64,000 nucleotides of DNA, taken from Fibrobacteria bacterium. GTDB lineage: Bacteria; Fibrobacterota; Fibrobacteria; UBA11236. The translations under genes were made by a program, and so were the position numbers. The DNA lies in NCBI GenBank assembly GCA_050486505.1, contig JBJHDK010000001.1, positions 19,383 to 83,382 of the forward strand. The letters run 5' to 3'. Below the pieces are notes generated by a model. It had not been told where the DNA came from. It searched no databases and was given only the letters and a program-made list of their open reading frames with translations. Shown in pieces: positions 1 through 64,000 of the stretch. Every line of letters begins with the position of its first letter. The first letter of the stretch is position 1.

Positions 1-563
1 ACGGGTTCCCCCCCTTCCCATCCCACCACGGTTGATTCCACACCCACAGCGCAGGGACCGCCGTCGAGCACGCAATCGATTCCTTCCGCGAAGGCGCGCG
101 CCACGTGTTCCGCGCGCGTGGGGCTGAGAGCGCCGAAGGGATTGGCGCTGGGTGCGGCGAGGGGAATGTCGGCTTCGCGCAGCAAGGCCTGCGCGAGTGG
201 GTGCGCAGGCACGCGCACGGCGACCGACGGCAATCCCGACGTCGCGAGATCGGGAACATTCGGGGCCTTGGGAAGTACGAGCGTCAGGGGGCCGGGCCAG
301 AAGTCGCGCATGAGGAGCACGGCGTCGGGAGGAACCGTTTCCCAGAGCGCGCGGGCCCGCGTTTCGTCGGCGACGTGGAGGATCAACGGGTCGAAAAAAG
401 GGCGGCGCTTCACCTCGAAAATGCGGGCCAGCGCGATCGGGTCGAGGGCGTGCCCGGCCAGTCCGTACACGGTTTCGGTGGGCATGCCGACCAAGCGGCC
501 TTGTCGCAGTGCATCCGCGGCGCGGCGCAGGGCTTCGTGAGTCGGTTCGAGCACGGGAATCAT
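1..563 (-). CDS. tsaC: L-threonylcarbamoyladenylate synthase (Sua5/YrdC), 3'-truncated by window edge
   Basis: Hand translation of the minus strand from ATG at 563: MIPVLEPTHEALRRAADALRQGRLVGMPTETVYGLAGHA...IFEVKRRPFFDPLILHV. Carries the PTETVYGL and KxRP motifs. Absent from the ORF track because it runs off the edge. Confidence 0.93.
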   Translation of the reverse strand, partial: MIPVLEPTHEALRRAADALRQGRLVGMPTETVYGLAGHALDPIALARIFEVKRRPFFDPLILHVADETRARALWETVPPDAVLLMRDFWPGPLTLVLPKAPNVPDLATSGLPSVAVRVPAHPLAQALLREADIPLAAPSANPFGALSPTRAEHVARAFAEGIDCVLDGGPCAVGVESTVVGWEGGEP

Positions 564-606
564 GGCCGTGGAAAGGTAGCAGGGCGGGCCCGCGGCCGGT
601 ACAGCG

Positions 607-3600
607 TCAGGCGCGCAGGGCCGCGTCGAGCTTTGCGGCGAGTTCTTCGTGGGTGAAGGGCTTCCGAACACGGATCCGGTCGGGTCCGAGGGAGCCGTCC
701 GGAGTTTCGGAACCCGTCATGAACAGGCACCTCGCGCGCGGGCGTGCCGCCAGGAAGCGTTCCGCCAGCGTTTCGCCGCTCATGTCGGGCCACTCGGCTT
801 CGGTCATGAGCAGGCCGATTTCGATCGGGTTGTGGCGCGCCACCAGCAGGGCCTCCGCGGGCGATCGCGCGACCAGCAGGGGAAACCCCAGTTCGCGCAG
901 GATCGCCGATGCCGCTTCGAGGTGCGCGGGATTGTTTTCGACCAGGAGGACCGTCGGATTCTGGCCGGAAGCCGTCCGGGAGGTCGCTTCGTGCTCCTTC
1001 CGCTCGGGACGGTAACGCGGCAACCGGATGCGGAAGGTCGCCCCTTTTCCGGGAGCACTTTCGACTTCGATATGCCCGCCGCTTTGTTTGACGATGCCGT
1101 GGACGGTGGGAAGACCCAGGCCCGTCCCCTGTCCGAATGGCTTGGTGGTGAAGAAGGGCTCGAAAAGGCGCTCCATGGTTTCGGGCGTCATGCCCTCACC
1201 GTTGTCGCGAATGGTCAGAACGACATAGTCGCCTGTCGCGAGGCCTGGCGGCGGCGAATGCTGCGCGTCGAGAGTCTCGTTGCGTGTGGTGATGGACACT
1301 GCGCCCTGTTTCGAGGACCCGATGGCATCGCGTGCGTTGATGCAGATGTTGACGAGAACCTGGTCGGCCTGCACGGGGTCGATGCGCACGGGCCAGAGCG
1401 CCGCGTCCGTTTCGACATGCAGTGCGATCCCTTCGCCGACGAGCCCGCGCAGCATGCCCGCCATGTCGCGGATCTGGGCGTCGAGTTGCACCACTTGCGG
1501 CTGCGCGGCCTGGCGGCGGGCGTATGTCAGCAACTGGCGCGTCAGGGCAGCGGCCCGGCCGGCGGCGTCGTGGATTTCCCTGAGGCTGGCGTGAAGTGCG
1601 CTGCCGGCCTCGGTTTTGCGCATCGCGATCTCCGACCGCACCGAAATCACGGTCAGCATGTTGTTGAAGTCGTGCGCCACGCCGCCGGCCAATTGGCCGA
1701 TGGCCTCCATTTTCTGCATCTGCCGAAGGGCCGCCTCTTGCACCACCTTGTCCGTGATGTCGAGAATGAACCCTTCCAGGTGGCCGGGAGCGTCGTTTTT
1801 TCCCGCGATGAGATGGCCGCGTTCCCAAACCGTTTTGACCTTGCCGTCCCGGGCGATGATGCGGTATTCCATTTCATAGGGAACCATGGCCGCGACAGCG
1901 TGATGCGTGGCTTCGTGGACATGCGCCCGGTCCTCGGGATGGACGAGTTCGCCGTAGGTGATCACACCCTCCTTGCCGAATTCCGCGGGAGAGTAGCCGG
2001 TCAGTTCGGTGACGCTTTCCGAGACGTAGAGCATCGTCCAGTTCTCGTCGAGCCGGCACCGGTACGCGGTTCCGGGAAGATTGTCGATCAGTGTGGAAAG
2101 GCGCCGCTCGCTTTCGTGCAACGCATCCTGCGCGGCCCTGATGTCGGTGACGTCGCGCATGGTGCCCACGATCCGCTCCACTTCGCCCTTCTCGTTGAGG
2201 ATCGAGGTGGAACGATCGAGCACCCAGCGGACGCTTCCGTCGGGATGCAGGACCCGGAACTCGGTCTCGGTGGGAACCCCGGCCATTTCATTCCAGTGGG
2301 CTGCCATGGCCTTGTCACGGTCGTCGGGATGAATCGACTCGACGTACGACATCGGATTGGCATAGAGGTGCTCCAGCGGCATGCCCCAGATGCGTTCGTA
2401 CCCCTTGCCCGCGAAGAGGATCTGGTTTTCGACCGGATCGTAGTTGTAGAAGATGTCCTGCACGTTCTCGGCCATCTCGCGGAAGCGCTCCTCGCTGCGG
2501 CGTAGCTCTTCTTCGGCACGTTTTTTCCCGGAGATGTCCTCGACAAGGGCGAGGATCCCGATGGATTCGTTGTCACCTCCCTTGAGGGGTGCGGCGGAAA
2601 GACGCATGTCGAAAAGCGTTCCGTCCCTGCGTCGGCGCGTCAGCTCGATGCCCGTAAGCGTTACCCCCCGAAGTACCCGGTCGCGCAGGGCGATGAACTC
2701 CTCGCGTTTGTCGTCGGGAATGAACGGGAGGTTTCTTCCGACGATTTCAGCTGCCGTCCACCCGAAGATTGCGGTCGCCGAGTCGTTCCACGACTGCACG
2801 CATCCCTCGGGGTCGAGGGTGATCACGCCGAGGGGAAGGCAGTCCACCACGGCGCGCCGGAACTCCTCGTCCTTGCGCCGCGCATACTGCGTGATGATCA
2901 ACGACACCAGGTTGGAAACGGAGACGGCGAAACTTTTCTCGGCAGGAGTCCATTTCCTCGGGCTTCCGGTTTGTTCGAAACAAAGCACGCCCTCGAGCGC
3001 GCCTGCGTTGAGAATGGGGGTGTCGAGCATCGACGTGATGCCCAACGGCTTCAGGTAAGACTCGGCGAATTCACGGGTGCGGGCGTCGGTCAGAGCGTCG
3101 TTTGCATCGATCACCCGGCTTTTCTCGAGCGCGAGGAAGTATGAGGGGTACGTCGTGGCTTTCAGCACGTGTCCCGCCGAATGTCGCCTTGGCCCGCGTT
3201 CAAAGAGGTCGCGGCTGACGATGGTGGTCCGACCCTCGTCGTAGTGCCAGATGCTCACGCGTTCCACGCCGAGCGTGTCGGCGACGGTCTCCGTGATCTT
3301 TCGCATCTCGCCTTCCTGATCGGGGGATTGCAACAGCCTCCGTGTCAACAGCGTCAGGGTTTCATGTTGTTGCGCATAGTCGCGGTTTCCTTCCTGCAGC
3401 GCTTCGTTGGCCTCCCGTTGCGCGTTCATCTCCTTTCGGATGCGCCAAAGCGCCCCACGGACGAGCAGGTACACAAGAACCGATGTCGCGGCGACGAAGA
3501 GCAGGCCCTTGAGCGTCTGGATGGAGAGCGGCAGGGCCCAGTTTCCGGCAAGGTCGCCCGCGAGCCAGTCGGACACGATGATCCACAAGGAGCCTGTGGC

Positions 3601-3645
3601 TGCGTACACGAGCGTGACGCGGAGCGGGCTGGTAAAGAATTTCAC
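607..3645 (-). CDS. Membrane hybrid sensor histidine kinase (2 TM, GAF, 3 PAS, HisKA, HATPase, degenerate receiver)
   Basis: H-box GGVAHDFNN, N-box NICINARDA, G-boxes DNGEGM/FFTTK/GTGLGL, PAS/PAC motifs (HPDD, HPED), C-terminal VLLVENN...KPF. Confidence 0.93.
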   Translation of the reverse strand: MKFFTSPLRVTLVYAATGSLWIIVSDWLAGDLAGNWALPLSIQTLKGLLFVAATSVLVYLLVRGALWRIRKEMNAQREANEALQEGNRDYAQQHETLTLLTRRLLQSPDQEGEMRKITETVADTLGVERVSIWHYDEGRTTIVSRDLFERGPRRHSAGHVLKATTYPSYFLALEKSRVIDANDALTDARTREFAESYLKPLGITSMLDTPILNAGALEGVLCFEQTGSPRKWTPAEKSFAVSVSNLVSLIITQYARRKDEEFRRAVVDCLPLGVITLDPEGCVQSWNDSATAIFGWTAAEIVGRNLPFIPDDKREEFIALRDRVLRGVTLTGIELTRRRRDGTLFDMRLSAAPLKGGDNESIGILALVEDISGKKRAEEELRRSEERFREMAENVQDIFYNYDPVENQILFAGKGYERIWGMPLEHLYANPMSYVESIHPDDRDKAMAAHWNEMAGVPTETEFRVLHPDGSVRWVLDRSTSILNEKGEVERIVGTMRDVTDIRAAQDALHESERRLSTLIDNLPGTAYRCRLDENWTMLYVSESVTELTGYSPAEFGKEGVITYGELVHPEDRAHVHEATHHAVAAMVPYEMEYRIIARDGKVKTVWERGHLIAGKNDAPGHLEGFILDITDKVVQEAALRQMQKMEAIGQLAGGVAHDFNNMLTVISVRSEIAMRKTEAGSALHASLREIHDAAGRAAALTRQLLTYARRQAAQPQVVQLDAQIRDMAGMLRGLVGEGIALHVETDAALWPVRIDPVQADQVLVNICINARDAIGSSKQGAVSITTRNETLDAQHSPPPGLATGDYVVLTIRDNGEGMTPETMERLFEPFFTTKPFGQGTGLGLPTVHGIVKQSGGHIEVESAPGKGATFRIRLPRYRPERKEHEATSRTASGQNPTVLLVENNPAHLEAASAILRELGFPLLVARSPAEALLVARHNPIEIGLLMTEAEWPDMSGETLAERFLAARPRARCLFMTGSETPDGSLGPDRIRVRKPFTHEELAAKLDAALRA

Positions 3646-3666
3646 GATGCGAGCGGCGGTGCCGGG

Positions 3667-5088
3667 CTAGTTCGGTGAAGCGGGACCGGGGGTGCCCTCA
3701 ACGTGCTCCCCTCCGGAAGGGGCTTCCCCGGAGTCCCCCCGTTTGCGGGCCTCGATCTCGTTCAGCTTGCGGTAGATGGTGCGCACGCCGATGCCGAGTT
3801 CCTCCGCGCTCTTCGCGCGATCGCCGTGGTTGCGCTTCAGCACCTGCTGGATGACCTGCAACTCGATGTCCTCGAGCTTCGTCCCGGGGCGAAACTGCAG
3901 GCGCGGGGCCGAATCGTCGCCACCGCAGATTTCCGGCGGCAAAACCTTCGGCGTGATTTCCGGTCCGGTGGTGAGGATCACCGCGCGCTCGATGGCGTTC
4001 TCAAGTTCGCGGATATTTCCGGGCCACGAATAGCCCTCCAGCAATTGCAGGGCCTCGGGGCTGAGGGCCAGGGGTTGCTTCCGGTTTTTTTTGCAGTACT
4101 TCGCGATGAAGTACGAGACGTACATCGTGAGGTCTTCCATGCGGTCGCGCAGCGGGGGAAGCAGCAGGGGAATGACATTCAGGCGATAGAACAGGTCTTC
4201 ACGGAATTGTCCCGAGGCGACCATCTTGCGCAGGTCGCGGTTGGTGGCCGCAATGACGCGGACATCGACCTTTTCGGGGGATCCGCCCACCGGCGTGACC
4301 TCGCCCTCCTGGAGCACGCGCAGCATCTTGGCCTGCAGTGCGAGGGGAAGCTCGCCGATTTCGTCGAGGAAGATCGTCCCGGAGTGGGCTTCCTGGAAGC
4401 GCCCGCGTTTGTCCTGGTAGGCGCCCGTGAAGGCGCCGCGCTTGTGCCCGAAGAGTTCCGACTCGATCAGGTTTTCGGGAATGGCGGCGCAGTTCACCGT
4501 CACCAGCGGCTTGTCGGCGCGCTTCGAGTAGGCGGCGATGTAGTGCGCCAGCACTTCCTTTCCGGTGCCGGATTCCCCGAGAATGAGAATGGTGGCCTCG
4601 CTGCCGGCCGCCAGGGACGAAGATTCCAGCAGTTCGCGGAAGGCGGGGCTTTTGCCATCGGTGAAGGCGGGGATTCGCGCCTTTTGAAGCGATTTTTTCA
4701 GCTTGAAGTTTTCGGTGAGCAGGCTGGTCTTTTCGAAAGCGCGGCGCACCACGGCCTCGATCACGGGCATGTTGAAGGGTTTCGAGATGAAGTCGTAAGC
4801 TCCGTAGCGCATCGCGGAAACCGCATCCTCGACCGATCCGTATCCGGTGATGAGAATGACCTGGATGTCGGGGTTGATGGCTTTGATCCTTTGAAGCACT
4901 TCGAGGCCGTCGAGGCCGGGCATTTTCAGGTCGGTGATGACGACTTCGGGAAGCTGTTTGCGGACGATGTCAATGGCCGCGTGGGGGTCGCTGCACTTGA
5001 TGGGCGCGTAGTCGAGTTCCTCCAACAGGGCGGCCAGGGATTCGAGGACGCTGGTATCGTCGTCAAGGATCAGGAGTTCTTTTTTCAT
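3667..5088 (-). CDS. Sigma54-dependent response regulator (NtrC/AtoC family)
   Basis: Receiver [49 protein letters not shown], Fis-type HTH. Confidence 0.95.
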
Positions 5089-5283
5089 GCAATCGTTGGA
5101 TTCGGGAGGTCGTGATGTGGCCGAATGATAACAGCCGGGCCCCCTGTTTCAATCCGGGACACAAGATTTTATGTGTCCGTCGTCATTATGCATGGTAAGT
5201 TAACCCGAGGATTTTCCTTTTGCTTGATCTTTCGCGCCCGATCGACCCGCTCCTTCCAGAAGGTTGCAATCCACGGACACCTT

Positions 5284-7692
5284 ATGCATTTCACGCTTGA
5301 TTTTTCCGAAATCGGAATGGATCGCCTCCCCGAAGTCGGGGGCAAAAACGCTTCCCTTGGGGAAATGTTCAATCGACTGCGCGACGACGGCATCGCGGTG
5401 CCCGACGGCTTCGCGGTGACTGCGGCGGCGTATCGGCTCTTCCTGCAGGAGAACGGGGTCGTCCCCCGCCTCGAATCCCTTCTGGCCACTCTCGACCTCG
5501 CGGAGTTCTCGAACCTCGAGGCGGTGGCGCGCGAGGCGCGCGAGCTCGTCACCGGCGGCGAAATGCCCGCGGCCATCGTCGCGGCGGTGAAGGAGGCGCA
5601 TGCCTCGCTCATGGGGCGCTGCCCTCCCGGAACCACCCTGGCCGTGCGGAGCAGCGCCACCGCCGAGGACCTGCCCGGCGCGAGCTTCGCCGGCCAGATG
5701 GAGACCTTTCTCAACATCGCCGGCGACGACGCGCTGCTTGCCGCTTGCCACAGGTGCTTCGCGTCCCTCTTCACGGCCCGGGCGATCAAGTACCGGGTCG
5801 ACAACGGGTTCGATCACATGCAGGTGGCGGTGTCCGTCTGCGTGCAGCGGATGGTACGCAGCGACCTTGCCTCTTCCGGTGTCGGGTTCACCATCGACCC
5901 CGACACGGGAAACTCCAATGTCGTGTTACTGACCGGGGCGTTCGGACTCGGCGAAAACGTGGTGCAGGGCGCGGTCGGCCCCGACCAGTTCACCGTGTTC
6001 AAGCACGGGCTGCGCGAGGGGCTCGACCCCGTCATCGCGCGCCAGGTCGGGCCGAAGGAAAAGACGATGGTCTATGCGGCCGCCGATGCGCCGGGCGGGG
6101 AAACCACGCTGAACGTCGATACACCCGCCGAAAAGCGGAAGGCCCTTACGCTATCCGATGCGGAGGTCCTGCAACTGGCCCGGTGGTGCGTCCGCATCGA
6201 GGAACACTACGGGCAGCCGATGGACATCGAGTGGGCGAAGGACGGGCAGACCGGGGAGCTTTTCATCGTGCAGGCGCGCCCCGAAACCGTGCATGCGGGT
6301 CCGCGCGCGGGGGCCTCGCGCAAGTCCTACGCCATCGGGGAGCGCGGCGAGGTCCTGGCCCGGGGCACGGCCGTCGGCAACGCCATCGCCTCCGGGCGCG
6401 CGCGGCGCATCGATTCGCCCGCCGATTCGGGGCGGCTGCAACACGGTGAGGTGCTGGTCACCGGCATCACCAATCCCGACTGGGACCCGATCATGAAAAA
6501 GGCCGCGGCCATCGTCACCGACAAGGGCGGTCGCACCAGCCATGCCGCCATCGTGGCGCGCGAGCTCGGCCTCACCGCCCTGGTCGGCACGGGCACCGGT
6601 ACCTCGTCCATTCCCGATGGCGCCGAGGTCACGGTTTCGTGCGCCGAGGGCGACACGGGGTACGTGTATGCGGGCAAGGTTCCTTTCACCGTCACGGAGC
6701 ACGGCCCCGGAGACTGGCCCCGGCCTCGGACCCCGGCCATGCTCATCCTCGGGGAACCCGATGCGGCGTTCCGCATGGCCGCGCTTCCCTGCGACGGCGT
6801 CGGGTTGATGCGCCTCGAGTTCGTCATCAACAATGCGATTCGCGTCCACCCCGTGGCCCTGGCGAAGTGGGATGAAGTGAAGGAAGGCCCGGCCAAGGAG
6901 GAAATCCGGACCCTGACGGAGGGATGGGACGACAAGCCCGCGTACTTCGTGGACAAACTCGCCGAGGCGGTGGGAACCATCGCGGCGGCCTTCTGGCCGC
7001 GCGAGGTGATCGTCCGCATGAGCGACTTCAAGTCGAACGAGTACGCGGGCCTGCTGGGCGGCTCCCAGTTCGAGCCGGACGAAGAAAACCCCATGCTCGG
7101 CTTTCGCGGCGCCTCGCGCTACTACCACCCCCTCTATCGCGACGGCTTCCGCCTCGAGTGCCTGGCCATGCGCAAGGTGCGCGATGTCATGGGGCTGACC
7201 AACGTGAAGCTGATGATCCCCTTCTGCCGCACGGTCGAGGAGGCGGAAAAGGTGGAGGCCGAAATGGTCGCCAACGGGCTGCGTCGGGGCGAGAACGGCC
7301 TCGAGCTTTACGTGATGGTCGAGATCCCCAGCAACGTCCTGTTGCTGGAGGAGTTCGCGAAGCACTTCGACGGGTTCTCCATCGGCTCCAACGACCTTAC
7401 CCAGCTCACGCTCGGGCTCGATCGCGACTCCGAGCTTGTCAGTCCTTTGTTCAGCGAGAAAAATCCCGCCGTGCAGGAGTTGATCGCGCGCGCAGTGGGT
7501 TCCGCGCGCAAGGCCGGGCGGCGCATCGGGCTGTGCGGGCAAGCGCCCAGCGATCATCCCGATTTCGCGCAATTCCTGGTCGCGCAGGGCATCAGCAGCA
7601 TTTCGTTCACACCCGACGCGCTGCACCAGGGCATGAAGAACATGGCGCAGGCGGAAGCCGTGTTCCGGAAACACGAAGGGAGCGAAGCATGA
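5284..7692 (+). CDS. ppsA: Phosphoenolpyruvate synthase
   Basis: VGGKNASLGEM, AVRSSATAEDLP, GGRTSHAAI (phospho-His), EENPMLGFRG, FSIGSNDLTQ. Start chosen at ATG 5284 (MHFTLDF). Confidence 0.95.
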   Translation: MHFTLDFSEIGMDRLPEVGGKNASLGEMFNRLRDDGIAVPDGFAVTAAAYRLFLQENGVVPRLESLLATLDLAEFSNLEAVAREARELVTGGEMPAAIVAAVKEAHASLMGRCPPGTTLAVRSSATAEDLPGASFAGQMETFLNIAGDDALLAACHRCFASLFTARAIKYRVDNGFDHMQVAVSVCVQRMVRSDLASSGVGFTIDPDTGNSNVVLLTGAFGLGENVVQGAVGPDQFTVFKHGLREGLDPVIARQVGPKEKTMVYAAADAPGGETTLNVDTPAEKRKALTLSDAEVLQLARWCVRIEEHYGQPMDIEWAKDGQTGELFIVQARPETVHAGPRAGASRKSYAIGERGEVLARGTAVGNAIASGRARRIDSPADSGRLQHGEVLVTGITNPDWDPIMKKAAAIVTDKGGRTSHAAIVARELGLTALVGTGTGTSSIPDGAEVTVSCAEGDTGYVYAGKVPFTVTEHGPGDWPRPRTPAMLILGEPDAAFRMAALPCDGVGLMRLEFVINNAIRVHPVALAKWDEVKEGPAKEEIRTLTEGWDDKPAYFVDKLAEAVGTIAAAFWPREVIVRMSDFKSNEYAGLLGGSQFEPDEENPMLGFRGASRYYHPLYRDGFRLECLAMRKVRDVMGLTNVKLMIPFCRTVEEAEKVEAEMVANGLRRGENGLELYVMVEIPSNVLLLEEFAKHFDGFSIGSNDLTQLTLGLDRDSELVSPLFSEKNPAVQELIARAVGSARKAGRRIGLCGQAPSDHPDFAQFLVAQGISSISFTPDALHQGMKNMAQAEAVFRKHEGSEA

Positions 7693-8465
7693 CGGCATCG
7701 AACGGCAACAACGAATTCGCGGGCAAGGTCGCGCTGGTCACCGGCGCGGCTTCGGGAATCGGGCGGGCCACGGCCCTGGCTTTTTCCGCCGCAGGCGCGA
7801 GTGTGCTCGTCTCGGATGTGCAGGAGGAAGCCGGGGAGCAAACCGTCGGGCTCATCCGCGCAGCGGGCGGTCGTGCGAAATTCGTGCGCTGCGACGTCTC
7901 GCACGAGGACGAGGTCGAGGCGATGGTCGAGCGATGCATCGAGTCATTCGGGCGCCTCGACTTCGCCTGCAACAACGCGGGGATCGAGGGGGCCTCCTCC
8001 GCCGTCACCGATCTTTCGGGGGAGGAGTGGAACCGCATCCTCGCCGTGAACCTGACGGGAACCTGGTACTGCATGCGGCACGAGTTGCCGGTGATGCTGC
8101 GGCAGGGGGGCGGGTCGGTCGTCAACGTCGCGTCCATCGCCGGTGTCGTGGGCTTTCCCAACGCATCGGCATACGTGGCGAGCAAGCACGGGGTGGTCGG
8201 GTTGACGCGGTCCGCCGCGCTTGAATACGCGCGGCAGGGGATCCGGATCAATGTCGTGTGCCCCGGGGTGATCGAAACCCCCATGATCACACGTGCGACC
8301 GGGGGCGATGCCACTGCGGCCGCACAGTTCGCCCAAGGCGCCCCGGCGGGGCGGATGGGACAACCGGAGGAGATCGCCTCCGCCGTGCTATGGCTGTGCT
8401 CCGCCGGGGCGGGATACACCATCGGGCACCCCCTCGTCGTCGATGGCGGCTGGACCGTGCAGTAG
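7689..8465 (+). CDS. Short-chain dehydrogenase/reductase (classical SDR)
   Basis: TGAASGIG, NNAG, YVASK (YxxxK), CPG; ATGA overlap with the ppsA stop. Confidence 0.93.
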   Translation: MTASNGNNEFAGKVALVTGAASGIGRATALAFSAAGASVLVSDVQEEAGEQTVGLIRAAGGRAKFVRCDVSHEDEVEAMVERCIESFGRLDFACNNAGIEGASSAVTDLSGEEWNRILAVNLTGTWYCMRHELPVMLRQGGGSVVNVASIAGVVGFPNASAYVASKHGVVGLTRSAALEYARQGIRINVVCPGVIETPMITRATGGDATAAAQFAQGAPAGRMGQPEEIASAVLWLCSAGAGYTIGHPLVVDGGWTVQ

Positions 8466-8606
8466 CGTTATTTTCCCCGCGTTTTCTTCGATTTTTCCTG
8501 GCAGTCGACTGCCGGAATGACCTTGAAGGCTGCCGTTTCGGCAGTCTTTATTCGTTGATTCCAGTAAAAAAGTCGAAAATTCTCTCAAAAATCGATCATA
8601 ATGATG

Positions 8607-8622
8607 TGGCACGCGCCTCGCA
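8607..8622 (+). promoter_or_regulatory. Putative sigma54 (-24/-12) promoter
   Basis: TGGCACGCGCCTCGCA has exact GG-N10-GC spacing and one mismatch to TGGCACG-N4-TTGCW. It lies about 50 bp before ATG 8674, with AT-rich sequence upstream. Confidence 0.7.
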
Positions 8623-8673
8623 TTCCTCCCCTGCAGGTGGGATGTCCCACCACCAAGACCCGGGGGTGGAGCC

Positions 8674-9939
8674 ATGCGTGCCGCGATCAATACAACAGCA
8701 GCGAAGGGACGCGGGAAGGCCATCACCGCGATGTTGGGGTTGGGAACCGCTGTGCTCATGGTCGCGGGATGCAACCTCTCCCATGAAATCTCTCCTGTCG
8801 GCCCCGACACCCGTGAGTTGATTGCAGGACCCGCCAGCCCTGGCGGCATGATGGATCTCCGGACCCAAAACAGGGCTGTGTCGGTTCAGAACCGGCACGG
8901 AGCGAATCTCTTCTCGGTGCGCGGGGTGGTTGGGACGGGCGTGAGCCAGGATGAAGCCGGAAACCCCGTGATCATGGTCTACACCGAGGAGCCGGGGGTT
9001 CAGGGGATTCCCGAAGCCTTGGAAGGACTGCCGGTCCGCACGGAAGTGATCGGCAAGATCATCTCCCTCGACGGCAATGCCAACGGCAAAAGCCCGGGCA
9101 AGGGGCAGGGGAACAACAACGCCGGCGGCGTCGGCATCGGGAACAATCCGGGCGCCGTCACGGATCGTGCGACTCAGCGTTTTCCCAATGATGGAGTATC
9201 CCCCGACGCTTGCGCCGACATCGACCGCACGGCCCGCTTTTCCCGCGCGGTTCCCGTCGGGGTTTCGGCCGGCATCTCGGGGTTTAGCGGCGGCACTTAC
9301 GGGGCACGCGTGAAGGACGCGGCCGGCAACCTCTACATGCTCAGCAACAACCACGTGTTCGCGGGGCGCAACAGCGCGCCCATCGGACGGGAGGCCGTGC
9401 AGCCGCGTCCCCAGGACGGCGGGCGGGCGCCGACCGATGCCGTGGGGCAGTTGGCCGACTTCGAACCGCTGCGTTTCTGCAACCTCGGGGGAGAGTACGG
9501 GGACGACGCCTCCAGCTGCCCGGTGAACGTGATCGACGCGGCCATCGTGTCCACGACCGAGGAGTTGGCGGGGCGCTCGACGCCGTGCGAAGGATACGGA
9601 ACCCCGAAGGCAGCCGCGGTGGAGCCGCGGGTCGGGATGCAGGTGATGAAGTACGGGCGCACGACGGGGCTGACCACGGGTCGCATCCGCGCGGTCAACG
9701 TCACGGTGCACGTCAACTTCGGATCGCTCGGAAACGGTGCGTACCGGATCGGGATTTTCTCGGGCCAGATCCAGATCTCCCAGGAAGGTTTCTCGAGCAG
9801 CGGTGATTCGGGTTCGCTGCTGGTCACGCAGGACGGCAATCCCGTGGGCCTGATCTTCGCCGGGAGTAGCACGGCGTCCTTCGCGAATCCGATCTTCCCC
9901 GTGCTCGAACGTTTCGGCGTCACGGTCGACGGGGAATAA
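8674..9939 (+). CDS. Putative lipoprotein with trypsin-like (S1/Nal1-like) serine protease domain
   Basis: Lipobox-like LMVAG-C; catalytic triad motifs LSNNHV, IDAAIV and GDSGS; KYGRTTGLTTG typical of Nal1-like proteases. Confidence 0.8.
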   Translation: MRAAINTTAAKGRGKAITAMLGLGTAVLMVAGCNLSHEISPVGPDTRELIAGPASPGGMMDLRTQNRAVSVQNRHGANLFSVRGVVGTGVSQDEAGNPVIMVYTEEPGVQGIPEALEGLPVRTEVIGKIISLDGNANGKSPGKGQGNNNAGGVGIGNNPGAVTDRATQRFPNDGVSPDACADIDRTARFSRAVPVGVSAGISGFSGGTYGARVKDAAGNLYMLSNNHVFAGRNSAPIGREAVQPRPQDGGRAPTDAVGQLADFEPLRFCNLGGEYGDDASSCPVNVIDAAIVSTTEELAGRSTPCEGYGTPKAAAVEPRVGMQVMKYGRTTGLTTGRIRAVNVTVHVNFGSLGNGAYRIGIFSGQIQISQEGFSSSGDSGSLLVTQDGNPVGLIFAGSSTASFANPIFPVLERFGVTVDGE

Positions 9940-10161
9940 CCTCCGTCGCCCCTTGCGGAGGGACCGTCCGGGAAGGAGTCCCCCCGTGACCTCCCTCCAG
10001 CGCCTCCTCTAACTCATTGATATATCGCGAGATTCCGGGGGGGTACATTCTTGCCTCCCTTTTTTGCGGGCTGGACTTAATTTTCCCCGGAACCGGCGCT
10101 TTGCCGGAACGGGCCGCCTGCATGGAACCACGGTCCCGCCCACGGTTTTGCAAGGAATTCG

Positions 10162-13100
10162 ATGTACCTCTCCAAGTTGCGCATTTCCGGGTTCAAATCC
10201 TTCGCCAACCGCGTGGAGGTCAACTTTCCCAGCGAGGGCATCACCTCGGTGGTGGGGCCCAACGGCTGCGGCAAGTCCAACATCATCGACGCCATCCGCT
10301 GGGTACTGGGCGAGCAGCGCGCCCGCGCGCTGCGTTCCTCCAAGATGGAGGATGTGATCTTCTCGGGCACGGCCGAGCGCTCCGCGCAGAACATGGCTGA
10401 GGTCAGCCTGCTCATCCACAACGACAGCGGCGTGCTGCCCTCCGACTACACCCAGGTGATGATTACCCGCCGCGCCTACCGCAGCGGCGAGAGCGAGTAC
10501 CTGATCAATAACCAGCCCTGCCGCCTCAAGGACATCCATAACCTGTTCTACGACACGGGCATGGGCGCGGCCTCATACAGCCTCATCGAGGCGAAGATGA
10601 TCGACAGCATCCTCTCCGAAAAGGCGGACGAGAGGCGCACCATGTTCGAGGAGGCCTCGGGCATTTCGAAGTACAAGCAGCAGCGCAAGGAAACCCTGCG
10701 CCAGCTCGAGCGCACCGCGCAGGATCTCGCCCGCGTCGAGGACGGTCTCCGCCACGTGCAGCAGAACGTCAACATGTTCGAGCGCCAGGCGAAAAAGGCC
10801 GAGAAGTGGCGAGCCCTGCGCGACGAGGCGCGCGCGCTGGAACTGAGCTACCAGCACGACTCGTTCATGAGGATTTCCGGGGAACTTGAAGCCCTGCAAA
10901 CAGGGCTTGCGAAGGACGAGGGGCACTCGGCCGAACTCGACGCCCGCCGCGCCGCCGAGGAGGCCGCGCTGGAGGAAGAGAAGCTTTCGCTGTTCGCGGA
11001 AGAACAGCAGGTCGCGGAACTCAGCCGCAAGGCGGCGGGAACCCAGGCCGAGGCGATCCGCCTCGAGGGGGAGTCCGACCGCGCCCGTGACCGCGGCGAG
11101 CATTTGCAGGAATCGCTGCAGCGCCTGCGCACCGAAGACGAGCAGTCGCGCACCCGGCTTGCGGAGATGGCCGGCCAACGCGCGGAGGCCCTGCGTGAAT
11201 CCGCCGAGGCGGAAGCCTTCCTCGCCGGTGCTGCGGAGCAAAGCGGGCTCGCCCGCGAGACCGCCGATGCTGCCGCCGCGAAGGTGCAGGAGGCGCGCGC
11301 CGAAGCCAACGCCCTGGGCGAAGAGCGCATGGCCGTGCTTGAGGAGCTTTCCGGAATGAAGCAGCGCCTGGGTGCGGCCGAAGGCGAGTTGCAGCACCTG
11401 ACCGGCAGCGAAGATGAATGGGCGGGGGAGCGCGACGCGCGCACCGAAGGGCTCGTCGAGCAGCGCCGCTTGCGCGACGAAGCCGCGGCCGCACTGGCCG
11501 CGGCCGAATCGGAGACGCATGTCGCCGCGGAGGAATCGGAGAGGGTGGCCGCGGGGCTTGAAGAGGCCTCGCGCGCGCTTGAAGCCGCTCGTGGCCGGGC
11601 GCAGGAACTCGGCCGCGAGTTGGCGGTGCTCGAATCCCGCCGCGAACTTCTCGCCGGGCTCGAGGCGGCGGGCGAAGGCATGGATGCAGGGGTCAAGCAC
11701 CTGCTTCACGATGCCCGGGATCGCATGCAAGGCCTGCTCATCGACGTGCTTGAGGTTCCCGAGGATCTCTCGACTGCCGTGGAGCGCGCGCTCGGAAAGT
11801 CGTTGCAAGTCGTGCTCGTCAAGGACAGGGGGATGGGGGTCGAGCTGTTGTCTGCCCTGCGTGACGGTCGCAAGGGGGAGGCCGTGTTCGGGCTTCCCGG
11901 TTTTGGGGGCAGGTCCGCGGCTCGCCCCGACCTTTCAGGGCGTCCCGGTTTCCGCGGGTGGTTGTCCGACCGGGTCAAAGGCCCCGCCGAGTGGGCAGGG
12001 GTGCTCGACTGGGCACTCGGCCGTCATGCCTTGGTCGATTCGCTCGACGCGGCATTCGCGCTTGCCGAGTCAGTTCCCGGTGATAACCTCTGGTTTTGGA
12101 CTCCCGACGGCTCGGCCGTGCATTCCGCGGGTGCTCTCTTCGGCGGTGCGACGGGCGATGCCAACGCCGCCGAGGCGGACAAGGCCGGGCTGCTGCAGCG
12201 CAAAGCGCAGCTTCAGGAAATCGTTGTGCGGGTGGAGGGGCTTCGCGCGGAATCCGCTGCTGCGGGAGCGGAAACCGAAACGCTGCAGCAACGACGCACG
12301 GCGCTGCAGGCGGAAGCCGAGGACCTCCGCCTGTGTGCCCGCGATGCCGAGCGGCGCGTCCACGAGGCGCGTGCGAAGGTGCAACTCAGCGAGAGCCGGG
12401 CCGAGAACCTCGACCGCGAGGTGGTCCAGTACCGCCTCAAGCTTGAGTCGCTGGGTGACCGCAAACGCCAGTTGCAGGAGTCCGTGGAGCGCCTCCGCGC
12501 CGAGTGGACGCAAGCCGACGAGGAGCGTCTTGCGCTCGAGTCGCGCTACCAAAGGGCCCTTGAGGGCGTGCAGGATCTCGAGGCTGAACACCGTCGCCTC
12601 GACCAGGAGTGGCGGGCCGTCGATCAGGAACGTGCCGAGCGCGAAGCACGCCTCAAGGCGGCGCGCGCGCGCCTCGAGTACCTCGACACGGCCGAAGCCG
12701 AGCTGAAGGCGGCGTTGGAGCGCTCTGCCGCGCAGGCGGAAGACTGGGAGTCGCAGATTCGCATGCTGCGCGAGAAGGCCGCAAGCCTTGGAGACGACAT
12801 GGGCGGATTGCACGAACGCCTCGCCGCCGAGGAGCGGGAGCGCGACGCGGTGAAGTCGGTGTACGATTCCAAGGTCGCGCGCCTCGAGGAACGGCGCACC
12901 CTGCTCCGCCGTCTCCAGGACGACTTGCGCGAAGTCACCGACGCGGCGCACAAGCGCTCGCTGCGCATGGAGCAGGCGCGCGCCGCCCTGCAAAACATCC
13001 GCGAGCGCATGTTCGAGGCGCACGAGGTCGACTTCGGCGCGGACGAGGTGTCCTTCGAGCGAGTCGAGTACGACGCCGACGCGGCACCGCAGCAAATCGC

Positions 13101-13740
13101 CGAGCTCAAGGAAAAGCTGCGGGGATTGGGCAACATCAACACCGGCGCCCTCGAGGACTACGAGACGGAGAAGGCGCGCCTCGAGGAGGTGCAGAAACAG
13201 TTCGACGACCTCGACCGCGCCCGGCAGGGGCTCGACCGCGCCATCAAGAAACTCGACAAGGCCGCGCGCGAGCAGTTCCTCGCCACCTTCGCGATCGTCC
13301 AGAAAAACTTCCAGGAAGTGTTCTCGTCCCTTTTCGAAGGGGGCGAGGCCCAGCTTCATCTCGAGGAGAACGTGGATCCCCTCGACGCGAAGATCGAGAT
13401 CAACGCGCGTCCCACCGGGAAGAAGATGCGGGGGGTCTCCCTGCTTTCCGGCGGTGAGCGGGCTCTCACTGCCATCTCGCTGCTCTTTGCGCTCTACCTC
13501 GTGCGTCCGTCGCCTTACTGCATCATGGACGAGGTCGACGGTCCGCTCGACGACGCCAACATCGGGCGCTTCGTCAACCTGCTGCGGCGCTTCAGCCACC
13601 AGACGCAGTTCATCGTGGTGACGCACAACAAGCGCACCATGGCGGCCTCCGACATGCTCTACGGCGTGACGCAGGAGATCAAGGGCATCTCCAAGATGGT
13701 CGCGGTGCAGCTCGACGAAGCGGCAAGAATCGCGGCTTGA
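10162..13740 (+). CDS. smc: Chromosome segregation protein SMC
   Basis: GFKSF, Walker A GPNGCGKSN, coiled coils, hinge GxxxxxxGxxxGG, signature LSGGE, Walker B DEVDGPLD, VTHN. Confidence 0.97.
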   Translation: MYLSKLRISGFKSFANRVEVNFPSEGITSVVGPNGCGKSNIIDAIRWVLGEQRARALRSSKMEDVIFSGTAERSAQNMAEVSLLIHNDSGVLPSDYTQVMITRRAYRSGESEYLINNQPCRLKDIHNLFYDTGMGAASYSLIEAKMIDSILSEKADERRTMFEEASGISKYKQQRKETLRQLERTAQDLARVEDGLRHVQQNVNMFERQAKKAEKWRALRDEARALELSYQHDSFMRISGELEALQTGLAKDEGHSAELDARRAAEEAALEEEKLSLFAEEQQVAELSRKAAGTQAEAIRLEGESDRARDRGEHLQESLQRLRTEDEQSRTRLAEMAGQRAEALRESAEAEAFLAGAAEQSGLARETADAAAAKVQEARAEANALGEERMAVLEELSGMKQRLGAAEGELQHLTGSEDEWAGERDARTEGLVEQRRLRDEAAAALAAAESETHVAAEESERVAAGLEEASRALEAARGRAQELGRELAVLESRRELLAGLEAAGEGMDAGVKHLLHDARDRMQGLLIDVLEVPEDLSTAVERALGKSLQVVLVKDRGMGVELLSALRDGRKGEAVFGLPGFGGRSAARPDLSGRPGFRGWLSDRVKGPAEWAGVLDWALGRHALVDSLDAAFALAESVPGDNLWFWTPDGSAVHSAGALFGGATGDANAAEADKAGLLQRKAQLQEIVVRVEGLRAESAAAGAETETLQQRRTALQAEAEDLRLCARDAERRVHEARAKVQLSESRAENLDREVVQYRLKLESLGDRKRQLQESVERLRAEWTQADEERLALESRYQRALEGVQDLEAEHRRLDQEWRAVDQERAEREARLKAARARLEYLDTAEAELKAALERSAAQAEDWESQIRMLREKAASLGDDMGGLHERLAAEERERDAVKSVYDSKVARLEERRTLLRRLQDDLREVTDAAHKRSLRMEQARAALQNIRERMFEAHEVDFGADEVSFERVEYDADAAPQQIAELKEKLRGLGNINTGALEDYETEKARLEEVQKQFDDLDRARQGLDRAIKKLDKAAREQFLATFAIVQKNFQEVFSSLFEGGEAQLHLEENVDPLDAKIEINARPTGKKMRGVSLLSGGERALTAISLLFALYLVRPSPYCIMDEVDGPLDDANIGRFVNLLRRFSHQTQFIVVTHNKRTMAASDMLYGVTQEIKGISKMVAVQLDEAARIAA

Positions 13741-13932
13741 TTTCCGTTACGGGCAACGCGTCATCGCGGTGCAAGGTTCCCGCGTTATCATCGCGACGCA
13801 GTTTTATTCGCTTTGGCGAACGACGACCTTTTTCTCTCTTTTAACGTTTGTGCTGGGTCAGGATCCGGATAAGTCCACCTGAAAAGTCCTTGCACAGCGC
13901 TTCAGTCGTATTCTGAAGCTTTCCGGAGACGC

Positions 13933-15318
13933 GTGACAGTCATCGACGCGCCAGCGGCGCCGGCAACCGGCGCGTTATCATTTCGTTCCCTCCGGTACGG
14001 GGCATCGTACTGCCTCGCCTTGCTGCTGCGCCCCCACCCGGAAGACCGGAAGCGGGGCCTGCTTCTCGAGGAGGAAGCGCGCGCGGAACGCCTCACCAAC
14101 CTGATCCGCATCGTCTACCTGGCGGCGTGGCTGCTGGTCACAGCCTGGATTGCCCGGACCAACGTGCCCGTCGCCAACCTGATCAATCTGGCGGGTGGAG
14201 GCGCATGGATGGCATGTGCGCTTGCATATCACCTCTGGTTGCTGCGTCGACCTTACCATCCTTCGTTCAAGTATGTGGCCACGATCTTCGACATCGCCGC
14301 CGTCACGACGATGATTGTCGCATACGCATTGATGGGCGGCGGCGCTTTCGCGCTGAAGATGCCCATCAATCTCAACTACTTCTGTTGTCTCGGACTGGTC
14401 GCGCTTCGCTTGCATCGGCGCCTCGCGATTTATGCCGGGACGCTCACGGTGGGAGCGTATCTCGTGGCCTGGTTCGTGATCGCGCGCACGGTCGGATTGA
14501 CGTACGGTGACGGGGTCGCGCATGCCGCCACCGACAGCGTGAACGCGAAATATCTGGCCTTCAACACGATTTACCTCGCTGTCTTCGGCTTGCTGGTCTA
14601 CGCGGCCGCCGTAAACGTGCGCCGCATGCTGGATTTGCGTGCCGCCGAGGCGCGTCGCGCCCTGCGGGCCCGGGAGCGTGCCGTCATGGCGGCCGGGGTC
14701 GCGCACGAAATCCGCAATCCGCTGGCGGGGATTCATGGCGCCGCGCGGCTGCTTCGCGACGCAGACGGCGCAGATTCCCGGCTTGCCGCCATGATTCTCG
14801 AGGACTCCGAGCGCCTCAACGGTGTCGTGGAGGGGTTCCTGCGTTTCTCCAGGCCTTTTCCTCTGCGTCCTCGTGTGACGGACGTCGCGGCGCTCGTCCG
14901 TGATTTTTGCCGGAGCGAGAGCATGCTGTTTCCGGACGTCCCGCTGGCATGTCGGCCCGGAGAGCGGAGCCTTCCCGTCCGGACCGATCCCGAGGCGGTA
15001 CGCCAGATTCTGTCGAACCTCGTGCGCAATGCAAGGAAGGTGCAACCATCCGGTCGCGCGTTGCGTCTGAGTATGGAGGCGGAGCGCGGAATCGTGCTTG
15101 TCCACGTTGAGGACGAGGGGCCCGGGATTGCTCCAAACCGCATGGAAGATCTTTTCGAGCCGTTCCGCACGGGGACGACCGACGGAACAGGGGTGGGGTT
15201 GGCGCTTTCGCGCAAGATCGCCCGGGAACTGGGCGGGGACCTGACGTATGTTCCCCTGCATCCGGGCAGCCGCTTCACATTGCGGCTGCAGGATCATGAC
15301 GGAAGGGACGTTCCCTGA
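13933..15318 (+). CDS. Membrane sensor histidine kinase
   Basis: About 6 hydrophobic segments, AHEIRNPL H-box, NLVRNA, DEGPG, GTGVGL. GTG start is uncertain. Confidence 0.88.
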   Translation: MTVIDAPAAPATGALSFRSLRYGASYCLALLLRPHPEDRKRGLLLEEEARAERLTNLIRIVYLAAWLLVTAWIARTNVPVANLINLAGGGAWMACALAYHLWLLRRPYHPSFKYVATIFDIAAVTTMIVAYALMGGGAFALKMPINLNYFCCLGLVALRLHRRLAIYAGTLTVGAYLVAWFVIARTVGLTYGDGVAHAATDSVNAKYLAFNTIYLAVFGLLVYAAAVNVRRMLDLRAAEARRALRARERAVMAAGVAHEIRNPLAGIHGAARLLRDADGADSRLAAMILEDSERLNGVVEGFLRFSRPFPLRPRVTDVAALVRDFCRSESMLFPDVPLACRPGERSLPVRTDPEAVRQILSNLVRNARKVQPSGRALRLSMEAERGIVLVHVEDEGPGIAPNRMEDLFEPFRTGTTDGTGVGLALSRKIARELGGDLTYVPLHPGSRFTLRLQDHDGRDVP

Positions 15319-16655
15319 TGCGCATGCCGATATCCGCATCTTCGCCTGCGACCGTGCTTGTGGTCGACGATGAGGCGCATGTCCGTGAGGTCACCGCCAT
15401 GGCCCTGAAGCACTCGGGACACAGTGTCGTTTCCGCTGCGGGCGCGGAGCAGGCAATGGAGATCCTGCGTGAGGAAAACATTGATGTGATCATCAGTGAT
15501 GTGCGCATGCCGGGCCTCGACGGCATCGAGTTCCTTCGACGCGTGCGCGAAGAACAACCTGGGATCCGCTTCGTCGTCATGACGGCGCACGGAACCCTCG
15601 ATGTCGCCGTGCGCGCGCTGCGGCACGGCGCGGATGATTTCCTCACGAAGCCGTTCGATCACGATGCCCTGCGCGACATCGTGCGGCGATTGTTGCGGGA
15701 AGTCCCCCGGCGACCCGCCCCCGTTCGCCCCGGCGGAGCCCCTGCCGAAGCTCCGCTGGGGGAGAGCCCCCCATTCGTCTCCTGCCTCGACATCGTGCGC
15801 AAGGCAGCCCGCACCGACGCCACCGTGCTCATCACCGGCGAAACCGGCTCGGGCAAAGAGGTGATCGCCCGGCACCTGCACGCCCTGTCGCCTCGCGCCG
15901 CCGGGCCTTTCATTGCGGTCAACTGCGGCGCCATTCCCGAGAACCTGATCGAGGCCGAGCTCTTCGGTTACGTGCGGGGGGCCTTCTCCGGCGCCATTTC
16001 GGATCGGCCGGGCAAGCTCGCCCTCGCCGACGGCGGCACGCTCTTCCTCGACGAGGTCGGCGAAATGCCACCGGCCATGCAGGTCAAGCTCCTGCGCGTG
16101 CTGCAGGAACGCGTGCTCGAACCCGTCGGGGGGATCATGAGCATGCGCGCCGATTTTCGCCTCGTGGCCGCGACGCATCGTGACCTGCGCGCCGAGGTCG
16201 CCTCCGGGCGTTTCCGCGAGGATCTCTGGTTCCGTCTGCACGTCATCCCGGTGGCCGTGCCTCCCCTGCGCGATCGCGGCGACGATGTGCTGCTGCTTGC
16301 CCGTCGCTTCCTTGCCGGGTGGAATGCCCACTACGGGACGGTGCATGCCCTTTCACCCGGCGATGCCGAGCTTCTGCGCACGTACGCGTGGCCGGGCAAC
16401 GTGCGCGAGCTGGCCAATTCAGTCGAGCGTGCGGTGGTACTGGCCGGGGATGCCGGTCTGGCGTGGGATCTCGGTGGGGGCGGGGGGCCGGATGCGGTCG
16501 ACCCTTCCGTTCGGGGATGTCGCCGCGCCGCGGAACGGGAGGCCATCGTGGCGGCGCTCGAGTCCTGTCGCTGGAACAAGACCCGCGCGGCGGAGGTGCT
16601 GGGCATCTCGCGCCGCAGCCTGCTTTACAAGGTGAAGGAGTACGGGATCAGTTAA
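15318..16655 (+). CDS. Sigma54-dependent response regulator
   Basis: VVDDE/SDVRMP receiver, [38 protein letters not shown] coupling to the kinase. Confidence 0.94.
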
Positions 16656-16796
16656 GAATTGAGAATTAAGAATTGAGAATGATGGGGGTGTCCCGATAAC
16701 GGAGGTCGGTGATTTACGCGCACAACACCCGTAGACGCTTCACGCAAATACAGTCCTTGCGTTCAATTCTTAATTCTCAATTCCCAATTCGTAATT
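16652..16796. repeat. Small element bounded by inverted GAATT(AA/GA) heptamer arrays (copy E1)
   Basis: Left array ttaagaattgagaattaagaattgagaat, right array aattcttaattctcaattcccaattcgtaatt. The ~85 bp core is similar to those at 43.8 and 44.8 kb. Confidence 0.8.
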
Positions 16797-16809
16797 AACG
16801 AAGCCGCTC

Positions 16810-17568
16810 CTACGAAGCTTCTTGCTCGTGCAACGCCGGCACGTCGTCCTCGCGCCAGACGAGCAGGCTGCCGCAGCTTTCGCAGGTGAGCAGCTGGCGG
16901 CGCTTCGAGACCTCGATCACCCGCTGCGCCGTCTGGTTGCGGCTGCATACGTCGCAGGCGCGGTGGACGTGGTTCACCGCCGCGATGATGTTCGGTGTGC
17001 CGCGCCTCTCGCGCATGCGGTCATAAAACGACAGGGTCTTCTTGCTGATTTTCGAGCGCGGCTCCTCGCCCTTGCGGGCTTCCCCGGCGATGCGGTCCTC
17101 GATGCCGTTGAGCTCGGTGGTGAGCGTGTCGAGTTCGGGACCGACCTCCTCGCGCACCTTCGCGAGGGAAGCTTCAGCCTCCTCGACGTCCTTGCCGAGG
17201 TTCTCGAGAACCTGCTGAAAATGCAGCACCTGGGCTTGGGCCGTATCGATGCTTTTCTTGTGCGCGGCGATCTCGAGATGCACGGCATCGTACTCGCGGT
17301 TCGTGCTGATGTTGGTGAGCCGCTTCTCGCTTTCCTCCAGCGCAGCCGTTTCGGTGGCCACCGCTTCCTGGTTCGATCGGATCAACCCTTCGGTGCGGGT
17401 GATCTCATCGCGCAAGGCCTGCACGGCCGTCTCCTCGTCGGAGATTCGCTGCTGCAGGGCCTCGATGCGCTGGGGGAGATCCCTGCGCGTCTGCTGGAGC
17501 TCAAAGACCTTCTTGTCCACTGCGGAGAGGCTCAGAAGGTTTTGCAAATCTTCTTCGATTGTAACCAT
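16810..17568 (-). CDS. Coiled-coil protein with C-terminal C4 zinc ribbon (DUF164/CT398/HP0958-like)
   Basis: Long coiled coil, TNREYDA motif, CDVC...CESC. Confidence 0.85.
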   Translation of the reverse strand: MVTIEEDLQNLLSLSAVDKKVFELQQTRRDLPQRIEALQQRISDEETAVQALRDEITRTEGLIRSNQEAVATETAALEESEKRLTNISTNREYDAVHLEIAAHKKSIDTAQAQVLHFQQVLENLGKDVEEAEASLAKVREEVGPELDTLTTELNGIEDRIAGEARKGEEPRSKISKKTLSFYDRMRERRGTPNIIAAVNHVHRACDVCSRNQTAQRVIEVSKRRQLLTCESCGSLLVWREDDVPALHEQEAS

Positions 17569-17655
17569 TGCGATACCCGGGGGTTCGGCACCCCGAGGCC
17601 GGCCATGGTGCTCCCTGGAGGGGGGCGGCGTGGTGTCCGGATTCAGGTTGCCATG

Positions 17656-17700
17656 AAAAAAAACGTCCCGTACCCCGAAAATCGGGGCCGGAACCGGACG
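17656..17700 (-). terminator. Probable intrinsic terminator after pth
   Basis: On the minus strand: CGTCC...CCCCGATTTTCGGGG...GGGACG followed by 8 T. Confidence 0.55.
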
Positions 17701-17728
17701 CCCAAACTAACTAGAACGGCAAGGGATT

Positions 17729-18307
17729 TCAACGCGCCGGAGAATCGGCCCTGCGGTTGTACCGCGTGGCGGCCAAATCCCACCCCTGCCGGAACCCTGT
17801 CCGCAAAAGATCGGGGAAATCGGAGAGAAGGGGGGCGAGAGCGGCCTGTTCGTCCCCGTTGAGCCGTGAAAGCACGAACCCCGAGAGGTCGCGTCCCGGC
17901 GGGCAGAGCCCGACCCCGACGCGAATCCGGGGGAACCCCTCGCCGATGCGCGCGATGATGTCGCGCAGGCCGTTGTGGCCTCCGTGGCCGCCCGACGGGC
18001 GGATGCGCACCGACCCGAGCGGCAGGGTGACGTCGTCAGTCACTACCGCCACCTCGGATGGGGGGATTTTGTGGAAGGTCATCAGGGCCTGCACCGCCTC
18101 GCCGCTGAGGTTCATGTAGGTCTGCGGCTTGGCGATCCAGAGGGTTTCATTGCCGAGGGTGGCCCTGCAAACCAGGGCCTTTCCCTTCTCCCTCCATGCG
18201 TCGGCTCCCAAGGCACGAGCGGCGGCGTCCGCCAAGGCGAAGCCGACGTTGTGCCGCGTGGAGTCGTACTTGGGACCGGGGTTTCCCAGCCCCGCGAGGA
18301 GGGGCAT
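17729..18307 (-). CDS. pth: Peptidyl-tRNA hydrolase
   Basis: GLGNPG..Y..TRHNVG, KPQTYMNLSG, GGHGGHNGLRDI. Confidence 0.96.
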   Translation of the reverse strand: MPLLAGLGNPGPKYDSTRHNVGFALADAAARALGADAWREKGKALVCRATLGNETLWIAKPQTYMNLSGEAVQALMTFHKIPPSEVAVVTDDVTLPLGSVRIRPSGGHGGHNGLRDIIARIGEGFPRIRVGVGLCPPGRDLSGFVLSRLNGDEQAALAPLLSDFPDLLRTGFRQGWDLAATRYNRRADSPAR

Positions 18308-18314
18308 GGCGCGC

Positions 18315-18935
18315 TTACTTCTTTGCGGCCTCGGCCTTTTCGCCGCCCTTGGCATCCTTGGCGTCCTTGCCTTCTTCGGCCTTGGCGCCGCGCACCTGGC
18401 TGATGCCGAAGAGAGCGGTTTTTGGGGGGGTGATGAAGGTTCCCTTGTCGAACTTCAGGTCCGCGACGTAGAAGGTCTTTCCTGCTTCCATGTCGGAGAT
18501 GTCGATGGTGAAGTTCTCGGGAATGTCGGCCAGCTTCGCGCGCAGCCTGACGAACTTCTTGGCCACCTTGAACACGCCACCCTGGTTCTTGACGCCCGTG
18601 GCGATGCCGACCGTGGAAACGGGGACGACGGCCACCACCGGGCGGGATTCGTCCACGCGCAGGAAGTCGACATGCAGGTAGGTGCCCTTGATCGGATCGC
18701 GGTCGACCTGCTTGAGCAGAACGCGCTGCGCCTCGCCCTCAAGGTCGAGTGCGATGATGACGTTGCGGTGTGCGAGCATGGGACGCAGATCACGGGCCGA
18801 CACCTCGAGGGTCTGGGGCTCGCCCTTCAGGCCGTACACGACACCGGGCACCTTGCCTTCGCGGCGGAGGGAGTTGAGAAGGCCCTTGGAGCCCTGGGGG
18901 CGCTTGCGTGCGCTGAGTGAAAATTCCTGAGACAT
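18315..18935 (-). CDS. rplY: 50S ribosomal protein L25/Ctc
   Basis: LRREGKVPGVVYG, LHVDF, C-terminal Ctc domain; located next to pth. Confidence 0.93.
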   Translation of the reverse strand: MSQEFSLSARKRPQGSKGLLNSLRREGKVPGVVYGLKGEPQTLEVSARDLRPMLAHRNVIIALDLEGEAQRVLLKQVDRDPIKGTYLHVDFLRVDESRPVVAVVPVSTVGIATGVKNQGGVFKVAKKFVRLRAKLADIPENFTIDISDMEAGKTFYVADLKFDKGTFITPPKTALFGISQVRGAKAEEGKDAKDAKGGEKAEAAKK

Positions 18936-19032
18936 GATCCGTTCCTCGCGCGGTACAACATGCCGGCGCATGCCTTCCCGTAAAAATTGGTGTGTGGCCC
19001 CGGAAAAATCCCGCAGGCCGCCGGAAGTCGGA

Positions 19033-19107
19033 TGGTTGGGGCGGCAGGATTCGAACCTACGAATGACGGATCCAAAAACCGTTGTCTTACCACTTGACGA
19101 CGCCCCA
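19033..19107 (-). tRNA. tRNA-Gln (TTG)
   Basis: Reverse complement TGGGGCGTCGTCAAGTGGTAAGACAACGGTTTTTGGATCCGTCATTCGTAGGTTCGAATCCTGCCGCCCCAACCA folds as a cloverleaf with TTG anticodon and encoded CCA; canonical position after ispE. Confidence 0.93.
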
Positions 19108-19128
19108 ACGGCACCGAGGGGGCCAAAC

Positions 19129-20019
19129 TTAGAAAAACCCGGCCTTGTCCCAAAAGGTCGTGCGCACCGAGAAACGGCATGACGGGGCCACTGCCTGCAG
19201 CGCCTCGTCCGCGCGCACGGAACCTTCGAACAGCGCGAAGACGCTGGCGCCGCTGCCGCTCAAGAGCACCCTGACCGGATCGAAGTCCCGCAGGGCGCTG
19301 TGCACGTCCCGGATTTCACGGAAACGCGCCAGCACGGGCTCCTCGAAATCGTTGTGCAGGCTCTTGAAAAACGCCGGATCCTGGGCCTTTTCGGCATATT
19401 CGTCCCGAAACCGTGGCCAGCGCGGCGGCGTTGCGCGCGGGGTGCCGGGGGCATACCCCAGTTCGCGGTAGGCCCAGGGCGTTTCGACATGGCAGCGGGG
19501 CGTGGCCACCACCACATGGAAGGGATGGGGGGCCGGCGCGGGCGCGAGCCGCTCTCCCCGCCCTTCGGCGAAGGCGGTCGGAGTCGAGAGAAAGAACGGC
19601 ACGTCCGATCCCAGTTCCGCTCCCATCGCCCGCAGCTCTTCGGCGGGGGTTCCGAGTTGCCACACCGCGTCGGCCAGGCGCAGTGCGGCGGCGGCGTCGG
19701 AGCTTCCTCCCCCGAGTCCGCCGCCGGCGGGCAGCCGCTTGCGCAGGGCGAAGCGGATGCCCGCCCCCGCCGGAAGGCGGGCCGCGCTGCGCTCCTTGAG
19801 CAGCATGGCCGCGCGCACGACGAGGTTGTCCGCGAGGGTTTCCGTGAGGCCTTCCGCGCCCTCGAGCGCGATGGAATCCCACGGCTCCGCCGACAGCGAG
19901 TCCCCGACCTCGAGCGCCTGGAACAAGGTCCCCAGGTCGTGGAAGCCGTCAGGGCGACGCCCCTGAACTTCAAGGAAGAGATTGATCTTGGCAGGGCAGG
20001 GAAGCGATAGCGGAGGCAT
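19129..20019 (-). CDS. ispE: 4-diphosphocytidyl-2-C-methyl-D-erythritol kinase
   Basis: PAKINLFL, RPDGFHDL, GGGLGGGSSDAA, LGSDVPFF, NDFE, LSGSG. Confidence 0.96.
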   Translation of the reverse strand: MPPLSLPCPAKINLFLEVQGRRPDGFHDLGTLFQALEVGDSLSAEPWDSIALEGAEGLTETLADNLVVRAAMLLKERSAARLPAGAGIRFALRKRLPAGGGLGGGSSDAAAALRLADAVWQLGTPAEELRAMGAELGSDVPFFLSTPTAFAEGRGERLAPAPAPHPFHVVVATPRCHVETPWAYRELGYAPGTPRATPPRWPRFRDEYAEKAQDPAFFKSLHNDFEEPVLARFREIRDVHSALRDFDPVRVLLSGSGASVFALFEGSVRADEALQAVAPSCRFSVRTTFWDKAGFF

Positions 20020-20028
20020 GGCGAAGGA

Positions 20029-20187
20029 AGTTATGAATTATGAGTTATGAGTTATGAGTTGGGGGCTGGTGGTTGCAAAATCCGGATTTCATGACTGTTA
20101 CCGGTGCTGTCCTGAATCATGATATCCCAATCAGGACGCGACCCGGTTCCCCCAGACTCATAACTCATCACTCATGACTCATAACTC
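20029..20187. repeat. Element bounded by inverted TTATGAG/CTCATAA heptamer arrays between the divergent ispE and argF
   Basis: agttatgaattatgagttatgagttatgagtt ... actcataactcatcactcatgactcataactc. Confidence 0.8.
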
Positions 20188-20205
20188 GTTTCTTAATTTT
20201 CTCCG

Positions 20206-21135
20206 ATGTCCGACTCTTCGAAACACCTCCTCAATCTCGTCGACCAGCCCACGGCTCTCGTGCGGCGACTGGTCGATGATGCCGTGCGTCTGCGCGCGGA
20301 ATTCCGGGCGAACGGCCCGACCGATGCCCTGAAGGGCCGCACCGCCGCCTTGTTTTTCGAGAAGCCCAGCCTGCGCACCCGCGTCACCTTCGAGGTGGCG
20401 ATGATCCAGACGGGGGGCGCGGCCATCGTGCTTGATCCGTCTTCGGTGTCGCTGGGCAAGCGCGAGACCGTGCATGACGCGGCCAAGAACCTGTCGCGCT
20501 GGGTCGACTGCATCGTCGCGCGTACGTTCACGCAGCGATTGGTCGACGAACTGGCGCACCACGCTTCGGTTCCCGTGATCAACGCGTTGACCGACGAGGA
20601 ACACCCGTGTCAGGCGCTCGCCTTCGGCGAGATGCTGCACGAGCGGCGCGGGTCCCTCGAGGGCGCGCGCGTGGCCTTTGTGGGCGACGGCAACAACGTG
20701 GCGAACAGCCTCGCCGCGCTGGCGGGGCATTGCGGAATGCATTTCACGCTCGCCTGTCCCGAAAGCTTCGAGCAGCCCGCGCCGTTCATCGAAAAGGTGG
20801 AAGCGCTGTGCCGCACGACCGGCGGCAGTTACCGTCAGGTGCGCGACCCGCGCGAGGCCGTGAGCGACGCCGACATCATCTACACCGACGTGTGGGTGAG
20901 CATGGGTGAAGAGGAGCATGGCGCGGAGAAGGCGCTGCTTTTCAAGGATTACCAGGTGAACATGGAGCTGCTGACCGCGGCGCCGGAGCATTGCGTGGTG
21001 ACCCACTGTCTTCCGGCGCATCCGGGAGAAGAGATCACGCAGGAGGTGATGGATTCACCGCGCTACGTCGCATTCGACGAGGCCGAAAACCGGCTGCACG
21101 CCCAAAAGGCCGTGCTCCTGCACCTGCTGTCCTGA
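20206..21135 (+). CDS. argF: Ornithine carbamoyltransferase
   Basis: FEKPSLRTR, HPCQ, GDGNNV, YTDVWVSMG, HCLPAH, EAENRLH. Confidence 0.93.
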   Translation: MSDSSKHLLNLVDQPTALVRRLVDDAVRLRAEFRANGPTDALKGRTAALFFEKPSLRTRVTFEVAMIQTGGAAIVLDPSSVSLGKRETVHDAAKNLSRWVDCIVARTFTQRLVDELAHHASVPVINALTDEEHPCQALAFGEMLHERRGSLEGARVAFVGDGNNVANSLAALAGHCGMHFTLACPESFEQPAPFIEKVEALCRTTGGSYRQVRDPREAVSDADIIYTDVWVSMGEEEHGAEKALLFKDYQVNMELLTAAPEHCVVTHCLPAHPGEEITQEVMDSPRYVAFDEAENRLHAQKAVLLHLLS

Positions 21136-21163
21136 GCGCGGGCACACCGCCGGATCTGCACTG

Positions 21164-21745
21164 ATGCCTCGTCCCAAGCTTCACACCGACGCAGCAGTGC
21201 TCGCAGCAGCGCTGGCGGTGCTTTTACGCAAGGGACCATCCAGCTTTACTCTATCCGACGTCGCGACCGAGATCGGCATGTCACGCGCCGCGCTCATCCA
21301 GCGCTTCGGTGACAAGGCCAGACTGCATTATCTGGTGAGGGAGAGCATGACACGCGAAGTGCACGCGTACTTCGATGGTCTCGATCCCGCGCGCTTCGGC
21401 AAGGGCCTCGCACCCCTTTGGGACATGCTCCGGGACTTGATCTCAGGCATGGGTTCGGGAGAGGATACCCCCGGCTACCTGCTTCTTAACTGGGCGGATA
21501 TTCAGGATCCCGGCCTTTTGCTCCTCGCGCGCGAGAGTGATGAACGCGTTCGCCATGAAATCGAAATCCGGCTGCCCGCGAAACCGCATCCTCCGTCGGA
21601 AACCGCGTCCCTCGTTCAAGCCGTGATCCAGGGTGCGTGCATGCAGTGGTTGGTCAGCCGCGAGGGGACGTTGGTTCGTTTCATGACCGACCAAACCCGG
21701 CGGGTCTTGCAGGCGCTTTACCCCGAACACAGCTTCAAACCATAG
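21164..21745 (+). CDS. TetR-family repressor, MphR(A)-like (macrolide-responsive family)
   Basis: MPRPKL...GP..FTLS.VA.E.GMSRAALIQRF...LW..L..L...M...W..+Q.P.L..LA...RLP...VI.GA.MQW...+PEH matches MphR(A) along its whole length (comparison from memory). Confidence 0.85.
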   Translation: MPRPKLHTDAAVLAAALAVLLRKGPSSFTLSDVATEIGMSRAALIQRFGDKARLHYLVRESMTREVHAYFDGLDPARFGKGLAPLWDMLRDLISGMGSGEDTPGYLLLNWADIQDPGLLLLARESDERVRHEIEIRLPAKPHPPSETASLVQAVIQGACMQWLVSREGTLVRFMTDQTRRVLQALYPEHSFKP

Positions 21746-21787
21746 TCCCAAAGAACCGCGAAAAGCGCGGATTCCCCCTGACTTCAT

Positions 21788-21811
21788 ATATAACCGACGA
21801 GAAGGTTATAT
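21788..21811. promoter_or_regulatory. Palindromic TetR/MphR-type operator overlapping a -10 box (TATATT, 21807-21812)
   Basis: Perfect inverted repeat ATATAACC-GACGAGAA-GGTTATAT immediately before the methyltransferase gene. Confidence 0.85.
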
Positions 21812-21812
21812 T

Positions 21813-22907
21813 ATGGCCATGGAATGGGTCGTCTCCAGACAGAACGAAACAACTTCGCCGGTTAACGTCGAGAGAGGGCATGGGGGGCACACTCCAAGGC
21901 CTCTCCTGCCAGGGTTCGTGCCGGAAGAATTCGATGCCTTGCCGCAAGGTGTGCCAATCGTTGATTACTCCGACCTTTTCGGGACGGCGGAAGGGACTCC
22001 CTGGCTGAGACAGTGGGCCTCGGAGCGAGGGGTGGATCTCAGGGGATTGAGACCAATCAAGGTCGAGCGAGGGCCGCGCACCTGCAAGCATTTGTTCGCG
22101 CTGCGCGACGGGTACGCGGTCGAAAGCGTGTTGATCCGCCGTCGCGACGGGGAGACCGCCTGCATCTCATCCCAGGCGGGCTGCGGGTTCGGCTGCCGGT
22201 TTTGCGCTTCGGGTCGGGCAGGCCTCAAGAGAAACCTGCTGTCGGGGGAGATCGTCGAGCAGGTCGTGCGCTTGGGGCGCGGAGTCAACCGGATCGTGTT
22301 CATGGGAATCGGCGAACCTCTCGCCAATTACACGCAAGTCATTCGCGCCATCCACGTGCTTCGGGATCGCCGGGGCATGAATTTCCCGACGACGGGAATC
22401 ACGATCTCGACGATCGGCATTCCGTCCGCGCTCAAAAGATTGCGGGAGGAGCATCTCGGGATCAACCTGACGGTTTCATTGCATGCAACGACCCAGCAGG
22501 TCCGTGACTGGCTGATTCCCGGGGCTCGCGGTCACGCGCTCAGCGAGGTCGTTGCGCGCGCGTTGTCGTGGGGCGAGAGGCACGGACGCACCGTGACCTT
22601 CGCATACCTGCTTCTCCCCGGGATCAACGACTCGCCGCAAGATTCCGCGAGATTGGCGGGCATGCTTCGCGGTCGACCCGCCAGGGTGAACCTGATGCGC
22701 TGGAATTCCGTGGAAGGCGCAGGATTCGCGCGGATCGGAGACTCGGGATTACGACGGTTCAGGGGACAACTGGAACGCGCTTCGGTCCCCGCGACGGTGC
22801 GTGACACACAGGGACTCGACGCATCGTCGGCGTGCGGCCAACTGTGGCTGCGCGACGCACGGGGAAGACCTTTTCCCGCACGCCGCGACCCCGCCCGGGA
22901 CCGATAG
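21813..22907 (+). CDS. Radical SAM 23S rRNA methyltransferase, RlmN/Cfr family with Cfr-like motifs (start may be ATG 21819)
   Basis: VESV, CISSQAGCGFGCRFCASG (CxxxCxxC plus the resolving Cys), FMGIGEP, ITISTIGI, NLTVSLH, TFAYLLLPGINDS, VNLMRWN, ACGQLW. Confidence 0.9.
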   Translation: MAMEWVVSRQNETTSPVNVERGHGGHTPRPLLPGFVPEEFDALPQGVPIVDYSDLFGTAEGTPWLRQWASERGVDLRGLRPIKVERGPRTCKHLFALRDGYAVESVLIRRRDGETACISSQAGCGFGCRFCASGRAGLKRNLLSGEIVEQVVRLGRGVNRIVFMGIGEPLANYTQVIRAIHVLRDRRGMNFPTTGITISTIGIPSALKRLREEHLGINLTVSLHATTQQVRDWLIPGARGHALSEVVARALSWGERHGRTVTFAYLLLPGINDSPQDSARLAGMLRGRPARVNLMRWNSVEGAGFARIGDSGLRRFRGQLERASVPATVRDTQGLDASSACGQLWLRDARGRPFPARRDPARDR

Positions 22908-22919
22908 GGGGACGCGCCC

Positions 22920-23579
22920 CTACCAGGCGTCGTCGTCGCCGGCTTCGGCCTTGGCCGCCGCAGCTTTCGCCTCGAGCTCCTGCACGGCCTCGTTGTACTT
23001 CGTGTTGCAGGGGGTTCTTCCCGCGAAATGCTCCAGGATGGGCGCGAGCTTTTCTTCGGAGAAGGTCAGCTTCATCTGCTTCGTGATTTTCCCCTTGTAT
23101 CCCCACTCCTGCATCAACGCTTCGCTCAGTTCGAAGCAGTCGTCGAGGGCGTAGAAGTTCATCTCCGAGGACTGAAAGGCGTAGCAGACGTCCATTTCCA
23201 TGCACTCGGGAGGGGACTGGGTCTCGTCTTCCATCCACTTGTGCACGTGGCGACGGCGGACCTCAAGCGACTTCTCGAGCTTCATGTATCCGGTGACGAA
23301 GAACCGGCCGCGAAACTCTTCGCGCAACCCCTGATAGCGGGTGCCGAAGAGGAAATAGCGGCGGCGGGCCTTGAACGCAGAAGCACGCGTGCGCGCTTCA
23401 ATGCACTGGATCACGCCATAGGTGCCGGTTTCGTAGTTGGGTTCGAGCACGGGATTGCCCGCTGCGTCGTAGGGTTCGCGCACGGGAAGGTCATGGTCAC
23501 GCGACGACGAGGTGTGAATGAGAACGCCCTCGGCCTTGCCGCGGTAGTCTTGCCATCCGGTCTGGGTCATGATTGCCAT
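22920..23579 (-). CDS. Hypothetical protein (EPNYETGTYG motif)
   Basis: Good RBS (GAAAGGA) before ATG 23579, host-like codon usage, globular composition; function not recognised. Confidence 0.8.
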   Translation of the reverse strand: MAIMTQTGWQDYRGKAEGVLIHTSSSRDHDLPVREPYDAAGNPVLEPNYETGTYGVIQCIEARTRASAFKARRRYFLFGTRYQGLREEFRGRFFVTGYMKLEKSLEVRRRHVHKWMEDETQSPPECMEMDVCYAFQSSEMNFYALDDCFELSEALMQEWGYKGKITKQMKLTFSEEKLAPILEHFAGRTPCNTKYNEAVQELEAKAAAAKAEAGDDDAW

Positions 23580-23793
23580 GTGTCGTTCCTTTCGGCGATG
23601 CCGTGAGGGGCGCGTGCGCCGCGCCGGAAACGTGTTCCGGTCGAAGGCAACGCGCATGTGTCGGGGGTCAGGACAGGAGGATTCGCACCGGAATCCCCGT
23701 GTCAAACGGGGAAGACATGAACAAAAAGGCGCGAGTCATGGTGAATTTTCCGGTTTTTTCCTGTGGTGTCTCACCAATATACACCAAGCGTCA

Positions 23794-24624
23794 TTAAAAC
23801 TCTACGCGTTCCGCAACGACGGGCCGCCCCAGAAATCCGGATGCCAAACGGGTGAAGCCTTCCGTCCTGTCGGTCGTGAAAAAGCGTTCCGTCCCCCCGC
23901 GGGTGAGAGTCGAGGCGATTTCAGGATGGCGGGCCAGATAGTTTTCGAGGGAGGGGGCCACGATGTCGGCCTGCACCAGGATCCGGGTGCTCTCCGGGAC
24001 CACGCGCCTGATGGCGGGGTAAAGCAGGGGGTAATGGGTACATGCCAATAACAGGGCATCGACGGGAGCGGATCCCCCCGCTTGCTCCTGCGTCATCGCC
24101 CAGTACTTGCGGACGAAGTGGTCGAGGCCGGGGCCGTCAAGCTCGCCCGCTTCGACGAGAGGAACCAGCAGGGGGCAGGCGACCTGCGTCAGGCGGATGT
24201 CGGGCGCGAGCTTGGCGAGCTCGAGCGCGTAGCTGTTGGAGCGCACCGTACCCTGCGTGGCCCACAGGGCGACATGCGCGTCGGGGGCCTGGTGCGGCGA
24301 TTCCGCCAGCGCTTCCGCCGAGGGACGGATGATGCCGAGCACGCGCCGGTCGGGCCAGCGTGCGGGCAACACCCGCTGCTGGATGGTGCGCAGGGCTTCC
24401 GCGGAGGCCGTGTTGCAGGCCATGACGACCAGCTTGCAGCCTTGTGAAAACAAATGCTCGACGCCTTCGGTGGCGAAGCGCAGCACGGTCTCGAAAGAGC
24501 GGTTTCCGTAGGGGGTTCGGGCCGTGTCGCCCAGATAGAGCGCGTCGTAGTGCGGCATGCGCTCGCGCACCTTGCGGTACACCGTCAGCCCGCCGAGTCC
24601 GGAGTCGAAAAAGCCGAGAAGCAT
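23794..24624 (-). CDS. murI: Glutamate racemase
   Basis: FDSGLGGLTV, GDTARTPYG, ACNTAS, LACTHYP. Confidence 0.95.
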   Translation of the reverse strand: MLLGFFDSGLGGLTVYRKVRERMPHYDALYLGDTARTPYGNRSFETVLRFATEGVEHLFSQGCKLVVMACNTASAEALRTIQQRVLPARWPDRRVLGIIRPSAEALAESPHQAPDAHVALWATQGTVRSNSYALELAKLAPDIRLTQVACPLLVPLVEAGELDGPGLDHFVRKYWAMTQEQAGGSAPVDALLLACTHYPLLYPAIRRVVPESTRILVQADIVAPSLENYLARHPEIASTLTRGGTERFFTTDRTEGFTRLASGFLGRPVVAERVEF

Positions 24625-24646
24625 GGGAGAGAGGTAGTAACGCAAT

Positions 24647-24872
24647 AGTGGACAGTGAACAGTGAACAGTGAACAGTGTACAGTGTACAGTGGGCAATAG
24701 AACAATGCAACAATGCAACAATGGGCAATGAAGCGGGTGTGTCGGGAGTCTGTGGACGGGTGGGTCTGTTGTCAGGACTGGTGTTCCGCCTCCACATTGT
24801 CCACTGTCCACTGTACACTGTTCACTTTCCTCCCCCGTCCCCCATTGTCCACTGTCTACTGTCCACTGTCCA
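24647..24872. repeat. Element bounded by inverted CAGTG(AA/TA/GA) heptamer arrays between the divergent murI and rpsT
   Basis: agtggacagtgaacagtgaacagtgaacagtgtacagtgtacagtgggcaat... and ...cattgtccactgtccactgtacactgttcact...cattgtccactgtctactgtccactgtcca. Confidence 0.85.
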
Positions 24873-24946
24873 TTTTTCCTCCCTCCCTTGCCCCATCCCG
24901 AAGGATTAGTTATCCTTGATGCCCAATTTTTACGAGGGAGCGCGCA

Positions 24947-25324
24947 TTGCCTACCCATAAGTCTGCAGCAAAACGCATCAAAACCGCCGAAAAGGCCCGT
25001 TTGGTTAACCGCGCCGTCCGTTCGGCCCTGCGCACGAGCCTGAAAAAGGTGCGTGGCGCCGCCACCGCCGAGGATGCATCCAAGGAGTTGCCGAACCTTT
25101 TCTCCATGCTCGACAAGGCCGCCCGCCGCGGTCAGGGTGGGGTGACGAAGAATGCGGCCTCGAACTACAAGCGCAAGGCCCAGCACGCGGTTGCCGTGAT
25201 CGCTGCTGGCGGTTCGGCGCTTCCCCCGATCGCCAAGGCCAAGACCGCCAAGGCGTCGAAGGCGAAGGCTGCCAAGGCGAAAGCCGCCAAGGCTGCCAAG
25301 GCCGCCGGCTCTTCCAACTCTTGA
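24947..25324 (+). CDS. rpsT: 30S ribosomal protein S20 with Ala/Lys-rich C-terminal extension
   Basis: P.HKSAAKRIK...NRAVRSALRT..KKV...LDKAA...KNAA; TTG start after GAGGGAG. Confidence 0.92.
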   Translation: MPTHKSAAKRIKTAEKARLVNRAVRSALRTSLKKVRGAATAEDASKELPNLFSMLDKAARRGQGGVTKNAASNYKRKAQHAVAVIAAGGSALPPIAKAKTAKASKAKAAKAKAAKAAKAAGSSNS

Positions 25325-25345
25325 TCCGGAAGCGTTCCGGTTCAC

Positions 25346-25375
25346 AAAGGCCGCCCCAGACGGGCGGCTTTTTTT
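25346..25375 (+). terminator. Intrinsic terminator after rpsT
   Basis: GCCGCCC-CAGAC-GGGCGGC followed by a run of 7 T. Confidence 0.85.
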
Positions 25376-25420
25376 GTTTGCTGCGCGATTAGTTTTTCCC
25401 GCAACGACGAGAGGATTGCA

Positions 25421-26590
25421 ATGAGTGAGTCTTCGCTGCTTGGCGTGTACGGCCCCCGGGATCTGACCTTGGTGCGGGGCGAGGGAACCCATGTCTGGGA
25501 CGACAAGGGCAACCGCTATCTCGACTGCGTGTCGGGGGTGGCGGTCAACGCGCTGGGCCACGGAAACCCCGCCGTGCTTGATGCCATTCGCGGCCAGCTC
25601 GGCCTGTTCCTGCACGCGAGCAACCTGTACGTGCTTCCCGCGCAACGCGACCTGGCCGGCCGCCTCGCCGCGCTCACGGGTTTCGACGCCGTGTTCTTTT
25701 CGAACAGCGGGACCGAGGCCAACGAAGGCGCCTTCAAGTTCGCACGGCGGCACTTCATTGCCGGCGGGTACCCGGACAAGGTCGAGATCATCAGTTTCAC
25801 GGGCTCCTTCCACGGCCGGACTTATGCCGCCATGGCCGCCACGGGGCAAGACAAAATTCGCGAAGGTTTCGGGCCCGTGCCGGGTGGATTCAAGATCTTG
25901 CCCGCGAATGATGTGGAAGCCTTGCGCGCTGCGGCGGGCCAGAACACGGCGGCGGTGATTTTCGAGCCCGTGCAGGCCGAGGGCGGCGTGGTCAACATGA
26001 GCGATGCCATGGCCGAAGCGTTGCGCGACTTGCAAAAGGCGGGCGTGCTTTTGATTGCCGACGAAATCCAGACGGGCTTGTGGCGCACGGGCACGTTGCT
26101 CGGCAGCGACGCTGTTTGTATCCGGCCCGACATCGTGACATTGGCGAAGCCCTTGGGAGCGGGCCTCCCGCTGGGTGCGGTGCTGCTGCGCGGCGCGGTG
26201 TCGAAGTCTCTCAAGGCCGGCGACCATGGCTCGACCTTCGGGGGCAATCCCGTGGCTTGCGCCGCGGGCCTGGCCGTGCTCGACGCCCTGGCCGACCCGG
26301 CCTTCCAGGCGGACTATCAGGAGCGGATCGCGTTGTTGCGTGGCGAGCTGGAGAAACTGTTGGCGCGGAAGATGGAAAAGGGGGTTCCGGTGGGGCCGCT
26401 GCGCGGGCGCGGCTTCCTGATCGGGACGCGTTGGGGAGGCGATCTGGCCGCGTTGCAGAAGCGCTTGCGGGACGAAGGAGTGCTGGCCCATCGCGCCGGT
26501 GCCGACGTACTGCGCCTGCTTCCGCCGCTCACGTTCTCGCGCGACGACATCGCCGAGTTGATGGAGGCGCTGGAGAAGGCGCTGGTGTGA
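25421..26590 (+). CDS. argD: Acetylornithine aminotransferase (class III PLP aminotransferase)
   Basis: NSGTEANE, SFHGRT, EPVQAEGG, DEIQTG, LAKPLG, HGSTFGGNP. Confidence 0.9.
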   Translation: MSESSLLGVYGPRDLTLVRGEGTHVWDDKGNRYLDCVSGVAVNALGHGNPAVLDAIRGQLGLFLHASNLYVLPAQRDLAGRLAALTGFDAVFFSNSGTEANEGAFKFARRHFIAGGYPDKVEIISFTGSFHGRTYAAMAATGQDKIREGFGPVPGGFKILPANDVEALRAAAGQNTAAVIFEPVQAEGGVVNMSDAMAEALRDLQKAGVLLIADEIQTGLWRTGTLLGSDAVCIRPDIVTLAKPLGAGLPLGAVLLRGAVSKSLKAGDHGSTFGGNPVACAAGLAVLDALADPAFQADYQERIALLRGELEKLLARKMEKGVPVGPLRGRGFLIGTRWGGDLAALQKRLRDEGVLAHRAGADVLRLLPPLTFSRDDIAELMEALEKALV

Positions 26591-26594
26591 CGGG

Positions 26595-26630
26595 GAGTTA
26601 TGAGTTATGAGTCGTGAGTGATGAGGTGAG
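26595..26630. repeat. One-sided GAGTTAT heptamer array after argD
   Basis: gagttatgagttatgagtcgtgagtgatgaggtgag. Confidence 0.65.
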
Positions 26631-26720
26631 CGCAGGAATGGTGCCTGCATGAATTGTTCGTGCACCAATCAATCGAATGTCACAGATCTCCGTGATCGAC
26701 GCGCCGGATATGGCGGTGAT

Positions 26721-27028
26721 GTAGTCAGGGCGAGGCATGCCTCGCCTTTACACGTCCGCGTGGATCCTGACGGTGTCGAGCGGGCGACTCAGCCCCCGCC
26801 TTTCCCGTGCCTGCACAGCGCGCGGGGGCAGGCCCCCGCCTTTCCCGTGTCGGCATAGCGCGGGGGCAGGCGAGTCGCCCCTACACGTCTGCGGAGTCCT
26901 GACGGTGTCTGGCGGGCGACTCAGCCCCCGCCTTTCCCGTGTCGGCATAGCGCGGGGGCAGGCCCCCGCCTTTCCCGTGTCGGCATAGCGCGGGGGCAGG
27001 CGAGTCGCCCCTACACGTCTGCGGAGTC
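26721..27028. repeat. REP-like palindrome plus two tandem ~130 bp nested repeat units
   Basis: Palindrome GGCGAGGCATGCCTCGCC (26729-26746). Units at 26751-26883 and 26884-27013 each have the form GGGCGACTC[2x GCCCCCGCCTTTCCCGTG..GCGCGGGGGCAG]GCGAGTCGCCCCTAC. Confidence 0.9.
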
Positions 27029-28813
27029 TCTCTTGAGCTGGGCGACCACCTTCGGGTCGATCTGGATGTGCAGTTCCTTGAGCTGGCGTTCGGCCACTTC
27101 GGAGGGGGCGCTCATCATCAGGTCCTGCGCGCGTTGGTTCATGGGGAAGGCGATCACCTCGCGGATGTTTTCCTCCTGCGCCAGCAGCATCACCATGCGG
27201 TCGACGCCCGGGGCGATGCCGCCGTGCGGGGGCGCGCCGAGCCTGAAGGCGTTGATCATGCCGCCGAACTTCTCCTCCACCACCTCGGGACCGTAGCCCG
27301 CGATCTCGAAGGCCTTGACCATGATCTCTGGATCGTGGTTCCGGATCGCGCCCGAGGAGAGTTCGATGCCGTTGCAGACGATGTCGTATTGCCAGGCGAG
27401 GATGTCGAGGGGATCCTTCGTGGTCAGCGCCTCCATGCCGCCTTGCGGCATGGAGAAGGGGTTGTGGGAGAACTCGACCTTGCGGTTCTCTTCGTCGAAC
27501 TCGAACATGGGGAAGTCCACGATCCAGCAGAAGCGATAGACGTCCTTCTCGACGAGGTCGAGGTCGCGGCCGAGCTTCACGCGGATCTGCCCCGCGAGCT
27601 TCGCCGCCACGTCGGGCTTGTCGCACACGAAGAACACCGCGTCGCCGGGCTCCGCACCGCAGCGGGCGCGCAACTCTTCCATCTGTTCGGCCGACAGGAA
27701 CTTCGCGATGGGGCCCTTGACCCCTTCCGCGTTCCACACGAGGTAGGCGAGTCCCTTGGACCCGATCGACTGCGCGTAATCGACGAGCTTGTCGAAGAAC
27801 GAGCGCGGCTGCGAAGAGATCCCCTTCACGGGGATGGCCCGCACCGCGGCGCCCCCCTTGACCGCGTTGGCGAACGCCTGGAAGCCGCTCGCTGCGAAGA
27901 TGTCTCCCGTTTCGCGGATCTCGATGGGGATGCGCAGGTCGGGCTTGTCGGTGCCGTATTTGAGCATCGCCTCGCGGTAGGGGATGCGCGTGAAGGGCGC
28001 ACCGTCGACGCGCCACTTCGAGAACTCGGTGAAGGTGCCGTGGATGACCTGCTCCACCGCGGCGAAGACGTCGTCCTGCGTCACGAAGCTCATCTCGATG
28101 TCGAGCTGGTAGAACTCGCCGGGCGAACGGTCGGCGCGCGCGTCCTCGTCGCGGAAGCAGGGGGCGATCTGGAAGTAGCGGTCGAAGCCTGCGACCATGA
28201 GCAATTGCTTGAACTGCTGCGGCGCCTGCGGGAGGGCGTAGAACTTTCCGGGGTGCAGGCGGCTGGGCACGAGGAAGTCGCGCGCGCCCTCGGGCGAACT
28301 CGAGGTGAGGATGGGGGTCTGGAACTCCATGAAGCCGAGGTCGGTCATGCGGCGGCGCAGCGAGGAGATGATTTGTGCGCGCAGCATGACGTTGGCGTGC
28401 AGCTTTTCGCGGCGCAGGTCGAGGAAGCGGTACTTGAGGCGCATGTCCTCGGGGCCGCCGTCCTTGTCGTCCACCAGGAAGGGGAGCGGCGCGGCCGCGG
28501 ACTGGACTTCGAGGGCGTCCACCACGATTTCGATCTCGCCGGTGGGCATGTTGGGATTGATCGTTCCCGCCTCGCGGGCGACCACGCGTCCGGTGACGGT
28601 GATGACGCTTTCGTACTTGAGGCGCGTGGCCGCGTCGAAGAAGTCGCGCTCCGGGTTGAACACCACCTGGGTCACGCCGTAGTGGTCGCGCAGGTCGATG
28701 AAGAGGAAGTGACCGTGGTCGCGGCGGCGGAAGACCCAGCCCGAGAGGCGGACGGTTTGACCGGTGTGTTCCTTGCGGAGGGCGCCGCAGGTATGGGAGC
28801 GATAGGCGTGCAT
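27011..28813 (-). CDS. aspS: Aspartate--tRNA ligase (likely non-discriminating Asp/Asn type)
   Basis: [60 protein letters not shown]. Confidence 0.97.
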
Positions 28814-28958
28814 GCTGAAATTCCGTGGATTTCGGGAAGACGGGGAAATTTAGTTGAAATCGGGGGGACAGTGGAACAAGGCGGACGTAGAGAGCGGGGG
28901 GCAGTGCGCGGTGTGCAGCATTCCTACTACCTCCCACCTCCCATCTTATTATTGACCC

Positions 28959-30287
28959 ATGCACGTCCTCGAAATCCTGGGCTGGGAGAGCTTGCTCATC
29001 CTTTCCCTGATCCTGGTCAACGGATTGTTCTCCCTGGCTGAAATTTCCCTGATCTCGAGCCGGCGAACGCGCTTGCAGCACCTGTCCGAATCGGGCGACG
29101 GCAGCGCGGCCCGCGCGCTCGATCTGCTCGCCAGGCCGGGCAAATTCCTGGCGACGGTGATCATCGGCGTCAACATCACGGCCATGCTCGTGGGTGCGTA
29201 CGGGGGCGTCGCCGTGGCCGCCCGCCTCGAGGAGGAAGTGCGGGGGGTGGCATGGTTGGCGGATCATGCGCAGGGGTTCTCCCTGGCCGTGGTCATCGCC
29301 CTGCTGACCTATGTGCAGATCATCTTCGGGGAACTTGTCCCCAAAACGCTCGCCTTGAGGCATCCCGAAACATTCGCCCGCCTGGTCTCGCGTCCGATGG
29401 ACCTGCTCAGCCGCCTCGCGGCGCCCCTGGTGTTGTTGTTGAACGCGACTTCCGAAGGGCTTTTGCGTCTCTTCGGCTCTCGCCCGTCCCCGGAGGCGGC
29501 GACCGTGACCGGAGAGGAAATCGCCCTCATGCTCGCGCAGGGGGCGCGCGAGGGAGTTTTCCACAGCAGCCAGCACGAGATGATGGAGAGCGTGATCGAA
29601 ATGGGTGAGCGGCGCATCACGGCGCTGATGACGCCCAAACCCGACATCGAGTGGCTTGATAGCACCGCCGACCTGGCGGAAATGAGGTCCCTGCTCGCGG
29701 CGCATCCCTATTCGCGGTTTCCGGTGTGCCGCGGCAGCTTCGACAACATCCTCGGGGTCGTGCACGCCAAGGATCTGCTCGCCCGGTTTTTGGGCGGGCG
29801 TCCCCTTGACCTGGAGGCGATGGCCAGGCCGGTGCCGGTGATCCCCGATTCGGTGAACGTGCTCAAGGCGCTCGAGGCCTTCCGCGTTTCGGGCGAGACC
29901 ATGGCCTTCGTCTCGGACGAGTACGGGAGCGTGCTGGGCCTGGTCACTCTGGACGACGTGCTGCGGAACATCCTCGGCAGCACGGTGGCGAACCATGCCT
30001 CCGACGGAACGGACCCCGATGCCGTGTTGCATTCGGACGGATCCTGGTTGGTCGAAGGCACCAAGCCGCTCGACGAGATTGAGGAATTGATCGGCGACCA
30101 GGACGCCTTTTCGCGCGAGGACGAGGAGAATTACCAGACCTTGGGAGGGTACGTCATGGGTCGGCTCGACCGCATTCCATCGGAGGGCGATGTCTTCGAC
30201 AGCGGGGGGTGGCGCTACGAGGTCGCGGCCATGGAGGGGAACAGGGTGGAGAAAGTCGTGATCCGGAGAACCGGAAACAATGGGTGA
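28959..30287 (+). CDS. Hemolysin-family CNNM/CBS/CorC membrane protein
   Basis: NGLFSLAEISL, FGELVPK, CBS pair (YSRFPV, DEYG), CorC domain YQTLGGY. Confidence 0.92.
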   Translation: MHVLEILGWESLLILSLILVNGLFSLAEISLISSRRTRLQHLSESGDGSAARALDLLARPGKFLATVIIGVNITAMLVGAYGGVAVAARLEEEVRGVAWLADHAQGFSLAVVIALLTYVQIIFGELVPKTLALRHPETFARLVSRPMDLLSRLAAPLVLLLNATSEGLLRLFGSRPSPEAATVTGEEIALMLAQGAREGVFHSSQHEMMESVIEMGERRITALMTPKPDIEWLDSTADLAEMRSLLAAHPYSRFPVCRGSFDNILGVVHAKDLLARFLGGRPLDLEAMARPVPVIPDSVNVLKALEAFRVSGETMAFVSDEYGSVLGLVTLDDVLRNILGSTVANHASDGTDPDAVLHSDGSWLVEGTKPLDEIEELIGDQDAFSREDEENYQTLGGYVMGRLDRIPSEGDVFDSGGWRYEVAAMEGNRVEKVVIRRTGNNG

Positions 30288-30340
30288 AGGGTGACTTCGT
30301 CGTCGCTTGTTCGCCCGCGGCGGCCCCACGCGCCTCAGTG

Positions 30341-30383
30341 CCCGATTCCCGATTCCCGATTCATAATTCCCAATTCATAACTT
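30341..30383. repeat. One-sided ATTC(CCG/ATA) heptamer array before the PASTA gene
   Basis: cccgattcccgattcccgattcataattcccaattcataactt. Confidence 0.7.
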
Positions 30384-30389
30384 TCCCCC

Positions 30390-30746
30390 ATGCCCTCGCC
30401 CCGGTCCTTTCTCACAGCATTCATCGTCTGGCTCGGCGGGCTCGTCGTCCTCTTTTTGGTCATCGATTTCCTCGTCATGCCCTGGGCGGCCGGCAAGTTC
30501 CGGCCCACGGTGGAGGTTCCCGCAGTGACGGGGATGGATCCCGCGCTGGCCGAAGACCGTCTGCGCGAGCTCGGGTTGCGGTTCGCGCATGAACGCTCCG
30601 CGGATGAGCACAGCATCTTGGTGCCGCGCGGGCTCGTTCTCACGCAAACGCCCGCCGCCGGCGCGCAGGTCAAGGCGGGCCGCCGCGTCTGGGTGGGCCT
30701 GAGTCTGGGACGCGAACCGTACGTCGTTCCCGACGGCGGCTCATGA
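30390..30746 (+). CDS. Single PASTA-domain membrane protein
   Basis: N-terminal TM helix, then VEVPAVTGM...A...L...GL...VP.G.V..Q.P.AG..VK.GR.V...SLG. Confidence 0.85.
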   Translation: MPSPRSFLTAFIVWLGGLVVLFLVIDFLVMPWAAGKFRPTVEVPAVTGMDPALAEDRLRELGLRFAHERSADEHSILVPRGLVLTQTPAAGAQVKAGRRVWVGLSLGREPYVVPDGGS

Positions 30747-32515
30747 TGCGCCCCGGCGCGCGTGCGCTGCTCGTCGCGGCCCTTGCCTTCGGTGGCGCCG
30801 CGCACCCCGCGTCAGGGGAGGAAACAGGGCGCGGCGCGGCCCGCGCGCTGTTCCTGGAAGCCCGGCAGCTGGAGCGGGCCGGCGACCATGCCGCCGCCCT
30901 GGAGCGCTACCGCGCGGCCTTCCATGAAGACCCCGTCAGTCGCGATCTCTGCTTCGTGCTCACCGAGCGGTTGAAGGATGCCGGAGACCTCGAGGAGGCG
31001 CTGGAAACGGGCGCGGCCTGCCTCGGCCTGCCGGGGGACACCCTGTACACCGACCATCGCCTGCTGGGCGAAATCGCCCTGCGTGCCGATGACCTCGCGG
31101 TTGCGCTGCACCACTACCGTGCGGCCTACGCCCTCAACCCGGGTGACGGCGACGTGCTCTTCATGCTCGCGGGCCTGCTCGAAGAAACCGGGGAGCAGGA
31201 TTCCATCTATCTCGAGGTCCTCGAGGCGCTGCTGCCCAGGCTGAACTATTCCCCGCGGCTGATGGATCGCGCCCTGCGAGCCTACGCCCTCGCGGGGCGG
31301 GTGGGCGAGCTGGTTCCCTTGCTGCAAGCGGCCTGGGAGCAGGAGCGCCACCCGCACCACGGTCGCGTGCTCGCGGCCTGGTACGACGCCGAGGGTCTTC
31401 CGCTGTCGGTTCTGGGCGTCGCCCGCGAGCTGGCGGCGATCGATCCGTCGCCCGAGCACGACTGGTTGCTCGCGCGAGCTTATCACGCCTGCGACCGCCC
31501 CGACTCCGCGCTGGTGTTGTTCGAACGGTTGGCGAAGGCGCACCCGGACAACTCCGAAATCGTGCATTCGCTGGCGCGGGTCCTCTTCGAGCGCGGGCGC
31601 TACCGCGAGGCGCGCACGGCGGTGCTCCCCCTGTTGCGACGCGACGACTTCGATCGCGCCCGCGTGGCGTTCCTCGCGGGGGCCATCGACATCGAACTCG
31701 GGCGGCGCGGAGGAGAAGACCTGATCCGCGAGGCGGCGGAACTCGAGCCCGATGTGCCGGGCTACAGGAGCTGGCTTGCGTATGCCGAATACGTCAGGGG
31801 CGGGCGCGGTGCGCGCGCGCGCGCCGAGGAGCACCTCGCGCCCGGTTCGGGCGCCGGTCTCGACGAAGAGGGAGCCCTGTGGTTCGAGGCGATGGCGCGG
31901 GGCATGCTGGCGCGGGACCTCGTTCCCGCCGAGCCGTGGGAGCGCCCGCGGCGCTTCACCGATGCCGCCGAAGCCCGCCGCCACCGTCGCGTCGCCGTCG
32001 AGCGCCTCGAAGCGCTCCTCGACCGCGTGGAGGATCCGCGTACCGTGTTGTTCGAGTTGGGCGCGCATCTCGAGCGGCTCGGTGAGCGCGAACGCTCGCT
32101 CGCCGTGCTGCGCCGTCTCGTGGAACTCGATCCTGACCACACCCTCGGCCTGAATTACCTCGGTTATACCCTCATCGAGCCCGACGCCCCCCCGGCCGAG
32201 GATCTCGCCGAAGCCGGGCCGCTCATCCGCCGCGCGCTCGAACTCGACCCCGAGAGCGGGGCCTATCGCGATTCCTGGGGCTGGTGGCACTATCGCAACG
32301 GCAACCTTGATTCGGCGCGGGTATGGCTCGAGCGCGCCCTCGAAAGCATGCCGCACGATGCCGAAGTGCTCGCCCACCTGGCAGAAGTCGCCCTGGCGCA
32401 GGGCGACATCACCGCCGCTTGCGGTGCGTGGCACGCCTTGCGGAGCATCGATCCGCGCAGGGATCCGATGCCGGAGTGCCCCGAAGCACCGGCGCAACGC
32501 GGGCGGCGGCGGTGA
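30743..32515 (+). CDS. Secreted tetratricopeptide-repeat protein
   Basis: Signal peptide, TPRs, C-terminal LNYLGY...ALEL.P......DSWGW..Y..G motif. Confidence 0.88.
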   Translation: MMRPGARALLVAALAFGGAAHPASGEETGRGAARALFLEARQLERAGDHAAALERYRAAFHEDPVSRDLCFVLTERLKDAGDLEEALETGAACLGLPGDTLYTDHRLLGEIALRADDLAVALHHYRAAYALNPGDGDVLFMLAGLLEETGEQDSIYLEVLEALLPRLNYSPRLMDRALRAYALAGRVGELVPLLQAAWEQERHPHHGRVLAAWYDAEGLPLSVLGVARELAAIDPSPEHDWLLARAYHACDRPDSALVLFERLAKAHPDNSEIVHSLARVLFERGRYREARTAVLPLLRRDDFDRARVAFLAGAIDIELGRRGGEDLIREAAELEPDVPGYRSWLAYAEYVRGGRGARARAEEHLAPGSGAGLDEEGALWFEAMARGMLARDLVPAEPWERPRRFTDAAEARRHRRVAVERLEALLDRVEDPRTVLFELGAHLERLGERERSLAVLRRLVELDPDHTLGLNYLGYTLIEPDAPPAEDLAEAGPLIRRALELDPESGAYRDSWGWWHYRNGNLDSARVWLERALESMPHDAEVLAHLAEVALAQGDITAACGAWHALRSIDPRRDPMPECPEAPAQRGRRR

Positions 32516-33252
32516 AGCCCGCCATGTCGCCACGCGGCCGGACCGGTGCGCTTCTCGTCCCGTGCATGATGGCCTTGTTCGCCGCCTGCGCTCCGCCCCT
32601 GCAAGACCCCTGGGGGCGCGACCTCGGGCGCGGAACTGACCCGGGGGATCCCCCCGCACTCCCCGAACGCATCGAAGCCGACCTCGAACTCATTCCCCGC
32701 GAGCGCGGCTCCGCCCCCTTCAACGCGCGGCTCTACGCCGAGCCGGGTCGGCGCTATCGCATCGACTTCATCGCCTTCACGGGATCGATCATCGCGAGCT
32801 GGGGATGGGAGGGGGGGGACTGGATCCTCGTCAGGCACGACACGCGCACGGTGCGGCGCGGCAGGGGAGACGCGCTCGAGCTCGATGGCGTGCGGGCGCG
32901 GCTGCCCGACGTGCACGCGGTTCTGGGGTTTCTGTGGGGCCGCCCGCTGCCCGGGGTTCCGGGCGCGGACCCGCCGCACCTCGAAGGCGGCCTCCTGCAC
33001 TGGACGCATGGGGGCGAGCCTTGGGACGCGCGCATCGACGCGTCCACCGGGCTGGTGCGGCGGGTGCGCTCGCCGGGGCTCGCGTTGCGCTACGCGCGCC
33101 ACCGCGCCCGCGGTCCGCTGGTGATCGCGGAGGAAGCCGAACTCTTTCTCGACGGCGAATCGGCCCTGCTGCTGCGGGTCGATGCCTGGACCGCCGCTCC
33201 CGCGTGGGGGAGGGATCCGTTCGGGGTGAGGGTGCCGGGGAGTTATGAGTGA
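32512..33252 (+). CDS. Putative lipoprotein (LolA/LolB-like or DUF4292-like fold)
   Basis: Lipobox LFAA-C, beta-rich, follows the TPR gene with GTGA overlap; alternative start ATG 32524. Confidence 0.6.
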   Translation: MKPAMSPRGRTGALLVPCMMALFAACAPPLQDPWGRDLGRGTDPGDPPALPERIEADLELIPRERGSAPFNARLYAEPGRRYRIDFIAFTGSIIASWGWEGGDWILVRHDTRTVRRGRGDALELDGVRARLPDVHAVLGFLWGRPLPGVPGADPPHLEGGLLHWTHGGEPWDARIDASTGLVRRVRSPGLALRYARHRARGPLVIAEEAELFLDGESALLLRVDAWTAAPAWGRDPFGVRVPGSYE

Positions 33253-33286
33253 GGAGTGGAGAGTTACGAGTTACGAGTGAGGAGTG
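33240..33286. repeat. One-sided GAGT(TAT/TAC/GAG) heptamer array
   Basis: gagttatgagtgaggagtggagagttacgagttacgagtgaggagtg; contains the stop codon of the upstream gene. Confidence 0.65.
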
Positions 33287-33343
33287 CTGCCGTCTCCGTC
33301 ACCATTGTCTTTTCTCTCCCTGCGATCTAACTTTCCGCGCCTC

Positions 33344-33420
33344 GGTGGACGTAGCTCAGTTGGTAGAGCAATGGATTGTGGTTCCATTGGCCGGGGGTTC
33401 AAGTCCCCTCGTTCACCCCA
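33344..33420 (+). tRNA. tRNA-His (GTG)
   Basis: G(-1)GTGGACGTAGCTCAGTTGGTAGAGCAATGGATTGTGGTTCCATTGGCCGGGGGTTCAAGTCCCCTCGTTCACCCCA; encoded G-1, C73 and CCA. Confidence 0.96.
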
Positions 33421-33463
33421 CCCATTCACGCGTGTAACCTTCCGGCAACGTCCGGAGGGGACG

Positions 33464-33493
33464 AACCCCTGGAGACTTCTCCGGGGGTTTTTT
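33464..33493 (+). terminator. Intrinsic terminator after tRNA-His
   Basis: AACCCCTGGAG-ACTT-CTCCGGGGGTT followed by a T-run. Confidence 0.75.
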
Positions 33494-33916
33494 CATGGAA
33501 TTCGGCCCCTTGATCACCCCGTAGCCTGTTATCGTATCCTGCGAAAAAACGGGGTCATTTTGCCGTGACACGATTGCAAACTTTTTATGTGGAGGGAGAA
33601 CGATGGCAGATGACGACTTTCGTGGAGCCAATGGAAGTGCCTTTTTTGTGTCAATTATGCTGAAATTGCCAAAGTGGCGTACCTTCCGCAACTGTTATCA
33701 AGGGCAAGGCAGCCATCTCCAAAGCCGACAAAGTGTTATCACCATCATCGGCACCGTCGTTTTCCTTCCCGTGTGTTTTGGGGGCGAGCTATATTTGAGT
33801 CCAGAATCGCGGAAAATCATGGATTCAAAACAAATTCGAAACACTTCTATGACATCCACGACACCCTTCGCCATTTTGACGAACATCGCCGGGCCGGCTG
33901 ACGCGGCGGTGTCGGC

Positions 33917-35182
33917 ATGATCGCGATCGCCCTGATCACCCTCACGGCAGCGCTGGTCTCGATGTTCGTCCTGGGCCTGCTGGCGCGTTCCCCGCTCGCC
34001 CGTTATTTCGCCGACCGCCCCGATCATCGCAAGGTTCACCAGACGGTCATTCCACGCCTCGGAGGCGTGGGCATCGCGGCGGCCTTCGTGTTCTTCCTTG
34101 CAGGCGCCACCATCCTGCAGCTCTGGAGTCCCGAGCCCCGGTTTTTCGGGGTCTTTTTGTTTACCGCCATCTTCCTCTTGGTCGCGGGGGGGCTCGACGA
34201 TGCCTACAACCTCGGGTACAAACTGAAGTTCATGCTCCAGTTCGTGCTGGCCACGGTGGTGGTGATCGTTTTCCGCGTGCATCTGGAGCAGGTCTCCTTT
34301 CTGGGCTACCTCATGCCGGTGGGCGACATGGGACTGGTGGTCTCCATCTTCTGGATGGTGGCGGTGATGAACGCCGTCAACATCATCGACGGCATCGACG
34401 GGCTGGCGGGCGGAGTCTCGCTCCTGGGCGTCATCGGCGTCGCCGCGCTCGCCTACATGGCGGGGGCGAACGAAATCGTTTGGGTCTGCCTCGCGCTCGC
34501 GGGCGCGACTTTGGGCTTCCTTCGCTACAACATGGATCGTCGCCGCAAGATCTTCCTGGGTGACACCGGCTCCCAGTTCCTGGGCGCCTCGCTCGGTCTG
34601 CTGACATTGCAGATCCATGCCCTGCCGACGGTGAACCACAGCATCCTCATTCCCCTGTTGCTGGTGGGATACCCGGCGCTCGACACCTCCGTCGCCATGG
34701 CGCGGCGCTTTTTGCGCTCGCGCAGTCCCGATCTCGGCGGGCGGGTCGCAAGCATGTTCAAGGCGGACAACGGACACATCCATCACCGCCTGGTGTATTC
34801 GGGGCTCTCGCACGTGCAGGCGACCTCGCTGCTGATGCTGCTGACATCGGGCTTCGTGGCCACGGCGGTGATCGCGCCCCAGGTCAGCTGGATGTGGGAA
34901 GCCGGCATCGTGGCCTACTTCGCGCTGGCGCTGCTCTTCATGCTGCATCGCCTGGGATTCATGCCGCAAGGGACCGTGCGCCGCCTCGTCACCTTCGTGC
35001 TCGGCGGCGAACTTCCGGACGTGAAGTCGGAGCGTCATGCGGCGCTGCGTTACGTTCCCGTCCACGCAAACCGTGTCGTGCTGCCGGAGGCGGATGCCGT
35101 CATCTCCGGAGCGGTGGCCGACCCGTCTGCGCGGGCTACGCGCACTGACACCCGTCCCGCGATCGAGACGCGGGATTTCTGA
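33917..35182 (+). CDS. WecA/TagO-like undecaprenyl-phosphate HexNAc-1-P transferase (MraY/Glycos_transf_4 family)
   Basis: DRPDHRKVH..IPRLGG, GGLDD, NAVNIIDGIDGL, IFLGDTGS, DNGHIHHRL. Confidence 0.92.
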   Translation: MIAIALITLTAALVSMFVLGLLARSPLARYFADRPDHRKVHQTVIPRLGGVGIAAAFVFFLAGATILQLWSPEPRFFGVFLFTAIFLLVAGGLDDAYNLGYKLKFMLQFVLATVVVIVFRVHLEQVSFLGYLMPVGDMGLVVSIFWMVAVMNAVNIIDGIDGLAGGVSLLGVIGVAALAYMAGANEIVWVCLALAGATLGFLRYNMDRRRKIFLGDTGSQFLGASLGLLTLQIHALPTVNHSILIPLLLVGYPALDTSVAMARRFLRSRSPDLGGRVASMFKADNGHIHHRLVYSGLSHVQATSLLMLLTSGFVATAVIAPQVSWMWEAGIVAYFALALLFMLHRLGFMPQGTVRRLVTFVLGGELPDVKSERHAALRYVPVHANRVVLPEADAVISGAVADPSARATRTDTRPAIETRDF

Positions 35183-35185
35183 CGC

Positions 35186-35656
35186 GTGCCGGCTGCCAGA
35201 AAGCACCGCGCCCTCATTGTGGGGCGGACGGCGCTGGGCCGGGAACTGCGCGAAATCCTCAACGGCTACGGGTATTTCGTCGAATACGGCGGCACGCGTC
35301 AGGAGGGCCTGCGCCTCTTCCGCGCCCATCGTCATGCGCTGGTGATTCTCGGCGTCGATACGATCACGGGCTTTCCCGAACGCCTTTTCCGCTTCTTTCA
35401 CTTGATCCATGACAAGGCCATCGTGCTGGTCGCCTGCGACCGGCAAAGCGATGCGATGGCGGCGCGCTACGTCGTGTGGGGTGCCGACGACGTGCTGCGC
35501 CTGCCCATCCAGCGCGAGAGCCTCAACCTGATGCTCACCCGTGCCTCCACCTACCACCGCGACATGGTGCGCGACACCTTCCGCCGCCAGTTGCTCTGGT
35601 TCGGGGCGGCCATGCTGCCCCTGTGGGCCATGCTGGCGTATCTTGCCCTGCGTTGA
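35186..35656 (+). CDS. Hypothetical protein: degenerate receiver-like domain plus C-terminal TM helix
   Basis: CheY-like beta/alpha pattern ending GADDVLRLP, no acidic pocket, hydrophobic C-terminus. Confidence 0.6.
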   Translation: MPAARKHRALIVGRTALGRELREILNGYGYFVEYGGTRQEGLRLFRAHRHALVILGVDTITGFPERLFRFFHLIHDKAIVLVACDRQSDAMAARYVVWGADDVLRLPIQRESLNLMLTRASTYHRDMVRDTFRRQLLWFGAAMLPLWAMLAYLALR

Positions 35657-35815
35657 ACATTTCTCCCGGTAACCCGTGATTTTCCCTTTCCCGGATGCGG
35701 TTGCAGGGGGCGACTATTCTAAATTGCCTGCCTTCCGTGCGGTGCGGCAGTGTGCCTGCCTCCCGGGAGCGGATTCGCACCAGCGACGGGTGCCCGGCCA
35801 AAAAGGAGTTCTTGC

Positions 35816-38800
35816 GTGAATCGATTGTTGCTCGCCGCCTGCGCCCTCTTGATTGCAGCTCCCTTCTCACCGGAGGCCCAGGTCACTCCTGCTCCCGAAC
35901 AGATCGAGCGTGCCCTTGACGCGATCCAGTCGGGCGAATTGCAATTGACGCCTGATCTCATCGACCGTGCGCGGCAGGAGTACCCCGAACTGCGGGACGT
36001 CCCTGATTCCGAAATCCGCAGCCGTGCAGAAGAATTGCGGCAGAACACGCCCGAAGATGCGGCCGGGCGTCGGCAACAGGCCGAAGATTTGGCCGGGGAG
36101 CTCGAAGACTTTACCGATGAAATGGAAGAGTTCCCCGCCGAAAACGGCGAAGAGGTTGCCGAAAACGGTGAGGCGAACGAAGAGCTGACCCGGCAAGAGG
36201 GGGAGACGGAGAGCGAGTTTCTTTCACGTCGTGAGAGCGACGTGCGCGGGCAAGGTGTGGGGCCGGGTGGGCGTTTCCCGTTCGGCAGCCGCCGCTTCGG
36301 GGCCGACTTTTTCAACAATGCCCAGTTGGGGGAAGGGCTCGGGCCCAACGCCCCCACCTTGCCCGAGTATGTGCTCTCGGCGGGTGACCAGATCGAGCTG
36401 TACATCTGGGGCCGCGAGAGCCGCAGCCTCACCGTGACCCTCGACAAGGACGGAATGTTCAAGTTCCTCCCGCTCGAGCCCTTCCGCGTGGCGGGCATGA
36501 CCTTCCTCGAGGCGCAGGAGCTCATCACCAACGAGATCGAAAAAATTGCCGGCCTGCGTGTCTCCGTGGGCCTCGGCCGCGTGCAGAGCATCCGCGTCAT
36601 GGTCGTCGGCGAGGCCACGCGCCCCGGCTCGTACGTGCTCCCCGGCGGCATCACCGTCACCGGTGCCCTGTTCCGCAGCGGCGGCGTGTCGTCGATCGGC
36701 AGCATGCGCAACATCGAAGTGCGGCGCGGCAACGAGATCGCGGTGCGCTTCGACCTCTACGACATTCTGCTCAAGGGCGATGTGAGCGGCGACATCCAGT
36801 TGTTGCCGGGCGACGTGATCTTCGTGCCCATCGCAAAGAAGCAGGTCGCTGTGCAGGGCACTGTCAAGCGTCCCGCGATTTACGAAGTTCCGAACAACTT
36901 TCGTGCCCTTGATGCCGTGGAACTGGCAGGAGGCTTGGCCTCCACCGCCCACAAGGGGCGTATCCGCCTCGACCGCATCGAGGGGAACAAGCGCAAGGTC
37001 GTACTTGATGTCGACATGGAGAAAGTCACCCCGCGCACCAATGCGGTTCTCGAAGACGGGGACATTCTCTTCGTGGATCGCGTCCTCGATCGTCTCGAGC
37101 AGGTGGTGTACCTCACCGGGAACGTCAACCGCCCCGGTCGCTATCAGTACACTCCCGGGATGACGGTGCGCGACCTGATCAAGTCGCGCGATGACCTTCG
37201 CCCCGAGACCTTCTTTGAGTATGGCCACATCCGTCGCCCGTCCCCGGAAGATGACCGTCCCACCTTGCTGAACTTTTCCTTGCGCGATGTCCTTGATGGC
37301 AGCGCCCGAGTCCAGTTGCAGCCGCGTGACGAAGTCGTGATCTACAACCGCTACCAGGTGCTGGAGCGCCCCTCGGTCCGTATCACCGGTTCGGTCCGTA
37401 ACGGCGGCGAGTTCCTGTACAAGGAGGGGATGCAGATCTCCGACCTTGTGATCCTCGCGGGCGGCCTCACCGACGCCTACCTGCCCGAGACCCATCTGCG
37501 TCGTGCAGTGTATGACGCCGAGAGGGATACGACCTTCGTGCGCCTGATTCGCATCAACCTCAGGGAAGTTCTCGAGAATCCGAAGTCCGAAGCCAATCTG
37601 CGCGTCAATCCGTTTGATTCTTACACGATTTTCTCCCGTTCGCAGTTCGAACCCTCCAACCCCGTCAGCATTGCCGGCCCGGTGCGCCGCACGGGAACGT
37701 TCTCGCTGGCCGACTCGATGCGCATCACCGACCTGATCGTTCAGGCGGGCGGTTTGGCGGAGGCAGCGCACACGCTTGAAGCCCACTTGCGCAGGCGGGT
37801 TTACGACACCGAGCGCGACACCACATATACCGAACTGACGCGCGTGAACCTTCGCCGTGCACTTGAGACCCCCGGCGGAGAGCACGATCTGGTGTTGCGC
37901 CCCCACGATGCCCTTCGTGTTTTCAGCCGCAGATTGTTCGAACCAAGCCGTAGTGTCGCCATCACGGGGGCGGTTGCCAATCCCGGGCGTTATTCGATGG
38001 TGGAACAAATGCGCGTGAGCGACCTGATCGTGTTGGCGGGCGGCTTGCGCGACGCGCACCTGCTCGAAGCGCACCTCACGCGCAGGGTCCCGGTTCCCGA
38101 GCGCGACAGCTCCTATCTGACCTTGGTCCGCGTGAACCTCAAGGAAGCCATCGAGGATCCCGAAAGCTGGGAGAACATCACCTTGCGCCCCTTCGACTCG
38201 CTCCGCGTGCTGCCGCGCAGCCAGTTCCAGTTCGGGCGCTCGGTAACGATTCGCGGTTCGGTGCGCAGCCCCGGCGACTACAAGCTGGTGGAGGAGATGG
38301 ATATTCCCGCCCTCATCAACATCGCGGGGGGGCTCACCAAGAGCAGCTTCAAGCTCGAGATCGAGGTGGTGCGTCGCAACATCGTTGCTGACAGCGTCAT
38401 GACACGCACCTTGAAGCGTCTGCGGCTTGTCGATATTCTCGAGGGCAAAGAAGGCTTCGCCCTGCAAGACGGCGACGGCATTTACATCCGCGACATCGTG
38501 CAATACCGCGAGCGCACCACGGTCACGTTGCAGGGCGAGTTCAACTTCCCGGGCGTGTACGAGTTCGTGCCGGGAGAGACCATCAGCAGCGTGATCAAGC
38601 GCGCGGGCGGGTTCACCCCCGAGGCCTATGTGCGCGGCACGGTGTTCCTGCGCCAGAGCGTGCGCGACCAGCAGTTGCGTCACGCCGAGGAGGTGGGGCG
38701 CCGCGTCGAATCCCAGTTGCAGGCCGCCCTGCTGCAGGCCACCCGCGATGCCGACCGTACCCTCATTTCGGCCGCCATCCAGCGAAATTCCTTCATCGTG

Positions 38801-39265
38801 TCCGAAATCGCCCAAGCCCCGCACCTGGGCCGAGTGATCGTGCGCGTCGACAAGGACCTCAGGTTCGCCGGCAGCGACTGGGACATCCCGCTTGAGGAAG
38901 GCGACGTGATCCAGGTGGGGCCGCGCGTGAGCACGGTCTCCATCCTCGGCGAGGTGTACTCGCCCACCACCGTGATCCACACCCGTTCCACCAACACGGT
39001 GGGCAAGAGCCTCAACCGCGCGGGCGGGGTGAACAACTACGGTGACTACAAGAACACCTATTACGTCGACCCCGACGGAACCATCTCCACCCCGCGCACC
39101 ACTGCCTGGTTCATGAGCTTCCGCGCCAAGCGGGTGCACCCCGGCGGCAGCGTGATCGTGCCGCTCAAGCCCCCGCCCAAGGACTACCTCGAGGCCTGGG
39201 TGCGCGGTACGCAGGTGCTCTACCAGCTGGCCATTACCGTGGGCGTGGCGAGGAACCTCTTTTGA
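35816..39265 (+). CDS. Polysaccharide export protein with Poly_export and multiple SLBB domains (KpsD/OtnA-like)
   Basis: RBS AAGGAG before GTG 35816, signal peptide, FG..FF, EYVLSAGD, repeated G.V..PG.Y...DLI..AGGL units. Confidence 0.92.
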   Translation: MNRLLLAACALLIAAPFSPEAQVTPAPEQIERALDAIQSGELQLTPDLIDRARQEYPELRDVPDSEIRSRAEELRQNTPEDAAGRRQQAEDLAGELEDFTDEMEEFPAENGEEVAENGEANEELTRQEGETESEFLSRRESDVRGQGVGPGGRFPFGSRRFGADFFNNAQLGEGLGPNAPTLPEYVLSAGDQIELYIWGRESRSLTVTLDKDGMFKFLPLEPFRVAGMTFLEAQELITNEIEKIAGLRVSVGLGRVQSIRVMVVGEATRPGSYVLPGGITVTGALFRSGGVSSIGSMRNIEVRRGNEIAVRFDLYDILLKGDVSGDIQLLPGDVIFVPIAKKQVAVQGTVKRPAIYEVPNNFRALDAVELAGGLASTAHKGRIRLDRIEGNKRKVVLDVDMEKVTPRTNAVLEDGDILFVDRVLDRLEQVVYLTGNVNRPGRYQYTPGMTVRDLIKSRDDLRPETFFEYGHIRRPSPEDDRPTLLNFSLRDVLDGSARVQLQPRDEVVIYNRYQVLERPSVRITGSVRNGGEFLYKEGMQISDLVILAGGLTDAYLPETHLRRAVYDAERDTTFVRLIRINLREVLENPKSEANLRVNPFDSYTIFSRSQFEPSNPVSIAGPVRRTGTFSLADSMRITDLIVQAGGLAEAAHTLEAHLRRRVYDTERDTTYTELTRVNLRRALETPGGEHDLVLRPHDALRVFSRRLFEPSRSVAITGAVANPGRYSMVEQMRVSDLIVLAGGLRDAHLLEAHLTRRVPVPERDSSYLTLVRVNLKEAIEDPESWENITLRPFDSLRVLPRSQFQFGRSVTIRGSVRSPGDYKLVEEMDIPALINIAGGLTKSSFKLEIEVVRRNIVADSVMTRTLKRLRLVDILEGKEGFALQDGDGIYIRDIVQYRERTTVTLQGEFNFPGVYEFVPGETISSVIKRAGGFTPEAYVRGTVFLRQSVRDQQLRHAEEVGRRVESQLQAALLQATRDADRTLISAAIQRNSFIVSEIAQAPHLGRVIVRVDKDLRFAGSDWDIPLEEGDVIQVGPRVSTVSILGEVYSPTTVIHTRSTNTVGKSLNRAGGVNNYGDYKNTYYVDPDGTISTPRTTAWFMSFRAKRVHPGGSVIVPLKPPPKDYLEAWVRGTQVLYQLAITVGVARNLF

Positions 39266-40212
39266 GCGCCCCCGCCCCGCACTCCGATTCGCGACCCGAC
39301 TCCCGTCCCGAGTCGCGGCCCGCCGGAGACGTCCTGGAAGGCGCCGCCGGGCCCGAAGATTTCGACGTCGTCAAGTGGTTGCTGCTCCTGTGGGCGCGGC
39401 GCAAATGGATTCTGGCTTCGGCCATGCTGTGCGGATTGCTGGGAACAATCGTGGCTTACCACACCGAGCCTGTCTATCGTGCCGACACCATTTTGACGCC
39501 GCGCGCAGAATCGGGGTCGGCGCGCGTGCTGTCGCAGTTGGGCGGCCTCGGCCGGATCATGGCGACCTCGATCGAGGCGGGCAACACTCCCTTGGATCGT
39601 CTCGAGTTGATTGCCACCAGTCGCAGCCTCGCCCTTTCGATCATCGAGAACGAGCCGGAGTATTTGCAAGTCCTTTTCCCCCATCTCTGGGACGAAGAGC
39701 GGGGTGAATGGCGGAGCGGCCGGGAGCCCAACAGGTTCTCCGCAGCCATGATGTTGCGGGGACGTTTCCTGACCGTGACGACGGATCGTCGCAAGAACGT
39801 GATGAACCTTCACATCGAGGCTCCCGATCCCGAGCTGGCCTTTCGCCTCGTGAACAGCTACATCAACGGGATGAACGTGTACATTCGCGAGAGCGTGCGC
39901 CGCTCGGCCGCGCAAAGTCGGGAGTATCTCGAGTCCGAACTCGGGGTGAACCACGATCCCCGCATCCGCAACCAGATCATCCAGCTCATCGCCAACGAGA
40001 TTGAAAAAGCGGCTCTCGTGGCGGCCCAGTCCTTCGATGTCGTCGAGGCGGTCTGGATGCCGCGCGCCCCGATCAAGCCCCAAAAGAAGCGCATTATCCA
40101 GATCGCGATTCTCGCCGGTTTTCTGCTCGGCCCCCTGGGGGTTATCGCGTTCGAGAAGGGAAGGGACATTCAAGCCTACCTTCGCTCCCGTATCCGAAAG
40201 CTGGAGGGGTGA
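39262..40212 (+). CDS. Wzz-like chain-length determinant
   Basis: Two TM helices flanking a periplasmic coiled coil, P.Y.A motif, P.AP..P.K before the C-terminal TM; start uncertain. Confidence 0.82.
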   Translation: MSAPAPHSDSRPDSRPESRPAGDVLEGAAGPEDFDVVKWLLLLWARRKWILASAMLCGLLGTIVAYHTEPVYRADTILTPRAESGSARVLSQLGGLGRIMATSIEAGNTPLDRLELIATSRSLALSIIENEPEYLQVLFPHLWDEERGEWRSGREPNRFSAAMMLRGRFLTVTTDRRKNVMNLHIEAPDPELAFRLVNSYINGMNVYIRESVRRSAAQSREYLESELGVNHDPRIRNQIIQLIANEIEKAALVAAQSFDVVEAVWMPRAPIKPQKKRIIQIAILAGFLLGPLGVIAFEKGRDIQAYLRSRIRKLEG

Positions 40213-40282
40213 TCTGGGCCCCGGTCGTTCAATGATGCATTCGGGGGTGGCTTCCGGTTCCGCCCTAGCCGGGATCTGAGCG

Positions 40283-42256
40283 ATGTGCGGTATCGCCGGC
40301 TTTCTGGGTTCCCCTGAACCGCACTCCGGAGCTTTTCACCACAGCGTGACCCGCATGGCCAACGCCCTGCGGCACCGCGGTCCCGACGCCGATGGCGTCT
40401 GGACCGATGCCGGTAACGGGGTGGGGCTGGGCCACCGCCGCCTCTCCATCGTCGAACTGTCTCCCGAAGGTTCCCAGCCCATGGTCTCAGCCGACGAGCG
40501 CCACGTACTCGTCTTTAACGGCGAGATCTACAACCATGACATCATCCGCAAAGAACTGCAAGATGGGGGTACGACCTTCCGCGGGCACTCCGACACCCGG
40601 GTACTCGTGGAGGCCATCGCCCGCTGGGGGGTGGAGGGCGCGCTCTCCCGTTGCACCGGTATGTTCGCCTTCGCCGTGTGGGACCGTTACGAGCGGGTGC
40701 TGGCCCTGGCCCGTGACCGCATGGGAGAGAAACCCCTGTACTACGGATGGTTGGGAGATACGTTTCTTTTCGGCTCCGAACTCAAGGCATTGCGGGCTCA
40801 CCCCGTGTGGAAAGAGCGAGGGGGTGGCGTCGATCGCAACGCGCTCGCGGCATATCTGCGCCACAACTACATCCCCGCACCGCTGAGCATTTACAACGAC
40901 ATTCGCAAACTGGAACCGGGCGCGCTGCTGAGTGTGCGGGCCGATCGCCCCGGCGTCGTGGAACAAAAAGAATACTGGAGCCTCGCTGCCGTCGCGCTGG
41001 AGGGCGTAGCGAACCCCTTTCGCGGCGACGCGGGTGAAGCCGCCGACGCGTTCGGCCGGCTCCTGGAGGCCTCCATCGCTCGCCAGATGGTGGCCGATGT
41101 CCCCCTGGGCGCCTTTCTCTCGGGCGGGGTCGATTCCTCCGCGGTGGCGGCGCTCATGGTCAAGGCGCAGGCACAAGGTTCGCGCTCCGTGCGCACCTTC
41201 ACCATCGGGTTTCATGAGAAGAGCGTGAACGAGTCGGAGTTCGCCAGGACTGTGGCCTCGCATCTCGGCACGGACCACACGGAAATGTTCGTGAGCGGCG
41301 CCGATGCGCTTGCCACGGTTCCGCGCCTGCCGGAGATTTACGACGAACCCTTCGGCGACAGCTCCGCCATTCCCACCGTGCTGCTCTCCGCGCTCACCCG
41401 CCGCCACGTCACCGTGGCGCTCTCGGGCGACGGGGCCGACGAATTGCTGGCGGGGTATACGCGCTACGAACAGGGGGAGCGGATCCGGCGCGTGCATGCC
41501 GCCTTGCCCGCAGCTGCGCGTCAGGGCCTCGGGGGCTTGGCGACGGCGGTAGCCGCGACGCTCTCCCGCATTCCCGCAGGTTTCGAGGAACGTCTTCCCG
41601 CGCGCCTGCGCAGCCTGAACGTGCCCACCCGTCTGCGCACCTTGCGCGACTTGCTCGCCTGCAAGACGGATGAAGCCCTGTATTCTCACCTGATTTCGCT
41701 ATGGCGACACCCCAATGAGATCGCATTGGGGGTCGAGCGGGCGGCTGTGCCGGCGGGAGGGACGACCGGTCGCGAACATGCCGGGGAATTTTTGCGCTCC
41801 ATGCAGCTCCACGACCAGCTCATCTATCTCCCCGATGACATCATGGTCAAGGTGGATCGCGCTTCGATGGCTGCAAGTCTCGAAACGCGCGCCCCCCTGC
41901 TTGACCACGCACTCGTCGAGTTTGCATGGACCTTGCCTCCCGCCCTGTTGCGTACCGAAGCGGGGCTTTCGAAGGGGCCCCTGCGCAACGTGCTGTACCG
42001 GCACGTGCCCCCCCGTCTCATCGAGCGCCCCAAGAAGGGATTCGGCGTTCCCTTGGCGAGCTGGCTGCGCGGTCCGCTGCGTGATTGGGCAGAAGCCTTG
42101 CTTTCGGAAAACCGGCTGCGCCACGAGGGCTTTCTCGACCCCGTGCGCGTGCGGGCGGGATGGAAAAAGTTCCTTGCCGGCGCCTGGCACGGCGAGAACT
42201 ACCTCTGGAATTTGCTCATGTTTCAGGCATGGCTCGAACGCGAGAACGGGGGATGA
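40283..42256 (+). CDS. asnB: Asparagine synthetase-like glutamine amidotransferase (polysaccharide-associated)
   Basis: MCGI, HRGPD, HRRLSI, NGEIYN, FLSGGVDSS, SGDGADE, KVDRASM. Confidence 0.93.
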   Translation: MCGIAGFLGSPEPHSGAFHHSVTRMANALRHRGPDADGVWTDAGNGVGLGHRRLSIVELSPEGSQPMVSADERHVLVFNGEIYNHDIIRKELQDGGTTFRGHSDTRVLVEAIARWGVEGALSRCTGMFAFAVWDRYERVLALARDRMGEKPLYYGWLGDTFLFGSELKALRAHPVWKERGGGVDRNALAAYLRHNYIPAPLSIYNDIRKLEPGALLSVRADRPGVVEQKEYWSLAAVALEGVANPFRGDAGEAADAFGRLLEASIARQMVADVPLGAFLSGGVDSSAVAALMVKAQAQGSRSVRTFTIGFHEKSVNESEFARTVASHLGTDHTEMFVSGADALATVPRLPEIYDEPFGDSSAIPTVLLSALTRRHVTVALSGDGADELLAGYTRYEQGERIRRVHAALPAAARQGLGGLATAVAATLSRIPAGFEERLPARLRSLNVPTRLRTLRDLLACKTDEALYSHLISLWRHPNEIALGVERAAVPAGGTTGREHAGEFLRSMQLHDQLIYLPDDIMVKVDRASMAASLETRAPLLDHALVEFAWTLPPALLRTEAGLSKGPLRNVLYRHVPPRLIERPKKGFGVPLASWLRGPLRDWAEALLSENRLRHEGFLDPVRVRAGWKKFLAGAWHGENYLWNLLMFQAWLERENGG

Positions 42257-43764
42257 GTTCCCGGCGCGAGTCCTTTCTCGGGGCCCTGGTCTCGTCCACC
42301 CTGTGGCGGGTGCTCGACCGCTTCACGGGCCTGCTCAAACACATCCTGATCGCGGCACTCATCGGTCTCACCGGGCAGCTCGACGCCTTTTACATGGCGC
42401 TGGCCATTCTCGGGGTGCTGGTGTTCGCCTGGGCCGAGGTGGCCGACGTGATCGCCGTGCCGCGCATGGCGGAGTGGTCGGTGCGCGGGGACGTGGAGCC
42501 GCTGCAGCGCGCGGCGGCGGGCCTGTTCTCCCTGAGCCTCGGCCTGGGTGCGGCCATGGCCCTGCTGTGGTGGGTGGCCGTGCCCTGGATCGCGTTGCTG
42601 GCCCCGGGGTTCTCGCCCGAGCAGCGCGTCTTGCTCGAGTCGGCCCTCGCCTGGTTCACCCCCGTGGTACTGCTGTACCCCGCCTACCGCCAGCTGGGAG
42701 GGATGCTGCGCGCCGTGCGCCGCTTCTCCCTGTTCTACAAGGGCGAACTGCTGATCTCGGTGACCGTGCTGGCCTGCATCTTCTTCTTCGGCGGCTCGCC
42801 CACCGTGCTGTTCTGGTCGTATGCCGCGGGGATCGGGGCCGGGTTCCTCTACCTGCTGGCCCATGCGGCCTTTGCCTTCCGCCTTTTGGCCGGTCCCCGG
42901 AGAGCCCTGGAAGCCGTGCGCGGCCTGCTCGGGCAGGCTCCCATGCTGATTCTTCTCAACGCGGTGACGGGGGCCACCGTGCTCATCGACCGCGTGTTCG
43001 TGTCCTTCCTTCCCGAGGGGAGCATGGGGGCCCTGGCGTATGCATTGATCGCCACCGGGCTGGCCGCCTCGCTGCTGCGCCCCGGCACCTCCTTCGTCAC
43101 CGTCTTCGCCGAAGCGCAGGGCGACCCCGACCGGCAGGGACGGCTGTTCGACGACACGCTCATCCTGATGATCGTGACGGGCATTCCCGTTTCCGCGGCG
43201 CTGCTGGCCTTCGCCGACCCCCTGCTGGCGCTGGCCGCGGGATGGGGCGTGCTGCGCGCCCAGGACGTCGGCCCGTTGATCCTGGCGACTCTCGGCATGG
43301 GTGCGGGTGCGATGCCGCTGCTCTTGCTCTATGTGCTCGACCAGGTCTTTCTCGTCAAGAAGCGTCTGGGAACCCTGTTGCTGCGGACCACGGTGGGGTT
43401 GTTGCTGAACGCCATCCTCAATGCGCTGGTGGTGTTCGTGCTGGGGTGGGGCGTATGGGGCATCGGCGCGGCCACGGCGGTGAGTTATTGGACCATGGCC
43501 CTGCTTGCGCTGGGACGTGTGCCGGGATTGGGGGTTCGCTTCGATGCGCGCGGCGCGATCGTGCAACTAGTGAAGACCGTATTGGTCTCCGGCGCCATTG
43601 CCGTTGCGGGACGCATGCTCGTCGATGCCCTGCCGCACACGGCGTGGATCCTTCCGGTGCTGGCAGGCTATGTCGTGCTGGTTGCGACGGGCTTGATGCT
43701 TGCCGGAGGGCGAGGGGGGGAGTTGGCGAAAGCGGCGGTGGGGAGACTGGGAATTAAGAATTGA
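42253..43764 (+). CDS. MurJ/MviN-like (MOP family) flippase
   Basis: About 13 TM helices, LDAFYMA, IDR.F.S.L..G....L.YA; ATGA overlap with asnB. Confidence 0.82.
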   Translation: MSSRRESFLGALVSSTLWRVLDRFTGLLKHILIAALIGLTGQLDAFYMALAILGVLVFAWAEVADVIAVPRMAEWSVRGDVEPLQRAAAGLFSLSLGLGAAMALLWWVAVPWIALLAPGFSPEQRVLLESALAWFTPVVLLYPAYRQLGGMLRAVRRFSLFYKGELLISVTVLACIFFFGGSPTVLFWSYAAGIGAGFLYLLAHAAFAFRLLAGPRRALEAVRGLLGQAPMLILLNAVTGATVLIDRVFVSFLPEGSMGALAYALIATGLAASLLRPGTSFVTVFAEAQGDPDRQGRLFDDTLILMIVTGIPVSAALLAFADPLLALAAGWGVLRAQDVGPLILATLGMGAGAMPLLLLYVLDQVFLVKKRLGTLLLRTTVGLLLNAILNALVVFVLGWGVWGIGAATAVSYWTMALLALGRVPGLGVRFDARGAIVQLVKTVLVSGAIAVAGRMLVDALPHTAWILPVLAGYVVLVATGLMLAGGRGGELAKAAVGRLGIKN

Positions 43765-43905
43765 GAATTAAGAATTAAGAATTGGGAATTGGGAGAGAGA
43801 CGTGATAAAACACGAAGATCGGCGATGCGTTCACAATGTTCATGGACACTTCACTCAAGCACAACACCTGTGTTCAATTCCTAATTCTTAATTCGTAATT
43901 CTCAA
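43748..43905. repeat. Small element bounded by inverted GAATT heptamer arrays (copy E2)
   Basis: gggaattaagaattgagaattaagaattaagaattgggaattggg ... aattcctaattcttaattcgtaattctcaa. Confidence 0.85.
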
Positions 43906-43934
43906 CTCCACTCCACCCCACACGAGGCCCTCCC

Positions 43935-44711
43935 ATGAAATCCCCCATCTCCTTCTCTTTCGGCAAGAACTGGAAGAACCTCAATCGCGTGCTGACGCAA
44001 GAGGACATCGACAAGGCCCGCGCGGATCTGGTTTACTGGGTCGGTGAAGAAAACATCCGCGGCAAGGAGGTGCTCGACATTGGCTCGGGGTCGGGGATCC
44101 ATTCGCTGGGAATGTTGCGGGTGGGAGCGTCCCGCATCACCTCGTTCGACTACGATCCGCACAGCGTGGAGGCGACCCGGCAGCATTGGGAAGATGCAGG
44201 AAGGCCGGAGCGTTGGACGGTCATGCACGGTTCGGTACTTGATGACACTTTTCTGGCGACACTTCCGCAATTCGACCTGGTCTATTCCTGGGGCGTATTG
44301 CACCACACCGGGGACATGTGGCGGGCCATTCGCAATGCGCTGGGCAAAGTGAAACCGGGTGGGCTGTTTTACATCACCCTCTACAACGACAGAAACTATG
44401 CCGGTTCGCTGGCCCTCAAGCAACGCTACAATGCGGCGTCGAATCTCGGCAAGCGCCTGATGGAGGCGAAGTGGATCGCCAAGCTCATGGCACGGCGCCT
44501 GCTCAACGGAAAAAACCCCTTCGCCTGGAACGAGAAGAAAGTGCGTGGCATGAATGCGTACCACGACATCGTGGACTGGCTGGGCGGGCTTCCCTACGAG
44601 ATTGCCAACGAAGACGAGATGCTGCGCTTCGGGCATGAGAACGGACTTTCCTTGCGCAGGATTTGGTGCCGGGAGGATTGTCATTATTACCTGTTCCGGA
44701 GGGAGGGGTGA
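43935..44711 (+). CDS. Class I SAM-dependent methyltransferase
   Basis: FSFGKNW, LDIGSGSG, FDLVYSWGVLHHTG, DWLGGLPYE. Confidence 0.9.
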   Translation: MKSPISFSFGKNWKNLNRVLTQEDIDKARADLVYWVGEENIRGKEVLDIGSGSGIHSLGMLRVGASRITSFDYDPHSVEATRQHWEDAGRPERWTVMHGSVLDDTFLATLPQFDLVYSWGVLHHTGDMWRAIRNALGKVKPGGLFYITLYNDRNYAGSLALKQRYNAASNLGKRLMEAKWIAKLMARRLLNGKNPFAWNEKKVRGMNAYHDIVDWLGGLPYEIANEDEMLRFGHENGLSLRRIWCREDCHYYLFRREG

Positions 44712-44930
44712 GAATTGAGAATTAAGAATTAGGAATTAAGAATTAAGAATGAGGAGTGAAATGAATGCCGGAGATATACGATATCATGTGATGCAGTTTT
44801 CTTTCCGGATAGCAGGGGAAGCCAGAAGCGGGATGGCACAGTGATTTATCGGCAATGCGCGCGGCACTTTCACAAAAGTCCCCCTGTGTTCAACTCTTAA
44901 TTCCTAATTCCTAATTCTTAATTCTTAATT
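44709..44930. repeat. Small element bounded by inverted GAATT heptamer arrays (copy E3, longest)
   Basis: tgagaattgagaattaagaattaggaattaagaattaagaat ... aactcttaattcctaattcctaattcttaattcttaatt. Confidence 0.85.
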
Positions 44931-44948
44931 AAAACCGAGAACCTCCCT

Positions 44949-46100
44949 GTGCGCCTCACCCTTGTCATCCCTTCCCTCAATCCCGGTGGCGCGGAGCGTG
45001 TGCTGTCGGTCCTTGCGAACCATTGGGTCGCGCAGGGGCATGCGGTGACGGTGGTGACGTACGACGATCAGGGCGAGCCGCCTTTCTATGATCTCGATTC
45101 ACGTGTGGTTCACAGGGCCTTGAGGTTGGGTGGTGCTCGCGGAATCTTGCGTGGGATGTGGAACTTGTCCCGACGTGTTCGGGTGTTGCGCCGGGAAATC
45201 CTGGCATCAAAGCCCGATGCGGTGCTGAGCTTTATGGAAACCACCAATGTGCTGGCCCTGCTGGCGATGCTCGGTACCGGCATCCCGGTGACGGTGGCGG
45301 AGCGCACCGATCCGCACAGGTATCGCCCCGGCCGGTTGTGGGACGTGCTTCGGCGTCTCCTCTACGGGAGGGCGCATGCGATCGTGACCCAGACGGAGCG
45401 GGCGGCGGAGTTTTTTCGCCCCAGGTGGAACGACCGCCTGCACGTGATTCCCAATCCCGTGCCGCCGCCCCCGGCCCCCGATTCCCTTGATCCCCGTTTG
45501 CCGGTCTCCGGCCCCGCCATCGTGAGTGTGGGCAAGCTGGTGCACCTGAAGGGGTATGATGTGTTGGTGACGGCCTTCGCCAAGGTCGCTCCCCGGTATC
45601 CCGACTGGAACCTGGTGATTTATGGCGCGGGCGATCAGCTCAACACCCTCTCGGAATGGGCCGCGGCGCTCGGGGTGGGGGAGCGGGTGCACTTTCCCGG
45701 TGTGACGCGCACGCCGTATGCCGTCATGCGTCAGGCCGGAGTGTTCGTGTTGTCTTCACGTTTCGAAGGGTTCCCGAACACGTTGTGCGAGGCCATGGCC
45801 TGCGGGTTGCCCGTGATCGCGACCGATTGCCCCAGCGGACCGCGCGAGATCGTGACCGACGGGGTGGACGGGCTGCTTGTTCCCAATGAGGATGCGACAG
45901 CTCTGGCGGAGGCGCTGGAGCGGCTGATGTCTGACCCGGAACTGCGCGTGCGGTTGGGGAGGGCGGCGGAGAAGATTACGGAGCGGTTTTCCGTCGATTC
46001 CGTGGGGGAGAGGTGGGTGAGAGTTATGAGTTATGAGTCGGGAGTTGTGAGTGGTGAGCTAGGAGTGGGGGCAGAGCCAATACAAGGAGAAGACAGCTAA
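44949..46100 (+). CDS. Glycosyltransferase family 4 (PglJ/PglH-like), paralog 1
   Basis: GGAERV, KGYD, SSRFEGFPNTLCEAMACG, TDCPSGPREI. Confidence 0.92.
   Translation: MRLTLVIPSLNPGGAERVLSVLANHWVAQGHAVTVVTYDDQGEPPFYDLDSRVVHRALRLGGARGILRGMWNLSRRVRVLRREILASKPDAVLSFMETTNVLALLAMLGTGIPVTVAERTDPHRYRPGRLWDVLRRLLYGRAHAIVTQTERAAEFFRPRWNDRLHVIPNPVPPPPAPDSLDPRLPVSGPAIVSVGKLVHLKGYDVLVTAFAKVAPRYPDWNLVIYGAGDQLNTLSEWAAALGVGERVHFPGVTRTPYAVMRQAGVFVLSSRFEGFPNTLCEAMACGLPVIATDCPSGPREIVTDGVDGLLVPNEDATALAEALERLMSDPELRVRLGRAAEKITERFSVDSVGERWVRVMSYESGVVSGELGVGAEPIQGEDS
46019..46066. repeat. One-sided GAGTTAT heptamer array inside the 3' end of the GT4 gene
   Basis: gagagttatgagttatgagtcgggagttgtgagtggtgagctaggagt. 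Confidence 0.65.
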
Positions 46101-46960
46101 TACGCAATGATGCGCTTGAACGGCTTCTCTTCGATCCGGTACCCGTGCTCCTTGAGGATCCGTAGGAGTTTCGGGTGCTGCGGCTCGTTCTGAAAGTCGG
46201 TATGATAGGATGAAATCGTCCATACCGGACGGAATTTCCGGATCACCTCGACGGCTCCCCGCAAGGCGAGTTCCTCGGCTCCTTCGATGTCCATTTTGAT
46301 CAGGTCGATTTTTTTGATGTCGTGTTCCCGGCAATACGAGTCGAGATCGGTTAGTGAGATCTTGCGCGTATTCGTGTAGTACCCGGTGGTATACTCGCGA
46401 TGGCAGATGCTTGAGTCGAGGCCGAAATCGGAGATTTCGATCTCGACATCACCTTTCTGGTCGGATACTCCCAATGGGTTCAGCGTGACGTTTCGGATCC
46501 CGTTCCGCTCGAGATTTCCCAGCATGGTGGCATGCACCACCGGCTCGAAGGCGTGGACACTTCCCCGTTCGCCAACCATCCGCGAGAAGAGCATGCTCGT
46601 TGTGCCGATGTTGGCGCCAAGGTCGAACACGACATCTCCCTGCTTGATACGGGCATTGCGGGAGAAAAAGTCGGGGATCACGAAGGTTTCAAAAACGACT
46701 TGAGCAGCACCCAGTCGGGCTTGCTCAAGATCCTTGACCTCGTAGTCGGGAAGAAAGGCGATTCGCACCCCGTCCAGTTCGAACATTTCTGGATCCGTGT
46801 TTCGGTCGAGTGCCCTGGCGAGCAGGGCCCGCGCTCCGGCAGTATTTCGATCCCGCTTCATCACGGCCCGAATACGGTCGGTCAATGGCAGATGGCGACC
46901 CTTCAACAGAAAAACGGCGTCTTCACGGGCGCGGTCCAGAAGTTTTCTGAGGAGATGCAT
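46097..46960 (-). CDS. FkbM-family methyltransferase
   Basis: FDLGANIG, HAFEP, IKMDIEGAE. Confidence 0.9.
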   Translation of the reverse strand: MHLLRKLLDRAREDAVFLLKGRHLPLTDRIRAVMKRDRNTAGARALLARALDRNTDPEMFELDGVRIAFLPDYEVKDLEQARLGAAQVVFETFVIPDFFSRNARIKQGDVVFDLGANIGTTSMLFSRMVGERGSVHAFEPVVHATMLGNLERNGIRNVTLNPLGVSDQKGDVEIEISDFGLDSSICHREYTTGYYTNTRKISLTDLDSYCREHDIKKIDLIKMDIEGAEELALRGAVEVIRKFRPVWTISSYHTDFQNEPQHPKLLRILKEHGYRIEEKPFKRIIAY

Positions 46961-47130
46961 ACAGGCTTCCCGTCTATGGGGGTGCAGGCCGACCGGGGGC
47001 TTCCCGACGTACGCAGCGAGATTTAACAAAACCGGCAGGCAAACCGGATCCCTTCACCGTTTGGCGCACCCACGGGCATTCTGGGGCGCTATATTTGCCG
47101 CGTTCGATGCTTTTTCAATCGTGAGGCGCG

Positions 47131-48084
47131 ATGGCGGTCGATATAACAGAATGGATGACTCCGGACGGGGGTGTGCTACGCTGCCCCGACTGCGGCGGGG
47201 GGCTGGAGTTCGTCCCCTCCCGTGAGCCGGGATCCGACGGGCTCCCCCATGGCAGCTTGGTCTGCATGGAGTGCTCCCGCACATATCCCGTGATCCGCGG
47301 GATCCCCCGGTTCGTGGATTCAGACGAATACGTCTCCAACTTCAGCTTCGAGTGGAAGGTCCATAAGCGCACGCAGTTCGATGCGGGCAAGCGCCGCGAG
47401 TCCGAGACGAACTTTTACCTGCGCTTCGGGAAGGATCCCGAATTCTTTCGCGGCAAGCGCGTGCTCGACGTGGGTGTGGGTTCGGGCCGCTACGCGCAGG
47501 TGCCGCTGGAGGCGGGCGCGGAGGTGTGGGGCGTGGATCTGAGTTATGCGGTCGAGGTGGCGCGCGAGAACCTTGCGGGGTTTCCGAAGGCGCGCGTGGC
47601 CCAGGCGGATGTGTTCAACCTGCCCTTTGCTCCGGAGAGTTTCGATGTGATTTACAGCTTCGGGGTGCTGCACCACACGCCCGATCCGCGCGGAGCCTTC
47701 GAGGCGCTGTTGAAGCTGCTGAAGCCGGGCGGGGTGATCTGCCTGACGCTGTATCCCGATTACGGGATGTACCACAATTCCCGCTTGGTGCGCAAGCTGA
47801 CGACGCGCCTGCCGGCGTCGGTGTTGTATCCGCTGAGCGTGGTCGCGACGGCGCTGTTGTACGTGCCCTACAGATTCCTGGGTCTGCGGCTGGCGTGGCT
47901 GCCGATCAGCCTGTCGCCGAAGCTGCGCGAGGCGATTCTCGACACCTACGACTGTTATTCGCCGAAGTATCAGTTCACCTACGGGGTTGACGAGGTGTTC
48001 GCGTGGTTCCGCGATGCGGGGCTGCACGAGATCGAAGCGCGCCCGCAGCCGGTGACGGTGTTGGGGTGGAAGGCGGGAGATTGA
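47131..48084 (+). CDS. SAM-dependent methyltransferase with N-terminal Trm112-like zinc domain
   Basis: CPDC...CMEC..YPVIRGIPRF, LDVGVGSGR, YSFGVLHHT. Confidence 0.88.
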   Translation: MAVDITEWMTPDGGVLRCPDCGGGLEFVPSREPGSDGLPHGSLVCMECSRTYPVIRGIPRFVDSDEYVSNFSFEWKVHKRTQFDAGKRRESETNFYLRFGKDPEFFRGKRVLDVGVGSGRYAQVPLEAGAEVWGVDLSYAVEVARENLAGFPKARVAQADVFNLPFAPESFDVIYSFGVLHHTPDPRGAFEALLKLLKPGGVICLTLYPDYGMYHNSRLVRKLTTRLPASVLYPLSVVATALLYVPYRFLGLRLAWLPISLSPKLREAILDTYDCYSPKYQFTYGVDEVFAWFRDAGLHEIEARPQPVTVLGWKAGD

Positions 48085-49196
48085 TGCGGCTGACCTTGGT
48101 GATTCCCTCGCTGAATTGCGGTGGTGCGGAACGTGTGATGAGTATAATGGCCAATCATTGGGCCGCACAAGGAGGCTCCGTACATTTGGTGACTTATGAC
48201 GATGGGGGCGAGCGGCCTTACTATCCCCTCGATCCTTGGGTCGAGTTGCGCCCGCTGGGGTTGTCCTCGACAAAGAAAAGCCTGGTCGCCGAGGGAGGTT
48301 TGTTCTGGAAACGCCTTCGCTCCCTGCGCCGGGAAATCAGGGCCAGCAAACCCGAGGCGGTCATCAGCTTCATGGAGTCCACCAATGTGCTTTGTATTTT
48401 GGCGACTCTCGGAACGGGCATTCCGGTGATGGTTGCGGAGCGGAATGATCCCGAGAAAAAGGATACCGTAAAGCAAATCTGGAAATTGCTGCGGCGTTGG
48501 ACCTATCCGCTCGCCCGCAGCGTGGTGGTGCAGACGGAGCGCATGGGGGATTATTTCCGTCCGCGTCTTGATGGGAAAATCGACGTCATTCCCAATCCGG
48601 TGCTTCTTCCGGAGTCCGATGAGTCGGTGGATCCCGGTCACGATGTGGATTCCAGGACAATCGTTTCCTTCGGGAGACTCTATCCCCAAAAAGGCTACGA
48701 TCTGCTCTTGCAAGCCTTTGCACGGATCCACGAAAAATTTCCTGAATGGAAGCTGGCCATCTTCGGGATCGGCAAAGACCGCGATCAACTTCTCTCGCTT
48801 GTGTCCGATCTCGGAATCGGCGGGAAGGTGAAGTTTCCCGGCCGCACGAATCATCCGTATGCCGTTTTAAAGCGTGCAGGGCTGTATGTTTCTTCCTCCC
48901 GCTACGAAGGTTTCCCCAACGCGCTGTGCGAAGCCATGGCATCCGGTTTGCCCGTCGTCGCCACGGATTGCCCAACGGGACCGCGCGAGATCATCACCGA
49001 TGGCGAGGACGGTCTGCTCGTGCCTCCCGAAGACATAGATGCCTTGGCGGCGGCCATGAATCGCATGATGAGCGATGAAGCCATGCGCCATCGGATCGGC
49101 GGGAATGCGGGCAAGATCACGGAGCGATTCGGGATCGACTCCGTCATGGGGCAATGGGAAGCGGTATTGAAAACACGATGTGGCGTGAGCGCATGA
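48084..49196 (+). CDS. Glycosyltransferase family 4, paralog 2
   Basis: MRLTLVIPSL.CGGAERV, QKGYD, SSRYEGFPNALCEAM. Confidence 0.92.
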   Translation: MRLTLVIPSLNCGGAERVMSIMANHWAAQGGSVHLVTYDDGGERPYYPLDPWVELRPLGLSSTKKSLVAEGGLFWKRLRSLRREIRASKPEAVISFMESTNVLCILATLGTGIPVMVAERNDPEKKDTVKQIWKLLRRWTYPLARSVVVQTERMGDYFRPRLDGKIDVIPNPVLLPESDESVDPGHDVDSRTIVSFGRLYPQKGYDLLLQAFARIHEKFPEWKLAIFGIGKDRDQLLSLVSDLGIGGKVKFPGRTNHPYAVLKRAGLYVSSSRYEGFPNALCEAMASGLPVVATDCPTGPREIITDGEDGLLVPPEDIDALAAAMNRMMSDEAMRHRIGGNAGKITERFGIDSVMGQWEAVLKTRCGVSA

Positions 49197-49248
49197 AGCG
49201 CTGGTTTCCGGGCTTTCTGTGTTGGAGTATAAGGAGCAAAGGGAAGCT

Positions 49249-50352
49249 ATGAGGCTGACTTTGGTCATCGGAACCCTTGATCCTCCGGCCGGGGCTCAGC
49301 GGGTGTTGTGTCTTATGGCCAACCACTGGGCGGCAAAAGGCGAGGAGGTTTCGTTGCTCACCTTGAGTGCGACCACGCCGCCTTTTTATCCGTTGCATCC
49401 CCGCGTTGCGTACCGCCCCCTCAATTACCGGTGGGGACGGCGGGGCATCATTCCGGCTTGGGTGGCATTTGTGCGCAACATGCTGCGATTTCGTGCGGAT
49501 CTGCTGGCTACCCGCCCCGACGCGGTCATCAGTTTCATTGATGAGAATAACGTTCGCGTACTCATGGCGCTTGCGGGTTCGAGGGTACCCGTCCTGGTCT
49601 CAGAGCGTTGCGATCCTTTTGAACATCGCATGCGTCCCACATGGAACTTCCTCAGGCGGCTCGTTTATCCCTTGGCGAGCGCCATCGTGGTGCAGACCGC
49701 GCGCGCCGGCCGTTACTTTAGCCCCCGGCTTGATGAGCGGCTGGAACTCATACCAAATCCGGTGCCCGCGGTTGATCAGAACGTGGAAGCCGACCATCTG
49801 CTCGAGCCGAATACCGTGGTGTCGATGGGGCGGCTTAGTCCCCAGAAAGGGTATGATCTGCTCGTGCGCGCTTTCTCAGCTCTGGATCCCGCCCATGCGG
49901 GTTGGAAGCTTGTGATTTTCGGGGTCGGGGAGGATCGTGAGCAGTTGGAGGAGTTGGTTCGTACTCTGGGGATGGAAGGCCGGATCCGGTTCCCGGGGCG
50001 CACGAAGACGGTTCATGCCGTGATGAGGCAGGCGGAGCTATTTGTATCGTCATCCCGTTACGAGGGTTTCCCCAACGTGCTTTGTGAGGCCATGGCCTGC
50101 GGTCTTGCCGTAATCGCCACAGACTGTCCGAGCGGCCCGCGCGAGATTGTCACCCACGAGGCTGATGGCTTGTTGGTTCCGAATGAGGATGTCGAAGCCT
50201 TGACTCGCGCGATGGATTTACTGATGGGTGATGAAGCGCTTCGGCGCAAGCTGGGTGACCGCGCGCGAGCCATCTCGGAGCGCTATGGCATTGATGCGAT
50301 CATGGCGCTGTGGGATCGGGCGTTGCGGGAGAAGTGCGGGGTTTCGGCTTGA
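49249..50352 (+). CDS. Glycosyltransferase family 4, paralog 3
   Basis: MRLTLVI..GAQRV, QKGYD, SSRYEGFPNVLCEAM. Confidence 0.92.
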   Translation: MRLTLVIGTLDPPAGAQRVLCLMANHWAAKGEEVSLLTLSATTPPFYPLHPRVAYRPLNYRWGRRGIIPAWVAFVRNMLRFRADLLATRPDAVISFIDENNVRVLMALAGSRVPVLVSERCDPFEHRMRPTWNFLRRLVYPLASAIVVQTARAGRYFSPRLDERLELIPNPVPAVDQNVEADHLLEPNTVVSMGRLSPQKGYDLLVRAFSALDPAHAGWKLVIFGVGEDREQLEELVRTLGMEGRIRFPGRTKTVHAVMRQAELFVSSSRYEGFPNVLCEAMACGLAVIATDCPSGPREIVTHEADGLLVPNEDVEALTRAMDLLMGDEALRRKLGDRARAISERYGIDAIMALWDRALREKCGVSA

Positions 50353-51529
50353 CTCTGGTTGTCGGTCCAAGCATTCCGAAAGATCGCGCGATGTATTCTG
50401 CCCGCTTGTCCCACGTATAGTGCTTCAGGAACCGTTCGCGGGCATTGCGGCCCAACGATTCCCGGAGCTCCCGATTCTCGCCAAGTTTGCGGATGGCCAC
50501 CACCCATGCGTCGCCGTTGTCTGGCGGCACCATGATTGCGCAGGTTTCGTCGAGGATTTCACGCAGCACGGGCAGGTCTGAACAAATGATCGGCTTGCCC
50601 GCGGCCATATATTCAAATAGTTTCAGCGGCGACATGTAGCGCCCGATGTCCACTCCGCCGCCGCCCGCAGCTCCCACGTTGCGCTGGTAGGGAGCGAGCA
50701 GAATATCCATTTCGTATTGCCGTCTTGAAACTTCCGAATGGGGAAGATGGCCGTGGAATCGCACGTTTTTGGTTACGGGCATGGATTGCCAGCGAAGGAT
50801 GTCTTGCTCCATTCCACCGAAGACGTGCAGTTCGACTTCGGGAAGGGTGGGGAGCGCCTTCGCGAGATCGGCGATGCGCTCCATTCCTTTCCCAGGATAC
50901 AGGTGGCCGAAGTACCCGACCTTGAGGGGACCGGATTTCGTTACAGCGGCGCTTGCTTCGCGGTCGTCGGCTCCGTCGTGTGCGATGAGAAGTGGCTTGC
51001 GCTGGAGAATGGGGGTGTCTTCGGAGACCGCATTTTTTAGGGCACCGGAGATGACCACGGTTCCCCGATAAGAGGGGGAGCAGGCGAGTCGGGAAAGCAT
51101 GTACCGGAAAAGGAGGCGCATGTGCGGGCGCATTTCGGCGATCTGAACCGAAAGCGGCATGTGCAGTTCCAAGGCGCAGGGGACCCCGGCGCGGGAGGCG
51201 GCATAGACTGCAAGCAGATCCCTGCCGTAAGCAAAGTCAGGTCGAATACGCTCGATTTCGCCACGCCAGGTTTTATAGAGGGCCACAAGCTTCGGCCGCC
51301 CGGGGCGCGGTGCGAGCTTTTTAAGAGTGAAGACGGGGGGGACGCCGTAGAAGCCGAACGGATCCGGGTGCGGGAGCTCTTCATGAACTTCGCTTTGGGC
51401 GGGCCGTTCGGTCGTCAGTAAGGTGACATCGAGCCCAAGGTTCGCGAACGAGCGGCACATCTTCATGACATGCACGCTGTTCGCCGTTCTGGACGGGATG
51501 GTGGAGTTTGCGAGGTAGAGAAGTTTCAA
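50300..51529 (-). CDS. Glycosyltransferase family 4
   Basis: ANSVHVMKMC, KGME, SPLKLFEYMAAG. Confidence 0.9.
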   Translation of the reverse strand: MKLLYLANSTIPSRTANSVHVMKMCRSFANLGLDVTLLTTERPAQSEVHEELPHPDPFGFYGVPPVFTLKKLAPRPGRPKLVALYKTWRGEIERIRPDFAYGRDLLAVYAASRAGVPCALELHMPLSVQIAEMRPHMRLLFRYMLSRLACSPSYRGTVVISGALKNAVSEDTPILQRKPLLIAHDGADDREASAAVTKSGPLKVGYFGHLYPGKGMERIADLAKALPTLPEVELHVFGGMEQDILRWQSMPVTKNVRFHGHLPHSEVSRRQYEMDILLAPYQRNVGAAGGGGVDIGRYMSPLKLFEYMAAGKPIICSDLPVLREILDETCAIMVPPDNGDAWVVAIRKLGENRELRESLGRNARERFLKHYTWDKRAEYIARSFGMLGPTTRVKPKPRTSPATPDPTAP

Positions 51530-51551
51530 GAGTGTACCCGAGTATGTGTCG

Positions 51552-52250
51552 CTAGTCTCGTGTCGTAATGCCTTTTATTCTTTTCTTGTTGATTCTGATT
51601 TCTTCCTCAAACCTCCGTCGCACTCTTCGGAACCAAGTGAGCGGCGGTACGCGTCGTCCCAAGCCCTCTTCCCTAGTGTATTGGCATGGTTTACAGTATC
51701 CGCAGGGATTACTGCCACGAGGATCGTGGCAGAACCACGTTATTTCCATCAGGTCCGCAAACCCATTTTTCTCGGCATATGCTTGCATTTCGAGCTTAGT
51801 CAGACGTAACAAAGGGAGAGAAAATACGGAAAAATCATTGAAGTCGTCGCTTCCGATGAAGTTGACGAACTTGTCGTCGACATGTATGCAAAGTTCCAAG
51901 TCCCGTATGTTTTCATTTTTTACCAAGCTCGCCAAGAACAAATACTGGTCCCCAATATGTCCCTTTTTCAGCAAGGACTGGAAGGTGTTGCGCATTTCAA
52001 TGGAGACTTGTATGTGATTTTTGTGGTAAAAAATTGTAGGAAGAACTCTTTTTGCTGCATCTGGATCCTTTCTTGAAAGGCCCTCACGAATCGCCTCCAT
52101 TGATGCCATTTCCATTTTTGTCCCCCGCCTTTCAGGGGCGATGACGTAGTATGGTCTGACGTAGACTTTCTGTTTCAAGACGAGATCTAGAACCCTGAAT
52201 GTGGAGTCCCAACCCGAAGTCCATAAGACGCTGTGTATGCGTGGAGACAT
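51552..52250 (-). CDS. QueC-like PP-loop (adenine nucleotide alpha hydrolase) protein
   Basis: VLWTSGWDST PP-loop variant, PL...TK..M, TWFCH.P....PCG.C.PC zinc motif; low GC. Confidence 0.7.
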   Translation of the reverse strand: MSPRIHSVLWTSGWDSTFRVLDLVLKQKVYVRPYYVIAPERRGTKMEMASMEAIREGLSRKDPDAAKRVLPTIFYHKNHIQVSIEMRNTFQSLLKKGHIGDQYLFLASLVKNENIRDLELCIHVDDKFVNFIGSDDFNDFSVFSLPLLRLTKLEMQAYAEKNGFADLMEITWFCHDPRGSNPCGYCKPCQYTREEGLGRRVPPLTWFRRVRRRFEEEIRINKKRIKGITTRD

Positions 52251-52484
52251 GGCTTCCCCCTTGGTTCAGTTGGCCTAGTTTTTTGAGTTTTCCTGAGTGG
52301 TTATACCCTGGTAGTCCCGTGGGCATGAGCTAGTTAACATTTGCCATAGTGCGGAAATTGGTCGCTTTGAGGCACACAAATAGCTAAAATTTACCGCACT
52401 TTGACTAAGTACCCGCCTTTTTAGATCATGCCCATCCCTTACACCAAATTTCGTGTCATTGCACGAAGCCCGAAACGACATGTC

Positions 52485-53813
52485 ATGGGGTGGCTCCGTG
52501 ACGCGTTGATGCGTCGACTGCTTCAGAACTCCGGTTGGCTTCTCAGCGGGACCGTCATGGCCACGGCCATCAGCCTGGTCAGCATTGTCATCAAGACGCG
52601 TGCTCTTGGCGCCGAGGCCTTTGGAATGTTCGCCGTGTTTCTTGCCTACGCAGGTACGATGGAGATATTGGGGGCGTTTCGCCCGTGGCGGGGATTGATC
52701 AAGTTCGGTGCCGAGGCCAGGCAACGCAAGAACCCTGTGGAATTTATGTCGTACGTGAAGATGTCTTTCGTCCTGGATATGCTCGGCGCCTTGCTGGGCG
52801 TGGGGTTGGCCTTGGCGGGAGTGTACGCATTTTCGCGATGGCAAGGTTGGGGGCCGGAAGCGATGTGGATGCTTACGGTGATGAGCTTGGGTATCATGTT
52901 CAGGTTGACAGGAACCCCGATCGGAGTGCTCCGGCTGCTGGACCGGTTCAAACTCTTCACGGTACAGCGAGTGCTTGAGGCCGTGGTGGGGCTTCTCGGG
53001 AGTATTCTTGTTTTTTGGATGGGATACGGTCTTTGGGGGTTCGTCGCGGTCACGGTGTTCACGTCATTCGTGAGTGGAATCCTGTTGCTTGGGAGTACTG
53101 TGTACGTCTTGAAGCAGGATGGTTATTGGTCAAACTGGTCTGCGGCGAAGATGGCGGACTGGAAGCCATTCTTCCGGTTTTCTGGGTGGACCTACTTGTC
53201 GTCCACCCTTGTGGTTCCCATGCGGCATCTGGACGTGGTCATCGTCTCGGCAGCCCTAAGCCTGGAGGAAGCCGGCATCTATCGAATCGTGAAGCAGGTC
53301 GCTGGCTTGTTGGAACAATTGGCTGATCCTGTATATCAGGCCGTCTACCCGCAATTCGCCACCATCATTGCCTCGGGCGATCTCAAGGGAAGCATGAAGT
53401 ACGCGCTCAAAGTCGGGGGAATTATCGCGCTTGTTATTCTACCCGTTGGCAGTATTCTCATGGGAACTTCTTTTTGGTGGTTGGGAGCGGTATTCGGCGC
53501 AGGTTTCGCTGCGGGCTTGTTTGCGCTTAACCTCTTCTTGCTGGTCAAGATGCTGTTCGTCCCCACGCTCCCTGTGCATCCGTTGTTTGTTGCTGCGGGA
53601 TATGTGCGTCAGAATGTGTGGATACTCGCAGGTTCAAGCGCGGTTTATCTTGCATTGGCGTGGCCTTTGGCTCACTGGATGGGTCTGACAGGAATGGTTC
53701 TTGCGTGGCTGGTGCAAGCTTTTATGGCCGTGGCGTTTAAGTCAATCTTACTTGTGAAGGCAGGAACTCTTGTTTCGGTGGCACGTAACGAGAATCGCCT
53801 TGGAGAGGCCTGA
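52485..53813 (+). CDS. Wzx-type O-antigen/polysaccharide flippase
   Basis: About 12 TM helices, RALGAEAFG, AGIYRI, YPQF. Confidence 0.88.
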   Translation: MGWLRDALMRRLLQNSGWLLSGTVMATAISLVSIVIKTRALGAEAFGMFAVFLAYAGTMEILGAFRPWRGLIKFGAEARQRKNPVEFMSYVKMSFVLDMLGALLGVGLALAGVYAFSRWQGWGPEAMWMLTVMSLGIMFRLTGTPIGVLRLLDRFKLFTVQRVLEAVVGLLGSILVFWMGYGLWGFVAVTVFTSFVSGILLLGSTVYVLKQDGYWSNWSAAKMADWKPFFRFSGWTYLSSTLVVPMRHLDVVIVSAALSLEEAGIYRIVKQVAGLLEQLADPVYQAVYPQFATIIASGDLKGSMKYALKVGGIIALVILPVGSILMGTSFWWLGAVFGAGFAAGLFALNLFLLVKMLFVPTLPVHPLFVAAGYVRQNVWILAGSSAVYLALAWPLAHWMGLTGMVLAWLVQAFMAVAFKSILLVKAGTLVSVARNENRLGEA

Positions 53814-55100
53814 ATGAATTTCAACAGAGATCTCATGCTTTTTCTGCACTTTGGTTATGTGCCGCGACATGAAATTTCCCCGGAAGGAAGGATGTTGATC
53901 GACAGCCTTTCCGGTGAGCGTCCTGACTGGAGAGGAGTTCGGGAGGCCGAGCTTGTTGAGCGAGGCGCAGGTATCTTGAAAAAGCTGGTGCGGGATCGTC
54001 TCTCCATGGATGACATGAATAAGACACATGTTATTCCGCTTAGTGGGGGACTTGACTCTCGGGCGGTCCTTGCAGGACTTCTCGATAACATTCCTAAAAG
54101 TCAGATTATGGCGGTGACCTTTGGCGCTGAAGGCTCTCTCGATCTGGAAATCGGAAGGCGTATCGCAGAGCATACAGGAATTCGTCATCATACTGTCAAC
54201 CTTGGAGCGCCTGAATGGGTATGGCGTGAAGAGGTGCTACTTCGCATGGCAGTAAAAGTTCCCCCGATCGCAATTTTTGAATCGTACGTGAACCATTACT
54301 TGCCGACTCTTTTTGGCGTCAATGCTGTTTACTGGAGCGGTTTTTCGGCCGGCTTTATCGCGGGAAGCAGGCTTCCGATTAAACCAAGTGAAACTTGGGA
54401 TGCCGCAATCGGTGCAATTATTCGGAAAGATCAGTATTCCAAATCCCCTGGCCTTCTTCCTCCGGGCTGCGATCTTGCAAGGCTGCTTCCCGAAAAGCCA
54501 TTTACCGACAGTGCGATTCTGTCGTACGATGATCAGGTGGATTTTTTTCTGAGGCAGTCATGTTTTATAAGGCATGCAGTGCTGCCGGTTGGTTACGATT
54601 ACAGGGCGCCTTTCCTGCATCCGGAGTGGGTGCGATTCATGATGACCTTGCCAGCAGAGCATCGGCAAGGTTCGCGTCTTTACAAGAAAACATTATGCAT
54701 TGCCTATCCTGAGCTTTTTGGGCTGCCGACCAAAAACAATGGCGGCCTGCCGCTAACGGTGCCGGACTGGCGGCTCTATCTGGATAGTCGTATTCGAAGA
54801 GTGATGAGTCTTGCGCGCGATGTCCTTCATGTTCCCCAAATACAGCCGGGCAAGAACAAATACGTCGACTTTGATCAGGAACTCAGAAAGCGTTCTGACT
54901 TGAAGAAGGTTGTCCTCGCTTCTCTGGATGGATTGCGTACTCGAGGGGATGTCGCATGGGTGGACGCGATTGGACTCTGGAATCGCCATCAGGCCCTGAC
55001 GGGCGATTATTCAAGAGCTTTATTGTTGCTTGCGGGGGCCGAGTTGTTTTTCAAGGCCGGACGCTTTCGTCTGGATTGGAATGGGCAAGAGAAGGTTTAG
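53814..55100 (+). CDS. Asparagine synthetase C-terminal-domain-only protein
   Basis: PLSGGLDSR PP-loop, TFG, PFL; lacks the N-terminal Cys glutaminase domain. Confidence 0.75.
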   Translation: MNFNRDLMLFLHFGYVPRHEISPEGRMLIDSLSGERPDWRGVREAELVERGAGILKKLVRDRLSMDDMNKTHVIPLSGGLDSRAVLAGLLDNIPKSQIMAVTFGAEGSLDLEIGRRIAEHTGIRHHTVNLGAPEWVWREEVLLRMAVKVPPIAIFESYVNHYLPTLFGVNAVYWSGFSAGFIAGSRLPIKPSETWDAAIGAIIRKDQYSKSPGLLPPGCDLARLLPEKPFTDSAILSYDDQVDFFLRQSCFIRHAVLPVGYDYRAPFLHPEWVRFMMTLPAEHRQGSRLYKKTLCIAYPELFGLPTKNNGGLPLTVPDWRLYLDSRIRRVMSLARDVLHVPQIQPGKNKYVDFDQELRKRSDLKKVVLASLDGLRTRGDVAWVDAIGLWNRHQALTGDYSRALLLLAGAELFFKAGRFRLDWNGQEKV

Positions 55101-55174
55101 CTTTTGGCGCTCATGGAGATGAATCAGCCTGGGAGATCTGCCGGTATCCGGTCAGCCCACCGAACGGAGACATA

Positions 55175-55873
55175 ATGAAGTTTTTTGACGACAGAGTTCA
55201 TAAGATTCCTCGCCAATGGTCCAATGCCGAGCTCGCGAGATTCGCTCACCTGTTTTCCGGTGATGTTGTCAATGTCAGCGGTTGGATGGATATCGACAAG
55301 GAGGGGCGTAGATACAAGGACTATTTCAAAAATGCATCAAGCTATTCGATCACGAACTTCAAATCAGAAGCCAGGGGGTTTCAGGGGTTTGAGAACGAGA
55401 TTTTCCTTGATCTTGAGCAGAACCTTCCTGAAGATCTCAAGCGGAAGTTTGATGTTGTATTCAATCATACGACCCTTGAGCACATTTTCGAGGTTGATCG
55501 CGCGTTTTCCAATCTATGTGAAATGTCCAAAGACGTAGTAATAGTGGTATTGCCTTTTCTGCAACAGTATCATGCTGACTACGGCGACTACTGGCGCTTT
55601 TCACCGCAGGCTGCCAAGAGACTATTCGAGAAGAACGGCATGGAGCTGGTATACCAGAGCTTCAATGGCGATTTGTGTAGTTCCGTCTACGTCTTCTCGA
55701 TTGCCGTGCGTAATCCGGAGAAATGGAAAGAAAAGTTCAACTGGACATATTCCTGTGTGGAACCCAAAGGGCACGGCGATGAACCTTATGTTGGTTGCCG
55801 CGCGATTCCAAACTGGCCGTATCGCATGCTTAATTGGGCCAAGGCGTTTGTCGCGAAGGTCTGGGTAAAATGA
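55175..55873 (+). CDS. Putative SAM-dependent methyltransferase
   Basis: FDVVFNHTTLEHI, PF...YH..YGDYWRF; RBS GGAGA before ATG 55175. Confidence 0.75.
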   Translation: MKFFDDRVHKIPRQWSNAELARFAHLFSGDVVNVSGWMDIDKEGRRYKDYFKNASSYSITNFKSEARGFQGFENEIFLDLEQNLPEDLKRKFDVVFNHTTLEHIFEVDRAFSNLCEMSKDVVIVVLPFLQQYHADYGDYWRFSPQAAKRLFEKNGMELVYQSFNGDLCSSVYVFSIAVRNPEKWKEKFNWTYSCVEPKGHGDEPYVGCRAIPNWPYRMLNWAKAFVAKVWVK

Positions 55874-55917
55874 CATTGATTCATTGACTCTTCAGATGCG
55901 GAATTAAGAGCCTTACA

Positions 55918-57066
55918 ATGATGAGAATCCTCCACATCGGAAAATTCTGGCCCCCGCCGTTCGGCGGCATGGAAACCGTCCTCCGCGACCTGGTGCAGGA
56001 AACCTCCCGCCACGCGCGGGTCGACGTCCTGGTCGCCAACCACGAAAATCGCACCACCGTTGAACGTCTCCGCAACAAGGGAATCCTCGTGCGCGCAGCC
56101 TCGCGGGGCACCGCCGCCGGGGTGTCGATCGCCGCGGGGTTTCCGGCGCTCCTGCGCCGCCTGCTCGCCGGCCGGCACTACGACATCATCCACATCCACC
56201 TTCCCAACCCCCTGGCCCACGGGGCGCTCATGCTGACCGGCTGGAAGGGCAAGGTGCTGCTCCACTGGCACAGCGACATCATCCGCCAGCGCAACCTCCT
56301 TCACCTCTACGGCCCCTTCATGAAGCGCCTGCTCGACCGCGCCGACGTGATTCTCGCAGCCACCCCCAAACACTTCACATCCTCCACCCAGATCAGCCCC
56401 GCCCGGCACGGCCACAAGAGTATCGCCATTCCCTACGGCCTCGACATGAAGCCCTTCGAGGCGACCGCGAGCCTCCTCGAAAAGGCCGCTGCCTTGCGTG
56501 AAAAACATGGCGGCGGGCCGGTGATCTTCGCCTGCGGACGGCACATCTACTACAAGGGTTACGAATACCTCATCCGCGCCATGCGCAAGGTCGAGGGCGC
56601 CGCGCTCGTGCTCGGCGGCAAGGGACCGCTCACACCGTCCCTCAAGGCGTTGGCCAACTCATGCGGGGTGGCCGATCGCGTGCATTTCGCCGGCTTCATC
56701 CCCGACGAGGAAATCGCCGCCTACTACCATGCCGCCGATGTGATGTGCATGCCCTCGGTCGAGCCCAGCGAGGCCTTCGGCATGGTGCAGATCGAGGCCA
56801 TGGCCTGCGGCAAGCCCGTGGTGTGCTGCGAGTTGAACAACGGTGTTACCTGGGTCAATGTGCACGGCGAGACGGGGCTCGTGGTTCCGCCCCGCGATGT
56901 CGCGGCCCTTGCGGGAGCGCTGAACACCCTCCTCTCCGACGCGGGGATGCGCCGCAGGATGGGCGAAACGGGAAGAACCCGTGCCTTGCGCGAGTTCAGC
57001 CTGGAGATGGTGGGGAGACGCTACCTGCAGTTGTTGCAGGAGCTGGCGGTTCCCGCCGCCGCTTGA
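55918..57066 (+). CDS. Glycosyltransferase family 4 (mannosyl/rhamnosyltransferase-like)
   Basis: KFWPP.FGGME, WHSDI, YYKG, SEAFGMVQIEAM. Confidence 0.92.
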   Translation: MMRILHIGKFWPPPFGGMETVLRDLVQETSRHARVDVLVANHENRTTVERLRNKGILVRAASRGTAAGVSIAAGFPALLRRLLAGRHYDIIHIHLPNPLAHGALMLTGWKGKVLLHWHSDIIRQRNLLHLYGPFMKRLLDRADVILAATPKHFTSSTQISPARHGHKSIAIPYGLDMKPFEATASLLEKAAALREKHGGGPVIFACGRHIYYKGYEYLIRAMRKVEGAALVLGGKGPLTPSLKALANSCGVADRVHFAGFIPDEEIAAYYHAADVMCMPSVEPSEAFGMVQIEAMACGKPVVCCELNNGVTWVNVHGETGLVVPPRDVAALAGALNTLLSDAGMRRRMGETGRTRALREFSLEMVGRRYLQLLQELAVPAAA

Positions 57067-58381
57067 CGCCGGCCTCCTTCTCGGCACGCTCCGCCTTGGC
57101 GGCCAGCACGTCTTCAGCCTTCATTTTCGCATAGCATAACAGGGCGACAAACAACGGGATGAAGTAGATCTTGCGGCGCACCAGATCGCCCATGTTGTCG
57201 ATATGGCTGAAGATGAGGAATTGCACGAAGACATACAATGCAAGGAACCTGAAAAACTTGTCGTAATGAAACCGCTCCCAAAGGATCCTGTAGCGCGTGG
57301 CGAGGAGATAGATCGCCGCACAGAGGATGACGAACATCTCAAGAGATGTCGCCAGCGCAAGGATGTTGTGCGCTTCCCATGGGAGAGGCCGGAAGCCTTG
57401 CAGGAAAGTGAACGGCATCGGAAAGGGTTTGAGAACCAATGCGCCATGTTGGTGCTGGATCGACAGGAGCTGACCGAGTGCCTCGAAGAAGCCCCACCCG
57501 ATTTCGAATCCGAAGCGCCCCAACAGGTTCGATGCCACGCGGAACATCAAGACGCCTGCAGCCATCGCGATCACCATGACGGGAAGGCCTCTTCCCGTAA
57601 ACATTTGCTTCAGCGTGATTCGCGACCCGATCCAGGAGACCATGAGAAAGAAGGCCTGGTAAAAGCGGACATAGTAGATGGCGCCCAGGGCAAGTAATGC
57701 GCCGGTCACCTTGGGCGACTTCCAGGCATAGAGAATAAATGCCGTGATCAAAGGGAGAATCACGGTTTCTTTTCCCGTGTACCCAAGCTGCAATGTGATT
57801 GAAGGTGAAAAGAAGAAGAAGAGGAAGAATATCCGTTTGTATTCGATCTTGGGCTCAAGAACTTGATAGAGCTTCATCGTGGCGATAAAAACGACCGTTC
57901 CTGACAGAAAAGCCAGCCCATAGAGGGATCTCGGCATGATCACGAAGATGCTCGTAAAGATGTAGGAGATGATCGTCGTGGAGTTGAGGTCGTAGCGCCT
58001 GAAGAAAAAGCTGGAGACCACCTCGATGTCCTTGATCGCTTCCCAATCATTGGCCCGAATGTAATCCGAGGCCCAGTAGGGGAAGGTATAGTACGGGGTG
58101 AAGTCACCGTACGCATACACATTCACCAGCAACCAGGTCATCAGCCAGGTGAACACCAACTTGTATGCGAAGGCGATGTGGAACAGTTTCTTGCGCGCCG
58201 GGGACTCCTTGCGTACGAACCACATGTAGAGGCGCACCGAGATCCACAGATAAAAGGGAACAAAGGCGTGCCCCATGGGTGGGCGTTGGGCCCATTGGAA
58301 GGTCGCCACGGGATCGATGATCCATTCAGCGACGCGCCCCAGGATCGCGACAAGGATGAACTCAAGAATCAAGAACGCCAT
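56996..58381 (-). CDS. Multi-pass membrane protein, putative polysaccharide polymerase (Wzy-like)
   Basis: About 11 TM helices, GD..Y, GKE, RP.PWE, N.G..R.K; located within the glycosyltransferase cluster. Confidence 0.65.
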   Translation of the reverse strand: MAFLILEFILVAILGRVAEWIIDPVATFQWAQRPPMGHAFVPFYLWISVRLYMWFVRKESPARKKLFHIAFAYKLVFTWLMTWLLVNVYAYGDFTPYYTFPYWASDYIRANDWEAIKDIEVVSSFFFRRYDLNSTTIISYIFTSIFVIMPRSLYGLAFLSGTVVFIATMKLYQVLEPKIEYKRIFFLFFFFSPSITLQLGYTGKETVILPLITAFILYAWKSPKVTGALLALGAIYYVRFYQAFFLMVSWIGSRITLKQMFTGRGLPVMVIAMAAGVLMFRVASNLLGRFGFEIGWGFFEALGQLLSIQHQHGALVLKPFPMPFTFLQGFRPLPWEAHNILALATSLEMFVILCAAIYLLATRYRILWERFHYDKFFRFLALYVFVQFLIFSHIDNMGDLVRRKIYFIPLFVALLCYAKMKAEDVLAAKAERAEKEAGVKRRREPPAPATTAGSVSPPSPG

Positions 58382-59486
58382 GCCACACCAACGCCTGGGG
58401 TTTGAGATCGTATTCCTTCGCCGTCTGCATCCACGCCTCCGGTGACCGGCTCGACCGTGCCACCGTGATCGCCCGCTTCAGCGATTCTGCGTCTTCCATC
58501 GAAAACACCAGCCGGGGGTCGAGGGTTTCCATGAACTCGCGCCCTCCGCCGCTGGTCGTGCTCACCACCGGCGGGAGCCCCACGTCCATTGCCTCGAGCA
58601 GCACCATGCCGAACCCCTCCAGTGAAAGCGTCGGCAAAACGTACACATCCGACAGCAGCATCAGCTCGCGCAAATCGGCATCGCTCACGAAACTCAGGCA
58701 GCGGATGTTCCCCGCCCCCTGCGTCTCCGCCGCCAGCTTCTCCTGCAACTCCCCCTTGCCCACGATGACCAGATGATGGTCGGCCCCGAAGGACGCGCGG
58801 AACATGCGAGCCAGCTCAAGCACCCCCGTGCGGGGCGTAAGGCGTCGGCTGGTGAACAGCACCGTCGCATCCGAGGGAATCCCCCACTTGATTCGCAGCT
58901 CCCCCCGGTGCAGCCGTTCCTCGGGGAGCCCCCCCGTCGGCAACATCGGCGGCACGCGCAGCACCTTCTCCGGGTGTTTCACCAACCCGCGCGCCACATC
59001 CCCGAAAAAATCGGACAGCACCATGATGCGGTCGGCCTTGTGCAGCAGCCAGACCTGGATCGCCTTCTTGATCCGGTAAGCCAAGCCGCCGCCGCCTGCG
59101 GCCTTGTACTCCTCGTGCCACGGACCGTGGAAGAAATACGCCAGGCGCTTGCGCGGCGCGAACAACGTGAAAAACAGGCCGAGCACCGGGTGGTGCACGT
59201 TCAGCACCGTCTCCCGGGAGCAGCGCAGCAACGCGCCCCACAGCTTCGGCGAAAACGGCCCGGCCTCGATGACCTTGCCGGCCGCCTTCCAGCGCTCATA
59301 GTCGGGGTCGAGTTCGCCCGTGGCCCCGTAAACCCCGGCCGAGGGCCGGGTCACCACCGTGAAGGGCAGGCCGTTGGCCTCGAGCCCGCGCAAAAAGCTG
59401 TGCACGAGGCGTCCCGAGCCGCCCATGTAGTTGGGGTAGAGGAAGTCGGCAACCACCAGCACGGGGGCGGGGGGGCGCTCCATCAT
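58362..59486 (-). CDS. Glycosyltransferase family 4
   Basis: GGSGR, FHGPW..E, RRL..R.G, LEGFGMVLLEA. Confidence 0.88.
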   Translation of the reverse strand: MMERPPAPVLVVADFLYPNYMGGSGRLVHSFLRGLEANGLPFTVVTRPSAGVYGATGELDPDYERWKAAGKVIEAGPFSPKLWGALLRCSRETVLNVHHPVLGLFFTLFAPRKRLAYFFHGPWHEEYKAAGGGGLAYRIKKAIQVWLLHKADRIMVLSDFFGDVARGLVKHPEKVLRVPPMLPTGGLPEERLHRGELRIKWGIPSDATVLFTSRRLTPRTGVLELARMFRASFGADHHLVIVGKGELQEKLAAETQGAGNIRCLSFVSDADLRELMLLSDVYVLPTLSLEGFGMVLLEAMDVGLPPVVSTTSGGGREFMETLDPRLVFSMEDAESLKRAITVARSSRSPEAWMQTAKEYDLKPQALVWHGVLDS

Positions 59487-60505
59487 GCGCTCTCCGTTCG
59501 GGCCGCTGCCTTCGCGGGGGTGACGAACTGCGGAATGACGCGACCTTCCCATGGGCTGCGGCGGTATTTGCGGATCAGCCACAGGCGCAGGGCATAGTCC
59601 TTGAGGAAGGGGGGGTAGAGCAGGAGGGAGGCGGCGAAAAAGAACAGCCACACCGGCAAGGGGCTCTTCCGTAGTTTGTGCCGCATGTAGCGGCGGAAGA
59701 AAAACACGGCCAGACCGCACAGGCGTTTCTCCCAAGCCGAGGAACGGATGGGAAGCGGTTGTTCCGGGTTCCGTTCCAGCGCGTCGGACCCGGTCGCGAA
59801 ACGATCAAGAAAGAGCCGGTAGCCGTGGTACTGATATTGGCGCTGCAGGAACTTGCCGTTCACTGTAAGGCCGTCATCCCCCACGGCTACGCGAACCAAA
59901 GGTTCCGGCAGGCAGTGCAGCGTTCCGGAGAATGCGGCTCGGGCATACAGGTCGAGATCCTGGGACATGCGGAAGGCGGCGCGATAATTCAGTCCGCGCC
60001 GAAACAGGATGGTGGGGTGCGAGAGCAGGCTTTCACGGGTGAAGAGGCGCAGACGCAATGCGGCGTCATCACGCACAAAGGAGGATGTTCCGGTGGGGTG
60101 TCCACCCGAGAAATAGGCGACCTGGGTGCCGCAAAGAATGCAGTCCGGGTGGGTGTCGAGATAATCCACCTGTCGGCCCAACTTTTCAGGGAGCCAGGTG
60201 TCGCCGGCGTCGATGCGGGCGATGTATGCGCCGCGAGCCTCCTCCACGCCGCGAATCAGGCTGCGGGTGAGGCCAAGATTCTCTTCGTTGAAAAGAACAC
60301 GGACGCGTGCATCCAGACGGGCGGCCTCTTCCAGGATGGCCCGGGTATCATCGCTTGAGCAATCATCGATGACAATCACTTCGAAATCCGCGAAATCCTG
60401 GTCGAGAACGGAATTGATCGCCTCGCGCGCGCCTTTCCCGGCATTCCACGCACTCATGACCACGGAGACGCGAGGGGGGCCAGACACGATCAGTCTTCCA
60501 TCCAT
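59483..60505 (-). CDS. Glycosyltransferase family 2
   Basis: VSVVMSAWN, IDDCSSD, RIDAGD, HPT, QDLDL; start uncertain. Confidence 0.9.
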   Translation of the reverse strand: MDGRLIVSGPPRVSVVMSAWNAGKGAREAINSVLDQDFADFEVIVIDDCSSDDTRAILEEAARLDARVRVLFNEENLGLTRSLIRGVEEARGAYIARIDAGDTWLPEKLGRQVDYLDTHPDCILCGTQVAYFSGGHPTGTSSFVRDDAALRLRLFTRESLLSHPTILFRRGLNYRAAFRMSQDLDLYARAAFSGTLHCLPEPLVRVAVGDDGLTVNGKFLQRQYQYHGYRLFLDRFATGSDALERNPEQPLPIRSSAWEKRLCGLAVFFFRRYMRHKLRKSPLPVWLFFFAASLLLYPPFLKDYALRLWLIRKYRRSPWEGRVIPQFVTPAKAAARTESA

Positions 60506-62421
60506 CGTGCATGCCACATCTGAAACATCAGGGGAAGCCAAAGTCGTTGAATGCGCTCATTGCGCGATTTGGAATCCCGTCCGGTATCGTTCATGTAACC
60601 TGACACCAGCATGTCGACACTGCGTGGGGCGAGAAAGCCCTGCTCTTCGACCCGCTTTGGGCTCAGGTAGGTGTGCAGGTACTCCTTGAGGTCGTCCGCA
60701 AGCCATTTCGAGATGGGAATGCTGAACCCCATCTTGGGACGATCCATGAGTTCCTTGGGGACGTGCCGGTACAAAATTTTCCGAACGATCCACTTGGCCT
60801 CGCCGTCACGCAGCTTGAAGTGCAGGGGCAGGCGCGCCGTCCATTCCGAAAGCCTGTGGTCGAGCACGGGCTCCCGTCCCTCCAGACTCACCGACATGGT
60901 GGCGCGATCCACCTTGGTGAGAATGTCCTCGCTCAGATAGGTCTTGTAATCGAGCGCCAGCATTTTTTCCAGGGGATGCATCTTCGGGTCGAGCCACACC
61001 TGATCCCGAAACGGACCCGGGGAGTCTTCGAAACGGAAACGGAGCAAGCGCTTCAATTCGCGGCTGTTGAAGTAGAACGAGGACCGGCGCAGGATTTCGA
61101 CGGGGGTTTCGTGTTGCAGAATTTCGGCCATCTTGCCGAGGCGCACCGCCGAAGGAGAAAAGTGCGCTGGAAACGCGCCCAGTCCTTCCCAGCCTTCCAG
61201 AAGCTTGCGTGCCACGGGTTGCAGCAGGCCGGGCACGCGCCCCATCGTACGGTGAATGCGCTCGGAGGTCAGGTACTTGGCGTACCCGCAGAATGTTTCG
61301 TCCCCTCCCTCGCCGGAGAGAACGACCTTGACCTTTTCCCGCGCCATTTGTGACACCAGAATCGTGGGAATGGCGGAGCTGTCGCCATACGGTTCATCGT
61401 AGATTTCGGGGAGTCGCGGAATGATGGCGGCTGCATCACGCGAAGTACAGTAATACTCGTGATGGTCGGTTCCGAGGTGACGGGCGATCGCGCGGGCGGC
61501 GGGAGCTTCATCGTACCCCTCTTCTCCGAAGCCGACAGTAAACGTTGAGAGGGGGCGGGATGATTGTTTTTGCAGCAGTGCCGCCACCAGCGCGCTGTCG
61601 TAACCGCCGCTGAGGAACACGCCCACCGGGACATCCGACACCATGCGGTATTGGAAGGCCGAGGTCATCAGCTTTTCGGTTTCTTCGATCGCCTCGGAAT
61701 CCGAAAGTTGAAGGCGCGCTCCGTTGTAGTAGTCGTTGATATCCCAGTAGCATTCCTCACGCAGTTCCTGCCGCCTCAAGTCGAAGGTCAGGAGATGACC
61801 GGGACGGAGTTTCCGCGCGTCCTCGAAGATGCACTGCGGCGCGGGGATGTAGGCGTGCTGAAAGAACGCGCCCAGGGCGTTCAGGTCGATGTTCTTCTCG
61901 AAGCCCGGAACCTTGTGAAACGCCTTCAGCTCCGAGGCGAACAGGAACAACCCGTTCTTGCGATAGTAGTACAGGGGCTTGACTCCCGCGCGGTCGCGGC
62001 ACAGCAACAGCGTGCGGCGGCGCGCGTCATAAAACGCGAAGGCGAACATGCCGATGCACTTGTGCACCGCCGCCTTGCCCCACTCCATCAACGCATGCAG
62101 CAGCACCTCGGTGTCGCCGTGGGTGCGAAAGGCGTGGCCGAGCCCCTCGAGCTCGCGGCGGATCTCCGCGAAGTTGTAGATCTCGCCGTTGTACACGAGC
62201 TGGTACTGGCCGTCTTCGCTCGCAAAGGGCTGGTTGGCATCGGGGGAGAGGTCGAGAATGGAGAGGCGGCGGTGGCCGAGGCCGAGGGCGAAGGCGTCGT
62301 CGCGAACCACCAGGTGACCGTCGGCGTCGGGCCCCCGATGGGCGATGGTTCCCGTCATGCCCCGCAGGGTCGCTTCGTCAAGTCGTCTGCGGGGGTCCAC
62401 AAAACCGGCGATTCCGCACAT
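60490..62421 (-). CDS. asnB: Second asparagine synthetase-like glutamine amidotransferase
   Basis: MCGIAG, HRGPD, NGEIYN, FLSGGYDS, KVDRATM. Confidence 0.93.
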   Translation of the reverse strand: MCGIAGFVDPRRRLDEATLRGMTGTIAHRGPDADGHLVVRDDAFALGLGHRRLSILDLSPDANQPFASEDGQYQLVYNGEIYNFAEIRRELEGLGHAFRTHGDTEVLLHALMEWGKAAVHKCIGMFAFAFYDARRRTLLLCRDRAGVKPLYYYRKNGLFLFASELKAFHKVPGFEKNIDLNALGAFFQHAYIPAPQCIFEDARKLRPGHLLTFDLRRQELREECYWDINDYYNGARLQLSDSEAIEETEKLMTSAFQYRMVSDVPVGVFLSGGYDSALVAALLQKQSSRPLSTFTVGFGEEGYDEAPAARAIARHLGTDHHEYYCTSRDAAAIIPRLPEIYDEPYGDSSAIPTILVSQMAREKVKVVLSGEGGDETFCGYAKYLTSERIHRTMGRVPGLLQPVARKLLEGWEGLGAFPAHFSPSAVRLGKMAEILQHETPVEILRRSSFYFNSRELKRLLRFRFEDSPGPFRDQVWLDPKMHPLEKMLALDYKTYLSEDILTKVDRATMSVSLEGREPVLDHRLSEWTARLPLHFKLRDGEAKWIVRKILYRHVPKELMDRPKMGFSIPISKWLADDLKEYLHTYLSPKRVEEQGFLAPRSVDMLVSGYMNDTGRDSKSRNERIQRLWLPLMFQMWHARWMED

Positions 62422-62567
62422 TCCTGGCCTGCCTGGGTTGAAAGACAATGTCGTTAAAAACGGCGAACCGTGCCCAATTCGTGGCCGAGGCACCCCGGAA
62501 GGCGGTCAAACGGCCAATGGCGCGAAAATGTACCCATTTCGGCCCCGGTTTCCCCCGGGCTCGGCCG

Positions 62568-63380
62568 TCAGGAGCGCAGGCGGGCGCGGATGTACATGTC
62601 GGTGGGCGGCATGAAGAGATACCGCAGCATGCTGCGGTAGCCCGGAACGAAAAGCTTCACGAACTCCTTGAAGGGGTACAGCACCACGGGATATTTCTTC
62701 ACGCGGACGACTTCGAACCCCGCGCGTTCGAGCATCTCGGTCAGAATCTTCGCGGAGGCGAAGCTGAGGTGGTCGGGGAGGCTGTAGGGGCGGTAGAGTT
62801 TATGGGCCGGGAGGTCGCTCACGTCACCGGTTTCGAGGATGAGTTCTCCCCCGGGGTTGAGCAGGTTTTTCAGGCTGCGGATGAATCCCGGAGGGTCGGG
62901 GAGGTGGGAATACACGTTGAGCAGCGAGACCACGTCGTACCGTCCGGCATGCGATTCGATGTCGAAGTATCCGACATCCAGGCCTCGTTTGCGGGCGGAC
63001 TCCTGCTTCTTTTCGTTGGGTTCGCTGCCCTTGACCGTGATGCCGCCCCGCCCGTATTGCATGACGGCGGCAACGAACTCGCCGTGCCCGCACCCCACGT
63101 CGAGCCAGCTCTTGATGCCGGCGACATCTCCCCCGTACAAATCCTCGAGCACCTTCAGGTACCATGTGACCCGCCCTGCGTCGAAGCGGCCGGTGACATC
63201 GAGCTCGTGCTCGCCGGAGTGCTTGCCCTGCTTGTGCGCCTGGGAGATTTGCGTGTCATCGGGCCGATCCTCGACGTACAGCAGGCCGCACCCGGAGCAC
63301 TTGACCAGATGGTAGCCGTTCTCGGAGCCGTAGTCGCTCCGCTCCCCCGAGCCGCAGTGGTAACAGGTCAAAACTTTCAT
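62568..63380 (-). CDS. Class I SAM methyltransferase with N-terminal zinc finger
   Basis: CYHC...CSGCGL, LDVGCGHG, HLPDP, LNPGG. Confidence 0.88.
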   Translation of the reverse strand: MKVLTCYHCGSGERSDYGSENGYHLVKCSGCGLLYVEDRPDDTQISQAHKQGKHSGEHELDVTGRFDAGRVTWYLKVLEDLYGGDVAGIKSWLDVGCGHGEFVAAVMQYGRGGITVKGSEPNEKKQESARKRGLDVGYFDIESHAGRYDVVSLLNVYSHLPDPPGFIRSLKNLLNPGGELILETGDVSDLPAHKLYRPYSLPDHLSFASAKILTEMLERAGFEVVRVKKYPVVLYPFKEFVKLFVPGYRSMLRYLFMPPTDMYIRARLRS

Positions 63381-63481
63381 AAAACTCCCTGGGTCGATGC
63401 GCCGGGGAATCTAGTTATCGGTCGCGGCCTTGAGCCCCGGGCGACGAGCTGCGGCTTCGGCAATACCTAAATTCTCCGTCC

Positions 63482-64000
63482 ATGCCGTTCCTTCGAACAT
63501 ATCACGGAAGCTTTGCCGCAGTCGTTGCCTTTCTCTTCGTGCTCCTGATTCTGGAGACCCTTGCAGTCCTGATCACCAACGGCGGAACCTTCACCTACAC
63601 CCTCGACGACCCCTACATCCACCTCGCCCTCGCCGAAAACATCGCGCGCGGGCACTTCGGCATCAACCCGGGGGAATTCTCCGCTCCTGCGTCGAGTATT
63701 CTGTGGCCGTTTATTCTCGCGCCTTTCGCCCTGCTCCCCTTCGCCGCGTTCGTCCCTTTCATCCTGAACGCGCTGCTCGCGCTCGCCGTTGTGGCGGTGT
63801 TGCATGCCGTGTTGCGCCAGGCCCTCAGGGGCGGCGCGTCGGGCGTGCCCGAATGGGGCGTCGGCCTGCTGCTGGCGGCTCTCGTGGTGGCTTTCAACCT
63901 CGTCGGCCTCGTGTTTGTGGGCATGGAGCACGTGTTGCAGTTGCTGCTGACCGCAACCGTTGTTTTGGGGATGCTGAACATCCTTCGTGCGGGTACGTCC
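63482..64000 (+). CDS. GT-C-like membrane glycosyltransferase, 3'-truncated by window edge
   Basis: Hand translation MPFLRTY...TM...YTLDDPYIHLALAENIARGHFGINPGEFSAPASSILWP; DD motif after TM1. Confidence 0.7.
   Translation, partial: MPFLRTYHGSFAAVVAFLFVLLILETLAVLITNGGTFTYTLDDPYIHLALAENIARGHFGINPGEFSAPASSILWPFILAPFALLPFAAFVPFILNALLALAVVAVLHAVLRQALRGGASGVPEWGVGLLLAALVVAFNLVGLVFVGMEHVLQLLLTATVVLGMLNILRAGTS

Follow-up and report, generated by a model that had tools for sequence, protein, structure and literature searches.

Among ribosomal resistance genes, that of the methyltransferase Cfr is one of the most worrying, and its origin from RlmN is a standing question. Cfr, Cfr(B) and Cfr(C) methylate C8 of A2503 in 23S rRNA, and this modification (m8A2503) goes with resistance to the PhLOPSA compounds (phenicols, lincosamides, oxazolidinones, pleuromutilins and streptogramin A) and to 16-membered macrolides. 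RlmN, the housekeeping enzyme of the same superfamily, makes m2A2503 in rRNA and m2A37 in tRNA. On the regulatory side, the closest described system is the mph(A)-mrx-mphR(A) operon of enterobacterial plasmids, with its TetR-type repressor MphR(A).

Here we describe a cassette from a Fibrobacteria genome in which a relative of MphR(A), a palindromic operator of the mph type and a gene of the RlmN/Cfr superfamily follow one another. The first-pass annotation of this DNA had taken the pairing to be undescribed, and our literature searches likewise found no MphR-type TetR paired with an RlmN/Cfr-family enzyme; the enzyme clade may already figure in the phylogeny of Atkinson et al. 2013, which is reportedly the main one for RlmN and Cfr.

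Organization of the locus

All coordinates are positions within the window, which is the whole 64,000-nt stretch of DNA that was analysed, and refer to a forward-strand reading. The cassette comprises two genes in 1.77 kb. The argF gene is followed by a 28-bp gap, the TetR reading frame, a 67-bp spacer (21746-21812), the radical SAM reading frame and a convergent reading frame, an order that the first-pass annotation had given correctly, along with its coordinates. The features are as follows.

20206-21135, + strand: argF, ornithine carbamoyltransferase (NCBIfam NF001986, 371.9 bits; TIGR00658, 353.2 bits; both above cut-off)
21164-21745, + strand: MphR-family TetR repressor, 193 aa (Pfam TetR_N, 35.4 bits)
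21756-21770, + strand: GC hairpin CCGCG-5 nt-CGCGG, directly 3' of the TetR stop codon (sequence reading)
21783-21812, + strand: predicted promoter of the methyltransferase gene, TTCATA (21783-21788), 18 bp, TATATT (21807-21812) (promoter scan)
21788-21811, no strand assigned: predicted operator ATATAACC-GACGAGAA-GGTTATAT (perfect 8-8-8 inverted repeat)
21813-22907, + strand: RlmN/Cfr-superfamily radical SAM methyl synthase, 364-aa reading frame (Pfam Radical_SAM)
22920-23582, - strand: convergent hypothetical gene outside the cassette (host gene at the downstream insertion edge)

The argF gene is the host gene that borders the insertion upstream, and transcription probably continues from it into the TetR gene. 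The hairpin behind the TetR gene has no T-run on the + strand and would thus be at best a weak terminator there; the terminator scan scored it as terminator-like on the - strand only.

The repressor is a relative of MphR(A)

By sequence the TetR protein is a genuine relative of MphR(A). It matched the MphR(A) structures 3frq and 6u18 over residues 1-190 with E values of 1.4e-31 and 6.5e-31, respectively, the best PDB match after the MphR(A) structures having an E value of only 0.0055, and it is 39.7% identical over residues 1-189 to the product of plasmid mphR(A), a gene present on 2809 plasmids. This full-length homology bears out the earlier description of the protein as MphR-like. Both proteins begin with MPRPKL, and identity amounts to 58% (35/60) in the DNA-binding part and 32% (41/128) in the ligand half. 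The family to which the window protein belongs is small: of 4297 candidates scored from a 5.8-billion-protein database, only 151 have E<=1e-15. The MphR group follows as the set closest to this family, at 37-40% identity. There is no mph or mrx gene within the cassette, the gene under predicted control being that of the radical SAM methyltransferase.

The first-pass annotation had gone further and proposed macrolide sensing, which the predicted pocket does not support. The residues F99, S106, R122, N123, H147 and P161 of MphR(A) are linked to ligand response or lie near the ligand, according to an MphR-engineering preprint (10.64898/2026.10.16.759199), and the window protein differs at all six (F99T, S106N, R122S, N123D, H147Q and P161R); W107, M155, Q156 and W157 are retained. 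Most alphaproteobacterial copies of the repressor keep R122 and N123 as well as these four residues. The same preprint also describes MphR engineered at six positions to give a variant that responds to sesquiterpenes, which indicates that the ligand pocket is highly plastic.

A perfect palindrome lies in the predicted promoter

The arms of the inverted repeat, ATATAACC (21788-21795) and GGTTATAT (21804-21811), are 100% complementary and 8 nt apart, and the right arm lies over the -10 hexamer, so that the perfect 8-8-8 palindrome over a -10 box reported in the first-pass annotation is confirmed. Allowing up to two mismatches, the motif TATAACC-N8-GGTTATA has a single occurrence in the window, where 0.01 would be expected. 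It is also single in the whole 2.4-Mb genome, in which the reversed-pattern control gave none, and the same search (up to two mismatches) found no second copy before the TetR gene in this genome, as the first-pass annotation had maintained. Over the mph(A) promoter region (...ATATAACCGACGTGACTGTTACAT...), the operator has 12 consecutive bases, ATATAACCGACG, and the half-site spacing in common with that of mph(A).

The predicted promoter is sigma-70-like, with 9/12 matches for TTCATA-18-TATATT, and the promoter scan found two promoter-like sites in the region compared with 0.4 expected from shuffled sequences. The predicted operator occupies the promoter spacer and overlaps both hexamers, and the predicted transcription start is at about position 21819. 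The copy of the cassette in genome G001 has TTTATA-16-TATATT, and the layout is kept over 39 distinct related sites, with TTG at -4 to -2 and TATAwA at +19 to +24 relative to the operator. The right inner half of the window operator reads AGAA, where the family consensus is CGwC. In the mph(A) region the promoter scan returned no site at its threshold; TTGAAT-17-TACATT matches there at 8/12 positions by hand count. Taken together, these comparisons support the earlier designation of the palindrome as an mph-type operator placed on a promoter.

The palindrome was also considered as an RNA hairpin or attenuator. The spacer folds at -26.1 kcal/mol (z -2.1), a value equalled or bettered by 5 of 200 shuffled sequences, which is weak support. 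If the predicted promoter is correct the palindrome would not be transcribed, and we rejected this as the main interpretation.

Repressor, operator and enzyme gene occur together

The first-pass annotation had proposed looking for the same synteny in other genomes, and it is conserved. Among 51 loci of the enzyme clade, 46 have a TetR gene upstream of the enzyme gene and in the same orientation, the five loci that lack one having less than 1 kb of upstream sequence each. The operator immediately precedes the methyltransferase gene in 49 of 52 loci. Six loci with an extra gene between TetR and enzyme still have the operator before the enzyme gene, and in 12 related loci the TetR gene is itself preceded by a second operator. 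In 29 loci with distant homologues (<=47% identity) neither TetR nor operator was found, and the operator search of control loci gave 0 matches in 174 kb. We consider a regulatory connection from TetR through the operator to the methyltransferase gene very likely.

The neighbourhood analysis of the clade loci revealed no constant third gene. Outside the floR module described below, the adjoining genes differ between loci, and ordinary housekeeping genes are frequent among them; scattered resistance-like neighbours comprise an SMR transporter, a chloramphenicol-phosphotransferase-like protein, GNAT acetyltransferases and a rifampin-monooxygenase-like protein. An APH-fold neighbour in locus L038 was considered as a candidate Mph and ruled out by NCBIfam (27 bits).

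The cassette is accessory and has a mobile form

The cassette is accessory and horizontally acquired. Among 12 genomes from the genus, it separates argF from its usual neighbour in 2, G001 having it at the same site as the window, and in G005, G006 and G007 of the same genus argF directly adjoins the convergent hypothetical gene. The latter has no Pfam or NCBIfam match; the genomes of the genus that are free of the cassette have it at 65-81% identity and in synteny with argF and murI. Of 40 relatives, one has the TetR gene. The cassette borders showed neither a target-site duplication nor a repeat.

In its floR-linked form the cassette is mobile. On plasmid pEJ03 of Rhodobacter xanthinilyticus it has IS1247 on one side and LysR-floR-tetR(G)-tet(G) on the other, and the order TetR-enzyme-LysR-floR was found in 13 loci. 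Nine of ten copies of the floR-linked 4.3-kb version are 97.6-99.9% identical to L007 across about ten differently named genera, and the tenth, L010, is 91.5% identical to L007 over the 4.3 kb. The AMRFinderPlus and RGI layers of the pEJ03 record flag the neighbours of the enzyme gene and leave the enzyme gene itself unflagged. The occurrence of the pairing in dozens of other bacteria and its travel together with floR suggest that this may be an overlooked inducible resistance gene.

These neighbourhoods bear on a reading unrelated to antibiotics, in which the TetR protein would sense some other metabolite and the enzyme would methylate another RNA or a non-RNA substrate in a physiological role. 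The low identity of the ligand half to MphR(A), the plasticity of the MphR pocket and the varying neighbours of the cassette are all compatible with it, as are the clostridial "Cfr-like" proteins, a distinct clade of the RlmN/Cfr family that showed no A2503 methylation when tested and for which the accessible part of the report gives no target (PMC5062987, Stojkovic et al. 2016); membership of the family is accordingly no guarantee of a ribosomal target. We nevertheless regard this reading as rather unlikely, because the repressor's sole characterised relatives govern a macrolide resistance operon, those of the enzyme methylate A2503 or A37, and linkage to floR and tet(G) is repeated, with resistance-like genes scattered among the other neighbours.

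The enzyme belongs to the RlmN/Cfr superfamily and differs from Cfr

The enzyme reading frame has two possible alternative starts, the second ATG at 21819, which would give a leaderless transcript, or a GTG at 21915. As the first-pass annotation stated, it encodes a radical SAM protein of the RlmN/Cfr family. Residues C124, C128, C131, C117 and C341 align with the five catalytic cysteines of RlmN and Cfr, so that the CX3CX2C cluster motif and the two mechanistic cysteines (C118 and C355 in E. coli) are present, and by its cysteines and predicted fold the protein would be a catalytically complete member of the superfamily. Among curated models the best score was obtained with that of RlmN (TIGR00048), 246.9 bits where the cut-off is 290. 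This match covers model positions 80-343 only, leaving the N-terminal domain of the enzyme unrecognised. The Cfr models NF000424, TIGR04432 and PRK14453 gave 185.5, 184 and 185.1 bits, respectively, against cut-offs of 530, 550 and 468. The AF2 model of the enzyme has a pLDDT of 80.3, and its ten best PDB matches by Foldseek are RlmN or RlmN-type structures with query-normalised TM-scores of 0.67-0.71, Cfr following at rank 11. The protein is probably an RNA adenine methyltransferase.

The first-pass annotation had called the enzyme Cfr-like, meaning that it would methylate C8 of A2503 and confer PhLOPSA resistance, and the comparison does not support this. Ten positions that discriminate Cfr from RlmN are listed in the accessible part of PMC12887959 (M95, Y97, W101, S103, D150, S151, S153, S328, Q329 and F330), and the enzyme has I108, R110, a gap, T115, N159, R160, V162, D331, T332 and Q333 there, that is, the Cfr-type residue at 0 of 10. 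The missing residues include Y97, W101, S103, S151, S153, Q329 and F330, which that part of the source describes as highly conserved across Cfr orthologues, and T332 stands at the site where the substitution Q329T impaired resistance in Cfr. G001 and L032 each depart by one substitution from a residue pattern that is otherwise constant in the 14 aligned clade rows. The alpha5/beta6 insertion, which is Cfr-specific according to the accessible part of PMC13001441, is missing, with a gap of five residues in the structure-match alignment, and identity to Cfr proteins is 33-35%. In the best tree the enzyme clade (support 100/100) groups with RlmN-like proteins from planctomycetes and Bacillota (97/95); Cfr, Cfr(B) and Cfr(C) form a separate group (100/100). 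By sequence, then, the enzyme is not Cfr.

A functional equivalent of Cfr could still be imagined, which would form m8A2503, confer PhLOPSA and 16-membered macrolide resistance and be induced by macrolides through the MphR-like sensor. The common superfamily with identical catalytic cysteines, the physical linkage to the phenicol exporter gene floR in 13 loci and the MphR(A)-type residues kept by most alphaproteobacterial repressors speak for it, and an AU test with the clade constrained as sister to Cfr did not reject that position (p 0.137). Against it stand the scores of 184-185.5 bits under cut-offs of 468-550, the residue pattern, the missing insertion, the placement in the best tree and the S and D that the window repressor carries at R122 and N123, and we judge such an equivalent improbable.

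RlmN is the best curated model and the best structural match, and the enzyme carries the E. coli RlmN residue at four of the ten discriminating positions (I108, T115, V162 and T332), as would be expected of an inducible RlmN isoenzyme that places m2A at A2503 of rRNA and/or A37 of tRNA and adjusts translation under stress while conferring hardly any resistance or none. However, the score lies under the cut-off with the N-terminal domain unrecognised, the RlmN alpha1/beta2 insertion is missing (a 7-residue gap to 6fz6), and three charged RNA-facing positions are altered relative to RlmN throughout the clade (E111R, K345D and R347Q). The window enzyme is, moreover, the third RlmN/Cfr-family member of its genome; the first-pass annotation had raised the case of its being the only rlmN, but a canonical RlmN is encoded elsewhere (374.8 bits, TIGR00048). 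Each of the five other carrier genomes tested has one too, and a duplicate m2A activity would therefore seem redundant. Recent spread with floR is also hard to reconcile with a housekeeping activity, and an RlmN isoenzyme is in our estimate unlikely.

Proposed mechanism and significance

On balance we lean towards the cassette being a ligand-inducible RNA-methylation switch that uses an undescribed third lineage of RlmN/Cfr enzymes and acts by ribosome target-site protection. The TetR protein, whose gene has no operator of its own here, would plausibly be supplied by transcription that continues from argF, and would bind the operator in the -35/-10 spacer of the sole promoter before the enzyme gene and shut it. 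A small molecule, most plausibly a ribosome-targeting antibiotic, would release the repressor, and the derepressed gene would yield a methyl synthase that is neither housekeeping RlmN nor Cfr. This enzyme would methylate an adenine ring carbon in RNA, the most probable site being one within 23S rRNA close to the peptidyl transferase centre, and so bring about inducible protection of the target site. That the cassette confers antibiotic resistance seems to us somewhat the better supposition. A more specific version, which we put forward tentatively, is that the enzyme represents a third functional class and methylates a position or nucleotide other than those of m2A2503 and m8A2503, giving ligand-induced resistance, and that the floR-linked form is a mobile resistance gene among environmental Proteobacteria that is absent from current catalogues.

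The lineage is well delimited, widespread and apparently unstudied, and it comes with its own repressor of the antibiotic-sensor type and operator. If the enzyme protects ribosomes, a mobile gene is currently missed by resistance surveillance; if it does not, the lineage offers a natural experiment on substrate specificity within the RlmN/Cfr enzymes. Synthetic biology uses MphR and its operator as a module, and the cassette also points to a likely evolutionary source of that module. The conserved TetR-enzyme-LysR neighbourhood may bear on where the capture of floR happened.

Comparison with known systems

The cassette resembles the mph(A)-mrx-mphR(A) system in repressor homology, in the shared ATATAACCGACG, in arm spacing and in an operator between -35 and -10, a position that for mph(A) we presume from sequence alignment. 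There the regulated products are a macrolide phosphotransferase and an MFS protein, whereas here the predicted target is a radical SAM methyltransferase. The mphR(A) gene is the last of its own regulated operon; the TetR gene of the window lies upstream of the operator and would thus not be autoregulated in this window. The palindrome is perfect here and imperfect in mph(A), and the repressors differ in the ligand half and at the six ligand-response positions.

With Cfr, Cfr(B) and Cfr(C) the enzyme has in common the superfamily, the fold, the five cysteines and an accessory and mobile character, and it differs from them in overall sequence, in the Cfr-type residues, in the alpha5/beta6 insertion and in its position in the best tree. 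Predicted transcriptional control by a TetR protein is a further feature of the window cassette; we know of no such control of cfr itself. RlmN is nearest by profile and structural match and in four of the ten residues. The enzyme differs from it in its score below the cut-off, in the three charge changes and in being an extra copy beside canonical RlmN in the carriers checked, and while RlmN is a single, vertically inherited housekeeping copy, the enzyme is patchy, mobile and inserted at an otherwise empty site. The clostridial "Cfr-like" proteins, as far as the accessible part of PMC5062987 describes them, are likewise a distinct clade that is neither RlmN nor Cfr, and it is the MphR-type repressor with its operator that sets the present enzyme clade apart from them.

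Organization of the locus

The cassette, which comprises an MphR-like TetR gene, an operator and a gene for an RlmN/Cfr-superfamily radical SAM enzyme, is best read as inducible resistance by RNA methylation. This reading is preferred because of the type of repressor, the accessory status of the genes and their recent co-spread with floR; the target, regiochemistry, inducer and any phenotype we infer. The coordinates given in the first-pass annotation proved exact.

Features of the locus (window coordinates)
argF, ending at 21135
21164-21745, TetR ORF of 193 aa, 28 bp past the end of argF
Spacer of 67 bp between the TetR ORF and the 364-aa ORF
21788-21811, palindrome within the spacer, ATATAACC-N8-GGTTATAT, arms 100% complementary
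21813-22907, radical SAM ORF of 364 aa
Convergent ORF, ending at 22920, 12 bp beyond the radical SAM ORF

A promoter scan identified TTCATA-18-TATATT at 21783-21812 upstream of the radical SAM gene, placing the -10 element (21807-21812) inside the right arm of the palindrome. This position predicts a transcription start near 21819, where the second ATG of the ORF lies, and we infer a leaderless message beginning at Met3; GTG 21915 is an alternative start. The annotated ATG abuts the operator (21813-21821). In the copy from G001, a genome of the same genus, the promoter is TTTATA-16-TATATT and the ATG lies 35 bp past the -10 (leader of roughly 28 nt), and in a plasmid copy it lies about 50 bp past the -10 (roughly 44 nt). 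Judged against these two, the copy in the window has apparently lost its leader.

Conservation of the TetR-operator-enzyme pairing

A homologue scan with one genome per species yielded 80 loci, 51 of them encoding a protein at least 57% identical to the enzyme. Of these 51, 46 have an MphR-like TetR gene 5' of the enzyme gene on the same strand; the remaining five have less than 1 kb of upstream DNA each, the 968 bp at L020 containing no TetR. A TetR gene is absent from all 29 loci whose enzyme homologues have 47% identity or less. With up to three mismatches allowed, 49 of 52 loci (the 51 plus a plasmid locus) have the operator directly 5' of the enzyme gene, including six where another gene separates TetR and enzyme, and it has no match in the 174 kb of the 29 control loci. 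The synteny that the first-pass annotation proposed to look for thus recurs in other genomes, and the regulatory wiring that it proposed is well supported by an MphR(A) homologue, an mph-type operator on the promoter and a conserved pairing. Full-text literature searches, with most subscription journals outside their coverage, returned no description of the pairing or of the clade formed by the enzyme and its close homologues.

Twelve related loci (L027, L029, L032, L034, L036-L039, L041, L042, L052 and L084) carry two operator copies, the second within about 125 bp 5' of the TetR gene, a position that implies autoregulation of the predicted repressor there. The window and G001 have only the copy in front of the enzyme gene, and so does the floR-linked variant. 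Loci from Pelagibacterium and Chelativorans carry an extra gene between TetR and operator (L040, 1897-2787; L049, 2374-2820; L029, 1967-2737), encoding a MarR-GNAT fusion, a SugE-like SMR transporter or an antisense SAM-dependent methyltransferase, and the operator still adjoins the radical SAM gene.

Classification of the enzyme

The best curated model for the enzyme is RlmN (TIGR00048), at 246.9 bits against a cut-off of 290 and over model positions 80-343 only, while with three Cfr models, whose cut-offs are 468-550, the enzyme reaches 184-185.5 bits. Among PDB sequences it scores 199.8 bits with a Sphaerobacter RlmN-type enzyme, 158 with Cfr and 143 with E. coli RlmN. An AlphaFold2 model based on 15 sequences (pLDDT 80.3, pTM 0.82, residues 1-25 disordered) has RlmN or RlmN-type structures as its best ten PDB matches and Cfr at rank 11. 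All five mechanistic cysteines are present. Ten residues near A2503 are described as differing between Cfr and E. coli RlmN in a recent paper on Cfr structure (PMC12887959); in a 24-sequence alignment the enzyme has I108, R110, a gap, T115, N159, R160, V162, D331, T332 and Q333 at these positions, of which none is Cfr-type and four are RlmN-type, and the pattern is almost invariant across the 14 clade rows. In PDB sequence alignments the enzyme lacks both the alpha1/beta2 insertion and the alpha5/beta6 insertion, given as RlmN and Cfr features, respectively, in PMC13001441.

Two trees of the RlmN/Cfr family, a quick one of 90 rows and a careful one of 34, both fully support the clade (SH-aLRT 100; 100/100), on a long stem of 2.3 changes per column. 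Cfr, Cfr(B) and Cfr(C) fall apart from it (100/100), and its neighbours are planctomycete and Bacillota RlmN-like proteins (97/95); deep branches are long, and a sister relationship between the clade and Cfr is not rejected by an AU test (p 0.137). The earlier designation "Cfr-like", in the sense of C8 methylation of A2503 and PhLOPSA resistance, is not supported. By model scores, residues near A2503 and the best tree the enzyme is neither a Cfr nor a standard RlmN; it represents a third lineage, in which distinctive RNA-facing residues are fixed.

Accessory status in the host genome

The possibility that this is the only rlmN of the genome is removed by a canonical RlmN elsewhere (374.8 bits), one of three family members together with a paralogue (286) and the cassette enzyme (246.4); five of five other carrier genomes examined have a canonical RlmN elsewhere as well (377-427 bits). 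The paralogue (G000:C48:3055-4068), slightly below the RlmN cut-off of 290, is placed with myxobacterial homologues (94/87), at the end of a very long branch.

Among 40 relatives, the TetR was detected in one, G001. Its gene order, ispE-argF-TetR-enzyme-hypothetical-murI, marks the same insertion site as in the window; in G005, G006 and G007, also of this genus, argF is followed directly by the hypothetical gene and murI, and in G002 the locus differs. The two copies are 75% (TetR) and 63% (enzyme) identical. Their enzymes do not pair in the best tree, but the AU test does not reject the pairing (p 0.395), and therefore a single acquisition in their common ancestor is possible. The GC content of the cassette (0.58-0.68) does not contrast with its flanks.

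Hairpins made of AT-rich heptamer repeats precede argF (20027-20187). A similar hairpin is directly 3' of the radical SAM gene in the G001 copy (about 4070-4170 of L044) and is absent from that position in the window. Between murI and rpsT (about 24585-24920), ORF translations repeating TVHC/SLFTVHC motifs on both strands point to more tandem heptamer repeats.

Linkage to floR

Plasmid pEJ03 of Rhodobacter xanthinilyticus carries, in order, IS1247, TetR (58% identity), enzyme (65%), LysR, floR, tetR(G) and tet(G); the AMRFinderPlus and RGI layers of its record flag floR and tet(G) and leave the enzyme unflagged. TetR-enzyme-LysR-floR occurs in 13 loci as a 4.3-kb module with the operator (L004, 5995-10224; L007-L016; L019; L024). 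Over 4.3 kb, identity to L007 is 97.6-99.9% for nine of ten copies and 91.5% for L010. Their titles name about ten genera: Nitrospira, Brevundimonas, Hyphomicrobium, Sphingomonas, Devosia, Kaistia, Parapusillimonas, Paracoccus, Pseudogemmobacter and Rhodobacter.

TetR-enzyme-LysR is also found without floR (L006, L018, L022, L028, L033 and L051; LysR 73-93% identical), and this neighbourhood could be the source of floR capture or the site of floR insertion. Neighbours at other loci are varied: an SMR transporter, a MarR-GNAT fusion, GNATs, a chloramphenicol-phosphotransferase-like protein, an APH-fold kinase, a rifampin-monooxygenase-like protein, ATP synthase, transporters and others.

Repressor and operator compared with MphR(A) and mph(A)

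The window TetR matches only the TetR HTH in Pfam and nothing better than E 5e-4 in NCBIfam. In PDB sequences its residues 1-190 align with MphR(A) (3frq, E 1.4e-31; 6u18, E 6.5e-31), the next match reaching only E 0.0055, and in a tblastn search about 2800 plasmids carry mphR(A), which is 39.7% identical. Identity to MphR(A) is 35/60 over the first 60 residues and 41/128 over the remainder. Only 151 of 4297 candidates scored from a 5.8-billion-protein database reach E<=1e-15. They include a small metagenomic set with 74-85% identity and many proteins, mostly alphaproteobacterial, at 52-65%. Further out are two myxobacterial proteins at 47%, followed by a drop to the MphR group at 37-40%. At R122 and N123 of MphR(A), which most alphaproteobacterial relatives keep, the window TetR has S and D, and therefore its ligand may differ even within the family.

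The core motif TATAACC-N8-GGTTATA, with up to two mismatches, occurs once in the window (0.01 expected) and once in the whole 2.4-Mb genome, where the reversed control has no occurrence. Fifty sites of related loci (39 distinct) give the consensus TTG(-4..-2)...TATAAC-C-GwCG-yG-wCG-GTTATA-wA, with A2, T3, A4, A5, C6, C10, T18 and T19 invariant, so that the predicted operator takes up the whole interval from a conserved -35 (TTGnnT) to a conserved -10 (TATAwA). Relative to the family, the window promoter has an 18-bp spacer, its -35 being displaced by one base, and AGAA replaces the consensus CGwC in the right inner half of its operator. The mph(A) promoter region of a Salmonella plasmid reads ...TTGAATATAACCGACGTGACTGTTACATTTAGG..., and has ATATAACCGACG and the arm spacing in common with the window operator.
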